Source: Penicillus capitatus
Taxonomy: Eukaryota; Plantae; Chlorophyta
Reading direction: 5' to 3'
Assembly: GCA_965649825.1 (NCBI GenBank)
Contig: OZ287707.1
Coordinates: 62,001 to 126,000 of the forward strand
Length of the DNA stretch: 64,000 bases
Shown here: positions 1-64,000 of the stretch, in pieces
Layout of the letters: each line of letters starts with the position of its first letter
Numbering within the stretch: the stretch's first letter is position 1
Program-made: the position numbers and the translations under genes
Notes under the pieces: model-generated
Database searches by the model: none
What the model was told of the DNA's origin: nothing
What the model saw: only the letters and a program-made list of their open reading frames with translations

Positions 1-32
1 TTTCTTAGCAGCAGATGATAATGATGAGCACA

Positions 33-479
33 CTACCTAATGGAGAGAATTTGGTTGCCGCCTGGACAGGTAAAAATTGGCATGTTTGCTTCATTCGGCG
101 TGGCGCCCGTGATGTTAAGACTTCCATGGATTTTGATGGTTTCTCTCACAGGCACCTGAATGCCCTCGGCAACGTAGATCATTGCCTCCATGCTGATGGC
201 GCAGTCCACAACGGACTGGAGATCGCTGTCAACTTCATCGATTAATGATTCGTTTAATTTCCATGTGTTATTTCTCGAAGAGTAGAAATCACGTCGAACG
301 GTTTCTGACAGATGGCAATGCGTTCCTGAAGCAAACATGCCCTTTGGGGTAAAACCCTCGATTGACCGCAAACTCCTACCAGCATTCAACAAGTTGAGCT
401 GCTGTAGTCGTCGTTCAGGGAAAGATGCGCTCGCGGCCTTGTCGTCAATAAGCGCCAACCTCCCATGCACTTTCTCCAT
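33..479 (-). CDS. Uncharacterised exon of a gene that probably runs off the left edge; upstream exons possibly at about 640-921
   Basis: 148-codon open frame with no family recognised. A candidate first exon ATGAGCGAGAACACTGTCAACGAG|gtaaaa starts at 921. Confidence 0.35.
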   Translation of the reverse strand: MEKVHGRLALIDDKAASASFPERRLQQLNLLNAGRSLRSIEGFTPKGMFASGTHCHLSETVRRDFYSSRNNTWKLNESLIDEVDSDLQSVVDCAISMEAMIYVAEGIQVPVRETIKIHGSLNITGATPNEANMPIFTCPGGNQILSIR

Positions 480-1272
480 GCTTGCCGCATCCCCAAGGCG
501 AGTTTCATCGACTCCTCCTCCATTCGCAGAACCTCAATGTACAACATCTATTAAGACTCAAGACAGTCAAGAAGAAAAACACGGATGTCTATGAGCTATG
601 AGAATTGTCTGTTGTCGGTTTGGATTCGTCTTACCAGTAACAAACAATGTCAGGCCAAAAAGATGCCACAGTAAAGACAACTTCATTCCCAATGAATGGC
701 TAGAGGAACCAGCAACAGAACTCTTCTCCACAGTCAGCGAAATCTAGTTACGGTCCTGGTTCATATGTTTTTCCGTATAGCGGTTAGAATGATCAGTTGT
801 GTCACATATACGATAAAAAAAGAGAGACAGTTACATTTGGTGCTAGAAGGATGAACGACTATTCTTTCTCACTATGATCTCTCTTTTGACTTTTTACCTC
901 GTTGACAGTGTTCTCGCTCATGACTCCTGTTTGTTAGATCGAGAGCAACTCTTCGTTTGAGTGAAATATGCTGGAGAATCAACAAAGGTCTGGCATTCTT
1001 AGGACACATTTCCAGTAAGCTCGAAAGATAAGCAATTGAAGAAGGAGAATTTAATTACCAGCGATGACTACCAACAATGACTAGCTGTCTCGAACATTGC
1101 TTAATGACTAACAAATCTTCTCTGTGCCTGCAGAGGTTCCGTGAGATCAGCGCAACAAATCAGAAGAACGTTTAGAACAACTACCACTTCTCAAGACTGT
1201 AGATGATTCCATAGAGATTTTTGTTTACAGCCAGAGATCATCCAGGAACATGTGAAACCATCGAAGAATTCT

Positions 1273-2127
1273 CTATGCATGGGCAGAACGTGCACCTGAC
1301 CTCAATCGTGTTGCTTTGAGCATCTTTCCTCTTTTTGCACTTCTTCCCACCGTCTCTTCCTAACAAGACCATAGATGCATCTTCAGAATACTGTCAACCG
1401 CAATGAAATGTTAAGGAGATGGCGAAAAGGGGCTCAGATGTAAAATATTTGTCGTCAAGCAAACTAAGCAACATCTCAGAGACTTCACTAGAGTCCATCA
1501 CAGCCCATGTCACTGTCCATACATACACCCATACCTCTTCTGGCTGAACGGGCTGCTCCTTTTCACAGAGAATCAATTCGATGTGAGCAGGTGAAGACAT
1601 GTATGGATTGATTCTTCCGTGTGCTCTGTACGTCCTTCTCCTCTGCTTCATCGCCCGGTTACACTGAATGTGATAGACGTACAGATTTTCGATGTCCAAC
1701 CCTTTCAACTAACACCATCCAATATTGCAAGACATGTCGACAGAGACACAAGATCGCACTTCTGCATTACTCTCGGCATTCTTGAGAAGGTTCAGGATGA
1801 TCTTGACAGCTTTGACGGGCCAACGTCCCTGTCCAGTGGTACTCCCCTCGTTCTTGGCCTGAGAGGTTCTCCCGACTCCACCGCAGTAACGGCGGAAAGG
1901 AATACAACGTTTGTGCTCCAGAACCGCTTCGAGGTATTTCTTCGCCTTATCGAGCGGCAGATCCTTGATCGCTTTGCCCGTTTCACGTGCTGTCTTAAAC
2001 CGCACTCGAGAATCTGATCCTCGTGCCTGAAACGAGGCCCATCGATTTGTTGACGCCCACAAACGAACGAACACACTTTACACGCTTTCGTCGGGTGAGG
2101 CGGATCGGCTGCGTAAGTCTTTCCCAT
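1273..2127 (-). CDS. RPL17: 60S ribosomal protein L17 (uL22), 4 exons
   Basis: Spliced product [17 protein letters not shown]|[33 protein letters not shown]|[30 protein letters not shown]..|[21 protein letters not shown] introns include 2027-2076 and 1360-1534. Confidence 0.95.
1430..1506 (-). ncRNA. Candidate intronic box C/D snoRNA
   Basis: In the 175-nt RPL17 intron: GGGCT-[C box GTGATGG]..[D' CTGA]..[C' TGACGA]..[D CTGA]-GCCC. The ends form a GGGCT/AGCCC stem; length 77 nt. Confidence 0.7.
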
Positions 2128-2196
2128 TCTCGACGCCGCCACTCAAATGGAATGGGTCAATTGAAGATGACGTACACAACGACGACAACGGACAGA

Positions 2197-3438
2197 ATGC
2201 GTGTTGCCTTTTGCCATCCAGATTTGGGATTGGGTGGCGCAGAGCGTCTTGTCGTCGACGCTGCACTGGAGATACAAGCGCATGGACATCAGGTCGAGAT
2301 TTTTACAGCGCACTACGACCCTGAGCGATGTTTCGCCGAAACAAGGAACGGCCAACTGCCTCCCATTCGGGTCCATGGAGACTGGCTGCCCAGACACCTC
2401 TTTGGAAAGGGACATGCCTTGTTTGCAAGCTTGCGTTGTTTAATTGTGGCTCTGGCCATTTGCAGAAGCCATCTTTCATTTGACGCTGCCTTTGTGGATC
2501 AGGTTTCAACAGTCCTTCCAGTATTCAGATTCCTCAGGCCGTCGATGAAAACACTGTTCTACTGCCACTTCCCAGACCTCCTGCTCTCAAAGAAGGGAGG
2601 TTGGCTTAAACGTCTGTACCGATGGCCATTGGATGCCTTAGAACAATGGACAACGGGTCAGGCAGATCTCGTGGTCGTCAACAGCGCCTTCACTGCAGAT
2701 GTCTTCGCTCAGACCTTTGCTCGATTGCACAGGAGAGGCATTCGACCTGCCATTCTGCATCCAGCTGTACAGATTCCTTCTCAAGAACAACTGACAGATG
2801 CGGATCATTCCTGGAGAGATGAGTTACCCCGAGAACTTGTTCAATTCCTCGAAAGGCCACAGACTGTTACATTCCTTTCCATCAATCGGTTTGAGAGAAA
2901 GAAGAAGATCGAACTTGCGCTCCATTCTCTGCATGACCTTCTCTCTCGGCACACGGAGAGAACACCACAGCTCATTCTTGCTGGAGGCTATGATGCACGT
3001 GTGATGGAAAATGTCAAGCACCTGGAGGAGCTGAAGGCCCTTACTAGGGAACTTAAGTTAGAGGCCTCTGTTTACTTCTTCCCGTCCTTTACTGATCGAC
3101 AGAAGTCCCTTTTGCTTTCTGCCTGTACTGCCGTTCTATACACACCACCCAATGAGCATTTCGGAATTGTCCCGCTAGAGAGTATGGCTTTTGGCTGTCC
3201 AGTCATCGCGTGCCATTCTGGAGGGCCCATCGAAAGCATTGTCCATGGTCAAACTGGATTCCTTGCAGCACCAAAGGCCGATGCTTTTGCCAAACACATG
3301 GAACAAATGTGTCAGATGGATCTAAAAGAAATGGATGAAGCAGGACGCATACACGTCCAAAAGAACTTCTCAAGAGCCATTTTTGGACAGCAACTGGTAG
3401 GAATGCTCACAACCATTGTACAGAAGAAACGACAGTGA
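2197..3438 (+). CDS. ALG2: Alpha-1,3/1,6-mannosyltransferase ALG2, intronless
   Basis: MRVAFCHPDLGLGGAERLVVDAA, FYCHFPD, FLSINRFERKK, GGYD.RV.EN, YTPPNEHFGIVPLESM. Confidence 0.95.
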   Translation: MRVAFCHPDLGLGGAERLVVDAALEIQAHGHQVEIFTAHYDPERCFAETRNGQLPPIRVHGDWLPRHLFGKGHALFASLRCLIVALAICRSHLSFDAAFVDQVSTVLPVFRFLRPSMKTLFYCHFPDLLLSKKGGWLKRLYRWPLDALEQWTTGQADLVVVNSAFTADVFAQTFARLHRRGIRPAILHPAVQIPSQEQLTDADHSWRDELPRELVQFLERPQTVTFLSINRFERKKKIELALHSLHDLLSRHTERTPQLILAGGYDARVMENVKHLEELKALTRELKLEASVYFFPSFTDRQKSLLLSACTAVLYTPPNEHFGIVPLESMAFGCPVIACHSGGPIESIVHGQTGFLAAPKADAFAKHMEQMCQMDLKEMDEAGRIHVQKNFSRAIFGQQLVGMLTTIVQKKRQ

Positions 3439-3477
3439 TGGACGGATCTGCCAAAATTACACGCGAGGTCTCCTTGT

Positions 3478-6079
3478 TCAGTGTTTCTTGGCCTTCTTCT
3501 TGGTGCGATTTTCGAGTCGTCTTCTCCGAGCTTCTTCTTTTCTCAGCTTTTCGAGTCGCAAATTCTTGATGCGACGTCGACTGTCACCTTCAAGATCATC
3601 CCAGTCGAAGGAGAGTTCCTTATCCTCCTGAACAGACGCCCATCCTTCAAATTCCTGAATTCGAATGTCTGTCTTTCCATTCCTCAAGTAATTGGTGCAG
3701 AGGGATCTGCTCAGACGGAACAATATCACATAAAACCAAGAAACAGAACAAACCTCAGTACTGCCGGATCGGCTCTTTGTTTCTCAGGTGTCCCAACGAT
3801 CAGTCCATGCACTCGCAGTCCGAGCTTTTCCTTGGCTCCTGAGAGCTTCCGCATGATATCAGTTCCTGGTTGTCGCAGTTCCCCGTCTGACACGAGAAGA
3901 ATGTCAGAATTCGCCCATTTGGCATCGGTCAATCTACATGGACACGACAGAGCTTCACAACAATGACAACGACATGACTGCAAGAAAGACCGATCAAGGC
4001 ATCGCTTGACAGGCTCGTTGAAATCTGATCCTCCGTTGAAGACCTTTTCAAGGAACTCCAGAAGGTTGTTAACACTCTTCATATCCTGATTTAATTCGAG
4101 TTCCCTCACCTATGACGGGCACATTTCCATCGTGTGCCCTATCGCCAGGCATTCTGCAATGAAGGAACCTCTTGCGGACCGGAGAATGCAAAGACGTAGC
4201 ATCCACGATCTTGTTCTTTTGCTGCTCTCATGCACTCTAGTGTCAGCGCTTTGGCAACTATCTCCCTGGGGCCCTGCCGTGTATACCAATGACATCTATG
4301 ATTCGCGAGACTTATTAGATTGCCTGCATGGATCCAGATGTGTCGACACAGAGTAGAATGGGACCTCTGTCTGCCGTCGGGCGAATCTCTCTTCTCTCCG
4401 GGATGATGTTGGTTGGATACTCGCCCCATCCGTCACGCTCGTATGTCGACAACGCTTTTTCTGCCAGTTTTGAGTAAAAGAGTAACTTTGCTTGGCGTAT
4501 GTGACGTCCTCTGGCAATCAGAGCAGACTCGGCCGGAAGCAACCGAGAGATGTCGTCCGATCGTGTCAGACCTCGTGTCTCCTGTTGCTCGAGAACTGTA
4601 CGTAACAGTCCATCGCGTCCTTTTGGATCGAAGAATTGAATGGGAGCGCGCCTGAGAGGACCCCATCCGCCACCTCTTCCCAGGGAACGTACCAGATCAC
4701 GCAACTCCTGCACAACGACATCAGGAGAGTTTATTACTGTCAACATCGCCGAGAGAAACGTGCCTTGAGATTCTCGAGCTTTCTTCTGAGTTCGTCCATA
4801 TGTGTCCAGCCCTTGCGACTCCACATGTTCCCAGATAATTCGAACACTCCAGAACGGCCACCTCCCAGTAGAACTTCCAGTCCTTCGAAGGCCCTTCCTG
4901 CCTGTGAAGAGGAAAATTCTTCAGATCCATTTGAGGGAATCCAATGATGCCTTTTCTAATGTGCTGATCGGATTGGCCCATTGTTGATAGAGCTCTTTAA
5001 CAGCAGTGATCGCTGCTTTCTTTTCAATTGGCAATCCAGCCAGCGGATCCTTCTTAGGTTTCTTTGCCTTGGCCACCACTTTCTGAGCTTCTTCTGGAAG
5101 CTCTTGTGCCAATCTCGCTGCAGAGGTAATATCAGCATTCATCAGCCAGACCGGTCGGTAATTAGTGTGGATAGAATCACACCTGCTCGCTGCTCTTTTT
5201 CTTTCTGCTTTATTTCCTTCCAGGACATGTATGCATTTCCGTGAACATCTTTTTCTACTTCCGTTTCCTCCTCGGGGATCCTGTTTGTGCCGTTTAAACT
5301 TCCCATGGGGTTTCCACTATTGATCGCACTTACTCAAGGACAATCCTATAGTACTTGCAGACGCACTGGATGATGCTGAGAATAAGAGCTTCCAGCACTC
5401 CAGGATATTTCTTTGCAAAACGTGCAGCCCCCAACTTCGCCAAACCTCTGGGAATGAAACGCAACACCGTTGCATCTGATGATTAAGAAAGGTGGCAACA
5501 AGCAAATTCGAACACCTTTGAAGTGTTTCTCTTAGCGGTTCAGGTGGCCACCGAAGTTCTCCGACTGCCCTTTCTGCCAAAACAGATTCGTTCTCGTGGA
5601 TGAGCTGTTTCAATGTCTCGTCATCTGGCAGCAGTCCGCGCTCCAAAGATTTCTATACATTGATCTCCGCCCTCGTCAAAGTGTCAATGACCGTCGGCTA
5701 TACCCGCCAAGTGGATAATCCCAATGCACTTTCCTGAATGGCAGGACTCGAATCCCCATGCTCGTTCGACCTGAGATCGACACCGTTGAAAACCGAGCCA
5801 CCACGGAGATACTTGTTATTGCGACCGTATGTGAGCCAATCGAAGGATCCAAGGCAGATGGGACGTGTTGATTTCTCCAAGCTGCCCCAGTCCTTGAACC
5901 AATGCATAATGTCCTCCTTCTGTGATCCCTTTAGCCGTTTGCTGAACGACTGCCGCGTTATGGACACGCAGAAACGAACGCTGACGACATCTGTTTCTGG
6001 AGCAATGTCGGATCGAAACAGGTGTCCTTAATCCGACGCCCTTCAGAAGAGGGGATCGGAGACTCTGCACGTCGAACAT
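3478..6079 (-). CDS. viaA: ViaA-like von Willebrand A (MIDAS) protein with N-terminal targeting-like extension; alternative start 6121
   Basis: Spliced: GLTRSDDISRLLPAE..LLFYSKLAEKALSTY..GPILLCVDTSGSMQ|GPREIVAKAL..CYVFAFS..FNGGSDF..KWANSDILLVSDGE..LGLRVHGLIVG. This matches the ViaA architecture. Three GC-AG introns (4274-4323, 4708-4763, 4902-4950). Confidence 0.85.
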
Positions 6080-6159
6080 CAGAGACGTGAGATCGCGAGA
6101 TCGTGTCTCTGCATGTCCCATCGTCTTGGCATTGCGTTCCGCAGATCTTACCGCAGAGG
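6080..6159. promoter_or_regulatory. Putative bidirectional promoter and 5'UTRs shared by viaA-like and ravA-like genes
   Basis: Only 80 nt (38 nt with the 6121 start) between divergent ATGs. 7-bp inverted repeat CAGAGAC 6080-6086 / GTCTCTG 6105-6111 encloses GAGATCG x2. Confidence 0.5.
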
Positions 6160-7973
6160 ATGATGCACCGTGGAACCCTCACGGCTTCGAGCCGTGTCAT
6201 CTTCGCCTCTCAGCCACGCTACGTTGCTCACCGATGGATATCGCCAACTGGATTCGCGCGACGCATTGGGTCGATACACAGACGACCTGTTGAGCCATTT
6301 CCTGTCAGAGAGAGCTCAAGTGGCGACGTGATCTGCCAGGCAGTGAAATCGGCAGAAGCTGGAGAGCAACTGGATGAAGCAGCCATGCAGCTGATTTCAG
6401 AAATTAGCAGCTCTGCGGATACCTATGTCAAGGATCTCGCTCAACAACATCTGGATGCGACGAAACAAGAATCCACGTTGCTTCCCGAATCCACTGAACT
6501 TCGTAATAAAGTGATGAAGTCGATTCTCGATCTGCAGAACGGACTGCTCGAACGCGAAACGGAAGTTCGTTTGCTGCTATTGGCTGCATTGTGCGGAGAG
6601 CACCTGCTTCTGTTGGGACCCCCAGGTTTGCTTCTTACTTAAAGGCAGATCCGATGAATGCTCTGATTTGAAGGAACTGCCAAATCTGAGCTGTCGAGAA
6701 GACTGAGCTCTCTCTGTGGTGGGAAATACTTCGAACGCCTTCTGACGCGATTCTCAGTTCCCGAGGAACTCTTCGGACCTCTGTCCATGAAAGGTCTGTC
6801 AAAGGACATATATTTTCGCTGTTGACTGCATGTTATTCTTGAAAGGGTTGGAGAATGATCTGTACATTCGACAAATCGATGGGTATTTGCCAACAGCTGA
6901 GGTGGCCTTCATCGACGAAATCTTCAAAGCCAATTCAGCTATTCTCAATGCTCTTCTCACACTTTTGAATGAACGGTGAGATTGTGCGTTTATCACACAA
7001 AAGATTGATCGCCTTTGTCAGATTGTTTGATAATGGAAATGAGCGTCTACCTGTGCCTCTGCTTTGTCTTGTTGGCGCTTCTAATGAACTGCCAGAGAGT
7101 GAAGAATTGGATGCCCTTTACGATCGGTTCTTGATTCGACGACAAGTCTCGCAGGTTACAAGCGGCCAGTTGCCCAAACTGGCACGCTTGGCTGCTGGCA
7201 GAGAGGGGTTTGCAGATGCCTCGTTATCTTCCGATTCAGGTGACGCTTTTGATTTGGATGATGTCCAAGATCTCTCCCTGGAAGACTTCAAATCTGTCGC
7301 TTCACTCGCCTACCAGGCTGTCGATGTACCTGAGACTGTGATCGACATCCTGACATCCCTCAGAGATTATCTGCAGGACAAATGCGAACCTCCAATTTAT
7401 GTATCGGACCGAAGATTCATGAAAGCAGTACAAACACTTCAAGTGGCTGCCCATTCCGACGGACGTGTGGAAGTGAATGAGTATGACTGTCTCCTGCTGG
7501 AACATGTGTTTGGCAATCGACCTGACGATGCACAGAAAGTGAAGAGCTATGTGATCGAGACCATCGCCTCGGATCCTGGATTGCAGCAATCGATGCTAGT
7601 CTTTCTGGGACTCTTCGGGAGAGCCTGCAGAATTCTCGAATCGGCATCCTACGATGAACTTCCTGAGGTCCGAGGGGAATTGGCGTCTCTGGTTGACTTG
7701 TTGAAATCCAGGCATCAAGCATTGACATCTAATCTGGAAGGCCAGTACCCAGAACTCCGAAGAACTGTATGGCAGAGCGAAGCAACAGTCCAAGCAGCCA
7801 TCCAGGCATTGACGCCTCAGATGACAGAGAACAAGAAGAAGGTGATCGACTTGCTGAAGGAGATTGCGACAGTGAACTGCTGTCTGGAGAAGAACGTATC
7901 GAGTGGCGTGCTGGAAAAGCTCTTGCCCAAACGCTACAAACAGTACAAGAAGGGCATTTCAGGCGAAACGTAG
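6160..7973 (+). CDS. ravA: RavA-like MoxR-family AAA+ ATPase with N-terminal targeting-like extension, 4 exons
   Basis: [28 protein letters not shown]|TAKS (Walker A), [48 protein letters not shown] (Walker B), [15 protein letters not shown]. Three GT-AG introns of about 46-51 nt. Confidence 0.9.
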
Positions 7974-8031
7974 CATATCGAGAACACGTTATGTTTCCAA
8001 CACGGTTTTGTTCAATATTTTAATCGGTCGT

Positions 8032-8966
8032 CTAACATGAAGGCCCTCCAAACAGCTCTAACAGCGCATCTGTCACTTCTGAGGCATCTGGATCTGTCAC
8101 AGGATCAGGAATCGGTTCGATTTGAGTGTAGGATCTCTCATCCTTAGGCTTGCCAGCATTGTGCTGTCGTCCACTCTGCACACAGACAGCCATTGAGTCA
8201 GTCCCACGCATCTACTCTGTTGAAGGCACATTTTCCATTCTTTTGGCAGCTTGCATGCGATTCATATAGACTTCTTGTTGTTTCTTTGCATCTGCCAGTT
8301 CCTGTTGGATCTCTCTCTGATACAGCATCTTTCTATAGCCTGCACAGAAGATGTTTGAATGCTTTGGAGCACAGGCAATGCGACGTACGGATCCCTTCCA
8401 ACAGATGATCCCATTTGAACTTCGACAAGTATTTGACACACCAGATCTCTTCATAGAAGGGATTGTGTTTCTTGCCGCCGATTGACTCTCCATTGTAACG
8501 CCGGACGAACTTCTTGGCAATCTTCTTGTCCATAAACTCCACCCATCCCTCCACATAGCCTCGTTTCTGCCACCCTCCATTCCGTTTGCGTTCTTGATAG
8601 TCCTCCACATCTGAATGCAGATAAAGAACAGACACATCTTCAATGTCTCCGAAGAATACTCCCAAGACACCTTCTGTGGCAAAGTGTATTCTGCCAATCG
8701 CACCGTACTCGCCCAATATCCGACGACATATTCGCGGATTCTGTCCCAAGAATTCTCAAAGACGGTGTGACACGAACGCTCTATCGCACCATTCTTGGAG
8801 GTATTCGGCCCAGATAGACAATTCCTAAAGCAAATGGACTCCTTTCCGTTCTCTGCCCCCGTCGGTTCTAGGCGAGAAAAACCATACCTCTGTTCTCGAA
8901 GCTCTTCTTCACGATCTCGAGATTCTTCTTCGAGAATCGTTTCTTGCGTTTCTTCTTTCCATCCAT
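8032..8966 (-). CDS. ESF2: Pre-rRNA processing factor ESF2/ABT1 (RRM)
   Basis: Spliced GIVYLGRIPPRM|NPRICRRILGEYGAIGRI..YVEGWVEFMDKKIAK..IGGKKHNPFYEEIWCVKYLSKFKWDHL. Confidence 0.9.
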
Positions 8967-9060
8967 TCGATGGGAGAGATCCACAGTGGACGCTTCTATC
9001 TTTGTTTCAAAATCGCCCATGCCAAAGAGTGTTCAAGACTAAGGACAAAATCGTTCCTAA

Positions 9061-9074
9061 TAATGGCGCCATTA
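9061..9074. promoter_or_regulatory. Perfect 14-bp palindrome TAATGGCGCCATTA between ESF2 and PheRS starts
   Basis: Sequence is its own reverse complement and lies in the 143-nt divergent gap. A regulatory role is inferred, not shown. Confidence 0.35.
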
Positions 9075-9109
9075 ACTTGAACCTTTTCAGATTTCTTGCC
9101 ACACGTGCA

Positions 9110-10441
9110 ATGACAGCAGTGCGTCGCGTCTTGTCAAAGGGAACAGCTACGGCGCTCTCTTGTTGTCTCTCAAGGCCTCGAGCACCGATCTTCACTTCAC
9201 AGGCATCACGGCTCATTCCCGTGAACAGCATTTCTTCTCGACGTTTGGACAGAGCCCTGAGTGTCGCGGCTGTGCCAACGTCGTCGCTCTCTAAGGATGA
9301 GCTGATCAATGATGACCCAGCAAACAACATCACAGACACGATCTTCGGCAAAATTGGTGTCAATCTCCATCAGCAACCGAATCACCCACTCTGCACCATC
9401 AAGACTGCCATCCACAACTACTTCACCTCGGTACTTCTCAATCCATTTGCCAAAGAATACATTTAAGCATCACAAGTGTAGTTGAATTCTGTGGAATTCC
9501 GAACATTCGACGAGTTCTTTCCGATTGTTTCGACCAAAGCCAACTTTGATGAATTGCTCATTCCGCAAGATCATGTTTCACGGAGTCCCAACGATACATA
9601 CTACGTGAACAAAGAGACCGTATTGAGATGTCACACATCGGCCCATCAAGCAGAATGCCTCAGAATGAAGGAAAAGGCCTTTCTGGTGACAGGAGACGTG
9701 TATCGCAGAGATGCCATCGATGCGACACATTACCCCGTCTTCCATCAGACAGAAGGCGTCCGTGTCTTCTCCGAATCAGAATGGGCAGCAACAGGACTGA
9801 GTGCCATACAGTTTGTGGAGAAGGATCTCAAAGAAACACTGGAAGGATTGGCGAAATTCCTCTTTGGAGATGTGGAATGCCGATGGGTCGATGAATACTT
9901 TCCGTTCACGGATCCGTCTTTCGAGCTGGAGATCTTCTTCAAAGGTGAATGGATGGAAGTACTAGGCTGTGGCGTTATGCAGCAGGCCATTTTGGACGAG
10001 AACTTTGGCGCAGGATACAAGGCTTGGGCGTTTGGATTGGGATTGGAAAGATTGGCTATGGTTCTCTTCGATATTCCAGATATCCGTCTGTTCTGGTCGA
10101 CGGATTCCAGATTTCACAAACAGTTCAAGGAAGGAGACATGACGACGAGATTCAAGTCGTTCTCCAAGTACCCCCCTGTCTACAGAGACATAGCCTTCTG
10201 GTTATCTCCAAAATTCTCTGAGAACAATCTTTGTGAGCTCATTCGTGGTATTACGGGTGATCTCTGCGAAGAAGTGAAGCTGGTTGACAATTTCACGCAT
10301 CCAAAGACAGAACGCACGAGCCATTGCTATCGTATCACCTATCGATCGAATGAGCGCAGTCTGGTGGACGAAGAGGTGAATGAACTTCAGTTGCAAGTTC
10401 GCAACACAGTGGTTGATGAATTGCAAGTTGAGCTCAGATGA
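9110..10441 (+). CDS. FARS2: Organellar monomeric phenylalanyl-tRNA synthetase (FARS2 type), 2 exons
   Basis: LHQQPNHPL, NFDELLIPQDHVSRSPNDTYY, LRCHTSAHQ, HYPVFHQ, FPFTDPSFELEI, WAFGLGLERLAM, C-terminal FDX-ACB domain. Ser/Arg-rich presequence. Confidence 0.95.
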
Positions 10442-10669
10442 ATGACACTCCGTTTTCTCATACTAGGCTGGTTTAAAAGGAGCATCTGTATGTAACAGCA
10501 AGAGTTAACTCGCGTAAGTACAGGTCTCCTCAAAGAGGAGCGTTTGCTGAGGCGATATACACGCAGCAGACGAGATATAACGGATCTCAAATACCAATGT
10601 CCAAATTCTAGTCGATAGATAGATACTGTATCATTTAGGATGCGTCATTCTTTACTAGGAAGCTTATTC

Positions 10670-11302
10670 TCAGCGCTCTCCTCGCAGCTGAAGAGCTTCC
10701 AGAGGAACAAAGAAAGCTTTCTGGTCTGCGTTGCATGGCAGGAAGAAAGCATGGCCGGAGATCAATTTCACCTCTCTGTCCGGTTCGGCCGAAAAAATGT
10801 ACCCCTTCCGAATACTGCATGGCATCATCAACATGTTTCCACTTGGCCATGGAGATTCGGCAGTCAAAGTCTCAGGAGTCGGGTACAACTCACTACAACA
10901 GTAGTAGTGCTTGAGGTAGAGAAGAGAGAAGGCGTTGCGCTTACGGGTGCCGTTTGGCCGAGCGCAATCTTTTCGGTGGCGGTAGATTTTTATTGTCGTC
11001 CGTTTCACTCAATTTCTACAAAAGCGTCACGTGTAACGACAGTTGCTGCTTGGCTCCGTTGCTCAAACCTTCTGCTTTTGACTCGGTGTGACGCGCCCTG
11101 CGGCGCATCTAACGTGGTGGCGCCCTCTTTCAAGAGTCTTGTTGCATTTCGGGCAAGCAGGCAATTCACTTCCATGACCTCTTTCGCGTCCAGACCCGCG
11201 AATATCTGGATCGGCTCGATAATGAACTTTCAGGCGCCACAAATCAATAAAGGAACGGTTGCACCCAGGATAGGGGCAAAAGAATCTGTCACTGCTGTCC
11301 AT
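10670..11302 (-). CDS. Small atypical zinc-finger protein (CPYPGC..H / CPKC..HH..C)
   Basis: FFCPYPGCNRSFIDLWRLKVHYRADPDIRGSGRERGHGSELPACPKCNKTLERGRHHVRC. Two GT-AG introns join it to the ORF ending at 10670. From memory it resembles chlorophyte ZYS1-type proteins; unverified. Confidence 0.7.
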
Positions 11303-11447
11303 AATTGCGTCGGCAAGGAAGACTCGCAGCTGCGAACTAAATACTCATACAGAGGGAATCTACAACCTACCATTACAATTTGTGCATGTTGTGTCATCTG
11401 TCGACAATCACAAACGGGCGTGCGAACACCGTTCAGTCCTCGGGACG

Positions 11448-14315
11448 ATGCTGTCCTTACCAATCAATGTGTACAGCCAAACGATCTTGGACACTGTCGC
11501 CGAAAATAATGTCGTGGTTGTCATTGGAGAGGCAGGTTCCGGGAAAACGACGCAAATACCTCAAGTCATTTTCCGTTCCAGTCATGAGCGTACGGTTCTG
11601 AGTTTTGCTTTCAGATACTGCTGAAGGCTGGATACGGAGATAAGGGATGGATTGGAGTGACGCAGCCACGACGAGTGGTACGTTGCCAATTGGGATGCTC
11701 GAACGAAGAATGGGATGTTGTTACTGTTGGGTAGGCTGCAATCAGTGCAGCACGTCGAGTGAGTTCTGAACTGAACACGTCTGTGGGGGAGAAGGTTGGC
11801 TACGTGGTACGTTTCGAAGAGAAGACATCGCGAGCCACGATCATCAAGTACCTAACAGGCACACGCATCTCCGAATAATCGAGCATCCTCAAGCGATAGC
11901 TGTGTTGTGCAGATGGCACACTCTTAAGAGAATGTCTCTCGGATTTCATGTTTGAGAAATACTCGGTGCGTTGAGCGACATCCGACAATATGCTTGGACA
12001 GTCGCATGACGAAGGTCTTGATGTTGGACGAGGCACACGAACGCAGTCTCAACACCGATGTGCTGTTCGGCGTCGTGCGAAGTATTGTTGCAAAACGGTA
12101 GATCCTTCTTGTGTATCGCATAACGGAGGATGTCCTCTGTGCTCTACGGCAGACCAGAGTTGCGCGTTCTGATCACATCAGCAACGTTAGACAGTGTCAA
12201 GTTCTCTGAGTATTTTGACAAGTGCCCTGTACGTTACCCTGGTTATGCAAATAAACGAGGCATGGAGGTCTCGCTGATTGGAGGTGATCAACGTCGAGGG
12301 ATCTTGTTTCCCTGTGAAGATTGTGCATTCCAAAGAGAACCATTTGCAGCACTACGTTCAGGCAGCCATTGATGTTGTTCTAGACATCCACTGTCACAAA
12401 CCTGAAGGTACATGTACTGCAAGAGAATATTCTCTCCATGCTCGATTTTTCTAGGCGACATTTTGCTGTTCCTGACGGGACAAGCAGAGATCTGCAAGAC
12501 CGTCGAGAAACTGACCAAGGCCGTTGAAGAAATGCCGGATGATACATGCATGCCGTTACAAGCAAGAAGATCAGTCCTTTATTGGTGTTACAGATGAGCT
12601 TAGATTTCAGGTCCTGCCTCTCTATGCTGCTCTACCCCTGAAGAAACAAAGCCTGGTCTTCTCGCCGACACCTGAGGGTTGTCGAAGATGTGTCGTTGCA
12701 ACGAATGTCGCAGAGACCTCCATCACAGGTAGACTTCGAGTTGATATCCAGAGAACATAGATCAGCAGAGGTCGTTGTAGTGGATGGAATTGTCTACGTC
12801 ATAGATCCAGGAACAGTCAAACAGAAAATCTACAACAGCCATAGCTGTATGGATAGTCTTCAGGTCGTCTCCATCTCACACGTCCAAGCAAAGCAGAGAG
12901 CAGGACGAGCGGGTCGAACTCGTGAGGGGATGTGCTATCGATTGTACTCCAAGGAGTTTTACGACAAAGACATGCGAGATATCAGTCTGCCAGAAATCCA
13001 ACGAACGTCGCTTGTGTCCACGGTCCTTTATCTCAAATCGCTGGAGATGGACATCGACGTCCTCAACTTCGAATTCCTAGACAAGCCTGATGTACCCGTA
13101 TCTAAATTCCTCACACACAAAGTGCATTTTGTTGGCTGTTTAGAAAGCACAGTTGGAGGATGCCCTGCGTCAGTTGTTTGTCTTGGATGCCATTGATGAA
13201 GATGGACATATGACAACGCTCGGCAAGAAAATGGCAAAGTTCCCATTGGATCCGTCCCTGTCACGGGCTTTGATTGCTGCTGCCGAAAACCGGTTTGCCT
13301 GTTCCCCGTTCAGAACGTGTCCACAGACGTTGTTTGGCAACAGGTGTGAAGCAGAGCTTCTGACAATTGCATCGATGCTATCCGTGGAGAATATTTTTGA
13401 AGATTCGCAGACCATTCGCAAACTAAGGGAAGACAGATCCAATTCCTTTGTGGTACATGTCTGCAATGAAGGCATGGGTGATCACTTTGCCTTGCTAAAA
13501 ATCTATGATCAATGGATGCACACGCACTATTCTAAACGTCTGTCCTTACCCTTGGAATCGAATGCGCTTTCCATCTGTGTTTGTTTTTCAGAGTGGTGTG
13601 AGCAACAGGGATTGGATTATCGCAGCATGAAATCGGCAAGAGACATTCACCGCCAGCTCTCTCACATGGTCGAGGGATATGAGTCAGAGTTCGACAGTGA
13701 GGACGAGGTGCAAGTGACCAAGATGGAAGAACTGCGTCGGGAAAGAGGTCGTTTTCGGCGCATGTCCGATCATGAGAAGCATCACTTCTATCTGACCAAG
13801 CTATCCAGTCTCAAACGTGTCCTCACCCTCGGCTTTGCCAACAGGTCCCTCTATCCCTGATCACACATGGTGGATGTATGCTTACGAGAGAAGGTCTTTT
13901 CAGGATTGCCCATCGCATGTCTATGCATAATGGATACCGCCCCCTCAATCCAAATGCTCCTCTCTGTGAGCTGCACCCTTCCTGTTCTCGACTCAAGCCA
14001 GACGAGGATGGTCTTCTGCCAGAGTGGATCGTGTATCACGAGATCATTGAGACATCTCGTCCCTTTCTGACAAAGGTCTGCCCTGTCAGTGGACATCTCA
14101 TCGAGGGCGTTCTTAAAAAACTCCGAAATGTCGATGTTCACCGCCTCAGCGGAGGACGTTTTGGAAGAGAACCCCGTCTCGTGATCAGCAATGCGCCAGG
14201 ACAAGAGACAGAACCGCCTGTGCGGTTGGATGTCGGGGAGAAACGTCGTCATGATGAGACATCGATCAAGGCTGCGCGAGAACGATTTCTAAAACGCAAG
14301 TCGCAGCGCATGTAA
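11448..14315 (+). CDS. DEAH-box RNA helicase (DEAH4/DHX40/PRP22-like), many introns
   Basis: [21 protein letters not shown]|[38 protein letters not shown]2/OB fold, C-terminal [10 protein letters not shown]. Confidence 0.92.
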
Positions 14316-14410
14316 CGTCGCGTCACTGAGGTGACCCGTCCATGTGTGTGTACGTTCGTTCGCCTACTTGAGTCCACTCAGTTCTCCGTCGCGAGGTATT
14401 GACCGTCTGG

Positions 14411-15871
14411 ATGTCGCGTTATCCTCCTCGTCGCATTTCTCTCCTTGTGCGGAACTTGCCACTCGATGCACGGTGACGCGTTCCTTTCCGCCAGAGTCCC
14501 ATCGATGACAGACTGGGTACGGTGTGGCTGCAGTCCAGACGAGTTGCGGACGATGTTCGAGCGCTATGGCGAAGTGCGCGACGTCTACTTGCCACGGGAT
14601 TTCTACACAGAGTAAGGATCATGGATTACGTCGTCGCCATGCCTTTCACGTGTGTACGTTCACTCGCCCGTCAGCTGGCTTTGTCGAAGAGCCCGTTGAT
14701 TTTGACGTCGTCACCTATCTGTTTTTATCTTCACGAACATCATTCGCTCGTTTCTCAACTACCTCTTTTGGTGCCAGCGAATTTGACTGGTGTTGACCAG
14801 ACCAGACAAGACTAGATAGCACAAGATTTCCAGTCTCCCTTGTCCAGAGTCCTTCTTTTTTGAGATGGCCAAGTTTAAAGAAGAACGAAGCCACACACGT
14901 GCGTTAAAGATAGAGTTTTAGAGATACAAGATTTTGATCAAGACCGCCTCCAGCGCCTAAATGACGTTCCTCGATTTATCACACGTGGCTGTTGTGCAGT
15001 CGACCTCGTGGATTTGGTTTTGTGGAGTTTCTCGATGGACGCGATGCCGAAGAAGCCATGTACCATCTTGATGGGGTCAGTTACGGAGGACGAGACATCT
15101 CGGTATGCCCACCCATGACGATCTGGGGCAACTAGTTCTGATGCTGGATGGTGTTGCAGGTGGTCATGTCGAAGGAATCGCGCAAAACACCGAGCGAGAT
15201 GTACAGCAAGGACAAATATCGTGGAAGTGTGTCCAGACATACCTTTGTCAGGAGAAATGAAGAAGTGATGTGACAGGTGGCAGAAGACGTTATCGTTCGC
15301 CTGGGCGTCGTCGCAGCTACTCTCGCTCTCAGTCTCCCCGTCGACACCGTTATCGATCCCGCTCACGTTCCCGGGGATATTCATCTCGATACTATGATCG
15401 TCGTTCCAGATCTCCTATGAATCGCGCCAACAAATACTATCGCCGTTCTGGTTCTCCTGCACGTCATGGACGACGCGATGAATCTCCCTACAGCGAAGAA
15501 AGACGCTACAAGTCTGGAAAGGAAGATGAACGCCGCCATCGGGATTCCAGATCACCTGCACAGGATCGCTCTGGTCGTCGAACGAACGATTCCAAGTCTC
15601 CACGCAGCGACGACAAAGCCAGTGGCTATTCAAGCTCTCCTCGGTGACAACCTTTCTCTCTCTGTCCACCACTCACTATGCTTTTAGCTTTAGGTCGCGT
15701 ACACACAGCCCTGACGATGTGAAGAGAGAGACATCGAATGGAGCTGGAGATAAACGTATGGTGGATGAGCACCCTGATGGTGAAAACAAGAGTTCCTTGT
15801 CGCCACAAAGTGGTCGACATGATAACGATGAGATGTTCCACCCGACGCCATCGCAAGGTCAAGATTATTAG
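14411..15871 (+). CDS. SR splicing factor, SC35-like (SCL) RRM plus RS domain
   Basis: SLLVRNLP..R|PDELRTMFERYGEVRDVYLPRDFYT|DRPRGFGFVEF..DAEEAM followed by RS/SP repeats. Retention of the last intron gives a stop at 15647. Confidence 0.9.
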
Positions 15872-15997
15872 AAGCTGCGCATTTGAAGTCAATGTATGCC
15901 GCGAGCATTAAAGATCGGGATATGAGATAATTGAGTGCATTTTTAAGTGCAGCCGCCGCGACGTGAAGAAATCGCATCTGTCGACGACGCAGCGGCC

Positions 15998-16838
15998 ATG
16001 GCGGAACGCTCTTATACAAACCAGGTTTGGATCGCACCCTCTTCTCTGTGATGGCGGTTCTGATGCCGTACGAGAATGGCGTACCAGGCCGTCCAGACCT
16101 TCGGCCGTAAAGTACGTCGACCGACGTGGGTCGCCCGACGTCGTCGTCTAAGACTGATGATCTAGAAAACGGCAGTGGCGGTGGCCCATTGCAAACGAGG
16201 AAATGGCCTATTGAAGTTAAACGGTGTCCAAATAGACCGTGCCACCCGGAGCGTCGAATGCGATCCCCTGTGTTTTCTCAGGCGTTCCACTGGAATTGGT
16301 GGAGCCAGATACCCTGCGCTACAAAGTAATGGAACCCATACTCCTCCTTGGGAAACAGCGTTTTTCCGAGGTGATCGAATGGCTACTATTTCATGGTGTT
16401 TAGCCAATTGCCCGTTTGTCTGTCTACTAGGTTGACATCCGACTTCGAGTGAAAGGCGGCGGCCAAGTGTCTCAGATCTACGGTACGCTTGTTACTTTCC
16501 AAATTTTGACTGTCCAACGAGATATTGTTAACGCAGCCATCCGTCAAGCCGTTGCCAAAGCATTGGTGGCCTTCTATCAGAAATGTATGCGCCTCTCTGT
16601 TTATCGATATATGATCTGTCGGATGCATTGAATGTCGTGCAGTCGTGGACGAAGCAGCGAAAACGGAGATCAAGGACATCTTGCTGCAGCACGATCGATC
16701 TCTGTTGGTCGCAGACCAGCGAAGATGCGAACCCAAAAAGTACGCCGCCACACAGAAATTTCTCCCATACACAAATCAATGGCTTACAGGTTTGGCGGTA
16801 AGGGTGCACGTGCGCGTTTCCAAAAGTCTTATCGGTAG
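15998..16838 (+). CDS. RPS16: 40S ribosomal protein S16 (uS9), 8 exons
   Basis: AVQTFGRK|[36 protein letters not shown]|[23 protein letters not shown]|[15 protein letters not shown](TAG 16836-16838). Confidence 0.95.
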
Positions 16839-17278
16839 AGACACACACACTGTTTACGTCATCCTTCATGACAATCCTCGTCGGGTTTAAACAGACAGGC
16901 AACTTGAAAGGACGATTATGCCGTGTCACATCCAGACTTGAAATTGCGTAACTGCTAGTACATAATAAACATCGTATCGGATAAATGGCAAGGCGTGATC
17001 GTGACGAGATGAGCTCAAAACAAATCGATACTTATCCATGTCACTCTTCGTCTGGCTGGAGAGGTCTCTCAATCGAAACGGTTCTCGCCAACGGCACACT
17101 CTGGCCATCTCTTTGCAGCATGTGTCTTTCGCTGATGGGGAAGAGCGTCAGAGATCGACGCTCGTGCAACGACTTCCCATCATCGATCATCGGCATATGG
17201 AGGTCCTAGACAAAAAAGATAATGAAGTCCCACATAAGAAAAAGAAACGCGTTCGAGCATTCAAACAGATGCATGCAT

Positions 17279-20200
17279 TTAATAGAGCTGCTTGGCAGCT
17301 TCATTGTCGTCAAGGAGCAGTTCTGCTCCTTCTGTGAGGATTGGGAGTTGAGGGGTCTGCGAAGTTTTAGGAGAAATAAGCGGTTCACGTACCCCTTCAG
17401 GTGCGGTACCCTTCTCCTGAAGGGCTTCGATGGGCAGGAATGGCAAGCCTTGTGGTCTCAGCACATCTACAAAGCATGCATCTCTTTATGCATTCCTGAA
17501 TAAACCTCGTGGCATTGTACCTCCAGCCTGGCCCAACAGCCCAGAATTCACCTTTTCGCCCAGGACCAGTTTTGCATTCTCCTTCATGACATCCTTACGC
17601 GTCAGTAATCCAACCACTTTGGGCTCTGCAGGAATGACAAAGAGGTGACGCAGTCCCATGGCACGGAAGAGATGGTAGGCACGGGTCAGACTGAAACATC
17701 ACGTGTCCAGTTACTGTTCCTTTCGTACACAGATACGCTAACCTGGCATTAGAATGGATGCAAAATGGGTGGCGTTGCATGAACGGTCTCAGGTCCATAT
17801 AGCATTCTTCTAGATCCGTTTTGGACAGTGAGTTCAGAATGGGCTCCTGGTCGGCCTTGGCTCTGATCTTCAGCGGAACTTGCTCCAGGAGCTGCAGACA
17901 TTCCTGACGCTCGGCCTGTGTGTCGGGCACCAGCAATGCAGGATCGGAGCTTTCGGGATGACCACCCAAGAACTCGGACATGTGCAAGATCCCAATGCGT
18001 CTCTGAATCATTCTCAGCAGATTGATCCGAGTCACCAATCCCTGTAGACTGAAGGGTTCTGTATTCATCTCGCCCACATTGGCATCGATGGTGATAGGGA
18101 AGGCTCCATGCGTGGTGCTTTGCAGAATGTGCGCCAAGTCACAGAGCTTTACGACTGGGGGTAGACAGACCAGATCCTGAGTCATCATCTCTTTCACTTT
18201 GAGCTTGTCATGCACCATCTTCTGTGTGTAATCAAAATTGGGCTCCTCCAACATTGGCGCTCCACGGATTTCGATATGTGTGTCGTAGATTCCCAATCCA
18301 AAGGAATCGCCCACAGCCTTGGCAACCATGACAGAGACCATGATGGGTACGATGAGCTGTAAGGAACCAGTAGTTTCCATGACCAACACACAGATGGAGA
18401 TGGTCATCCTTGTTGAACCGCCCAAAGAAGCGGCAGCGCCCACAACAGCATAGGAAGACAGTGAGACATGTGTGCTGCTGCCAACGAGTCTGAGGAACTG
18501 ATGGACCAATCTTCCAGTCAACCGACCAAATGTTGCACCGACAGCCAGGGAGGGCACGAACAGTCCTGTTGCTGCTCCAATACCGTAGGACCAGATCATG
18601 AGGCAGTAGGAGAATGCAAAGAAGAGAATCAGCAATCCCACTTCGTACTGGAATATGGGGGAACCCATTGGCACAGATTCGCCGAGATGAATGATCAGGC
18701 GCAGAGCTTGAGAAAGAGGGACAAAGAAGAGCTGACCGAAGACACTGTACTTTCCCTCATCACAGTAGAGCTGAGGAAAGTGTTCAATTTTTCCGCCGCC
18801 TCCAAAAAAGCTGCTTTCTTTATTGGTTGCCTCTTCGGGGAAGACATGAGCTTCCCTCTCATCGAGAGTGTTGCATGGAGAGAAGTAGCAGATGACAAAA
18901 GCCAGAGTGGCTGTCACGAACACCACAAACACCACTTCCACTGTTCTCTTCCAGGCTGTGCGGACAGGGACGTATCGGTGACGCAGACTGGTCATCTTCA
19001 CATTCAACCAGATAAACATGGCACCCAGCAATCCACATACAGCGCCCATTGCCATGAAGATGGGCATCTCCCATATGTAATAGTAATACGTCGATCCGTA
19101 TTTTGTTTCATCGTCACTGAAGAGACCAAAATCACGTTCATGGCCAAAGCGAGCAGAGTAGACAGCATTGTGGGGAGCATCCTGCAATTCCACCTAAAAA
19201 CAATGAATGCCTCGGTGAGATCGTATGCACGAAAGGGTGTGGACGTCGAACCAAGAAATGCAATGTCAGGACGCCCACACTCGTTGATAGAAATCCCCTC
19301 CACAGCACAGAGGTGCTGTAGAATGAAGCGCCTTCTTCGATGGTGAATAGCAATCCTCCGATCGGAGCAGCGAATGCCGTTGCCACACCTGCTGCCGTAC
19401 CAATGGCTGTGAAGTCTCTGTGATCTGCATCGTTTCTGAAATATCCCCCCACTCGACGATTGGTCTTGAATGTAACCCTGTCCTTGAAAAGAGTTGTCAG
19501 TGTTCTGGAGCCCATTCCGCCGAGGCCGCCGCCAACAATTCCACCTCCGTGTACAAAGGGACCCTCCTTTCCGGCGATGAGACCAGACGAAATCGAAAAC
19601 ATCACTCCGACGACTTTGGCGATGAACGTCTTCACCTGAAGAAGACCTCGAATGTGGACACCATTGAGGTATGTTTTGAGCTCTGGTATTCCGCTTCCGG
19701 CGGCCAGAGGCTGTAAAGCACACCCATCCAGTTTCAAAAGGGCAAGAAACGCATGAACCCCTGACCTCGATGTAAGAGACGAGGGATCCGGCGACAAGAC
19801 CCAATGCTAATGCGATGCCAACAAATGTAATGTAAGGTAGAAAAAAACCTCCGTGCTCTTCAATGACATGCCTTGTGGACTCGAACTTCATATCGTTTAG
19901 TTTCTGTCCAGTAGTCCAGTCTGTCATCACATGGAAACGAAAGAGAGAGCGTACCTCGATTCCCCAGTCTACTAAAAATGCAACGATTCCCATGACAACA
20001 CCAATGAGACCTGAAGACACGAACGACACGATCGATCCATACACAGATTCTAATGATCCAGAAGTAGATCACCCGAGATCACCCATTTCCACATCTCTCC
20101 TCGAACATAGTCCGATCGATTGCGATGCATGTTCACCTCTTGTTCGATATCATTGTCCTTGACACAAAGAAGCAGCAAATGAGGACCAGAAGGCGCTCAG

Positions 20201-20601
20201 AGGAATGGTATTACCACTGGATCGTAGTCCATACTTTCAAAACCGGCCATTCTCTGCAACCGCATCAACGTTTCTTGCGTTTCCTATGCGTCCAAAGGGA
20301 TGAGTCCATGACTGTCGGAAAATAAATGCCAACCTCGTAGCTGAGCGGTGCGCCATCTGCCGCGCCGTTTGCTTGCAGTGTTTGAGGCCATCCCACAACA
20401 AACTTCCTCACTTCATCCTCGGGAATGAGATTGTATCTACGAGCACACGACTTCGGTCAACGGAGGGCCTCTACGACTTCGACGGAGAGCGTTTCGAGCA
20501 TCGACACACTGTTCACGTTTCCGTGGCCTGTCGGAGGCTCAAATATCGATGACCAGTCCTTACCGGTTTACACCGCCACGGGAGTTAAAATCCTGCGGCA
20601 T
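17279..20601 (-). CDS. CLC: CLC chloride channel/antiporter with two CBS domains
   Basis: AAGSGIPELKTYLNG, GKEGPFVHGG, RDFTAIGTAAGVATAFAAPIGGLLF..EE, GLFVPSLAVGA, GGSTRMTIS, FRAMGLRHL. N-terminal and C-terminal exon boundaries are less certain. Confidence 0.93.
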
Positions 20602-20881
20602 TGTAATAAAAACAGAAGTTTAAACGCGTGTCGTCCGCCGCACAACCTGTCGTGCGTCCTACGTTGGCTAGCGCGTGATGTGACGTTGGCAACATAGGGA
20701 GGGAGGCAGGCAGGTTGTCCTAATCAGACAAGCGGTCGACATTTCCGATGTGGGTGAGTGAGCATGGAGAAGGCAGGGCAAGACAAAATCAGAGATGCCG
20801 AAAAGGCATTTGCATCCAATGTGATATCTTAACCTTTATAACTCCACTACAGGACAGTCAGATCACAGCTGGTACAATGAT

Positions 20882-22556
20882 TTAGGCAAATGGATTTCCC
20901 GATGTTTCATCAAATCCTGTTTGAGGGGGCGTTTGCATGAAAGGTTGCTGAAATGACGTGGCGCCAGGACGAGATAGGCTTGTATTGTTGACGGCTGGGT
21001 TCTGAAACAACGCGTGAGGTGTTGTCTGAATGGGCACGCCTGTCACACTATGGGCTTTGGCCCGCATGTCCATATCTAGATTCTGAAAGAGGGGGTTGTG
21101 CGACGTTTCATCTACTCTCTGAGAAACGTGAGATACCATCGAATCTTGTTTCTGCATATAGGCAAACCCCTGTTGCGGAGCCCATTGAGGAGGAGGAGCA
21201 GCATTGGATCGGAAAGAACTGAATGCTCCCAGAGATGCACGCGCCGTCTGGGCATTGAATCCATAAGGTTGTGGCGTTGCAGGCTGAAATGCTCCTCCCT
21301 GCTGATAAGCCCCTCCACCAAACGCACTCACTCCAGCGAATGGTGGCTGCTGGACAGGCTGATAGACGTGAGGATCTGGCTGAGCAAATCCTCCTGTCGG
21401 ATGTGGTTGGGGAGGCGGAGAGGGAGATGTTCCAACAGAAAACCATTCTTCTGGCAGGGGATCCATAACAGGGGCTTTCGATTTGGCTGTCCCGTTAGCA
21501 GGTGTCTGTGCCTCTGTTGGTTTTTCCATAGATCCAGCTCCTCCTGTCGTTGTTGCGTCGACAGGTTTTGTCTCAAATTGACTCCAGCCTGTTTGTACTT
21601 GTTGTGTCGGTGGCTGCTGTACTGTCTCATTGACATCCTCTGAAAAAGCTTCCCATACAGGTGCTTGTGCTTGTGGTTGTTTTAATTGCTGTTGCGATGG
21701 CGCAAACGGATCTGTCGCCCCCGCCGCATGGATGGATTTTGGCGAAGCATGGACTGGAGATCCCGGAGCGAATGGATCAAACGGCTGCGTCTGAGTCTTC
21801 GCAACAGCGACCGCAGGAAATTCTGCCCAGTCACCGCCAGTAGCTCCACCAGATTGTCCAGTACTCGTGGGCTTGCTGCCGGAATCCGAAAACGCTTTCC
21901 ACGAATCATCTGCATTCAGGGATCGTGCAGATTGCTGTTTCTGAAGGATTGTTCGAGCAGGCATGACAGCTGGTTTTGCCTCCTCTGTCGGCTTATTCTC
22001 TTCTGGTGTCTCAGAATAGAACACCTTATCCACCAGCACTTGTTTTATGAATTCCTCTACTCTCTTCGGATTCTTGTCGGTTGGGGATGGAAACATATTC
22101 GCATTCCGCTTTGCTAAATACGTTCGGAAGAATACCTAGACAGAGTTAGCTGCAGTTAGACCACCATCAGGTGGAAGGTCTCGTCAAAACGGACCGCGTT
22201 GCCTCCTTCTTTCATCTGTTGAACTTCTGCTGTGCTGTACGTAGCCATACTCCTAGACTTCACTCGAAATCCTGGAAAACGATAACTGCACAAACAAACC
22301 AGGCATGGTCTATCGATGAAATCGAATGGAATTCATATTGACGCACATAGCTCCGGCGCATGTTGAACAGATAAAGATGCTTGGTGGTTGGCATGTGTAC
22401 TGCGTTCCCTGTTTACGGAGCTGTATGAGAAAGTGATAGTTCGCAAGTCAGGAGGCATACCATGCATGTGCATATTGCACATCTCTTGTTTTCCGACAAA
22501 CGCGCCAACTCTTTCAAGAGTTTCTCGTTTTTCGCTTGCTGAATCTTGGAAGTCAT
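20882..22556 (-). CDS. ArfGAP-domain protein, AGFG/AGD14-like, with low-complexity tail ending GNPFA
   Basis: Spliced CAIC-x16-CSTC zinc finger, FRVKSRSMATYS..MKEGGNA, then EEFIKQVLVDKVF. Confidence 0.8.
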
Positions 22557-22883
22557 CTCGAACTACAGAATGCGCCCGAGAGCAATGCCCAAAGACAACG
22601 CAGAATAAGAGCGTCTGTAAAAATGAACAGCGATAAGACGAAGCCGCGTCGTATGATGAATAAACAAAGCGCCGTAAACAATTCCAAGAGCCAGCCGAGC
22701 GAAATGAGTTGATAGTTAGGTAATGAATTCGTTGGAGCGATATCATCATTCCGGATAAGGGGTGGCTCGTCTTACGCGATGCATGACAAACGCAAAGAAA
22801 CCCCGTCCATCTAGGTAACATGGTGTACACCTATCTCACGCACGGCTTGAAAATTAGGTCACTCAATAATGCCAAAACTATGT

Positions 22884-25343
22884 TCAGGGGGCTATACAGT
22901 CCAATGCATTTCCACTGGAGATCCGTTGGATCTTGTCTGGGTTGATGTCGTTGAATCTTGTCGCGGTATTGTCCAGACAGTCAATGTAAGGGCGATCGTC
23001 TCTATTGTGTTCTTGTGGAGAGGATGGAAAGATCAATGGTGTGTATTTGGTCTCTCCTGCTGCTGCAGCAGCAGATGATGTCAAGGTTCCCTCGAATGCC
23101 AGCATGGATTCCATAGATTCCACTTTGGGTATGCCCAGGACAGGCAAATGCAGCCAGCTAGGAATTCTGCTAGGCATTCTGGACATGCCTGCCTTACTGG
23201 TGCTCTTCTCTTTGATGGACTCCACCACAGACAGCAAACAAGAATCCAAACACTTTTCGATGGCGCAGTTGCACTCAATGGCTGCCAATTTCTCCCAAGT
23301 GGAAACCTCTCCCAGATGCACAGCAGAAAGCATTTCCTCTTTACTGGGATTCACCATGGCTTTCAACACTGTCCAGTAGTTTGAGGCAGGAAGGACCATT
23401 GTCACATCGCCTTCCCATGTCTGCGAGAATAGTCTCAGCCAGTTCGTTGGCACCCACTCTGGCAACAGCCATTCCAGTTGACGACATCGATGTTTCAATT
23501 CGATCTCGAATGCCTTGGCGACTTTTCTGTTGAGTCTGCGACGGAGATTGAGCAAAGGAACGATGTGAGGATTTGTTTGAGAGACGAGAAAATAATTGAC
23601 ATTGAACATCTCTCTCAGTGTCTGCATAGGCAGATCTTCTTCCAGGGAACCATCTCTCCAACGACGTTCCGTATTTCGGCAATCAGGCATGGCAAAAGAC
23701 ACACGACGACCATCATTTGCTCTGGAAAGAATATCCTGCACAGCCACCACGAATGTCATCCTGGATCCTGTACGGCATTTGTCACCTGAGGCGGAAAGAG
23801 GCCAGGAAACGAAGAGGAAGCTGCCACAGCACTCCATACCAATACTTGAGGCGCTGTCAAGTAGTTTAAGACACGTGCCGGTTCATCTGCATTTGCTGAA
23901 CAGACGACCACATTCAGCACTCTCCCTGTCTTTTCATAGGCCTCCAGGAATGTCAAATCTCCCAAGAGCTCTTCCAGCTTTAAACAAAAATAGTCGGCAT
24001 CATGCAGATGCCCTTTCATCAACAGACTGCCCACAAACTGGCGGACACTCGAACTGCTGAAGAACTGCAAGTCAATGTCTTCCAGGCGATCGATCCAGCT
24101 GACGAGTTCTTCTGTTGTATGGCATCCAAGCACAGCAGCAATGATGGATCCAACACTGCTCCCGCCAACAATTCTGGGCAGCAACTGACTCTCGAGTAAC
24201 ACTTTCACCACACCCTGCACAAACACACATCTGTTGCATCTGCCTTTATGCCCTCTATGTATCTTAGTAACAGGACATCTAAAGAAAATGCCATCATCAT
24301 TTTTCTTCTGCTCTTACCATGCGCTGCCATATCTCTGACAGACACGAAGAACCGGACAGAAGGTAAAAATAAGAGATCGCTTATGATTCCTTAATATAAG
24401 TGCTTACCAGATGGTAACAACCCAAAGATCCTCCTCCACTCAATAACAAGGCGGTTCGCCCAAAGGCATGTCGCGTCTCTTGGAGAAAATTGAGCTTCTG
24501 CTCATCTGATAGATTCTCTGAAAATGAAATGTGGCGCAAACAGCGTTGCACCTCTGTGATGTATTCTCCGATGGGCTCAGGTATCTTGCCATAGTAATCA
24601 TAGATGGCCGTGTCTTGCATATTTCCCAGTCTCCGAACGAGATCATCTCGAAGACAACGCACCATATCGGCAGTGGCCACTTGACCGTCTCCATTCTGAA
24701 AGAGCTGTCGAAGGTGTAAGGACTGACGCCTGAAGACAGGGGCCTTGAATAATTTCGCCTCTGATGCGAGAGATTTGCGACGGCCGTGTGCTCGATCCAG
24801 AGATCTTAACTGCGCTGCGTGATTCGCCCATTCTCCTTGACTCTGGGCGTCGTGCATTTTAACGGCAATGTCATTTCGACGACGATAATAGGTACTGAAG
24901 TGTCGATGTATGCGTCGAGCCACAGCAGAGAAGGCGCTGGCGGCAAAGAAGAAAGCGATGGCCAGATGATAGCGTTTCGAAGCAAAACTGTTGCCTCCCC
25001 AAAACGTCACTTCACGGGATGCACCCAGCCAACGAACAAGACGTCGACACAAGCGAAAAATGAACGATGTCAGCTCTGCGAAGGAAATGCCACACCACAG
25101 GAGAAATGCGAGGACATTGCCGATGGGTGCGCCAGCCAACTTGAGTAATTTCCACAAAGCTCGAACAATGATGTCGACCAGTGGTGTCAGAAATGCATTG
25201 TCCGACCATAACTCTGCTTCGTGACTCGGTTGATACATGTTCAAAGCAGAAGCGTCCTTTCTATTCGATACAAGAACAAAAAGCGCAGACCACGCTGTGA
25301 GCAAATGAAAAACGAGTTGGCGAGCCGAGTCGTAGAGTCTCAT
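22884..25343 (-). CDS. SDP1: Patatin-like triacylglycerol lipase (SDP1/TGL4 family)
   Basis: DUF3336-like N-terminus, TRHAFGRTALLLSGGGSLG, GSSVG nucleophile motif, WSAVAASSSFPGLF, WRDGSLEEDLP, NYFLVSQTNPH. Confidence 0.92.
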
Positions 25344-25467
25344 GCATGACAGATGCTGACGTCATTCCGAGTCATTTTCGGTTTTCTTCGCCATTGCACC
25401 AATGTCGAGAGGCAACGCGAGAGGAAGTCATAGGATCGGCCATCGACTGTCGACGTCGCGACCCGAG

Positions 25468-26136
25468 ATGGCCACCTATGACGTCAATGGATATCCAGTC
25501 AATGCAGCAGAGTATCCACCGTTTGGAGTGAAAACAGAGGGGAGTCCTGCCGACAACAAACAAACAGTCAAGAATACTTACACCGTTCCTTCTTCTGACG
25601 GATGGAGAGAATCGGTGCGATCTGAGTCGGCGCGTTGGAAGAGCTTTGGCAAAGGACCAGACACCTCACAGCAGCACCCGATTACCCTAACCATACGCCC
25701 ACCGAATTCTCAGAAAGTCTTCACGATTCGACAGAATCCCGTTCCGTTGCCAGTATTACCACGAGTCGGCCGTTCTAAGATCTCGTTTCGTCCCGTCAGA
25801 GAGGAGAGACTGGAGAGGAATAGAGAAGTGCGATTGGAGGCACCCAAGAAAAGGATTCGCCAAAGCAATGCCTTACCACTGTCTCACGTTCCCCATCCCT
25901 CCTCTCAATGTGTCGACGTCCAGAGATTGCCTCAGAGGATAACAGCCGTAGACAAAGAACCTGGAGAAATTTTCGACACGACAGATCTCTTCAAGAATGG
26001 GCTTCGATGGTGTAGCCTGGAAGATGAGATGCGTCCTGTAGACGAGAGCTTCAAAGGACATGTTAAACGACATCGATCCTGGCTTGAAGAACCCTACGAT
26101 CTGAGACCGGCAGTTGATCCGGGAACGGAAAACTGA
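25468..26136 (+). CDS. Uncharacterised protein
   Basis: 222-codon ORF from ATG 25468 fills the gap between SDP1 and SEC31; no motif recognised. Confidence 0.55.
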   Translation: MATYDVNGYPVNAAEYPPFGVKTEGSPADNKQTVKNTYTVPSSDGWRESVRSESARWKSFGKGPDTSQQHPITLTIRPPNSQKVFTIRQNPVPLPVLPRVGRSKISFRPVREERLERNREVRLEAPKKRIRQSNALPLSHVPHPSSQCVDVQRLPQRITAVDKEPGEIFDTTDLFKNGLRWCSLEDEMRPVDESFKGHVKRHRSWLEEPYDLRPAVDPGTEN

Positions 26137-26205
26137 ACACGGAATCGTTGCGTGAATAGATAAGGACACGCAAACAGTTTAAATGAACATACACACGCCA
26201 TTCTT

Positions 26206-29200
26206 CTACTTGATCGTCTGTGCTAAACGGATGAGTCTTTTAAACGAGCTCAACCAATGGGAGGAGGTCTCGTCCCAGGCGGTTTCCGTCAGATCTGCCA
26301 GGACCCTGGTGGCTGTGGTAGTATCCCCTGATGATAAGGCTTGAGCGTATTGCATGACCTTTTCTGCAACAGCCTGGGAGATCTTGCTTCTGTTTAAATC
26401 CCAGAAGAGCATTCCAACACGTTTGGAAGCGTCTGCTACGATTCTCTTTTGCGTCGATGCCACATTTGCAGATTCAAATTTTGTAAAGAGAGCCTTCAAG
26501 TGCGTCACGATTGGCATGAACTGGGCAGGCACGTTGCTCGTATCGACATTCAGCGCATTAATATCATGGGGAGGAACAGGTTCGGTTGGAGGAGATGGCG
26601 GCCGCTTTGGAGAAGCAGGTGTCGGTCCACCTGATACACATGATTTGTTAGAATGCTGCCTCGTTAGCATTCTAGGAAAACCTGGTGATGGCATGACAGG
26701 ATTGTACACTTGGGGTCTGCCAGCAGCAGGAGGAGGATTGCTCATCGTGGGTACAAATGGTTGCTGTGGAGGACTAGCAACGGTTGCAGTGTGCTGTGTT
26801 GACACAGGAGCAAGGGGGTCAGGCGTTGGTTGAAACGGTGGCAGCGGAGGTTGCATCGGAGGGGTACTCATCATCGACGTCGGCCCTGCCTGCATCGTGT
26901 TTGCTGGTGCTGGTGCCTGACAAAAACAGAAAATAAGATGACATCTGCTTGAGGACAGACGGCCATACCGAAGGCGTGAAAAACGATGGTGGAGCCTGTG
27001 CCGCATGTGGGGGATGAGGTATCGCTGGCTGGAAAGGCTGCTGATGTGGCGGCGGCTGGGATGGTGCTGGCATCGTCGGTGCAGGTGGAGCATAAGACTG
27101 ATGATGCATCTGATGACTGTCATAGACACCACCCATTGGTGGGGGATAGCCTCCTATCGGTTGTTGATAGACACTTGGATAGGAGGACTCTTGATAAGAA
27201 TGCGGCGATGGTTCCATATATTGCTGCTGCTGGTGCTGCTGATTTACCGCCATTCCTCCATAATCATGCACCGCTGCTGCAGATGTCTGAGTAGGATATG
27301 ATGTATCATCCTGCCCCCATCTCTCTTCTGGCTTTGTCACCAGTCCACTTCCATAGATCCGATCCTTTAGAATCTGAATATTCTCTGAAGGTTCTCCCGG
27401 GACCATGTCCAAGTACTCCAACGCCATCTGGACATTCCCTTGTGCAGCAAGGACCTGAGCATAACTGTGAACGATCGTGCAGAGTGAATGACTGGTGGAT
27501 TGCTGAGGGACAGCAGATGACAAGACAAACGCCTTCTGAATGACTTCTTGCATTTTGGCCAAGGTACCTCCACCTCGAGAGGACCAAACCCCCACTGCCT
27601 TCTCAACGTTTCCGGAGCAGATGAAGCAGAGAGATGCAGCATGCAGATCACCTTCTTGATAGAGGCGCAATCCAAGGGCATCGCATAATGAACCCCACAT
27701 GTCGCTGTCATCGACATAGGCCACCAACATCGCCAACGTTTCTTTCCACTGGGCAACACTTCTCGATTGAATGAGCTTGTTAAAGTCATTCGCAGCAACG
27801 GCCGACAGGAGTGGCATGAATGGCTTGGGATTCTGATCCATGTACCTATACATGGATCACAAAGCTTGGACTGTAGAGAAGAGAGAATCCCAAATAGCTA
27901 CCTGTTCATAACGCGCTCAAAAACCGCAGGTCCGGCCACGTGTGCAATGATGAGAGCATCCGCTTCTCGGTTGGCTTTGAAACACGACTCGACTGCTGCT
28001 TCGTAGTTTCTGACGAGCAGTGCTTTCTGGATGTCATCTTCATTTACTCCAGGCGTTGCTTCCTGCTTCTTGACTTTGGTCTCGACAGGTTTTGCCTCTG
28101 CCTTTGGTGAGGCAACCTCATCGGGGAGATTTTCGAAAAAGTCCAAGGCCGCATGGACCCCGGAATCATGATGGGCACTTGGAAATGAAGGTGGCGGTTC
28201 TTCCGAGGCGCCTCCGTTCTCAACAACAGGTTGTGGCTGAGGCAGTTCAACATCGTCAAATCCAAGATGTGCCAGAAGCTGTCGTTTCGCATCGGGTGAA
28301 AACATGAATCCCAACACCTCCCACGTTTCTTTGTCTTCTCCACTCAACGTCTTCTGCTTTGTCATGCAGTAGTCGGCCAGCAGATCGCGGTCCTGACTCC
28401 GTACGGCGGCATCGAAGGATTCTGTTTGCGGAACGGACTCTGCTTCAACAGCGATCTGTCGTACAGATATCTTCGATTCCTTCACTTTGACAGCAGCTCC
28501 TGTGGCAGCGTCTGCAACGGATCTCTCTGTGTGCACGATGGTCGCTAGTTTGCCACCGAAGCCAAAAGAAATTCCACAGGGGCGCTGTATCCAATTGGGT
28601 ACGAGTGTTACGGGTCCTGGATATTATTACCAGCATGACGATCAGCCACGTTCCATAGAGGACGGCACACCTGATTGCCCAGCGGAATCTGTGGGCGGAC
28701 CGACCATGGAATTGAAACTGCAGATGCCAATCTTCCCATCAAAGGAAGCCACAGAAAACAACCCAGGTGTAATCGGAGACCACTGCAATCAGAGAACAAT
28801 GCATTGGAGAAGAGACATGATGTGACTGGCACCAAACCTGGACATGGAGATGCCACGCACCCAGTGGCGGCAATTCAGCCACGACAGCAGATTGCTGCAC
28901 ATCCCAGCAGTATGTCTTGCTGTCTTTGGCGCAAGTAAGCAGCAGCCGTGGATCATGAGGCGACCATGACATACTCAAGATGCCTTTCGAATGTCCAGCC
29001 AGTTCCGAAAGAGGAGATGCACTGTTTCTCAGATCCCAAACCTGCACCGTCGGTGTCCTGTCGTCTTCAGATGCCACTAACACTTGAGTTGGTCGTTCTG
29101 GACTCCACTCCAGAACTGAACATCTCCGAGAGCTGAGACAGAACGACGTGAATGGTACATCTGTGATGGGCCCTACCTGCTCATGTCATGCAGCGTCGCT

Positions 29201-29997
29201 ACTGGTTTCCCCCTTCTCATGTCTTGCACAATGGTTTTGCCGTTGGTCGTGCACGATGCCAAAATCTGGTGTACTTTCTCATTCCATCTCGTGCATGTGA
29301 AATCTGATTCCATGTTGCTGGGCACCGCGGGCAACTATGCTCAACATCGCTTTGCTATACGATAGGCCTCACATAGAATTCTGCTACTTTGACGGACGTC
29401 AATGCAACAGGAATGGAAGGCTTTGTCAAATCCCATACGCTCAGTTCAGGTTCAGTGGACCCCGTTGCCAAGAACTGTGTCAAATTTGGATTGAAATCCA
29501 GTGCTCGCACAGGACTCGAGTGTTTTTTCAGCTTTGTCACGAGGCATCGAGCGGCGTCCGATCCTTGAATGATACGGTTTGGATCCCACAGATTCACAGA
29601 GCCATCTTCCAATCCTCCCGCCACTAGACCCAACTGCACAACAAGACAGAGACATCGGCAGTCAAGGAATGCATTTCGTGGAGAGAGGCACTGGGTGAAG
29701 TTTGGTATCGATGCCTGTCTTGCCCCATGCTACACTATGGAATCTTTCACCGACAGCTAGGGGTGCTCCTGCTAATGGCAGTTCGGGTGGCGGTGTCGAG
29801 AAATCGACTGTGAACACCTAGAGAATCACAGAAGTGCCCTTCTGGAGATGTCGTCGTTAAATTAGATACACCTCCAATACAGATGACGTCGAGAAATTGA
29901 GGTCAATGGCACTGGCGGCGCTACCGGCGAGGTAGTAAGGAGCAGTCGGACAGAAGCCGACAACAGCCGACCGGTCGGCGTAGCGAACAAAGCCCAT
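26206..29997 (-). CDS. SEC31: COPII coat protein SEC31
   Basis: N-terminal WD40 (LVAGGLEDGSVNLWDP, VRALDFNP, VQVWDLRN, GILSMSWSPHD), W..RPCGISFGFGGKL, WKETLAML, LCFICSGNV, Pro-rich linker, C-terminal helical domain. Confidence 0.95.
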
Positions 29998-30083
29998 TTC
30001 GACAAGGCGACGCAAATCGCGTACATTTACTGCATCTATTCATTGGTATTCTGTCACGAACAACGACGACGAGGACGTGTCCA

Positions 30084-33000
30084 ATGCCGACACCAGAGGA
30101 CACGTGTCTCTCCTTCTACAGTACCCTGCCGAAGGTCGATCCAATTCGCGCACCCCTTTTGCACAACGGTTCGCTTCTTGTGCAGGATCCGCAGACGGTG
30201 CGCTTGTTTGCGAGAAAGGTCGATCAGCGACGACGTTTTCGTATTATGAGCGATAGAGTATGGTGTGCAGAATGGTTACACGGTGTACGGGGAACATGCG
30301 TCGATGATCGCAGAACAGTTCGGCAAGGCAAAGGACGTCGTGCTCTCTGCTGATAACACCGAAATCGTCACGCTCAACAGAACCCTTTTCGAAGCAGTCC
30401 TAAAAGAGTACCTGTTGGAAAGCGCTGCATTCAAGATCGAGATCTATGAAGAGTCTTTTGGAGGTTGGCTCCTAAAAAAGTGAGCATCATTCATCTGGCA
30501 TTCGAACAGCATCTTGTCTAGTTATTCAGATCTGGATCCCCGGCACAGTTGGGGGACTTCGAAGAGGAGCTGACGAGAAATGGTCGACTTATAGATACGC
30601 CAATGGTCATGGCTTTGGTAACGGAACAGAAACAAGGGCAGTCCCGAGTTGGCGTTGCTCTATTGAATCCATCTACCCACGAGATCGGTGTTAATACATT
30701 CACAGATAATGACGGATTCCGGAATGTGGAATACCTCTTTGTTCAGCTGGGCATCAAGGAGTGTCTTATTCCGAAGGTTTCCCATTCGATGCTGTCTTCT
30801 TTATAAAAACCCTTGTGGATTTGAAGGGCGAGGTCTCCGTGGACGTTCAGCGATTAAAGTCGTTGGCTCAGATGTGCCAAGTGATGATCATTGAGAGACC
30901 GAAGCCGAGTTTCGGGAATAAGGCCATTCTAGAAGACCTATCAAAGAGATCTTATGTCAGCCACAGATTGGCCCACCGGATAACTGCATCTTCGGTTTGC
31001 TTCTAGGAAATGAGCGTCGAGCGATACAGATCCGTTCTGGATCAGCCTTTGGTTCGATCTGCCTTATCCGGTCATCTCTTCACGCATACCGAACACCCGT
31101 TTTGATGCGAGACCGTGTGGCACTGCAGGATTAATTGAATATTATTCACTGACTCGAGTGAAATACGAGATCAAGGAGCAAGAGATTGGCTGTTTCTTAC
31201 GACTGAACAAGGCAACCTTGACGGCGTTGAACGTTCTTCCAGGACAATTCGATGAGCCCGCAACACATTCCCTCTACGGTCTTCTCAACCGCTGCAAGAC
31301 TCCCATGGGAAAACGAGGATTGAAAGTCTGTCGTGTCCTCTAAAAATGGAGAAAGAATCTTAAACCGTTTCTGTAGACGTGGCTGCACCAGCCACTCGTG
31401 GACATCACAGCTCTGGAAACGAGGCTAGATATCGTGGAAGCGTTTGTGCAGGACAAGGGTTTAAGAGAAGACACTCCATTCATGTTAAGAGGTATTTCCA
31501 TTATCTCCATTGCAATGTTCTCTATCGCAGGCATGATGAGTGCCTCAGGGACACCAGATATCTACAGGATGCTTCGAAAATTGGAGAGCAAGAAGACTCA
31601 ACTCTCTGACTTGTATCAACTGTACTGTTTTTCGAGAAAGCTGCATCCCTCCGCCAAACGACTCTCGCAATACAGGGGCACACATCACTCGCTCTTCCAC
31701 CAACGGTGTGTATTGTTTTCATGATCTTCGAGTGCTATTGCCTATTATTTATTTATTCTTTAGATACGTTAAGCCTCTGGGGAAGTTGTTGGACGATGAG
31801 CATTTGCGGAAGTTTGAGAAGTTCTGGGAGGTGGCCATCGACAGTTCCAAGTTGCCTGATGAATTTCTCTTGGCTCCCAGATACGATGACAGACTCATGG
31901 TCGATCTTCTCTCCGCCGCAGTCTTGCTGAATTTCTTTTCCCAGGCACTGAATTCTCAAATGTCAGCATTCGAAGGGACGATCAAACAGGAAGCCATGAA
32001 CATCAGTCGAGACTTAAGACTGGTCTGTGATCGAACGCTGAAGTTGGCATGGTATAAATGCAACAACAGCCAGAAGCGTTGTGTGAAGATGTCTTGCAAA
32101 GATGAACGATCTCTCAGAAGACAGATGCAATCACAGTACTGCTCATTGGTTTAACTTCTTTACTGGACAAGTTCGTGCTCCGTGGACAGATACACCGTCC
32201 TCGAAACCCTGAAGGATGGTGTCAAGTTCACCAATGAGAGATTAAATGATGCAGCTGAAGAGCTACAGGGCTTAACGTCTTCGTACGAGGCACTTCAGAA
32301 AGATTTGATGACTCAGGTCAACGAGATCGCCGTCACTTTCCTCGAGGTCTTTGAAGATGCTTCTGCCTTGATTACTGAACTGGACATTCTTTGCTCCTTT
32401 GCTTGGGCATCAGTTTCTGCGCCGTCTTCCTATACCCGACCAACACTACAGAATTCAGATGACAACAGACTTATCATCAAAGGAGGACGACATCCTTTGG
32501 TGGAAGCACAGGAAGAGATGGAATTTGTCAAGAATGATTGCTGTATGGAAAAACAACAAAGCTGGTTTCAGTTTATTACTGGTCCAAACATGGGAGGCAA
32601 GTCTACATTTATCCGACAAGTATGCATCCTCGTACATTGGTGAATGTTCACTGACGATCGATTCTAGATTGGCCTTGTGGTATTGATGGCACAGATTGGT
32701 TGTTTTGTCCCCTGCGATGAAGCGGTGATACCACTCAGAGATGCGATCTATGCGAGAGTTGGTGCTGGAGACTGTCAACAGCACGGGATCTCGACGTTCA
32801 TGGCAGAGATGCTAGAGACGTCATCCATTTTCCAAGTACACGAACAAAGCAGAATTTACGGGACGATATGAATCTCAGGGAGCCTCTCATCGTTCTTTGG
32901 TGATTATTGACGAGTTGGGAAGAGGGACGTCGACGTGCGACGGTCTTGGATTGGCATGGTCCATAGCAGAACACCTGATGGAGTGGATTAGATGTCCAAC

Positions 33001-33301
33001 ACTCTTCGCCACACATTTCCACGAGCTGACGGAATTGCAACACAGAATTGGTGTCAAGAATCTTCACGTGCAGGCGAAGATTGAAGAAGAAACGGGCGAG
33101 CTGCTTCTCTCTTTTAAAGTCCGTGTAAAGATCGTTGTCATACACTGTTATACTGGATGGGACGTTTGTCTTCAGGTGTGTGAGGGTGCCTGCGATGCCT
33201 CTTTCGGCATCCAGGTTGCCAGAAATGCTGGGTTTCCACTGTCCGTGGTGCAGGAAGCTGAGAAAAGACTCGAAACACTCGAAGGAATATCCCAATGTTA
33301 G
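30084..33301 (+). CDS. MSH2: DNA mismatch repair protein MSH2, many introns
   Basis: TVRLFARK|[70 protein letters not shown]. Confidence 0.95.
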
Positions 33302-33644
33302 AAAGCACGGAACTGAACGCATGGGGGCAGCATTATACATTGTCGAGTTAAATAAAAAACGGTCAGAAGTGAAAACCCAGGAGTGGGAATGAAGAGAACT
33401 GGTGTTCGTTTACACGGATTGTGATGTGACAACCAAGTTGACAGATAACCTTCTTTGTAAATTACCAAAGTATGGAGATCTTTCTAAAACTCCCTCGATT
33501 CGGCTACCAGACGTTAATACTTGAGACCAGTCGTGGCGTCATGACGGAGATGCGTTTACTTCTGCTTCGGCTCCTCTGTCATCGAAGGACATATTCGACA
33601 TTGTCGGTGAGACCGGAGGTTCATTCTGCCGTACAACATTTCCA

Positions 33645-34631
33645 ATGAACGCGGACAAAGGCACAGGCGCCATAAACAGAAAAAGAAGGTCCTTTGCGCA
33701 CAGTCTATATCCGATATGGAAGAAACAGGTATCACGGAGTCACTCGAGCGTGTGTATCGCGTATGCATCACGACGTCTTTGTGATGACCAGATGCTGGAA
33801 AGCTATCAACCAAGAATCGCCACAGAATCCGATCACCACAACGATAAGACATCCTCGCGTCCTGCTGCAGAAAACGCCAGAAAAGTAGAGATGCCTCTTG
33901 CACTTGGCATCCCATGGCTCTTCTCAGTCTATGCTTCACAGTGACATCCACGGAACGCCGGAGAGTTTCGTGGACGACATGAAAATGGACGCATTATCTT
34001 TAGAAAACGGCCTCTCTTCATCGAACCCATCAGACTTGATAGAGAGTGATGATCCGCTCGAGTATGAGCGATTTCTGAAGTGGGCGGCGGAGGAAATCGC
34101 GAGCGAAATGTCACAGATACCTTCTTTTGGGGATCATCTCGATTTCGAAGACGATGACTGTCAAATGATAACGAGTCCACAAGGGTCTCCGCAAAGGGAC
34201 AACATGACTGCCTTCGATGTTGACGATACCCCGTTGCCAGAAGTTCCTTGTCCGATCTGCAAAGTACATGGATTGCAATGTCAAGAGGGAAGCGTATACT
34301 GCCCAAGAGACATGTACGTCATCCAAATGGAACATCCGCAAACAGATCTTGAGAATGTACGGGAAGTCTTGTCGCGTGTTCATCAAGTGAGCTCGATCCT
34401 GTACCAGTGTATCTTCTCATCAAAGATCCGTGAGCATTCTTTCAGGAGCACAGTTCATCTTGTTGCAGTGGAGCTCTGGGTTTCTCTTTGGAAAAGATGC
34501 AGGATGGGAGAGTGTACCTCTGTTCCTCTGGTCGAACTTGTTGCTTTCATCGAGTGAGCGAGATCTGCCTCTATCCTATTCAAGTCTATGACTGTGGTTG
34601 GCAGGTTGTTTTTGCAGTGACTGAATATTGA
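33645..34631 (+). CDS. RPA-interacting protein (RPAIN/RIP)-like
   Basis: Acidic middle region and C-terminal zinc-ribbon pattern CPICK..VYCP..VLSRVHQ|EH..C..YLC..C. N-terminal exons are uncertain. Confidence 0.55.
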
Positions 34632-34929
34632 AATGTCACACATTGATGAAAGTGTCACTCTCTTTTCGTGCGCTGTTATTGTTGTTGTCATACAGTTCGA
34701 TTTCCACTCATCGACGTCGACGCGACAGTTACAAGTTACTCTTCACCATCGTCTATTGGAGAACGCTGCAGTGAAGCAGTCTTTGGTAAATGAAATTGCA
34801 CGGACACAATTCAGCAGGAACACCAATAGCTCTGTCACAAGACCGACACATACCCTCTCATTCACAATAATGAATGAATCAATTGCTCTGTCCTCAAAGT
34901 GAAATCATCGGGGTCCCTCCCTTCCCTAC

Positions 34930-37900
34930 TCAGGGAATCTCTCCGCTGGGCTGTGTCGCTGGTGTTTGCCCCGAGAAGTTCGATGGGGGTGGTGGATTGT
35001 TACTACTTCCGTTAGGAGGTCTCCTGTTATTTCTTCCCTGTCTGGGCATGGGTCCTGCGGCACCTGAAAACTTGGACGGATTCCATACACGTTGATTCGG
35101 TGGCACCAATTGACTATAATAATTGCCCCACATCATCGCAATTCTCTGCTGGTCTGGCATTCCAGGCGGCATTGGATGTGGTCTCCACATCGGTTCTTGC
35201 ATTCCACCCATGAAAGGAGGTGGCATACCAGGAACAAACATTGGATACGGACTCGGCATTCCTGGTGGGATAAATCCATTCACCATGGCATTGGCTTGAG
35301 GCGTTCCAGGTCTGGGTGCTGGGATCTCTGAGTGCCATACCCCTGTTCCTGGAAAAGACGGCCAAGGTGTCACGACATTTGACGGAGGTACAAAAGGTGG
35401 GCGTGGGCCAGGAGGTGGAGGATTTCCGCCATAATCTGGTGGTACTCCTTCTCCAGGTCCAGCTGTTGGTTTAGGTGTTTGCGGTTGAACAGATCCGTTA
35501 GGCGGGGGCGGGACAACAGGAGGAGGAATTTCTCCTGGTTGGGATGATGACCTGGCATCATACTCTACTGGGGGCGGCGCTGCATAAGATGGTGTTGGAT
35601 GCTGTTCTGCTCCAGAAGATCCATCGACCGTGTTCACCACCGGCTTGAATGCTTTGGCCTTTGGATTTAACTGAAAACGACGACCACTTCTTCCTACTGC
35701 TTCCATCTGTCCTCCATCTTCACGGACGGCGCCTTCTGATACTGGAGAGAAAGAGCCGTGAGGCTGGCTACCATATGGCGCTGGTGGTGGCATCGATGAT
35801 ATTCCGTCTGGTGTTGGCCCTCTGGGAGGACCCGTTGGTGGACCAAAGTTGCCATATTGTCCCCCATGAGGGTGGCCAACGGGCGGCGGCATTTCTGGGT
35901 AGACACCATGTCCAGCAGGCGGCATCATTCCTATTGACCCATGCGATGTCATCTCATGTGGTGGAAGGTAGATCACAGGGGGATGTGGAACGGTCATAGG
36001 CGACAATAAGTGCTCTTCTGAGGGCAGTCCTCTGTTAGCGGTTCCTGGATGCAATTCATTGCGTCGTGGATTGGAGATCAGTTTTCCGGGATAATTGCCT
36101 TGGCGTGGGGACTGTACGACTGGATCGTTTGTGGGATCCACAAAACTGCTTTGCGATTTCGTCTGAGCATGTCCACTACTGCTGCTGTGCGGAGTCTTCT
36201 GTTTTGCTGGGGCCTGTGGTTTTGGCGAACTACTCTTCAGATTGGCTGTGAGCTTATCTCTGAATGAGATTCCTGGCACGACTGTCGATGTCGGTTTCTT
36301 GGGCTCCGGTTTCCGGATCGTGGGAGAGGCAACACCGCCAATCTCTTCAAGGGATGGTTCCTTAATTCCTTCTTCGAGTGATTCTTGCTGCGGTGGAGTA
36401 ATGACTTCTGCTTTCACTGGGATTGATTCGTTCGTTGGCGGTCCCCAAACGGGATCTCGATAGTACTGAGGAGCGGCAGGCTTGTCCACGGAGACGTCCT
36501 CCGTTATCATTGCAAATCCAGTGGGACGTTCTCCGACAGTCGATGGCTCAGCCTGGTGACTCAAGGACGAATATCCGCCAGTACTGAACAGTGATTCCTT
36601 GTCTTTTCCATAGACATAGTCGGGATGTGAGGGACTGGAGTCTTGCGGAGGCAATGTGGTCAGGGACGGTTCGTAAACAAAAGACTTCTGAGCACTGACT
36701 CGTTTTTCAGGATAAGACGGTTGGCCGTCATATACAGCAGCGCTGCTCATTTGATGCGGTCGGACGCATTCCGTAGATGATGTGGCATAATTGTGTGCAA
36801 CGTTCTGAAAAGCTGGCCTCGGTTCTCTTGGACTCTCAGGTTCTTTTTTGTCAGGCGTTTTCCGAACAGTTTCTATCACAGCTTGCTTTGAGGGCAGCGG
36901 TGTGGATGTGGAAGTGCCTTTAACGGCATCGACCCAAGACAACGGCTTCGCCTTGGGCACAGATTCAACCTTGACAGTTGGAGGCGGTGGTGATGGCGGC
37001 GGCAGTGGCGATGATCCTTCTTCATCTTCATGAACCTAGAAACAAACAAACGAATGCCTATGATGTCCTTTCCCGCTGCAAAGGCAGACGTACGCCAGAA
37101 TCGTCAATCGCTGCTGCAGGGAGATTCCGTGGTGCGGATTCGATCTCTGCCGCAATTCTTTCAGCTTCTTCTTTGGTATATCTTGACTTCTGTACATCTA
37201 GTTTGCTCGTATAGTCATTCATATCGAAGGTTGACTGCACTCCGGCATTTGCATGGGCCTTAAACTGACACCAGTCACTCGTATCACCATCTAAAACAAT
37301 ATCTTCATCCGCAGCCTCTCCTCCATTCCAGGCAACCAATGGACGTTCCACCATCCGCCTATCACACAAAACGAGGCGACAGTCCAGTTAGCAGACAGAG
37401 TTCCCAAGCACATACTCTTTCCCTTCGGCGACTGCAGCTGTAGCTGCCCGTTTTCTATCTCCAGTGAATCCTGCCATATCGTCGTCATCATCCACTGGCA
37501 GATTTTCGTATTCCGCCTTTTCACCGACCTCTTCCTGTTCATCGTATTTATCATCACTTCTGCACACCATTTTCATTTCCCTCGGCAAATGAGACAGGAG
37601 GATACATACACGTTCCGGTTATGGACCCTGTCCATATCTCCATTCTGCGACTTGCTCGGCGACGTTGGCGATAAAGGAATACCGACTGCCTTCATTTGCA
37701 CGAATTCGGTGGAAGGTATGACCAATGTCTCGTGCAACGGTGATTCTGTTGTCGCCGTATCGCACACTTTTCTCGCGTTCTTCAGCGTGATGTGGATGTT
37801 CTTGCTTCCCAGAACCGGTCCGTAAAGTGTCCCTTCAAATTCGACGCCGCTTTTTACCTACCCATCCGTCTTTGACTTGGAAGGACCCGTCGACGGAACG

Positions 37901-38118
37901 TAGCTTACTTGAATCGTGACACGTCGTCCCATCGCAGCGGCGAATGTATAAACCAACCGCGGATCGTGTGGCAACGGAGGTGATTTTTGACTGGTGTTTC
38001 GAACGGCTGCCGTTTGGCTACCGCTCCCTCGGCTTGCGTCACTGTACCTCTGCGACACATCTTTCGTCTGCGATGATGTCTGTCTGCGAACGGCGTCCAC
38101 GTATCGTGGAGCAGGCAT
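34930..38118 (-). CDS. ATXN2: Ataxin-2/PBP1/CID3-4 homolog (Lsm, LsmAD, PAM2)
   Basis: LVYTFAAAMGRRVTIQ, DWCQFKAH..STFDMNDYTSKLD..AERIAAEIE (LsmAD), FQLNPKAKAFKP (PAM2), Pro-rich tail. Confidence 0.9.
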
Positions 38119-38236
38119 CTCTCCTTTATTCACGAAAGATGGAACCTCCGAATTCAGAACGCAATTCTTCGCAGAATGACGTGACCACTGATCTTCAGTG
38201 AATTCCAGTGCATTTTATTGTGAAATCACATATTTC

Positions 38237-39361
38237 ATGGCGGGTATTGCTTGTTGTTGTCCAGCAGACATCGGCATTAAATTCTCCGCTGCAAAATGGT
38301 CTTATTTCGCTCTCTTCACATTCTCTGCCGCAATAACGTGGATACTGCGAGACTATGCAGATGACGCTCTGGACTGGGTGCCAGAAATGGACTCCTGCAA
38401 AGATGAGGATGGTAGTGGAAATGCCTGTTTTGGGAAAGGCGCTGTTCTCCGCCTCAGCTTTGCCCTCTTCGTATTTCATGTCTTTCACGCACTGGTCCTC
38501 ATTCAATGTCAATACACCGAAGATCCACGAACAAGCTTCCATACGGAATGTCTCGGCATTCAATGGCTTGCATGGATGGGTCTGGTGATCCTTGCATTCT
38601 TCATTCCCGATGACTTCTACAAAACTTACGGCGAATTTGCCCGTGTCCTATCTGGACTCTTCCTCGTCTTCCAAGCTCTTGTGCTAATCAATCTTGTGTA
38701 CATTGTGAATGAGTCGATGCTGGATCGTGAAGAATGCATTTTTCCATTAGTCGGTGGTGCTTTACTCACATTCTCCCTCTCGACAGCATTCATCATTGTT
38801 GCCTATGTGTTCTATGCACCCAGTGGGAGCTGCAGTCTCAATGTGTTTTGGATTACATGGACGCTCATTTTGGCCATCGTCGTGACATTCATTTCGATTT
38901 CCAAATGGAGAATTGAGAGTGCAGGACTGTTTACATCCGGCATCGTTGTGACCTATTGTTCTTTCCTGCTCCTCTCTGCTCTGAACAGTAAACGAGCCGA
39001 TGACTGCGTCGCTCATGGTGGTGTGGGATCGGAATGGATTCAGATTGTGAGCTTTATTCTGGCCTTGGGTGCTGTCTTGCTATCCACACTATCAGTTGGG
39101 ACAGCGGATGTTACAGGCAATGATGGTGCAGGAGAGCCACTGCCCTATCGACCTGATTACTTTCACCTGATCTTTGCTCTCGGTGCTCTGTACATTGCCA
39201 TGCTCTTTACCAACTGGAATCTGGAAGACGTGGCTGGAGACCTCGAAATCGACAAAGGAAGACGAAGCGCATGGATCAAAATTGGCTCTCAGTGGCTGAT
39301 CTTTGTTCTCTATTCATGGACAATGCTGGCACCGAAGATTCTCGTTAACAGGGAGTTTTGA
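38237..39361 (+). CDS. SERINC: SERINC/TDE family multipass membrane protein, intronless
   Basis: CFGKGAVLRLSFAL, YGEFARVLSGLFLVFQAL, LFTSGIV..YCSFLLLSAL, YFHLIFALGALYIAMLFTNW, WIKIGSQW..YSWTMLAP. Confidence 0.92.
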   Translation: MAGIACCCPADIGIKFSAAKWSYFALFTFSAAITWILRDYADDALDWVPEMDSCKDEDGSGNACFGKGAVLRLSFALFVFHVFHALVLIQCQYTEDPRTSFHTECLGIQWLAWMGLVILAFFIPDDFYKTYGEFARVLSGLFLVFQALVLINLVYIVNESMLDREECIFPLVGGALLTFSLSTAFIIVAYVFYAPSGSCSLNVFWITWTLILAIVVTFISISKWRIESAGLFTSGIVVTYCSFLLLSALNSKRADDCVAHGGVGSEWIQIVSFILALGAVLLSTLSVGTADVTGNDGAGEPLPYRPDYFHLIFALGALYIAMLFTNWNLEDVAGDLEIDKGRRSAWIKIGSQWLIFVLYSWTMLAPKILVNREF

Positions 39362-40216
39362 TACCACATAAACAAACTTCGCCAAGAACGGCGTCATCAT
39401 CGAACACACAAATGTTGTGCATTCAAGAACAATACGTTTTATGCCTTTCTCTGTTGGAAAACAGTCCTTAAGTGAACGGCGGCGATCTCTCGATGTATTT
39501 ATAACAACCATATCTGGTGCAATAAGTGTGAATCTCTAGTACATGTCTGAAATTATGTCGCATGCTGTAACCTCTCAGGCTCTCTTGTTTAAGAAAAGAT
39601 ACTTGTGCGATGCTTTCGCAACAGTATTTCTAAAAAAGAACGTTCAAGTCTATGCGATGTTTTGCTTCTAGGTGATTTTTTTTGTTCAAAGAAGGATCTC
39701 CCAACTTGTCAAGGATATGAAGCACCATGTTGTCATCTCTGCAGAGATCATCGAATAGCGAGGATTCAAAACAAGGAAAAGATCAGTAGAAGTTATCCAA
39801 GGAGTGGAAAAATGGAGGGAAAGTCCTCAAATCTTCGAAGGAATCAAGCGAAGGAATGCTACGAGAAGAAGAAAAAAGTCACGACGCCCAATGCTCTCGA
39901 CGACTTTGTTCAACAGAAGATCTCTCCAACTCAGAGATCCAGAAAGCGAGCTGTCAGGAAACGGGGCTCCGAGACTCCTCCGTTCTCGTGAAAACTAGTG
40001 CCTGTGGAAGACGGCACACATTCTATGTTCCCTATTAAGGAAGCCAATCAGCTAAGCGTTAGAAAATTCGAAGAAGACAAGGTGAAAGCTAAAAACCCAT
40101 TGACATACGAAGAAGGGATGTCGCTTAAAATGATTGTCGTTTGCCATGTGGTCTGGGAGTTATACCGAGGAGAACATACCAACAAATCACATCGGCCGTT
40201 CCACCACTCCGCGGTT

Positions 40217-40416
40217 AGCTGCACGAAGGTAGACAGCTTCTTCTTAATTGAGATATTCATCGTGGAGATCAATGACGTAATGGTGTCGCGTTGTCGGTTG
40301 ACGACGAAAACTTATAGCTTACAGAAGACTGTTGTAACAATTGATTGTTCGGATTTATACGCGTCGAATGTCACATCAACGCGTCTCCGTCATCAGCTGC
40401 ACGAAGGTGGACAGCT
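40217..40416. repeat. 22-bp direct repeat, two copies (40217-40238, 40395-40416), 21/22 identical
   Basis: AGCTGCACGAAGGT(A/G)GACAGCT. Each copy is self-complementary at its ends (AGCTG..CAGCT). Shared downstream words ACGTAATGG and CGCGTTGTC suggest an old tandem duplication. Confidence 0.8.
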
Positions 40417-41908
40417 GTTCACTGACAAATGGTTACGTAATGGAACGAATCAATTGGCACAAAACTCGAAGAGATGCACCGCGTTGTCTCCCTGAAGCAC
40501 ACAAACTGAGAACGTAGCCATGATAAGAGACGACCGGACAGCTACATGGCAGTGCGATTTGAAGGCGTAGATGTAGAGAGTCATGATGTGACAAGAGTGA
40601 GAAAAATGCATGCGATTTTGTCTGAAGTGATGTCTCGGCGTCGAGTAGGAGCTGTCGGAGAGGTCACATGATAGCATTTGCTACGAAATTCCCTTTGCCT
40701 TTTCGTAATTATCCTAGATCTAGAAAAAACCATATCCGACAAGATCTCACGCTTTTTAAGAAACCGTCATACAAATCGTGCTAGATTACATTCGCCTCAA
40801 TGCAACATGTTTTCGATCATGTTAAGAGAGGCGACGACGACGATGTTTGAGCTGACAAAGACAGTGTCAAGAATCTTTTAAACGATTAACATAAACACGG
40901 AATTAATACGGACGCTAACGACGACAAGAAGGACACACTCGGATGAAGCACTGGAAGTCGAGATTGTGTACACGGACAATGCCGCCACTAAATACACTCA
41001 GGATGGTCGGGGATTGCCTAACCTCACGTCTAAGGCTGAGAACTTCAGCCCACCTTCGGCAACCATCATCCGACCGTTAGTAGAAAGTCAGGTCGGAGGA
41101 AAACACTCGTTGCGAACGTTGGTCGGCGCGCCAGGGTGATTTGCACCGACACAACCGTTTCGGATGGCTACGGCGAACGACGTGACATTTGCATCTTCTT
41201 CGGATAGGGACGCTCTCGCTTCGCTTCTCTTGTGTGGAGAGTCCGTTGATGTGACGTTTCAATGAGCGCACGCCACTGCTCTTGATCGTGAAGCTGCCTG
41301 GGAGGAAAGGGAGGTGGATGCGAAGGCGCACGAAATGCATTTCTCACTCTCAAAGCCAAATTTCTCCACCATCCGCCTCAACGAATTCTCGGCGTTTTTC
41401 TCAGAGAACACCAAAGAAATGGCTTTCTTTCGTTCGCTTTCATCGCTTGACAGCTTCTTCGCAGTTTATCTCTCGAATCCGAATCTCGAAGAACGTATTC
41501 ACAGGCACCGCCTCCGTCGGCACCGTCGCACGATCTAACGTAAGAAGCACAGCTTGTGATAGTTTGAGTCCCATACGCTGAACCACGTGCAGATTTGGAG
41601 AGAGCACTGGATGGATGGACAAACGACGTCGATATCTTAATCGACTCTTAGACGCCGTATATGAACTCCATAAACCCAGGTCAACGCTGCGAAGCGACAA
41701 AAGTAGTTCTTCAACTCTTGCATCATTCTTGCGAGAGTTTCGCTAAAGAAGCACTGATGGAATGGTCGAGTGGAAAAGAGTAGAAGACAAGCCGCAAGCA
41801 AGAACGAAGCGCACAAAGAGCTACTGTACAGCGAAAGACTTGTGTTTCAAGATTGGCAGAGAAGCAGGGCACATTCCTCTTATCATTATGGATTCGAAGA
41901 CAAAAGAA

Positions 41909-42999
41909 CTATCCTTTCTTGTCCAACATGGCCTTTATAGAGTAGCCATCTCCTTTCTTGACGGCAGCAGAACGTCTGGGTCCTATCATGTCCATGATGT
42001 AAGATCCGATGGTCGGGATGTATTGCATGATGTATGCCATCAAGAGTATTGGCTGTTTCGCCATCCAGCATTCTCGCATGCGATGTTCAATGGCCAAAGC
42101 AATAAGCTTCACAGCCTTGTGCACTGGCAGTCCCTTGGTTTGCGCAACCTCTTTCTTGACGATTCCTTCCTCATGATAGGCAAATCTCATTAATACATCT
42201 TCTTCAAATCGGATCGGACCGGGACAGCAAATAGTGACCCCAATGGACGTCGCAGACAATTCTGTCCGGACTGTGTGAAAGTATCCCATGAATGCGTGCT
42301 TTGTGGCAGCATAGATGGCCTGACCGGGCGCCGGCATTATCCCAGCCATGCTGGAGATCACAACAATGTGCCCTTTTCCTCTGTCCACCATCCCAGGTAA
42401 CACTGCCTGAGTCAAAGCCAACGGACCAATCGTATTCAACTGAAACATCGCGTCGACGACATGAGCCTTTGTTTTTGCCGCCAGCGCATGCTGCGACATT
42501 CCTAAAAGCAGATGAGATGATATGCTTCAACTGTCTATTTCTCTTCTGTCAATCCAGACCTGCATTGTGAATCAAGTAGTCAACTCCTTCTGGAAAAGAG
42601 GAGTGGGCACGTGCCGCAATATCATCCCAGTTGGCACCGCAAAGATCGAATGGCAATGTACGAATTCTGTCAGGATCACCACCGCAAGCATCTGCCACTC
42701 TCTAGAAACAGGTGTATGCAGAGGCATTGACACGAAAAGCAAAGAACCTGAAGATGGTCGGCATTTCTGGAAGAGAGGATAAGTTTGGCCCCTCTCTGTG
42801 CAAAATGCCGCGCTAGTATCTCTCCCAAACCTCGAGAGGCACCCGTTATCCAAATGACCTTTCCTGCGAAGGTCTGTGGATGCTGTCCTTTGAAGACCTG
42901 CACGAGCCACAGTAGAATATCGCGATCTGCGAATTTTAGCCATAGGCCTCCGATGCCAATGCCGACGATGGCTGCCCAGACACTAGGCCACGACACCAT
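41909..42999 (-). CDS. Short-chain dehydrogenase/reductase, DHRS7-like with N-terminal membrane anchor
   Basis: VIWITGASRGLG (TGxxxGxG), LNTIG, ISSMAG, YAATK (YxxxK). Confidence 0.9.
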
Positions 43000-43086
43000 T
43001 TGAAGGGCAGTGAATGGGAAACGTCACGTCCAGAGATAAAGTAGCCACCCGAAGAGCCAGTCGTGAAATTTGCATCTCGCCGCACC

Positions 43087-44192
43087 ATGCTTGCTCAGGC
43101 TCGACGCCGTCTACAAACTCGGCTACTAAATCGTAAGATAAAATCCATCCTTTGTCTCGTCTTTCTTTATCCGATCCTCTACGGATGCAGTCGCACGACA
43201 CTTGATTAAGATGCAGTATTAAAGTGTTTCGTGTCCAGATCTGCGGATCGATATTGAGTCTGTTCAACTGCAGGCCGTGAGGACAACGACTGTTCTCTGT
43301 GTCAGGAAAAAGAATGATGTTGAGCTGTCAGGTTATATGGGGTATGCTGCAATCTTCATGCTCGTAGGTGGTGTTGGTGGCGGATGGTCAAGTGACAGTG
43401 GGCAATCATGTTCAGAAGCCGAATGTGCACAAGCTCAGACGTATTAGCAACAAAGTCATTGCAGGATTTGCTGGTCCGATCATAGATCCAGTCAGAAGTT
43501 GTGAGATTCGCTATTCTCTTCTTAGGTTCAACGGCAGATGCTTTCTCGCTTCTTGACAATTTAGAAATCAAAATAGAACAGTATCCAGGTAAGGATCGTC
43601 GGAATGGCTCTCAATGCATCCAAGGAATGCAGATCAGATTGTAAGGGCGGCAGTAGAATTGGCCAAGCTCTGGAGAACAGACAAGTTCTTGCGAAGGCTT
43701 GATGTACGAATGGGTGTGGGGTCTGCTTTTGTCATCGACACTGTGTTCTAGGCTGCCATGATTGTTGCAGATGCAGATACCGTGTTGGAGATCACAGGCC
43801 AAGGCGACGTCCTAGAACCGCATGATGGAATCCTAGGTGCGTCTTATGCGCATCTGTCGATGTTACTCCCGACAGACGTATCCTTTTCTAGCCATCGGTT
43901 CTGGGAGCAGCTTTGCCGTCGCCGCTGCGCGTGCTCTTATCGACCTCCCTGACTTGGCATCAAAACAAATAGGTGCATTCGATGGTAGATGATCTGCTTT
44001 CCTTAGCTCTCTGCTTGCGTGCTGCATTCAGCTGAGAAAGCAATGAAGATCGCAGCGGATGCTGACATCTACACGAATCACAATTTCATGTGGGAAATAT
44101 TGGACATTGAGCAAATCAAGAAAGACGAAGAAAAGAAGGAGAAGCAACTCGAAGAGGAATCCAAATCATCGCTTCCCAAATCAACCTCATGA
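43087..44192 (+). CDS. hslV: HslV (ClpQ) Ntn-hydrolase protease subunit with probable mitochondrial presequence
   Basis: Spliced TTTVLCVRK..VADGQVTVG..VIAGFAG|STADAFSL..AAVELAKLWRTDKFLRRLD|AAMIVAD..ITGQGDVLEP..AIGSG..AARAL..YTNHN. Joining of the presequence exons is unresolved. Confidence 0.9.
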
Positions 44193-44303
44193 TGACAGAT
44201 TGCCAGCCCATCGAGGACATATCTGTTACTCTTATTCCAACAGGAGCCTGTTCATGGATCAATGAACCAGTCCACGCTCTTCTATGGGAGTGTCTTGGCG
44301 ATG

Positions 44304-47227
44304 TTATCGAATCGCCTTGAGTCTTTCTTTCATCCCATGCAGCGTCGAGAAATCTGTCGCTTCCCATCCTAACAGTTCTTCCTGGGCATTTAGTTCCTCG
44401 GCATCTTCGATGTGTTTCCGGACAGTCTCTGTCATCTTCAACAGCTGCAACGGCAATCGGAAAGGGACGATTTGGAGAGGGACGAAAGATGTACCCTCTG
44501 TCTGAATCTCTCTCTTCTCTTCGTTGCCCCTTCGAGCTCCATTTCGTTCACAGACGTTGTCATCTCGGTCACAGTTAACATTAGTGCAGTGATCTTCTCT
44601 CTGAGCGGTTCCTCACAACCTCTCATGAAGGCCAATGTACGGACAGTTGTTTCCTTCAGAGCGGACAGCAGCTTGGAAGGCCAATGGCTTGCCTGCAGGA
44701 CACTATCCAGAATCCACTCAGAGATTGGACACCTGCAGCGTCACATCATGAATACCGACTGCATCGTGTACAGATGACCAACAAACCTGTGCTTTACAAG
44801 GAAATCGAATTTTTCTTTGATCGAGTCCACGATCTCTTTCTGCGATTTCGTAAAAGCATCCGATTCTGCGATGTCGTCTCTCATTTGAATGGCTTCTCTG
44901 AGAGATACGATATCCTTTTCCAGTGTTTTTGACCTTGCTTCGAACTGCTCGATCAATTCTGTGCTGTCCTGTTCCATCTTTGTCTTTATCTTTTCGAGAA
45001 TGATCTGCTCAATTTCACGCGCTTTGCCGATCAACTGATTCTTAATGTCCTTCGTCGAAATCATGAATAATCCTGAATGTTATGGATCTTTTCCCGCAGG
45101 TAAGTAGGCAGAGCAAAACCTGCAGGGATTTCATCCTGACAGATGTACTGTAGTTCTTGAGATCGCTTTCTTAGCATCTGTATCCTGAATTCCATCACCA
45201 CTGTGGATGCATTCGCAGCCTCGCGTGCTTCGGCAAGAAGAACCGGATCAAGAAGATCATCTGTGTATTCATCGAACAGTCGACACATCTGAATCGAGGC
45301 ACTGAAATCCTTCTCCAGGATCTGAAGTGTTTTCTAGAATAAATCAATCGCTTTATGAACATAGGAGATATCTTTAATGCGCCTTTTTGGTATCAGAAAC
45401 AACCCAATCTTTCTCCTTCTCTTGATCGCTGCGCGCTGAACCCTTCGCCTCGTCGATGATAGCCGAACTGAGACTTGGAATATCTGAAATCGTATTGGCA
45501 CATCTGTCCAACAGATCCACGAGCGCCTCAGCGATATCGTTCAGAGTTGGACTGGTCACGACTCTTCTTCCTTAGATCAAGAGACTGTCAGGTCCAGTCT
45601 ATGCAAACAGCGATCTCTGTTCGTTACCTTCACAGACTACGCGAAGGACGAAAACTGGTTTCTGTAACGGATAGGAGTAGACATCGGGATCCACTGTGGC
45701 AGTCGATGATGCAAATGGCTCGAGCAGGTCTGGCAAACATGGACTGTCTGGTCGGTGACTTCCATATTGCCTTACCGCTAAGACACGACACAGATTCGTG
45801 CAGTAGAGACTTGAGCTGAATACGTTGCAATGCATCCAGACAATGCAGATAGGCGTTTTTCTTAGCCACAGCACCTTCCTCTTCTTCTCCCATTAAACAA
45901 TCCATCTAACGACAAGTAGGCAGCTCTCTCTACCCATAGCGCCTAGGATCATACTGCGCGAGGAATCCATGATGTCAAGAGATGCCCTTTTCTCAACTCC
46001 AAGTTCTGGCCCTGAAGATAAAAAGCGGGACGCTTCTCCAACCGATCATGGAGAGAGAAGCCACTTGAATCTGTTTGAATGCAGAGAGTTCGAGTGGCAT
46101 CAAAGCATCCAGATCTTCAGGCGGCTGAAGCAGACTTCGATTCTGAAAACTGCTCATCCAAATGCTTCTCAACATCATAACGCTTCTGCGATATCTGTAG
46201 AGGCTCTTCTCTGCGATTCTCTTGTTATCCGAATAGCTTTGCTTCCATTGTTCAGGAATGCAGATGAACAGTGGAGCTTTGTACAATATCTTCTGTGCTT
46301 CCGACAGAGAAATAAATGGAACAAGTGCCTTAAGCTTCAGTCTTTGCGTAACGGATGAGCAATGTAAGGCGTAATCAAGTATCGACCGTCTGATCGCTAA
46401 TTGATACAGTTCATGCACTTCCTCTAAACTGAATCAAACAAACAGAGTATTGGAGATGGAGGGTATTGAAGCAACACGATTCAATACCAAACGCTTGATA
46501 GATCGTCCGACTCAAGGAATGGACGTTTCAGCCGATCGATGACTTGGTCGGGCATCTGCGCCAGTTCAGCCGTCGAAATGCCTTCTTTAAGATATCGAAG
46601 AAAGAGCATCTGGGCTTCATGGACTTCGGATGCACACGTGTGCTTCATTTCTAGAGCTTTTAGGAATCTGGATTTCAGGATTCGTTGGAACTGTGTGAAG
46701 AAAGTTTCGTTTTCGATGGAGTGCGGTCCTATCGTCTTACGCAACACAGTTTCCAATTCAGCCATCGATTCTAGCGCGACTCGTTCTAGTTGGCCAACGG
46801 CAGACGACCGTTTTCGCTCTGGAGCCAAAAGCGTTCTGTCGACATTCAGCGGTGCGATACAGAGATTGCCGTTCTCCTCTGAAGCTTCGCCGCCGAACGT
46901 TGCCTTGTTCACTCTGTTTAGATGTTGACTCTTTCGTTTCTGCTGAGTTGTATGCGACGCAGACGGCCGTTTCACATAAAGACAGCCAATTCTGCTGGAC
47001 ACTGACAGACACTGTGGGTTCGCCGGATTCTCCGCCAGTGAACTTCTGGTAAACAGCGGACGTGTATTCAAAACCGGACTCAGATCACTGTCTCCCATCT
47101 GCGGTAGGTGCACACGTCTTCGTCTATCCTCGATCGTTTGAGGACTGACACTTACGACGACATGACTTGCTGTGTTCCAAAGAAAACATGGTTCTTCAAA
47201 GACAAGGCCCTTGTAGAATGGATCCAT
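44304..47227 (-). CDS. Inner-arm dynein heavy-chain N-terminal tail only; no motor domain (truncated gene or possible pseudogene)
   Basis: LAIRRSILDYAL, IPEQW, LRSIW..F, LTSWIPRA, IQLKSLLHES, SHWPSKL, AEELNAQEELLGWEATDF, then TAA at 44304-44306. HslV converges at 44192. Confidence 0.7.
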
Positions 47228-47370
47228 CGATGGCTCGCTTGGATTGCGGCGCCTTTGCGCAGAGAATATCGCAGGCGACAGTTACAGACAGACGATCGTT
47301 TTTTGCGCTCGAGAAAGACGGCGATGCGGCACGACAAACACCTGTCATCGTTAATTTCAAAGCAGAGTTT

Positions 47371-48248
47371 TCACTTTCTTTTCCCCAGCTTCTGAAAAAA
47401 CTCAATGCCTTTGGAGATTGGACTCCCTGCTGCAGTAGCATTGTAAAAGGCCGTCTCCAACTCGAACTGTGTCGGCCGCGTCGCCTGTTGACCAATCTGA
47501 TTAAACTGCTGGCCATCTTCCAATAAAATGAACCATTTTGCATCATAGCCTCTCTCCTTTTGCCAATGGAACAGGGCGCCATTCTTCTCTGCATAGACAG
47601 CACAAACGCGCATAAGGAGCCTGAATCAGATATAGATATCTGTGTACTTTGAATGAAGACCTTCACAGCCAATGGCATGAAGCAATAGACCGTGTTGAAT
47701 GCCCGAAGGAAAGATGCCTTCTCCTGTTTGAAGTCCTCGCTGAATTCTGGATTGAAGAGAAGCACCGTTTCGCCACGCCATGAATCGTCTAGGAGCTCAA
47801 ACAAGGCATCTTCCTGCTGCTCTGTTGGACTGAAGATTAAGAGACGCGATCCCAATGTCGTCTTCAATGCCTGATCCATGTGCACAGCTTTGTTCTTCAT
47901 GAACCGATCTCTGGCAGCATCCACGAGATCCTTTCTCGAATAGACAACGCTGGTGCCAGTTATGCCATCAGCTTGGAGAGCATCGACCAATTGCTCTGTC
48001 AAAAAGAGTGAGTTTTCTACACTTGTGTCTACAATAGGTATCTCAGCACAGATTCTGCGCAGGCTCTTCATGCGTCTTGACCTCGATCCCTTCTCCCCGA
48101 ACAGATTGACACGGACAGAACGGCATGCCTGAGAAACACAGGCCTCGAACGAGCGAGGGATATCGGATGCCGATGCGTCGGCTGCCGCGACCGTCGTGAC
48201 GCGGCGTGACGCGATCTGAGGTGATCGCATCGTCAAGAAACACGGCAT
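47371..48248 (-). CDS. DUF1995 (LPA3-related) putative plastid protein; alternative start 48230
   Basis: Transit-like N-terminus, PRSFEACVSQACRSV, VLLFNPEF, FNTVYCFMPL..GALF..W..RPT..LETAFYNA. Confidence 0.65.
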
Positions 48249-48256
48249 TTTGCAGA

Positions 48257-48577
48257 ATGTCTGGAACAGCGTTCGATGGTTCGCAGTGGCTCACAGCAGT
48301 CGAGATTGGCGGTCTGGTACTCAGTTGCTTTGGAGGAGCGGCCATCGGCGCCACTCTCATCGGAATAGGACTCGAAAGAAGAATGGCCGAGGATCCCCTC
48401 GCTGCAGAAGCAGAACTTTTACGCGAAATCGGCCCACAGAAGAAGAGAAGACGCTACGCCGCAAAGGCAACGATCTCCGCCAGCGATACGGAGAAGGACG
48501 CCGAAGCATTGATCACTCCGAACGTTGTAACTGAGAAAGGGAGACCATCATCGACAAAGTCGTCGTTTGATGCCTAA
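48257..48577 (+). CDS. Small putative single-pass membrane protein
   Basis: 106 codons with hydrophobic segment IGGLVLSCFGGAAIGATLIGIGL and basic tail; TGTAA at 48609-48613 downstream. Confidence 0.45.
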   Translation: MSGTAFDGSQWLTAVEIGGLVLSCFGGAAIGATLIGIGLERRMAEDPLAAEAELLREIGPQKKRRRYAAKATISASDTEKDAEALITPNVVTEKGRPSSTKSSFDA

Positions 48578-48841
48578 ACACTTCCACTTTAAAAGATGTC
48601 TGAACATGTGTAACGGTTATTTGTTTTTTGACCTTAAGCCGCACACACAGACATTGTTAGAGTGAAAGCCGAACGTGATGTCCAGTGTTGCCAAACGTCC
48701 AATAATCCATTTGCCAATGTTAGACTGATGGATGATGTCGAGCGTCTTCTTCCACAAATTTAGTCGATGGTGTTTGACTTACAAGTAAAAATCGCCAAGA
48801 AGCCAACGGACACATGAAGCGCTTATCCCATTCAGCTTCTT

Positions 48842-50161
48842 CTAATCAGCACCATTATAAACGGCAAATGCGCGCTCCAAGACCAATTTATCATATCCTC
48901 CCATGCATTTCCCTTCGGCGCATTGGGTCAACGTCGGGTCATTTTTGTAAGTGCGGCAACGGCAGATGAAATCTCTAGGTGTCAATCCATGCTCTTCCTT
49001 GGCGTTGGCATCGGCCCCATTCAACAGAAGAATCTGCATGATCACGAGATCACAGACCGCAATAAATGCCACAAGCATACCTGAGTCACACCCACAGCTC
49101 CATAAGCTGTCGCTTCATGAAGTGGCGTCTCCTCTTCCTCATCGGCAGCATTGACATCTGCTTTGGCTTTAATGAGAAGATTTGCGATTTCATACCTAGA
49201 AACGGCACCATTAAAAGTTTGCTCTTACCAAAGATGATGTTACTGATCAAAAGCAGGTGCATAGTGCAGAGGTGTCTCTTTCATCTCTGTGGCGGCATTT
49301 GGATTCGCCTTGAATTTGAGCAGCACTTCAACACATGCCACAAACTCGCCCATGCCGGGAATGGTGGATTTGCTTCGTGCTTCCGACGTCAAAGATGTTT
49401 CCGTCGAAGACTAACATCCATCCCCAGTCACACATCATAAAAGCGAGACAAAACAGACCTCCTTGACAATGGTATCGTAGCCGGATTCAAGAGCGTCCTT
49501 TGTTTCAAACTGATATCTAATACAAAAGCCCATGCAAAAAATCGACAAGTCTGGCTGATGGTCATTACTGGTTCGCGTAGGATGCAAAATGAAGCGGTGC
49601 AAATTTGCGATTGTTTGTGAGATTGGGGTCGGCATCATCGGCCAACAGCATACTCGCGACGAGCACGTCGCCATGGTTCGCAGCATAGTGCAAGGCTGTC
49701 GTGCCATTTGAGGTTTGTGCGTTCACGTCGACGCCAAAGTCCATCAACAACAGCAATGCTTCCAAGTTACCAATGGCCGCAGCCAGGTGAATGGGGCGAT
49801 ATGCAGAAGGCTCAGTCTTATCCTCCGGGTCTGCTCCATCCTTTATTGCCCGGCGCATTCCTTCGAGGTCTCCCTCATTTAATGCGATCCAAAACTCCAA
49901 CTGCCGCGCTGTACAATTAGAGCGACGCGGATAGAAAAGTGCGACGCACTTGGGCAACGGGCGGGTCGTCTAACAAACGTCTGGTAGACGTATGTGCGTT
50001 GACTTCGGCACCTGCAAACGGTTCCCTGTCAGCTTCGGTGTTATAGAAGACCCGCGCGGCGGGCGTGGCGTCCTACGTGGGTGTGGGAGGTAGGGGACGA
50101 CACGTGCCGAAACTGACACGAGTACTACGGCCAGAAGGAAAACAGCTGACTTGGCAAGCAT
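48842..50161 (-). CDS. Ankyrin-repeat protein with N-terminal signal-peptide-like segment
   Basis: MLAKSAVFLLAVVLVSVSA; ankyrin repeats RPIHLAA, GTTALHYAA, APLHFAS, ETPLHYA, ETPLHEA, GLTP; Cys-rich ends. Confidence 0.85.
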
Positions 50162-50483
50162 TTTTGCTGCGGTGCACACAAACAAGAGGTCGCTGAGAAC
50201 GCGCCGGTCAATTATATGATGGCGGTAAATGAAGAGACTGCGTTTCCATAATGTCACATCGTTCTCCATTCCGAGATCGCTGCTTATCTGTCATGCCCTG
50301 CACAAAGATCCTTCATCTTTTTCCGTCTGGGTGTGATGCGCAGCGGTGCGGGCATCGCCATTGAAACGAGTAGACCATGTCGCTTTCCCCGTACCACTGT
50401 CCTCTCACCTAACCCACTGGCGCTGCCTCTGTTTCGAACGTGTCCATTTCACTCGGCGAAAGGACGGAGCACCGCAGACGCAC

Positions 50484-51552
50484 ATGCACACCATCCCCTT
50501 TACGAATCCCCTCCCTCCGATGCGCCGACCTCGATGGAAGGCCTGGTGAGCGGCAACCGATTGGCCTTAGGGCCCAGGTCGTGTCCTCTATTCTAGCTAT
50601 CCGAGCTCGAAAGACTCGAAGGCTTTCGACGAAAACGCGCTTTGCAGAAAATCAGGATGCAGAGGCATGCGACGTGCCGCTGTTCGGTACACAGATCTCA
50701 TGTTCTGTTGTGCTTGCAGTGCTAAGAAGACCTATCAGTTCATTGCATGGGCTGCCTCTTTTTTTCTCTTCGGACTCGCCGCATTCGCGACGGCATTCAG
50801 ATTCTTCATCACAAAACCAAAGGGAAGCCCCTTTCCTTGGATGGAGTTCGCTGGAACACTTGCTTTGGTTGCCGGAGGAACAGTAAGAACCCTTAACGCA
50901 CTGTCCTCTCCGAATCCAGTTGAACGGGCAGATCAGTATGGAAATGTATGCCCGGTGGGCACACCGAGTATGGTGGCACGAACTGCCATCCGGATGGGCA
51001 CTGCACAAGTCACACCATGAACCACGAACGGGTCCTTTTGAAGTATGAACCCATTCTGCCTCGCCCAAAGAAAAGAGTGAGATCGTTAGGCAAACGACAT
51101 CTATGCGGTCGCCAATGCGCTTCCCGCTTTCCTTCTCTGCTACATTGGAATGACTCGACCTGGCATCGTCGGCGCTCTGCTTTTTGGTTTTGGATTGGGA
51201 ATTACTCTCTTTGGCATGGCCTACATGTTTGTGCATGATGGACTCGTCCACAAACGATTTCCAGTACGTGTCTGTCCACCAGAACACAGCTGCCGTCATA
51301 GAGACAGTGAAATCGTCATAGGTTGGACCCTTGGCCAATGTACCATTCATGAAGAGAGTGGCAGCTGCACACATGTTGCATCACGCAGACAAATACGAAG
51401 GTAAACCGTTCGGAATGTTCCTTGGACCTCAGGTATACAGAGACAGCCACGTCCACTATGTTTCCCCCCTTAATACTTGAGCACTGTTGCAGGAGCTTCG
51501 CCATATTCCTGGAGCAATGGAAGAGATGGAGAAGTTGGCGTCCGTTTTGTGA
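50484..51552 (+). CDS. CHYB: Non-heme di-iron beta-carotene hydroxylase
   Basis: MEMYARWAHRVWWH, LHKSHHEPRTGPFE|ANDIYA, GLGITLFGMAYMFVHDGLVHKRFP|VGP, AAAHMLHH. Confidence 0.93.
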
Positions 51553-51627
51553 GATCCGATATCGCGATCTCATTTCACCTGCTTCGTTTTTCGAAAAACT
51601 CCTCTAGTTTTGTGTCAAGGAATGGGT

Positions 51628-52134
51628 TTAAGAACACTGTTCATTCTCACGACATGCGTTCTCTTTCACTTTCTCCTCTGGTGCTAGTATTCCACAAGCA
51701 ATCTTGTGAAGAGTAAAGACTCCATCATGCGCCACCCAGGCCAGGATGACAACATCACTGACACCGCCCAGCTGGTGCATCAACTGAGCAGAGATGCCCT
51801 GGTAATGACAGCTAATAGGTATAATCGTCTTTGTATTAGAAGCTGCACCTGTTACCTATATGAGACGCAGAGATCTCTCAATAAATCCTGTGTGGCCGCC
51901 AGATACCTTTGTCGCGATCAATATGTGAAATCTCGCCTGCCAAGGCTTCACTTCTACGGTATATCCCTCCCGCAGAAAATTGCAGTACACACTGTACAAC
52001 TCCAATGGACTCGCCAGTGGAGGATCCAGCGCGACGGGAGTCAGTGCTTCTGAAAAGGCGACGATGGAAGGAACAGAGATGTCCTCCTTTTGTTCAGCTC
52101 CTTCGTCCGAATTCCGTCGTCTCTTGCGATACAT
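51628..52134 (-). CDS. tRNA-splicing endonuclease subunit Sen15-like, 2 exons
   Basis: LYSVYCNFL..VKPW..|..TIIPIS..VVILAWVAHDGVFTLHKIACGILAP. GT-AG intron 51856-51906; exon 2 is not in the ORF track. Confidence 0.6.
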
Positions 52135-52241
52135 TTGTTTCGCATTGTCATCGCGCCGTCATTCATGAAGCATCCATCTTTACGGCAATCCCCCTTGCGT
52201 TATTGCGAGATTTCGATACAGAACGCACTTTGGCTGTTACT

Positions 52242-53441
52242 ATGTCAGACCTGCAAAGCCTCGAGACGGCAAAGACGGCTTTGGATAAAGGACTGATCAC
52301 TCAAGAAGATTTCGACTCGGTGAAAGAAGGATTCGTTGCTGCTCAGAAGCTCAAGGCCGGGGTCGATGCAGGACTGCTCAAAGTCGAAGATTATGAACGA
52401 GCACGAGACGCTTTTTTTGAGCTGATGGGTGTCACGGGATCTCGATCCGCCCAGAACAAGTGGGACAGATCACTTCTCGGCTACAGCATTTCGCCATTTC
52501 TCCGTATTTTAATTTCAGGGTCGTGAAGAGACCAGCGGCAGCACAGACGAAGGGTCACACCGTGACATACACGCCTCCAGCTGCGCACGCATCTTCTGCA
52601 GCCTCACATCCGCCACCCAATTCTCAGTCGAAGCCAGCGCCGCCAGCAGGTGATCTTGTGAATGTCGATGTCGATGTACCTCACCTGTGCGATGTTTCAG
52701 TAAAGAAAGCGCCGCCACCTCCCACACGAGCTCCAGCCAAAAGCTCGGCAGCACCCAGAGCAACCCCCAAGACTCCGACCAAACCCGTACCCATCTACGC
52801 AATGTTATGCGCTGCGAATGACGATTTCTCTGCTGTGCCATCTGCAGACATCGATGTCGGGCATTTCTGTTCACGAGCAAGTCATTGAAGAGTTCAACAA
52901 CATGCGTGGGAAGTCAGCTGTAAGGGAACACGTGTGCCATCCCACTGTCGTCCATTCCGTCTGCTCGTAGTATCTCTGGATGACCTTCGAGATCAACGAT
53001 GCCGGGACAGAAGTCATTCTTTCGGAAACGTCAGGAGAAGGAGCAGGATACGAAGACTTCATTGGCGTCTTTTCCGACGACACCTGCAAGTATGGAGGTC
53101 CGTCGGTCATCATCTCGTATCCCTGGATCAGATCGCTGCATCTTTCCTAGTGTACGATTTCCCCTACGAGGCATCGGAGAACAGATCTTTCAACAAGATC
53201 GTGTTTTTTAACTGGTACGTCTCCACCATCTTTGCAGATCTTGCGTTACGCCGCCAACTGTTTATGATATAGGGCTCCCGACTCGGCACCCGTGAAGAAG
53301 AAGATGATGTTTGCGTCGACGAAGGACTTTCTCAAGCAATCGTTGCAGGGAATTCAAGTGGAGATGCATTGCACGGATTACGACGAGCTCGATGCGGAGA
53401 ACGTGCGCGAGGCTGTCAAAGCCACATTGACCAGACAATAG
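52242..53441 (+). CDS. ADF/cofilin with N-terminal tandem SHOCT-like motifs and Pro/Ala/Lys-rich linker
   Basis: C-terminal TSMSGISV..EEFNNMR..YLWMTFEI..CKYG|VYDF..KIVFFNW|APDSAPVKKKMMFASTKD..LQGIQVEMHCTD. Confidence 0.85.
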
Positions 53442-53742
53442 AAACGCTCGGAACGCAAGACTCGCGCTCGTTGCGCACGCCATTGTAGTCGATCGCCGTT
53501 GTTATGTTGAACAGGTTAAAAATGATGCATCCTGGAAGGATGCCGAGGAACAGACGTCTCTGAATTTTCGTCTCAAAACAGACAGAAAGACTCGACCGTC
53601 AATCTTCTCACCAAAATCAGAATCGACACAGACCAGACAAACAAACGCAAAGGCCGTTCGTCGTTCGTAACACCTACCCATCATCATCATGACATGGATG
53701 AATCAAAAATCAAAAACGACAGGAAATAATGACGCCAAATGC

Positions 53743-54616
53743 TTAGGCAGATGGGTCGTATTTTGTGGCGAACACAGCCGTGAGGCCATTCACGTTGACT
53801 GGGTCAGCAATATGGTCGGCCCAGTTCTCAACTGGTCCCTTTCCAGTGACAATGGCTTGGACGAAGTATCCAAACATGGAGAACATGGCAAGTCTTCCGT
53901 TCTTGATCTCCTTGATCTTCAACTCGGCGAAGGTGTCGGGATCGTCAGCCAGACCGAGAGGGTCGAAAGCTTCGCCGGGGTAGAGGGAGTCGAGTCCCTC
54001 GCCGAGAGGACCACCATTCACACGGTACGCCTCAGCCAGTCCCATCAGGACAACCTACGCCATGTACGCGTTAGCACGTGCCGATCGCGCAGTTCGTCGT
54101 TTCAGACCTGGCAGCCGAGAATGGCGAGAATGGATTGGGCATGAACGAGCGAAGGGTTGCCGAGATAGTCGAGACCTCCCTTGGCGAAAATCTGCGAACC
54201 GGCTTTGAACCAGACGGATTCGCCAAACTGAACACCGCCGTATCTGCTGAGAAGCTCGGGAGTCAAGCAACCGAGTGTTCCCAACATAGCCCAGCGGGCA
54301 TGGATGACTTCGAGTTCGCGGTACTTGGCGAACGTCTGAGGATCGGCGGAGAGACCGGCCGTGTCCCAGCCGTAGTCGCCAGGGAATTCACCCGTGAGGT
54401 AAGGGGGGACAGTGCCCTCGGAGAAAGGTCCGAGCCACAGAACGCGGTTCGGTCCGTAGAACTCGGCAGCGGCGCGAGTCACTTGGCGTGTGCCCTGCGA
54501 ACACGACAGGCACTCGTCGACGATGCCATAAAACGAAACCCTACCCTGCCGGCAGCGGGGACGGCGCTGCGAACGCTGGTGCCAGCGAAAGCTTTGGTCA
54601 TGGTGGAGGAGGCCAT
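53743..54616 (-). CDS. LHCBM: LHCII-type chlorophyll a/b-binding protein, 3 exons
   Basis: [53 protein letters not shown]; transit peptide [12 protein letters not shown]; strong C/G third-position bias. Confidence 0.95.
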
Positions 54617-54813
54617 TGGAGACTGGTGAGAAGAGTCGAGCAAGGAGCGAAGTGGCAAAGGCGGAAAACGGAGGAAAGCGCAAAACGAAGACTGGTGACG
54701 AAAGGTGCGATCATGGCTTATATTCGATTCTGAGACGAGATCAATCGATACACGTCACCAGATTCACGTCTGGTGAACGTACAAACGAGATCGCCAACCT
54801 CCATGTTGCTTCA

Positions 54814-55217
54814 TCAAAGCAGTGTATGACGCATTGATGGATGGATTGGACGGAAGTGGATGTCGTATCTCGATGTGACGTCCATGTCGGCACCAACATC
54901 GAAGCGCGAGATCCAGTCGCCATCAGGACGTTGAAAAGACTCCTGTACTCTCGAAGCATGCACACTGTCGACAGTTATTTGTACGAGTGAGGTATACAGA
55001 CGGATTTGACGCCCAATACTGGTCGCACAAGAGCTGATGCACTGGCAGCTAGGTTGGGAGTGGCCTTCAAAAATGCAATGTCGTCAACCACGGCACTGGT
55101 ATTCCGTGTTGCATAGATAGACTTTGCTAAGCCTTTCTTAGCTGAGGACAGCAAGCGGTGTCTCTCGTGCAGCTTAGTTCGCCACTCTGTTGCTGTGTGT
55201 GTTTTCGGAAACGACAT
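54814..55217 (-). CDS. Possible small uncharacterised two-exon gene
   Basis: MSFPK..LGVKS|gtctgt...gtacag|ESFQRPDGDW..TLL*; no homology recognised. Confidence 0.3.
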
Positions 55218-55387
55218 GACGTCCAATGAGAGTGGAATGCACATCGTTTCGAATCCTCCAGACGCGTGCCATTTGACTATAGACCGATTCTAGTCTCCAG
55301 AGTAATCGCCCATCGTCTATGGTATTATTAAGTTAGACGCAGCAAAGACATAGCCCCTATACAAACCATTCTGTATCAGCCCGATGG

Positions 55388-56500
55388 ATGTATTCGACAG
55401 CAAATACTCACGAGAACGTCGTCGAAACACATGAGGCGAAACAGAAGCATCCATCCTTCCTCAAGGTCACTGAGCAGGCACAGTGGAGATCATCATCGCG
55501 GAATCCTTCTCATCCTGCCCCTTACAACGAATTGGCCCATCTTTCTCGAAGAATGTAGCGTGGAGAATGATAAAGGACGGTGTCCGCGTTGCCCACGCCT
55601 TCTTAAGACCGGCTGAAAAGACGTTCTCTGCCGCTTCTCCTGTACTATAAAGCCCTTGCTATTCGACTTGTGTAGACGCCTCTCTTCCACAGCTTTGTCT
55701 TCGATCTCCAAAAACAAGTCAGACGGGGGCTTCATTGGATGGTTCTCGCACTTTATGCGTCCGTAACGCGTGACGACAGGACTTGTGCAATTCATTAACG
55801 GTTTCAGGTAAAGAAGGCGTCGTCATTACCATGTTGCCGACGAAGAAGGTTGAATGTTTAAAATGGATCTGTCAGTCATGCGACAGGGAGTGTATTCCCA
55901 TTCGGTCGGAATCGAGATGTCTGTGTGGACATCGCCTCAAAGAACACACCGAACCAAACTACGGGTCTGCATGACTACTGTCTTTTTGATGTCAACGCGC
56001 AGTCGTCTTTCTCGAATAGCTGCAAGAACAAGTCATGCAACTGTCTGAGTTTTTTCTTCATTGTGGCCGAAGGTTCTGCCACCGTTCACTCTAGCATTGC
56101 CATTTGATGCCGCATTCAGGCTCGTGGATTTTGAGATGTCGTTGCAAGCACAAGCATATCGATCACGATCCCGATGGACACGTTTGCAAGAAACCTAAAT
56201 GTGGATGTGACCGTTTTGACAGCCCATGGGTCTGCAATTGCAATCACCCTTGGAGCGAGCATCGACAAATGGTTTCCACGAAAGAGGTATGGACGATGAT
56301 GATCATTTCTACGCAGCATCTCTGAGAAGCAGAACTCTTGTTGATTCTCTTAGATTCTTGACATATCGAAGATGGCAGGTTCTGAAGCGAGTGCCTCAGA
56401 AATGGATGGAATTGACATAAGGAGTGGTATGGCGACAGAAGTCAATCGATGGGATCTCATCGACAGAGGACCGCCAGATGCAGATAGACAGCTGCCATAG
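55388..56500 (+). CDS. FAM221-like Cys/His-rich protein; N-terminal exons uncertain
   Basis: CIPIRSESRCLCGHRLKEH..C..C.C..FFFIVAEG|SWILRCRCKHKHIDHDP..CKKPKCGCDRFDSPWVCNCNHPWSEH. Confidence 0.6.
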
Positions 56501-56727
56501 CGAATAGAGAACAGATCTGCCAAGGAAAGAATAGACAACAACGATCTTGTAAAGATGAACATTGACAAGAAGCTACTTTAGCATCACTGTTTCCTTTTCT
56601 TGCTCTGCATTGGTTATCTTTAACATGTCATCGAGGTTAATGAAGAGGAGAGACTATGAGAGGAATAATTTGAGGTAACAGTGAGACGAAAGACGCACAT
56701 AAGAACAAACAACAGCTCCTCTGAGCA

Positions 56728-57683
56728 CTATAATTCCTTTGGAAATGGAGTTGAGGCGAAAGCTTTGTCTGTTATGCTATCCTCCTCTTTGGATTTCTTG
56801 CCCCAACTGAAGAAAGACGCCCAGCCTTGATTTGAAGCATTCGATCCACTCTCTTCATCGGGCATCGGTGATGGCAGTTCTCCTGACGGAAACTGCGATT
56901 GTGCGGTGGCCATGGCTCCTGCAGGTAATGCACCACCGTAAGGAGGCAACCCTTGTGATGTCGCAGGACCTATGTGTGACCAGACATCACTCTTTTATTG
57001 CTGTTTAAGGGAAGGCAGACCAGGTGGCGGCGGCATGCCTGGTTGCATGGTGGCCAGCGTTCGCGGAGGTGGCGGCGCCGTCATTTTGGTAATCATGATT
57101 CCCAGTCCCTCAATCATTGCCTGGACAAACAGGTATCTCATTGCCCACGTGTGACCGTTCGGTATCTCACCAAGATGGCGCCTCCCATAAGTGCGGACTT
57201 TGCAGTCGGCATCAATCCATTACGCAAGTTAATCAATCCTGCCGTCAAGGCACCTGCAGTAATGGAATTCCAAGGATCTTCCTGCAAACAGCTCAGTGCA
57301 TCTCGGCTGGATCGGAGACAGAAATCACCTTCTGTCTTAAAAAGACTAACGTGCAATCGAAACTGGAGAAGAGTCCTCCCCAAATAGCGAAGCTGCCGCC
57401 ATATCTAGGTGCATTGCCTCGGACTGCCTGTTTTCAGAAAGCACTCTGTGAGAGGCAGACAAGAAGGAAAGCGATCCGATATGTCTCATACCTCGATGCC
57501 TCCTCTAAACTTCTGTCCTGAAGGCGAGCTCCGAAGGCCTTTAAGGTAACTAAACAATCCACCACCGACGGCGCCCATACCAAAGGCTCCTCCAATGTCG
57601 TCAAGTATTCGATCAGGACACGGCTCGCGACCGTGCTCGACCGAAGTCGGACGAGGAGGTGGGGCACCCTCATACGGATTCAT
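56728..57683 (-). CDS. TIM17: Mitochondrial import translocase TIM17 with Pro-rich C-terminal extension
   Basis: [39 protein letters not shown]. Confidence 0.93.
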
Positions 57684-58051
57684 GCCTGTCAATGGAAAGA
57701 ACGCTGGAAAAGAACGCGATGAATGGACGCGTTGATGTCGTGACAGAGGTGACGTGAAATGAAAGCCGCCGGGCAGAGAGGAGAGCAGACAACAAACGAC
57801 GACGTCGGTCGTTTTGATGCCTGCGAATAATGATGCCAATGATGAACACGAATTACAAACGTTAACGCAATTTCTTGCGCTGCGTGCGTGCGTGCATAGT
57901 TGCAATGCATTGGTGCTTGCTGCTGCCTCTTGGATTTTATTTCGTGGAAAGCTGTACTCGATGGATTCGGGCCAGCTGACCTCTCGTCCCTCCGAGATGT
58001 GATCTTCGATGGATCTTCTTATTCACTTTACTCCTTGAGCATTGACGACTC

Positions 58052-60255
58052 CTAAGATGTCTCCACTCGACGAAGAGCGAGAATGTATGCGCTCTCAGAC
58101 GGGCCAACGGGCTGCCCAATGGGATGCACCATTTCATCGTTCATCATGTACCTAATAACGACAACTGACACATCTGAATGGAATGCTCTCCAGAAGACAT
58201 AGGACGCACCAACTATCTCTGTCCATGTTTTTCACCCTGGCAGTGTAGTGCCCGAAGTTCACACTTCCAGAGTGGTCCACAATGCTGACGAGTTCATAGT
58301 CGACATGACTTTCAGTGAAGGCATCTGCCTGGAAAGGGGCATTCGTATGAAGACGGCCCCGACTGTCCGAAGCTGCTTGCTTACTGTTGGGCTCAGAATA
58401 TCGCGGAGACAGATGTTTTCGAGCGGCAGACGGACGGGGACGGTGTTTTTCCACGAACGAAAGGATGAAAACCTGCTCTTGCTGGAGCCAAAACGTTTGA
58501 GACAGACAATCAGTATTCTTGGCAGTCGCGACAGGCGCAGTTGCTGTACAGCCTGGACAAATTCCTTGCATTTTGGACACTGCCAAACATTCTCCTTGTC
58601 CAGCATCTCTGCACCAGTGAAATCTTGCAGGCACGCCTAAGTACAGTCAGCACCTCAGTTTGCACCTCTCCCTCGTCACCCTACTTCGAGATCGACAGCT
58701 GTCTCTGGCAACGGGACTTCTAACGAAGTCAAATATCCAAATCTATGTGCTTGATGCTTGCAAGCTGGACACGTGACTTGGTTATGCAATTGAAATCCAA
58801 AGATATCATCTATCTCTGAATCATTCCACTGTTTACTGTACTTCCACTCTTCTCTCGCTTGCAGAAGAATATTATCACGATCTTCCAGCTCGATATACTC
58901 AGGCTTTGATAAATTGCGATTGCAGTCTTCCTGTCCATCCAGGATGTGACGTACGGCCTCCATGGACAGATCGTATGGCACGTACTTGGAGTACAGAGAT
59001 GATTTGTGTCAAGAATTCGTGGGCGTCTTCTTGGCCATACCCTGCCCATTTGCGATCGAGGAGGCCTAACCGTTTTCTCAAGGCAACGATATCGACGACG
59101 GTATTCTCCTTGGCACAGGACACCTCGTGCAATAGCCGACTTAATTCAGCAGCGATTTTCGAACTCCTGTTCGACACCTAAAGCGCAGACCCACAGCTGT
59201 CATCCATCAACGAAGCAGTACCCTTCTGTACCTCGCCCTCCCTTAGGCAGTTTGTGAATCCGGGGATGGCGTTTAGGAACTGAATCACCGAGTTCTGATA
59301 ACACGAGTTCCCAATGTTCCGGATGCCGCATACCCCGCTGCCTCTTCGTACTGGATGATTGGAATCGTCCGTTTTCGTTGAACTGTTGGACTTTATTGAC
59401 TTCGTCGGGTTTGGACGAGAGGCGGGTGAGAGTAGGGAACCAGATAGCCTTCCAGAGAGGGAACGTTTGAGGGAACTGAGCTTCGTTGTCGATTCAGCAG
59501 CTCGCGGTACAATAGACGAAACATGACGGACAGGTTCAAACGACGATGCATTTCGAGAAGTGGCGGCGGCCCTAACAAAAGCATGAAGTTGAACAGAAGG
59601 AGCTGAGGCGCCTTGCATTTCAGAAACAATGAAATCCAACCTGCACAATACGGATGACGAAGCGGTCCGTGTCATCTCGGCGTCCGTGGCGGTTGAAGTG
59701 GACGAGCGCTTCTTCATCGGCAAACACGATGTATTCAGCCGCGCCATTCGTTTCTCGATATCTCGAATGGACGATGCATCGGATATCGAGAATCGCGGCA
59801 CTCCGATACGATAGTCTGCGCTTTCGCTGCGTCTGCGAAGCGGGCGGGAGGTGATGAGTGGTTCACGATCAACGGATTTCTCTGTCGAAAGGGACAGGTG
59901 TTCGGTACACTTTGTCGTTTTCCCGATGCCGTCTAGACGATTCGGGGCAAAATCAGACGCGTAGGTACTCCTGTACGAAACGCACATGCCGTTCATGTCC
60001 GAAGCATTGTCACTCACTTAAAGGCCGAAAGGGAATCCTGTCGCGTGGCATAGACATTCTGCCCACTGTCACGTTTGCTTGGCGTTGACCCCTAGAACGA
60101 CGTTCGATTGTTCGACAGAGATGTACCGCTGATGATGGCTGGTGATCGCTCACCGTCAATGAAGACATTGCGGAGAAATCGGAACGCTTTGGACCGAAGG
60201 AGGATGTGTATCGAGGTTCGCCCAGACTGCTCCGGCGGTTGCGCATTGTGCTCAT
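58052..60255 (-). CDS. Ubiquitin-specific protease (C19, USP2/8/21-like); start uncertain (60255 or 59996)
   Basis: Cys box GIRNIGNSCYQNSVIQFL, QEDAHEFL, WQCPKC, LPRILIVCLKRF, His box HSGSVNFGHYTA, W|YMMNDE. Confidence 0.9.
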
Positions 60256-60502
60256 TCTGTGAGCGGCGATCGTGGCGAAAGCTCGAGTATCGATCAGCGC
60301 CGGGGAGGAATGAGAGATTCGATGACCGTCAATGATTCACACGACCTCAAAGATAGCTCACGCTTTATCGCAGGCGTCTTAACAGGGCAGCAGGCAGTTC
60401 ACGGGGGCAATGTGTGTATCCCGAGGGAAAGTCGCAGCATTGGACGAATCGAACAACGAGGAGGTGATTCAGCACGAGATGGACCGCGAGGAACACGTCT
60501 TT

Positions 60503-61110
60503 TTACTTTAACTGATCCACAAGCCACGAAACGCCGATGTCCAATCCTTCGCCTTTCAGCGCGTTTGTCGGCGTAATCTGCCAAGGGTGATGCTCTATGA
60601 GATGCAGATACAGAGCATCGGCAATCTCGGCCGGCGCCAAACTGTTTGCCACGTCCTGTTTGTTGGCGAAGAAAAGAACGGGACAGTTCTTGAGATCTCT
60701 ATGGACTGAAGAGACACAGAGCCATAGGCGCCTGTGAGGACACTGTTGTTTTTGGATGCAAAGTACGTACCTAACATAAAGCAGAGTTCCTCTCGAGCGA
60801 CCGCCAGTCTCAACCGATCGCTGCTGTCGACGACGAAGACGACGGCGTCGGTCTCTTTGTAGTACTTCTCCCAAAGTCTGCGATACTTCGAGGCTCCCGA
60901 CATGTCGAATGCTTTAAACTTGATGCCGTCTCGCGCGAAGGTGTCGATCGAAAAGCCGACCGTCGGCACCACTGCGACGAGATTGCGATTTCTCGGTTTC
61001 AGGTGTTCCAGAATCGTCGTTTTGCCTGAGTTATCCAGTCCGACAACGAGAACCGTCGCATTCCTTCGATATAATCCCAATAGACTGAGCATGCGCCACA
61101 ACACATGCAT
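60503..61110 (-). CDS. ARL6: ARL6/BBS3 ciliary small GTPase, 2 exons
   Basis: VLVVGLDNSGKTTI, FDMSGASKYRRLWEKYY, VVDSSDRLRLAVAREEL, LFFANKQD, NALKGEGL. No Gly at position 2 with either ATG (61110 or 61092). Confidence 0.88.
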
Positions 61111-61328
61111 GTCGGCGACAATCAATGAAACCTGGAGATGTGTGGCTGACACACAGAAGCATCCGTCAACGCATTTTCGTGCGATTGTGCATGTCGCAAC
61201 GCCAAACGAACAGACGCTGAGAATACAGTGAACTCACGCAGAAGTTATCGTCCGGACGTGAATCCACGGCGCGATGCCGAAGAGTAAGGTGCTCTTATTC
61301 TTGCGCCTTCCCTCGATGGAGGTGACGG

Positions 61329-63286
61329 ATGAAATGTGATAAGGCAAAAGAAAAGGATGATGGACAGGGCGACAAAGCCTCACGCATTGTGGTGAGCCCT
61401 CCTCTTTGCGCTCGACGGCGCTGCGTTTTGCCTCCATTTAGTCGGTAGAAGAGAAAAGACGGCAGCAGGAGATGACGCGTGTGACGTATCGACAGAAACA
61501 AGTGCCGTCGATCGGTCTCTTCTCAAGAAGCGGCGACATCGTTCTCGTATGGCAGATGCGCGAACAGCGCTACGCACACATCAACGATATAAAAATAAAG
61601 AACCAGTGGAGAAAGATAAGACGCATGACCAAGGTGGAAGATCTCAAACGCAGTGTGGAGATTCTGGCTCAGAACCATGAACGTGATGTCGATCGCAAAG
61701 ATGCCATTGTGCAGGTCACTCGCTCTTATGCCAGAGCCTCGCGAGTCGAACGCGTTAGATCCTCGACAGAGACTTAGATGATTGCGAGGAACAGCATCAG
61801 ATGGCTCAGCGAAAGCACGCAGAGATTCTGGAACAGCTCTGTCAACTTCAAGCCTCGAAGCTCAAGGAGATGGAGACAGCCTTCGAACAGCGATGCCAAG
61901 AAATGAAGGGGCGTTTTGCTAAGTAGGGTCATTATCTGTTCGTCAGAAAGAGTCCACCCCCTAGTGTCCTTCCAGAGAAAAGGAAGAGATCATTCAGGCT
62001 CACGAACAAAGGATGAGCGAGATGAGCAATTTGATACAGGTCATGGAGAACGAATGTGCCGAAGTCGAAGGGGAAGACAGACAGGAATTCGAGTCCCAGA
62101 GAGAAGAGATAAAGAACAAGAACGCTGAGGAGTATAACGTGCTCAAGATACAACTGGAAGGAAATATCGAAGGATTGGAGCGACAATTCGATGAAGCGCA
62201 CAAATCTTACACCAATGCAACGGAACATCGCTCGAGAGCATTCGATCAGCTGTCTAAGAAAGATGCATCGGCCGCTCGAGTCGTGGAAATGCGAACAAAG
62301 AAGCTTCGACGCCTCCAGGTGAATGGACTCTCGCTCTTGGTATCTCTCCCGGTCACATCTCGAGCCATGGCAGGAGGGCTTGACACATTGGAGACAAAAG
62401 ATATCGGATACCCTTAGTGACTGGGAGGAGCGTAATCGAGCTCTGAAGCACGAGAAGGAGATGATGAGTAAACATTACAGGCGTGGATGATGTTTGTCTT
62501 TCGTTCCTGATATGTCAATGGCGTCGTCCTTTTAGAAATCTGAAGGCATCTATGGAGTCCCTTCGCAGCACGCAACATCAACGACTGAAACATCTGAGCA
62601 TTCATGCGCAGAACGCAGAAGATGTGATTGTGGAGAAGTTGAAAACGGCAGAGTCTATTCTCAAAACGTGTAAGATGAGTCGGGGCTTGGAAACAGAAAA
62701 GGAACAGATTCTGCCCTTCTGTGCCTCTCTTTCCGAACTCTATATCGAGAACGCACAAGAAACGCCTGCGGAGAATGCCACCATCGAAGAAGAAGCTTCT
62801 GAAGAAGAGCAGCAACAGCATGGAGAACAGAAGGCAGTGAAGGTACTGTCAATTGATCGACACATTCTCTGCAGTTTGTCGTTGTCTTTGGCAGTACGAT
62901 GACAGCATGTTCAAGAAGAAGGCATTGAATGAAGGAGGATCCTCATACTCAACATCGGCCATCCATCCAGACGGAACCGAAGTGGAAAGATCTGATCAAT
63001 TCAGTAACTTCTTCAAGAAATACAACACGGTTGGCGCTGCGGATGGCGATGCTGATAATGCCATAGAATGCCAACAATGCTCTTCTAGGTATTGGCGAGC
63101 ACTGCAGCCATTCAGCAAGAGAGATCCGAACTTACAGAAGAAAACAAGAAGTTACAAGCCGTTCTCAAACGGTATCTCAATGGACTGTCCGTCAATTCCG
63201 AAGTGTTGGATGATCCAACCAACAGTCTCCTCATCATCAACAACAAGATTCGGACAAAAGTCAAAGGCCAAGGACTAGAACAATGA
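61329..63286 (+). CDS. DRC2: Nexin-dynein regulatory complex subunit 2 (CCDC65/FAP250)
   Basis: [42 protein letters not shown]|[31 protein letters not shown]-like [35 protein letters not shown]. Confidence 0.85.
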
Positions 63287-63308
63287 AGTCGTGTGATGAC
63301 AGACAGTG

Positions 63309-64000
63309 TCATTCCTGTTTGTCCTTTGACTTCTTCCTCGCCGCCTCCTCGAACGCCCTCGCCACTTCTTCCGGATCCGACACGACGCTGATCTTCGGCA
63401 GCTTCGGCTCAATGTCAACTGGTTTGATCACCGTCTCGTTGTTGACGGAATCTGGATCGATCATGAGTTTGATCGTCAATCCACTCAGTCCCAAAAAATT
63501 CATTCCAAATACAAAGGTAAAGAGATAAAAGAATCCGCGGATGATGGTTCGCACAGTGATGGCAATGTTGTGCGCTGTGTACTGTTCCGGAAGGGGACTG
63601 GACAGAATCAGCGTATCCAGTTTCTTGGTAAAGATGAACAGGCCCAAGCCCAGAACTCCAGACTGCACGACACCGATCAGTCCATCGACCGCCGTGAGCT
63701 TCCTCTTCGATGGCGCATTTGTTTGCTGCTGTCCAGTGGCCTTGTCTCTCCCTTTGGATCCAAGAAAGGGCAGAGAACTATCTGCAATTCTCTGCCCTTT
63801 GAATCGCTCTGCTCTTCTGGTTAAGACTCGATAGAGGAAGTAGGATAGGAGCAGGACGTAACCCCCTCCTGCGGCATTGACCAAAAACGCGCTGCCTGCT
63901 GAAGGATTGTAAATGATGGTCTCTGCGCTGATGGCATCGGCTGGGAAGAGCATGGAAGTGAGGACCAGACTGGCATTGAGTTCCCATGCACTCAACACGG
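63309..64000 (-). CDS. DUF3082-like putative plastid membrane protein; 5' end beyond the window
   Basis: PLPEQYTAHNIAITVRTIIRGFFYLFTFVFGMNFLGL plus additional hydrophobic segments. Confidence 0.65.
   Translation of the reverse strand, partial: VLSAWELNASLVLTSMLFPADAISAETIIYNPSAGSAFLVNAAGGGYVLLLSYFLYRVLTRRAERFKGQRIADSSLPFLGSKGRDKATGQQQTNAPSKRKLTAVDGLIGVVQSGVLGLGLFIFTKKLDTLILSSPLPEQYTAHNIAITVRTIIRGFFYLFTFVFGMNFLGLSGLTIKLMIDPDSVNNETVIKPVDIEPKLPKISVVSDPEEVARAFEEAARKKSKDKQE

What the first reader, a model, noticed from the sequence alone, without database searches (positions are those of the whole stretch)
3478..7973. Eukaryotic RavA-ViaA chaperone module: MoxR AAA+ ATPase and its VWA partner as a divergent gene pair
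Seen: a RavA-type AAA+ gene and a ViaA-type VWA gene with intact Walker A/B and MIDAS (DTSGS) motifs, both carrying spliceosomal introns, with start codons 38-80 nt apart. Established: MoxR ATPases work with a VWA adaptor. In E. coli ravA-viaA is an operon linked to fumarate reductase and Nuo Fe-S subunits and to aminoglycoside sensitivity, and RavA binds LdcI through its LARA domain. Inferred: the bacterial operon has been rebuilt as a eukaryotic bidirectional unit, which suggests selection for co-expression. I see no LARA-like segment here, so the client should differ. I know of no characterised algal RavA-ViaA system, but cannot search to confirm that.
Basis: partly seen in the sequence, partly recalled or inferred. 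Interest (0 to 1): 0.9.

Follow-up and report, generated by a model that had tools for sequence, protein, structure and literature searches.

The report
Algal RavA–ViaA chaperone gene pair
A green alga carries intron-containing nuclear copies of the bacterial RavA ATPase and its ViaA partner, placed head-to-head 38 bases apart; this arrangement is conserved across distant green algae and replaced by a single fused protein in other algae, and the pair probably works in the chloroplast.

Summary
Window 3478-6121 (-) encodes a 677-aa ViaA-like VWA protein (12 exons). Window 6160-7973 (+) encodes a 555-aa RavA-like MoxR AAA+ ATPase (4 exons). The two ATGs are 38 nt apart. E. coli RavA and ViaA are the closest characterised relatives (39% and 32% identity). 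Both proteins score far below the NCBIfam equivalog cut-offs, and the ATPase lacks the LARA and RavA_C domains.

New here:
- The head-to-head pair also occurs in Bryopsis, Myrmecia and Chloropicon with different flanking genes. It is linked in Picocystis and unlinked in Chlamydomonas and a marine picoeukaryote contig (probably Mamiellales).
- Euglena, Mallomonas and dinoflagellates encode both partners as one ViaA→RavA polypeptide.
- Both partners form single eukaryotic clades. Their nearest bacterial relatives (planctomycetes, myxobacteria, proteobacteria) carry ravA→viaA operons and also lack LARA.
- Three fused proteins (Mallomonas and two unnamed relatives) start with plastid-type bipartite presequences.
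- A published Chlamydomonas insertion in the ViaA orthologue (Cre03.g207400) grows poorly without acetate and has Fv/Fm near 0.

Best reading: an organelle-targeted, most probably plastid, MoxR–VWA remodelling chaperone that supports photosynthesis. Its client is unknown. It is a new variant of a known kind.

The parts
3478..6121 (-). ViaA-like VWA gene: 12 exons (5826-6121, 5704-5770, 5516-5652, 5334-5447, 5183-5280, 4951-5117, 4764-4901, 4324-4707, 4169-4273, 3991-4109, 3754-3933, 3478-3706), 677 aa
   Evidence: Gene model, with junctions checked against orthologues. NCBIfam ViaA 1.6e-36. Pfam VWA_2. 32% identity to E. coli ViaA. 69% identity to Bryopsis BSKO_01512 over the A3 alignment.
6160..7973 (+). 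RavA-like MoxR AAA+ ATPase gene: 4 exons (6160-6625, 6674-6793, 6846-6975, 7022-7973), 555 aa
   Evidence: Gene model. Pfam bpMoxR, AAA_5 and AAA_lid_8. NCBIfam RavA 3.8e-67. PDB sequence hits are RavA only. Best Foldseek match is RavA.
6122..6159 (.). 38-nt spacer between the two divergent start codons; presumed shared bidirectional promoter/5'UTR region
   Evidence: Read directly from the sequence. Spacer and both ATGs are conserved in the 93%-identical relative L093. Promoter function is inferred, not shown.
6616..6687 (+). Walker A GPPGTAKS, interrupted by intron 1 (6626-6673)
   Evidence: invariant in 14 orthologues.
6905..6925 (+). Walker B (AFIDEIF; D219 and E220 at 6914-6919)
   Evidence: invariant in orthologues.
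4330..4344 (-). MIDAS motif DTSGS (D461-S465) of the VWA domain
   Evidence: D461, S463 and S465 are invariant in 26 orthologues.
3637..4362 (-). VWA domain (residues about 455-625, including introns)
   Evidence: Pfam VWA_2 at residues 458-566 of the first gene model, about two residues lower in the final 677-aa model. AF2 model has pLDDT 80-90 here. Foldseek finds VWA folds.
4675..5915 (-). All-alpha N-terminal domain of the ViaA-like protein (residues about 70-350, including introns)
   Evidence: AF2 helices H71-H349, mostly pLDDT 80-95. This corresponds to the alpha-helical NTV of E. coli ViaA (PMC9489729). Sequence similarity to E. coli ViaA begins only at its residue 211.
3484..3594 (-). 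Arg/Lys-rich C-terminal helix of the ViaA-like protein (residues 640-676)
   Evidence: AF2 helix H640-676. It is analogous in position and charge to the Arg-rich C-terminal helix of E. coli ViaA, which binds phosphatidic acid and cardiolipin (PMC9489729). Any function here is inferred.
7521..7955 (+). All-helical C-terminal domain of the RavA-like protein (residues 406-550); no LARA insert
   Evidence: AF2 pLDDT about 85-95, helices only. No Pfam LARA_dom or ATPase_RavA_C hit (compared). BLAST with the LARA segment is negative.
6160..6339 (+). N-terminal presequence of the RavA-like protein (about 60 aa; basic, Ser/Thr-rich, poorly conserved)
   Evidence: AF2 pLDDT below 40. Organelle targeting is inferred.
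5918..6121 (-). N-terminal presequence of the ViaA-like protein (about 68 aa)
   Evidence: Variable, Arg/Ser/Ala-rich extensions in all orthologues; AF2 pLDDT below 40. Organelle targeting is inferred.

Best explanation
These are two nuclear genes of a green alga, probably an ulvophyte near Bryopsidales. They encode the two subunits of a RavA-ViaA-type MoxR/VWA remodelling chaperone.

Origin. The pair descends from a bacterial ravA-viaA operon of a LARA-less type. It was acquired once, early in algal evolution, and no cyanobacterium appeared among the closest relatives sampled.

Proposed mechanism.
- Both proteins carry N-terminal presequences and are imported into an organelle, most probably the plastid.
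- The ATPase forms an AAA+ ring.
- The ViaA-like partner docks on the ring through its helical N-terminal domain.
- It grips a client through the metal-ion site (MIDAS) of its VWA domain.
- Its basic C-terminal helix may hold it at an anionic membrane or nucleic-acid surface.
- ATP hydrolysis then remodels the client. By analogy with other MoxR-VWA pairs, the client would be a metalloprotein or membrane complex that needs assembly, cofactor insertion or repair.
- Published Chlamydomonas mutant data point to the photosynthetic apparatus, possibly photosystem II.

Gene arrangement. The head-to-head layout shares one very short control region and keeps the partners co-expressed. Other algae reach the same end by fusing them into one polypeptide.

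Shown here: homology of both partners, intact motifs, gene structure, conserved adjacency, the fusions, and single eukaryotic clades.
Inferred: complex formation, import, plastid location, client class and co-regulation.
For: Homology and motifs.

Bacterial ancestry:
- The 80 best bacterial loci have 45-56% identity. 68 of them have a viaA-like gene directly downstream on the same strand.
- The algal ViaA-like protein is 34% identical over 353 aa to a planctomycete ViaA-like protein.

Single eukaryotic clades in NJ trees: RavA-like 77% bootstrap (green algae 99%); ViaA-like 96% (green algae 80%).

Conserved head-to-head pair with unrelated flanking genes: Bryopsis, Chloropicon, Myrmecia. Picocystis has the genes linked but convergent.

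Rosetta-stone fusions: proteins of about 880-1440 aa match almost the whole length of both algal profiles, in the order ViaA then RavA. They occur in Euglena (N-terminally truncated transcript, 879 aa), Mallomonas, Polarella and Effrenium, and some come from transcripts.

Plastid location:
- The fused proteins P0338 (Mallomonas), P0336 and P0345 begin with a hydrophobic signal peptide followed by Phe at +1 (VES|F, SIS|F, TNS|F). This is the rule for ochrophyte plastid import (sequences; the rule is from my own knowledge of Kilian and Kroth 2005 and ASAFind).
- All named eukaryotic hits are plastid-bearing algae.
- Green-algal N-termini are basic, hydroxylated and almost free of acidic residues.

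Link to photosynthesis:
- The Chlamydomonas ViaA orthologue Cre03.g207400 (identified) is a 'higher-confidence photosynthesis candidate'.
- Mutant CAL010_01_24 has one simple insertion, in this gene only. It grows like wild type on acetate (5/5/5) but scores 3 and 2 on minimal medium. Its Fv/Fm is 0, 0.127 and 0.
- A second allele (T39-3) exists, and the gene is flagged as co-expressed with photosynthesis genes (PMC8448359). The insertion coordinates fall inside the gene as placed in L002.

Chloroplast proteomics: a Chlamydomonas 'moxR ATPase' (Cre13.g603225) is annotated as chloroplast. It associates with chloroplast ribosomes after 180 min of heat (PMC8894945). It is detected together with Cre03.g207400 in chloroplast TurboID data (PMC10602608 supplements).

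E. coli precedent for the domain roles: PMC9489729.
Against: - PredAlgo predicts 'M' (mitochondrion) for Cre03.g207400 and ChloroP predicts no transit peptide. I had no targeting predictor, and green-algal presequences do not separate plastid from mitochondrion by eye.
- Genetic linkage and complementation were not reported for CAL010_01_24. The collection shows 88% linkage overall.
- I could not verify by sequence that Cre13.g603225 is the RavA-like orthologue.
- The pair is unlinked in many green algae, so adjacency is dispensable.
- The trees are neighbour-joining on about 300 columns, and the bacterial sister group is unresolved.
- The AF2 model of the AAA+ core is of low confidence.
- No client has been identified.
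Confidence: 0.6

Rival explanations
1. Same RavA-ViaA-type chaperone, but imported into mitochondria. There it would act on respiratory complexes I or II, the homologues of the E. coli Nuo and Frd clients.
For: - In E. coli, RavA-ViaA is tied to Nuo and fumarate reductase (PMC3893208 and PMC10585395, abstracts).
- PredAlgo gives 'M' for Cre03.g207400.
- Green-algal presequences are ambiguous between the two organelles.
Against: - The fused proteins P0338 (Mallomonas), P0336 and P0345 carry a signal peptide plus Phe, a plastid-type bipartite presequence.
- Named eukaryotic hits are all plastid-bearing lineages.
- The Chlamydomonas mutant grows like wild type in the dark on acetate, where respiration is required, but has Fv/Fm near 0.
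- Chloroplast AP-MS and TurboID detect these proteins.
Confidence: 0.15
2. The two proteins are real homologues, but the head-to-head adjacency is a passive relic in a very compact genome. It would carry no regulatory meaning, and the proteins might act independently.
For: - Intergenic distances in this window are tiny in general. Only 39 nt separate the stop codons at 3438 and 3478.
- The genes are unlinked in Chlamydomonas, a marine picoeukaryote contig (probably Mamiellales) and many other green algae.
Against: - The same orientation is kept in three distant classes while the flanking genes differ.
- The genes are linked in Picocystis.
- The partners are fused in at least four other algal lineages.
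- Both genes are present in every species where either was named.
- An operon is the rule in bacteria.
Confidence: 0.1
3. The pair is part of an NTP-dependent conflict (immunity-like) system of the 'bpMoxR-vWA-beta-propeller' type, not a housekeeping chaperone.
For: The best Pfam hit of the ATPase is PF20030 bpMoxR, 5.3e-61.
Against: - E. coli RavA hits PF20030 just as strongly (191 bits), so this model does not separate the two kinds.
- No beta-propeller or other third component lies next to the pair here or in the four other algal loci.
- The genes carry organelle presequences and are strongly conserved (57% mean column identity). Searches listed one RavA-like hit per named species, although Myrmecia has a second, shorter ViaA-like paralogue.
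Confidence: 0.05
4. Bacterial contamination or a very recent transfer mis-assembled into algal sequence.
For: The closest non-eukaryotic relatives are bacterial.
Against: - The two genes carry 14 spliceosomal introns.
- Eukaryotic genes lie on both sides.
- Orthologues with introns occur in dozens of assembled algal genomes.
Confidence: 0.01

Closest known systems
E. coli RavA-ViaA (MoxR AAA+ ATPase with its VWA partner)
   Same: - RavA-subfamily AAA+ module and lid: 39% identity, and the only PDB sequence hits.
- The partner has a helical N-terminal domain, a C-terminal MIDAS-containing VWA domain and a basic C-terminal helix.
- The two genes are neighbours.
   Different: - Eukaryotic nuclear genes with introns and presequences.
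- No LARA domain and no RavA_C domain detectable by sequence.
- The ViaA-like protein is about 200 aa longer. Its N-terminal two thirds have no detectable similarity to E. coli ViaA.
- The genes are divergent rather than co-directional.
- Scores lie far below the equivalog cut-offs.
- The client is probably photosynthetic rather than Nuo or Frd.
LARA-less RavA-like/ViaA-like operons of Planctomycetota, Myxococcota and gamma/beta-Proteobacteria (uncharacterised)
   Same: These are the closest sequence relatives of both partners: 45-56% identity for the ATPase and 34% for the partner. They share the same domain set, without LARA.
   Different: They are co-directional operons without presequences or introns. 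The eukaryotic sequences form their own clades.
Fused ViaA-(Clp_N)-RavA proteins of Euglena, Mallomonas, Polarella and Effrenium (uncharacterised)
   Same: Both modules belong to the same eukaryotic clades as the window genes. They match the algal profiles over nearly their full length.
   Different: - They are one polypeptide, with ViaA N-terminal.
- Some carry a Clp_N repeat between the modules.
- P0338 (Mallomonas), P0336 and P0345 carry a signal peptide plus transit peptide.
Other MoxR-VWA pairs: CbbQ-CbbO (Rubisco activase), NorQ-NorD (nitric oxide reductase maturation), Mg-chelatase ChlI-ChlD
   Same: The same general principle applies: an AAA+ ring works with a MIDAS-VWA adaptor to remodel or metallate a specific enzyme (PMC5437159).
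   Different: - No sequence match at E<=1e-3 to CbbQ or NorQ structures.
- Foldseek finds NorQ only at E about 1e-2 and the Mg-chelatase ATPase subunit at about 1e-3.
- The 'Mg-chelatase subunit ChlD' labels on some metagenomic homologues are generic VWA annotations.

Membership tests
RavA (NCBIfam NF010054; E. coli RavA) | MoxR-class AAA+ module with intact Walker A/B, sensor and Arg residues, plus the AAA_lid_8 lid | tested here: met
   Pfam AAA_5 2e-25 and AAA_lid_8 6.7e-20. The motifs are invariant in 14 orthologues. The alignment to RavA residues 12-322 is continuous.
RavA (NCBIfam NF010054; E. coli RavA) | Closer to RavA than to other MoxR subfamilies | tested here: met
   RavA is the top NCBIfam hit by 60 orders of magnitude. 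The only PDB sequence hits are RavA. Foldseek gives RavA at 1e-10 to 1e-11, against MoxR 2r44 at 3e-4.
RavA (NCBIfam NF010054; E. coli RavA) | Whole-protein score at or above the equivalog cut-off (681 bits) | tested here: not met
   227.5 bits, covering model positions 5-314 of 498 only.
RavA (NCBIfam NF010054; E. coli RavA) | LARA domain (PF20265), which binds LdcI | tested here: not met
   No hit in the algal protein, whereas E. coli RavA scores 135 bits. BLAST with the LARA segment is negative. AF2 predicts only helices after residue 406.
RavA (NCBIfam NF010054; E. coli RavA) | RavA C-terminal domain (PF12592), the triple-helical bundle | tested here: inconclusive
   No Pfam hit (compared with 82.7 bits for E. 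coli). A confident helical bundle is predicted in the same place, and Foldseek aligned 482 columns to RavA chain 4upb_E.
RavA (NCBIfam NF010054; E. coli RavA) | Hexameric ATPase that binds ViaA in a nucleotide-dependent way | not testable with these tools
   Indirect support only: adjacency, co-occurrence and natural fusions.
ViaA (NCBIfam NF008230; E. coli ViaA) | C-terminal VWA domain with a MIDAS motif (DxSxS...T/S...D) | tested here: met
   D461, S463, S465 and D558 are invariant. The usual Thr is Ser here (GGSD) but Thr in Picocystis-type sequences. Pfam VWA_2 6.5e-9.
ViaA (NCBIfam NF008230; E. coli ViaA) | ViaA-specific segment upstream of the VWA domain (E. coli residues about 211-319) | tested here: met
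   The BLASTP alignment runs from ViaA 211 to 461 and includes the conserved SDDI-RLLP motif. The NCBIfam match covers model positions 188-453.
ViaA (NCBIfam NF008230; E. coli ViaA) | Whole-protein score at or above the equivalog cut-off (500 bits) | tested here: not met
   126.5 bits.
ViaA (NCBIfam NF008230; E. coli ViaA) | Alpha-helical N-terminal domain that binds RavA | tested here: inconclusive
   A confident all-alpha domain is predicted at residues 70-350. It has no sequence similarity to ViaA residues 1-210. Binding was not testable.
ViaA (NCBIfam NF008230; E. coli ViaA) | Arg-rich amphipathic C-terminal helix that binds anionic lipids | tested here: inconclusive
   An R/K-rich helix is predicted at 640-676. 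It is longer than the E. coli helix and not alignable to it. Lipid binding was not testable.
bpMoxR-vWA-beta-propeller ternary systems (Pfam PF20030) | A third, beta-propeller component encoded with the MoxR and vWA genes | tested here: not met
   No such gene lies next to the pair in the window or in Bryopsis, Chloropicon, Myrmecia or Picocystis. PF20030 also matches E. coli RavA, so the hit alone is not diagnostic.
Mg-chelatase ChlI/ChlD | ChlI-type AAA+ module; ChlD has an AAA+ module fused N-terminally to the VWA domain | tested here: not met
   The Mg_chelatase Pfam hit is marginal: 5.7e-4, covering 38 residues, below the cut-off. The VWA protein has no AAA+ module. Foldseek finds the Mg-chelatase ATPase subunit (6l8d, 1g8p) only at about 1e-3.

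The most novel reading that the evidence does not exclude
An ancient MoxR-VWA assembly and repair chaperone found across algae and imported into the plastid. It would have been acquired once as a ravA-viaA operon from a non-cyanobacterial bacterium. It was then kept as a head-to-head gene pair or fused into one protein, and it appears to be absent from land plants. It would be required for building or maintaining photosystem II, or another core photosynthetic complex, possibly co-translationally at chloroplast ribosomes under stress.
Probability: 0.3. Interest if true: 0.8.

Novelty: new variant of a known kind. Interest (0 to 1): 0.62.

Why it matters
The MoxR ATPase family is described as a family of bacteria and archaea (PMC3893208 abstract). 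The physiological client of RavA-ViaA is still debated even in E. coli. This finding matters for four reasons.

- It shows a eukaryotic branch of the RavA-ViaA pair that runs through green algae. A Prasinoderma homologue of the ATPase suggests it reaches back to the base of the green lineage.
- Evolution has tied the two partners together in two independent ways: a conserved bidirectional gene pair, and a gene fusion. This is unusually clear genomic evidence that they work as one machine.
- The pair connects to photosynthesis. Published Chlamydomonas mutants of the ViaA orthologue have a photosystem-II-like defect. This offers a tractable eukaryotic system, with an easy read-out, for finding what a RavA-ViaA machine actually does.
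- It may add an uncharacterised assembly or repair factor to algal chloroplast biology. No streptophyte appeared among the named hits, so land plants may lack it.

Tried and rejected
- My first ViaA-like gene model was wrong at two junctions: a false first intron and a 'SFLQ' insertion. I corrected it against orthologues.
- I tried to confirm that Chlamydomonas Cre13.g603225 ('moxR ATPase') is the RavA-like orthologue. The exact-sequence look-up of XP_001700689.1 found nothing. A third homology search seeded with it returned no v5-named Chlamydomonas entry. Supplements of PMC8894945, PMC8226298 and PMC7797057 held nothing useful. The identity stays unverified.
- Biopython's BLOSUM distance calculator timed out. 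I replaced it with Kimura-corrected p-distances.
- The PDB sequence search for the ViaA-like protein found nothing. Foldseek returned only generic VWA folds and told nothing about the N-terminal domain.
- Rfam and tRNA scans of the window found nothing.
- Literature searches for an algal or plastid RavA/ViaA/MoxR study returned only bacterial work and Rubisco-activase reviews. Dorrell et al. 2017 does not mention the family in its main text.
- Explanations rejected: Mg-chelatase, CbbQO/NorQD and contamination (see the membership tests and rival explanations).

Full report
WHAT IS THERE

The window is eukaryotic nuclear DNA of about 49% GC. It has very short introns and very short intergenic spacers.

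On the + strand, exons 6160-6625, 6674-6793, 6846-6975 and 7022-7973 give a 555-aa protein with three GT-AG introns of 46-52 nt.

On the - strand, twelve exons between 6121 and 3478 give a 677-aa protein. My first model was wrong at the first intron and at one later donor site. Alignment with orthologues exposed both errors, and I corrected them. Three of the eleven introns are GC-AG.

The two start codons are separated by 38 nt (6122-6159), or by 80 nt if Met15 of the minus-strand protein is the true start. A metagenomic relative with 93% identity keeps both ATGs and the spacer.

WHAT THE PROTEINS ARE

The plus-strand protein:
- It matches Pfam bpMoxR (5e-61), AAA_5 and AAA_lid_8 and NCBIfam RavA (3.8e-67).
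- Its only sequence matches in the PDB are E. coli RavA entries. E is about 6e-54, with query residues 117-438 aligned to RavA 12-322.
- Against E. coli K-12 RavA it is 39% identical over 314 residues.
- Foldseek with an AF2 model again puts RavA first, at 1e-10 to 1e-11.

The minus-strand protein:
- It matches VWA_2 and NCBIfam ViaA (1.6e-36).
- It is 32% identical to E. coli ViaA over 274 residues. The aligned stretch includes the ViaA-specific segment upstream of the VWA domain.
- Walker A/B and the MIDAS residues are invariant in orthologue alignments.

Both scores lie far below the NCBIfam equivalog cut-offs (227 against 681 bits; 126 against 500 bits). The ATPase has neither the LARA domain (PF20265) nor the RavA_C domain (PF12592), whereas E. 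coli RavA hits both. A BLAST with the LARA segment is negative. AF2 predicts a confident all-helical C-terminal domain.

The Pfam name 'bpMoxR' is not informative, because E. coli RavA matches that model equally well.

The ViaA-like model shows four parts:
- a disordered presequence;
- an all-alpha N-domain (residues 70-350);
- a VWA domain (455-625);
- a long Arg/Lys-rich C-terminal helix (640-676).

This resembles E. coli ViaA. There the helical N-domain binds RavA, and an Arg-rich C-terminal helix binds phosphatidic acid and cardiolipin (PMC9489729).

RELATIVES AND ORIGIN

Both proteins have orthologues of 55-76% identity in most sequenced Chlorophyta:
- Bryopsis, Ostreobium, Chlorella, Coccomyxa, Chlamydomonas, Volvox, Tetradesmus, Picochlorum and Chloropicon;
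- Picocystis;
- Prasinoderma, found for the ATPase only.

A few are already labelled 'ATPase RavA' by genome annotators. No streptophyte appeared among the named hits.

The best 80 bacterial loci have 45-56% identity over the AAA+ module. They come from Phycisphaerae and other Planctomycetota, Lujinxingia and other Myxococcota, Thiomargarita/Beggiatoa relatives and other gamma- and beta-proteobacteria.

In 68 of the 80 loci, a gene matching the algal ViaA-like profile (E 1e-31 to 1e-99) follows on the same strand. These bacterial proteins also lack LARA.

Neighbour-joining trees put all eukaryotic RavA-like sequences in one clade (77% bootstrap; green algae 99%). They put all eukaryotic ViaA-like sequences in one clade (96%; green algae 80%). 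The E. coli proteins sit on a long outgroup branch.

The simplest reading is one ancient transfer of a LARA-less ravA-viaA operon into an algal ancestor. This is an inference from modest trees.

THE GENE ARRANGEMENT

The head-to-head arrangement is not peculiar to this window.
- Bryopsis sp. KO-2023 has it, with 266 nt between the coding sequences.
- Chloropicon primus has it, with 477 nt.
- Myrmecia bisecta has it, with 710 nt.
- By gene-model coordinates, the species behind eukprot scf_2565 has it too.

The flanking genes differ in each case, so the pair itself is what has been retained.

In Picocystis the genes are convergent with one gene between them. In Chlamydomonas and in a marine picoeukaryote contig, probably Mamiellales, they are unlinked.

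The 38-nt distance itself is unremarkable for this genome. The convergent glycosyltransferase gene upstream stops 39 nt from the ViaA-like stop codon.

FUSIONS

The exhaustive representative search revealed long proteins of about 880-1440 aa. In these a ViaA-like half precedes a RavA-like half, and some have a Clp_N repeat between the halves.
- They come from Euglena gracilis (an N-terminally truncated 879-aa transcript), Mallomonas annulata, Polarella glacialis and Effrenium voratum, and from unnamed transcriptomes and metagenomes.
- They match nearly the full length of both algal profiles.
- They fall inside the eukaryotic clades.

This is a classical Rosetta-stone argument that the two window proteins act together.

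WHERE AND ON WHAT

Evidence for a plastid location and a role in photosynthesis:
- All green-algal orthologues carry variable, basic, Ser/Thr/Ala-rich N-terminal extensions with almost no acidic residues.
- Three fusion proteins start with a hydrophobic signal peptide followed by Phe at the predicted cleavage site. These are Mallomonas and two unnamed proteins that group with the Mallomonas and Euglena fusions in the trees (P0336, P0345). The pattern is the hallmark of import into ochrophyte plastids; the rule is recalled from the literature and no predictor was run.
- The Chlamydomonas ViaA orthologue Cre03.g207400 is one of 253 'higher-confidence photosynthesis candidate genes' (PMC8448359).
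- Mutant CAL010_01_24 has a single simple insertion, in this gene only. It grows like wild type on acetate, is impaired on minimal medium, and has Fv/Fm of 0, 0.127 and 0.
- A second allele exists, and the gene is flagged as co-expressed with photosynthesis genes.
- A Chlamydomonas 'moxR ATPase', Cre13.g603225, is listed as a chloroplast protein whose association with chloroplast ribosomes rises after 180 min of heat, alongside chaperonins (PMC8894945).
- Both it and Cre03.g207400 are detected in chloroplast TurboID experiments.

Evidence against, and gaps:
- I could not verify by sequence that Cre13.g603225 is the RavA-like orthologue.
- PredAlgo calls Cre03.g207400 mitochondrial.
- No complementation has been reported.

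MECHANISM

By homology with E. coli RavA-ViaA, and by the general logic of MoxR-VWA pairs (PMC5437159), I propose the following.
- An AAA+ ring forms.
- The ViaA-like adaptor docks on the ring through its helical domain.
- The adaptor holds a client through its MIDAS site, possibly at a membrane through its basic tail.
- ATP-driven remodelling then helps to assemble, metallate or repair the client.

The Chlamydomonas phenotype suggests a component of the photosynthetic electron-transfer chain, perhaps photosystem II. This step is inference.

COMPARISON AND NOVELTY

The system works like RavA-ViaA and belongs to the same subfamily in the broad sense. It fails the strict equivalog tests and lacks LARA. 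No paper in the library describes it.

I rate it a new variant of a known kind. The new elements are:
- the eukaryotic, organelle-targeted setting;
- the conserved bidirectional pair;
- the fusions in algae with secondary plastids;
- the link to photosynthesis.

Noticed in passing
window 3439-3477: Only 39 nt lie between the stop codon of the convergent glycosyltransferase ORF (2023-3438, +; ALG2-like by my reading, and its counterpart in L093 carries Glycos_transf_1/Glyco_transf_4 domains) and the stop codon of the ViaA-like gene. The 3'UTRs must overlap or be tiny, so the genome is extremely compact.
   Followed up: partly
window 4902-4950, 4708-4763, 4274-4323 (- strand): Three of the eleven introns of the ViaA-like gene have GC-AG boundaries. 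The junctions are confirmed by orthologue alignment. This share is unusually high.
   Followed up: partly
window 8032-8750 (- strand): ORF fragments downstream of the RavA-like gene look like an ESF2/ABT1-type RRM protein (my reading of the translation). Its end lies within about 60-250 nt of the RavA-like stop codon.
   Followed up: no
proteins P0330, P0331, P0326, P0351 (fusion proteins): A Clp_N (PF02861) repeat lies between the VWA and AAA+ modules, or upstream of the AAA+ module. It occurs in dinoflagellate and some unnamed algal versions but not in green algae. It hints at adaptor or substrate recognition of the Clp type.
   Followed up: partly
L046 755-3160: In a gammaproteobacterial MAG, one ORF matches both the RavA-like and the ViaA-like profile. 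It is either a bacterial fusion in the order RavA then ViaA (opposite to the eukaryotic fusions) or a frameshift in the assembly.
   Followed up: no
L018 1625-3913; L031 3293-4475: In Parabeggiatoa genomes, 1.2-2.3 kb separates the ravA-like and viaA-like genes. This suggests an inserted gene in the operon.
   Followed up: no
L001 12654-13601 (Bryopsis): A copine/vWA-TerF-like gene lies directly downstream of the RavA-like gene. It is not seen at the other algal loci and is probably a coincidence.
   Followed up: no
protein P0240 (Myrmecia bisecta): A second, shorter ViaA-like paralogue (46% identity over about half the query) lies on a different contig from the head-to-head pair.
   Followed up: no
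L093 (ENA ERZ26696514, 2.2-Mb contig): This is a eukaryotic algal contig inside a metagenome assembly. It is 93% identical to the window at this locus and has the same upstream glycosyltransferase. A prokaryotic gene caller annotated it, so the intron-containing genes appear as fragments.
   Followed up: partly

Follow-up and report, generated by a model that had tools for sequence, protein, structure and literature searches.

A green-algal gene encoding only the tail of a single-headed inner-arm dynein heavy chain

Introduction

Dynein heavy chains are usually encoded by single genes of 12 kb or more, in which the tail is followed by the linker, the AAA+ ring and the stalk of the motor. The known split exceptions come from Giardia and its relatives, where outer-arm chains are concerned, and from the Basidiomycota, where it is cytoplasmic dynein. 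In the window, the 64,000-nucleotide stretch of green-algal DNA analyzed here, a gene of about 3 kb that resembles an axonemal dynein tail ends in a stop codon close to where the motor part of the protein would be expected to begin. What such a gene is, how old its truncated form is, and whether its product works with a motor made elsewhere or without any motor at all, are the questions addressed below.

The locus and its gene model

The tail gene occupies 44304..47227 of the minus strand, with its ATG at 47227 and its TAA stop codon at 44306-44304. In the spliced model, 11 exons and 10 introns of 46-59 nt give a product of 800 aa, or about 90 kDa, the C-terminus of which reads ...LHGMKERLKAIR up to the stop. 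In order of transcription, and all on the minus strand, the exons are located at 47227-47156 (exon 1), 47098-46488 (exon 2), 46428-46065 (exon 3), 46011-45955 (exon 4), 45905-45776 (exon 5), 45729-45628 (exon 6), 45570-45383 (exon 7), 45333-45120 (exon 8), 45072-44787 (exon 9), 44732-44495 (exon 10), and 44444-44304 (exon 11). The first-pass annotation, which was made from the DNA letters, had placed the gene at 44116-47227; the start at 47227 stands, and the coding sequence ends at 44304 rather than at 44116. The remaining segment, 44116-44303, consists of 3' UTR or spacer and of the antisense of the last hslV exon. An open frame at 44116-44367 is where the coordinate 44116 came from. This frame was also considered as an alternative C-terminal exon reached through a GC-AG intron, and it was rejected, as it is broken by 4-nt and 1-nt indels in a related genome.

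The use of GC donors at this locus, already suspected at the first reading, is borne out by intron 7 (45334..45382, minus strand), a phase 0 GC-AG intron (AAG|GCGCAT...TCTAG) in which the relative has retained the GC donor (GCGTGC). When it is spliced in this way, the phmmer alignment to the Chlamydomonas chain described below runs through the position without gaps.

The identities first given to the genes DUF1995, hslV, ARL6, and DRC2 were all confirmed. The DUF1995 gene lies upstream on the same strand (47371..48248, minus strand; PF09353 on the called product), and its stop is found 143 nt before the tail ATG. On the other side, the mature part of hslV, in seven exons, is convergent (43283..44192, plus strand); its spliced product matches the NCBIfam HslV equivalog with an E value of 2e-69. 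The stop codons of hslV and the tail gene, which face each other, are separated by a spacer of only 111 nt (44193..44303), which contains no linker remnant (p ~0.5) and no conserved reading frame, and which differs from the relative by indels of 1, 4, and 1 nt. The intact DRC2 and ARL6 genes suggest that the cell builds motile flagella. ALG2 shares only 50-54% identity with its counterparts in named green algae, and LHCII did not discriminate, so that the organism is placed as a green alga and no more closely.

Homology to an inner-arm dynein tail

Only the tail, about 800 aa long, is encoded by the gene, and it is that of a single-headed inner-arm dynein heavy chain of the IAD-3 type (DNAH3/7/12 group). 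The earlier proposal that the spliced exons follow such a tail in order held when the product was compared with known chains: phmmer matched it to the Chlamydomonas reinhardtii chain 8glv_Kg of the PDB (4151 aa) with an E value of 1.1e-21, residues 224-804 of the query aligning to 284-866 of the chain, and BLASTP matched it to the metagenomic ortholog P0003 with an E value of 4e-33 (183-797 on 155-784). The tail protein is thereby collinear with the first ~870 residues of 8glv_Kg, which is the sole Chlamydomonas inner-arm chain that matches across the whole tail. Toward the N-terminus, a family motif (..SPVLNTRPLFTR..SSRIG; approximately 46953..47095, minus strand) is common to Kg-type inner-arm tails; it gives a weak phmmer match of its own (query 26-65 on 8glv_Kg 73-112) and is also seen in the sequences P0001, P0002, P0003, P0009, and P0010. 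At the other end, EELLGWEATDF (44349..44381, minus strand) is the counterpart of the LFGW..TK[FY] block that immediately precedes the linker in the orthologs, with which the ELNAQEELLGWEATDF motif aligns. The orthologs continue with LEP[FY]..LW where the tail gene has its stop codon (44304..44306, minus strand), three residues short of the conserved linker 'LW'.

Exon 3 gives the best exon-level match to the orthologs (tblastn E 1.6e-6 against P0003), and an HMMER search with it returned P0131-P0134. Pfam scans of both the crude and the refined tail protein detected no dynein family, and since DHC_N1 gave no match the assignment rests on the pairwise and phmmer matches; the Pfam DHC_N1 model fails to cover this class of tail. 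Orthologs were searched for with the Chlamydomonas tail segment rebuilt from the PDB alignment. A word-indexed protein search with the tail protein returned no matches, and scans of JGI metagenomes with the tail protein and with an exon-3 alignment found nothing. Identity to the canonical orthologs is only 20-23%, compared with 34-41% among the orthologs themselves. A more distant relative, L016, is 37% identical in exon 3; its frame stays open for 54 codons beyond the equivalent of TDF, up to the end of the contig, and this extension is not significantly linker-like.

Absence of the linker and the motor

The region read for the missing parts comprised the window and ~10 kb on either side of it, on a contig of 295 kb. 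That the locus has no motor, as the first-pass annotation had claimed, was confirmed by tblastn with the motor of a full-length ortholog, which had no match in the 64-kb window, in the 10 kb flanking it on each side, or in the loci of the relative. All six frames of the window lack a P-loop motif, and the six AAA+ modules, the stalk with the MTBD, and the C-terminal domain were not found at the tail locus or in its flanks. The linker (DHC_N2) that should follow the tail is likewise absent, and no remnant of it was detected downstream of the stop (shuffle test p ~0.5). An out-of-frame candidate for such a remnant, RFDNIAKTLP.KSVDWFIDP against PFLNLW...DWMNGP, scored as chance in that same test. 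The idea that hslV is nested within a long intron, with the motor beyond it, was also discarded: beyond hslV, the minus strand encodes a short-chain dehydrogenase, among other genes, and no motor lies within 44 kb.

The ancestral state is a joined tail and motor gene: in two other organisms (metagenomic loci L002 and L017), the Kg-type tails run directly into DHC_N2 and the AAA modules. These orthologs are single genes of ~12 kb in which the tail and motor are joined, and their tails, like that of 8glv_Kg, are collinear with the one described here from the PVLN..LFTR..RIG motif to the LFGW..T.[FY] block; the tail gene differs from them in having no linker, AAA ring, stalk, or C-terminal domain.

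A conserved structure under purifying selection

A second metagenome sample contains two syntenic contigs, L008 and L010, with 85% DNA identity to the window over 20 kb and the same order of DUF1995, tail gene, and hslV. L008 has the same 11 exons, donors, and acceptors as the window, and it stops at the same codon, with TGA in place of TAA. L010 is near-identical to L008, from which it differs by a 1-nt deletion in exon 6, at the equivalent of position 45718 of the window. The ENA assemblies concerned are ERZ25074695, with a coverage of ~39x, and ERZ26696514, the source of L008 and L010, with ~156-178x in four contigs.

Chimeric joining of the tail exons to hslV is an obvious concern, as the source is a metagenome assembly, and a misassembly at the breakpoint had been raised as a possible explanation from the start. 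It is refuted because independent assemblies carry the same tail-hslV junction, which recurs in four sequences: the window, the copy in the ENA record, with ~90 differences from the window per 20.7 kb (~0.4%), and L008 and L010, the two contigs of the different sample. The probability left to an artefact is negligible.

Judged by how its sequence has evolved, the tail gene is a real protein-coding gene under purifying selection. Between the window and the relative, dS is 0.456 and dN 0.091, which corresponds to an omega of 0.20 (bootstrap CI 0.15-0.26), and in a sliding-window analysis the most constrained part is found at codons 300-500, the exon 3 region, with dN/dS of ~0.08-0.10. The neighbors give omegas of 0.19 (DUF3082), 0.20 (DRC2 exon), 0.16 (Ank), and 0.19 (last hslV exon), so that the value of the tail gene matches those of clearly functional genes. 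Identity to the relative is 86% in the exons and 74% in the introns; the only exon indels are of 3 and 6 nt, and the introns have 16 gap columns in 517 nt. In the window, in the ENA record copy, and in L008, all 20 splice sites are intact and the frame of ~800 codons is free of internal stops.

The same data bear on the possibility that the gene is a non-functional remnant on its way to becoming a pseudogene. The missing motor and the frameshifted copy in the relative's sample (L010) would fit such a fate, but the truncated form is older than the split of two genomes separated by a dS of 0.46, the omega since then has been 0.20, and, apart from the 1-nt deletion of L010, exon indels are in frame and splice sites intact. 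Recent truncation or neutral decay, the former raised at the first reading as an option and the latter as a refuting condition, is largely refuted by this shared structure, and we regard it as very improbable.

The end of the reading frame

Translation of the tail as a polypeptide of its own, ending at the conserved stop on the tail/linker boundary, finds support in the comparison with the relative, where the final three codons and the stop show none but silent changes. This bears directly on another early proposal, namely that the gene is trans-spliced in the manner of Giardia, with AAG|GCGATT at 44316/44315 acting as a live GC donor to a motor transcript from another locus. There are points in its favor: dynein genes of Giardia provide a precedent, GC-AG splicing is present in the tail gene itself (intron 7), the relative shares the GC that follows codon 796, and the P[FY]xxLW motif would come directly after the junction. 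Nevertheless, base -1 of the supposed donor, which is exonic, is G in the window and T in the relative, the three codons and stop that follow ('AIR-stop') are kept as in translated sequence (ATT to ATC, TAA to TGA), and the donor hexamers of the tail gene vary too much for GCGATT to count as a signal. Spliceosomal trans-splicing that joins coding exons is not known to us from green algae. The explanation is disfavored, and we give it only a slight chance.

A split gene or a tail on its own

Two readings remain to be weighed, and all others taken together are unlikely. The preferred one, which we infer tentatively and place just short of an even chance, is that a dynein heavy-chain gene has undergone fission, with the tail gene as its N-terminal half and the motor half elsewhere in the genome. 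The linker and AAA motor would then be encoded and translated separately, and the tail and motor polypeptides would join non-covalently, as in DHC1 of the Agaricomycota and the N-terminal part of DHC4 of Giardia. Docking on the doublet microtubule and binding of the inner-arm light chains would remain with the tail, whose short C-terminal LLGWEATDF...KERL stretch would contact the first helix of the linker in the separate motor. The stop at the tail/linker boundary, conserved in the relative, fits a fission of this kind, and both a break at this boundary and separately translated halves have precedent. On the other hand, no motor half was seen in the window, its flanks, or the loci of the relative, which makes the partner pure inference. 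Single-headed inner arms also have few accessory chains able to bridge two polypeptides, and the L010 deletion in exon 6, if real, would mean that loss of the gene is possible in one or more haplotypes or strains. The 20-23% identity to the orthologs hints at changed constraints, which fits a stand-alone role better.

Such a role is the substance of the other reading, a 'headless' dynein tail that lost its motor and has no partner anywhere in the genome; it is a distinct possibility, to which we assign somewhat more than one chance in three. Selection would have preserved it for its continued docking on the axoneme, together with actin/p28 or centrin, within the 96-nm repeat. There it could fill an inner-arm site structurally, regulate that site, or compete with a full-length paralog. 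Everything that speaks for a tail under selection and translated separately speaks for this reading as well. The divergence from the orthologs suggests an altered function, and the frameshifted copy in L010 suggests that the gene is dispensable. In Chlamydomonas, engineered fragments of the I1 dynein heavy chains that consist of the tail are incorporated into the axoneme although their motors are missing. Against it, those dynein genes so far described that cover only the N-terminal part are pieces of split genes, and the present gene retains the LFGW-type block that abuts the linker. To our knowledge, no natural stand-alone dynein tail gene under selection has been described.

In the case of a split gene, tail and motor would work as separate polypeptides even in a dynein that has very few accessory chains, and the break would mark a natural complementation point at the tail/linker neck. 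If it is headless, it would be the first stand-alone dynein tail gene; axonemes could use a dynein tail as a non-motor building block, which bears on how inner-arm docking sites are specified. On either reading, Chlamydomonas would allow the locus to be tested as a defined natural construct.

Comparison with known systems

What distinguishes the present case is that the tail of a single-headed inner-arm dynein exists apart from its motor in a green alga and has been kept by selection across two diverged genomes. Motor proteins without heads are familiar from the myosin rod protein and headless Myo10, which are alternative transcripts of an intact gene. Together with the engineered I1 tails, these isoforms resemble the tail gene in that a motor-less tail can assemble at the motor's normal site, and they differ from it in being alternative transcripts or laboratory constructs of an intact gene and not a separate conserved gene.

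Other parallels are offered by genes that are themselves divided. In Giardia and Spironucleus, axonemal heavy chains also occur in pieces, with N-terminal-part genes on their own; DHC3 is trans-spliced, and the N-terminal part of DHC4 is translated separately. These are outer-arm dyneins of diplomonads, however, and the signals of trans-splicing are unsupported at the tail gene. In the Agaricomycota, the gene of the cytoplasmic DHC1 is divided ahead of the motor domain, and its two parts are believed to yield separate polypeptides (Kollmar 2016, PMC5100056). A split cytoplasmic dynein, Dyn1/Dyn2, is also reported for Ustilago maydis, as cited in a later paper (Straube 2001, cited in Kollmar 2016, PMC5100056). 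The likeness to these fungi lies in a separate gene for the N-terminal part that ends at or before the motor boundary. The fungal genes encode cytoplasmic dyneins with a known motor-half gene, whereas the one described here belongs to an axonemal, single-headed inner-arm dynein of a green alga, for which no motor half was found in the regions searched, and its stop codon falls at the same position in both genomes.

A dynein tail gene without a motor

The DNA of the window is compact, intron-rich and eukaryotic, with a G+C content of ~49%, and its minus strand carries, at 47227-44304, a tail gene of the inner-arm dynein heavy chains whose coding sequence of 2403 nt (800 codons and a TAA stop) is obtained by joining open frames across ten introns of 46-59 nt each. 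Nine of these ten introns are GT-AG, and intron 7 (45382-45334, minus strand) is GC-AG; its GC donor is kept in a relative at a dS of 0.46, so that GC donors are genuinely used by this alga, as the first-pass annotation had proposed. The DUF1995 gene lies in tandem on the same strand, 143 nt upstream (spacer 47228-47370), and a convergent hslV, the identity of which is confirmed by the NCBIfam HslV equivalog (E 2e-69), has its stop 111 nt from that of the tail gene (spacer 44193-44303). Both spacers are very short, and the 3' one, judged by eye from the alignment, is conserved between the two genomes at about exon level. Intron 1 of hslV has a weak donor, GTTGAG.

The first-pass annotation had described a dynein tail with no motor at this locus; the observation is correct, with the coding sequence ending at 44304 and not at 44116. 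By tblastn, all four pieces of the full-length orthologous heavy chain encoded on contig L002 match only tail exons in the window, the AAA P-loop motif is absent from every frame of it, and no motor was found within 10 kb beyond either end. Past hslV, the minus strand holds a short-chain dehydrogenase and unrelated genes, and no linker remnant was detected in the 111-nt spacer, where the highest score over three frames is the same as the mean after shuffling (p ~0.5). In L002 and L017, the two other organisms with readable gene context, the Kg-type tail continues directly into DHC_N2, the AAA modules and the C-terminal domain, which makes the joined gene ancestral.

Affinities of the tail protein

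The tail protein matches no Pfam family. Its single strong collinear match among PDB sequences (phmmer, E 1.1e-21) is chain Kg of 8glv, a 4151-aa axonemal heavy chain of Chlamydomonas, with residues 224-804 aligned on Kg 284-866 and an N-terminal motif aligned weakly (26-65 on 73-112); the remaining dyneins in this search match over only the last ~200 residues. With the Chlamydomonas tail segment rebuilt from this alignment as the query, Kg-type tails were retrieved from Haematococcus, Chlamydomonas sp. UWO241 and several metagenomes, the best of them for the tail protein being P0003, encoded on L002 (657 residues aligned, E 4e-33). Since the motor that continues P0003 scores highest with Kg, followed by human DNAH7, DNAH12 and DNAH3, the family falls within IAD-3, the single-headed inner-arm group. 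In a multiple alignment, the C-terminus of the tail protein (...KERLKAIR) lies opposite ...KLEPFL and ...RLEPYR of the orthologs and ends three residues ahead of the conserved LW with which the linker begins.

A HMMER search of 1.8 billion representatives with exon 3 returned six proteins with E up to 0.001: the relative's own exon (89% identity), three exon-sized metagenomic fragments, marine in part, of 35-46% identity, the weaker, canonical-like tail fragment P0136, and the repeat protein P0135, which is probably spurious. The sole useful contig, L016 (6.1 kb, Logan SRR2835676), is collinear with residues 33-704 of the tail protein and beyond, and belongs, as a distant member, to the same clade of divergent tails. 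Its frame stays open for at least 54 codons past the TDF equivalent, to the contig end (5802-6101), as an extension that is not significantly linker-like; some of its residues (P, F, F, L) resemble a linker, without statistical support.

Host group and sequences compared

Judged by its genes, the window organism is a green alga, toward which its LHCII and DUF1995 genes were counted; its DRC2 matches that of Chlamydomonas at E 5e-57, compared with 1e-25 to 1e-27 for animal DRC2, its ARL6 is closest to Chlamydomonas ARL6, and the nearest named sequences to its ALG2 are chlorophytes, at only 50-54% identity. Because DRC2 and ARL6 are kept, the alga probably builds motile flagella.

Exact protein matches put the window on a 295-kb contig of the ENA metagenome assembly ERZ25074695 (ctg340247_39x_l). 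This record is near-identical to the window but disagrees with it at ~90 sites of the 20.7 kb compared (36481-57222), one of them a 6-nt indel near 50048. The differences are patchy, with one between 36.5 and 45.9 kb and most between 48.6 and 56.4 kb, and the window appears to be another haplotype or strain, or the same population assembled a second time. In the metagenome sample ERZ26696514, an ALG2 protein 93% identical to the window's lies on a 1.06-Mb contig, and two syntenic loci of a relative, L008 and L010, were found there through a look-up with the invariant LHCII exon. The LHCII gene of the window (53743-54683, minus strand) has a 100-aa last-exon product that recurs unchanged in both samples (L005, L007, L009), at two or more paralogous loci in each genome, and this exon worked as an anchor for synteny look-ups. 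Each of the two LHCII loci of ERZ26696514 is represented by two contigs of Mb or near-Mb length (L008/L010 and L007/L009), similar in coverage at ~156-178x, a pattern that points to diploidy or to two co-abundant strains; in ERZ25074695, the look-up gave a single contig per locus, at 39x.

Conservation of the tail-only form

Across the full 20 kb, DNA identity to the window region is 85% for L008 and for L010, and 99.2% between the two contigs (~0.8% different). The gene order DUF1995, tail, hslV is common to L008 and the window, and the tail gene of L008 has the same 11 exons with all donors and acceptors kept, the GC donor of intron 7 included, and a product of 799 aa that is 83% identical, ends in ...ERLNAIR and stops at the same codon (TAA to TGA). 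Between the ENA record and L008, dS is 0.456, dN 0.091 and omega 0.20 by Nei-Gojobori (bootstrap 95% CI 0.15-0.26, zero replicates above 0.31), so the dN/dS comparison proposed at first pass points to purifying selection, with the strongest constraint mid-protein (codons 300-500, omega ~0.08-0.10). Functional neighbours have omega at the same level (DUF3082 0.19, DRC2 exon 0.20, Ank 0.16, last hslV exon 0.19). Exons are 86% identical, with two indels only (3 nt and 6 nt), and introns 74% (16 gap columns in 517 nt).

The structure shared with L008 and the omega of 0.20 indicate that the tail-only form is older than the split of these genomes and has been kept by purifying selection since, which refutes the earlier option of a recent truncation, and neutral decay as well. 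Misassembly at the tail/hslV join, another concern raised at first pass, is refuted by four independent sequences with the same junction.

Readthrough of the stop and splicing into the frame at 44116-44367 would both run into indels that break the frame in the relative, and are excluded. Trans-splicing at AAG|GCGATT (44316/44315), also suggested earlier, is very improbable: the GC of this candidate donor is kept in the relative, but the G ahead of it has become T (Lys to Asn), the four codons after it change only silently (ATT to ATC, TAA to TGA), as expected of translated sequence and then a true stop, and the donor hexamers of the tail gene vary so much that GCGATT cannot be taken as a signal.

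Split half or headless tail

The gene specifies a selected dynein tail of ~90 kDa that is predicted to be translated separately. Our leading reading, to which we give slightly less than an even chance, is fission, with the gene as the tail half of a split heavy-chain gene and the motor half presumably encoded elsewhere in the genome. In Agaricomycota, DHC1 is broken 'before the motor domain' and its halves are transcribed and translated separately, and the N-terminal part of Giardia DHC4 is likewise translated separately (Kollmar 2016, PMC5100056). The DHC1 case is exactly such a pre-motor break as is proposed for the tail gene. To our knowledge, the natural N-terminal-only dynein genes described to date are all parts of split genes, which counts for fission, as does the position of the break inside the conserved LFGW...P[FY]xxLW block, at which the halves might fit against each other.

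A stand-alone headless tail is rated below fission, as a somewhat less probable alternative that also fits. It is favoured by the identity of the tail protein to canonical orthologs, which is only 20-23%, whereas the orthologs share 34-41% among themselves, and by a possible null allele in L010. This is the loss of one nucleotide (CC to C) from exon 6, at ~18330 (window equivalent ~45718; GAGCCGTTC to GAG-CGTTC), which would shift the frame and is a caveat to the conservation described above; it is the sole indel within a tail gene exon of ~10 indel events between L008 and L010, and may be either a genuine null allele or an error of the consensus.

Other genes of the region

A MoxR-like AAA+ ATPase (Pfam bpMoxR, AAA_lid_8), of a family unusual on a eukaryotic nuclear contig, is found at ~3700-8000 (2507-4317 of contig L011), adjoined by ORFs opposite in strand. 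Just left of the window, at 10514-13963 of L011, several consecutive ORFs give faint matches of beta-helix, Chlam_PMP or NosD type, and an H+-pyrophosphatase gene comes after them. A proline-rich open frame of 676 aa (34930-37369, minus strand) adjoins an LsmAD-domain exon, and together they look like an ataxin-2-like gene.
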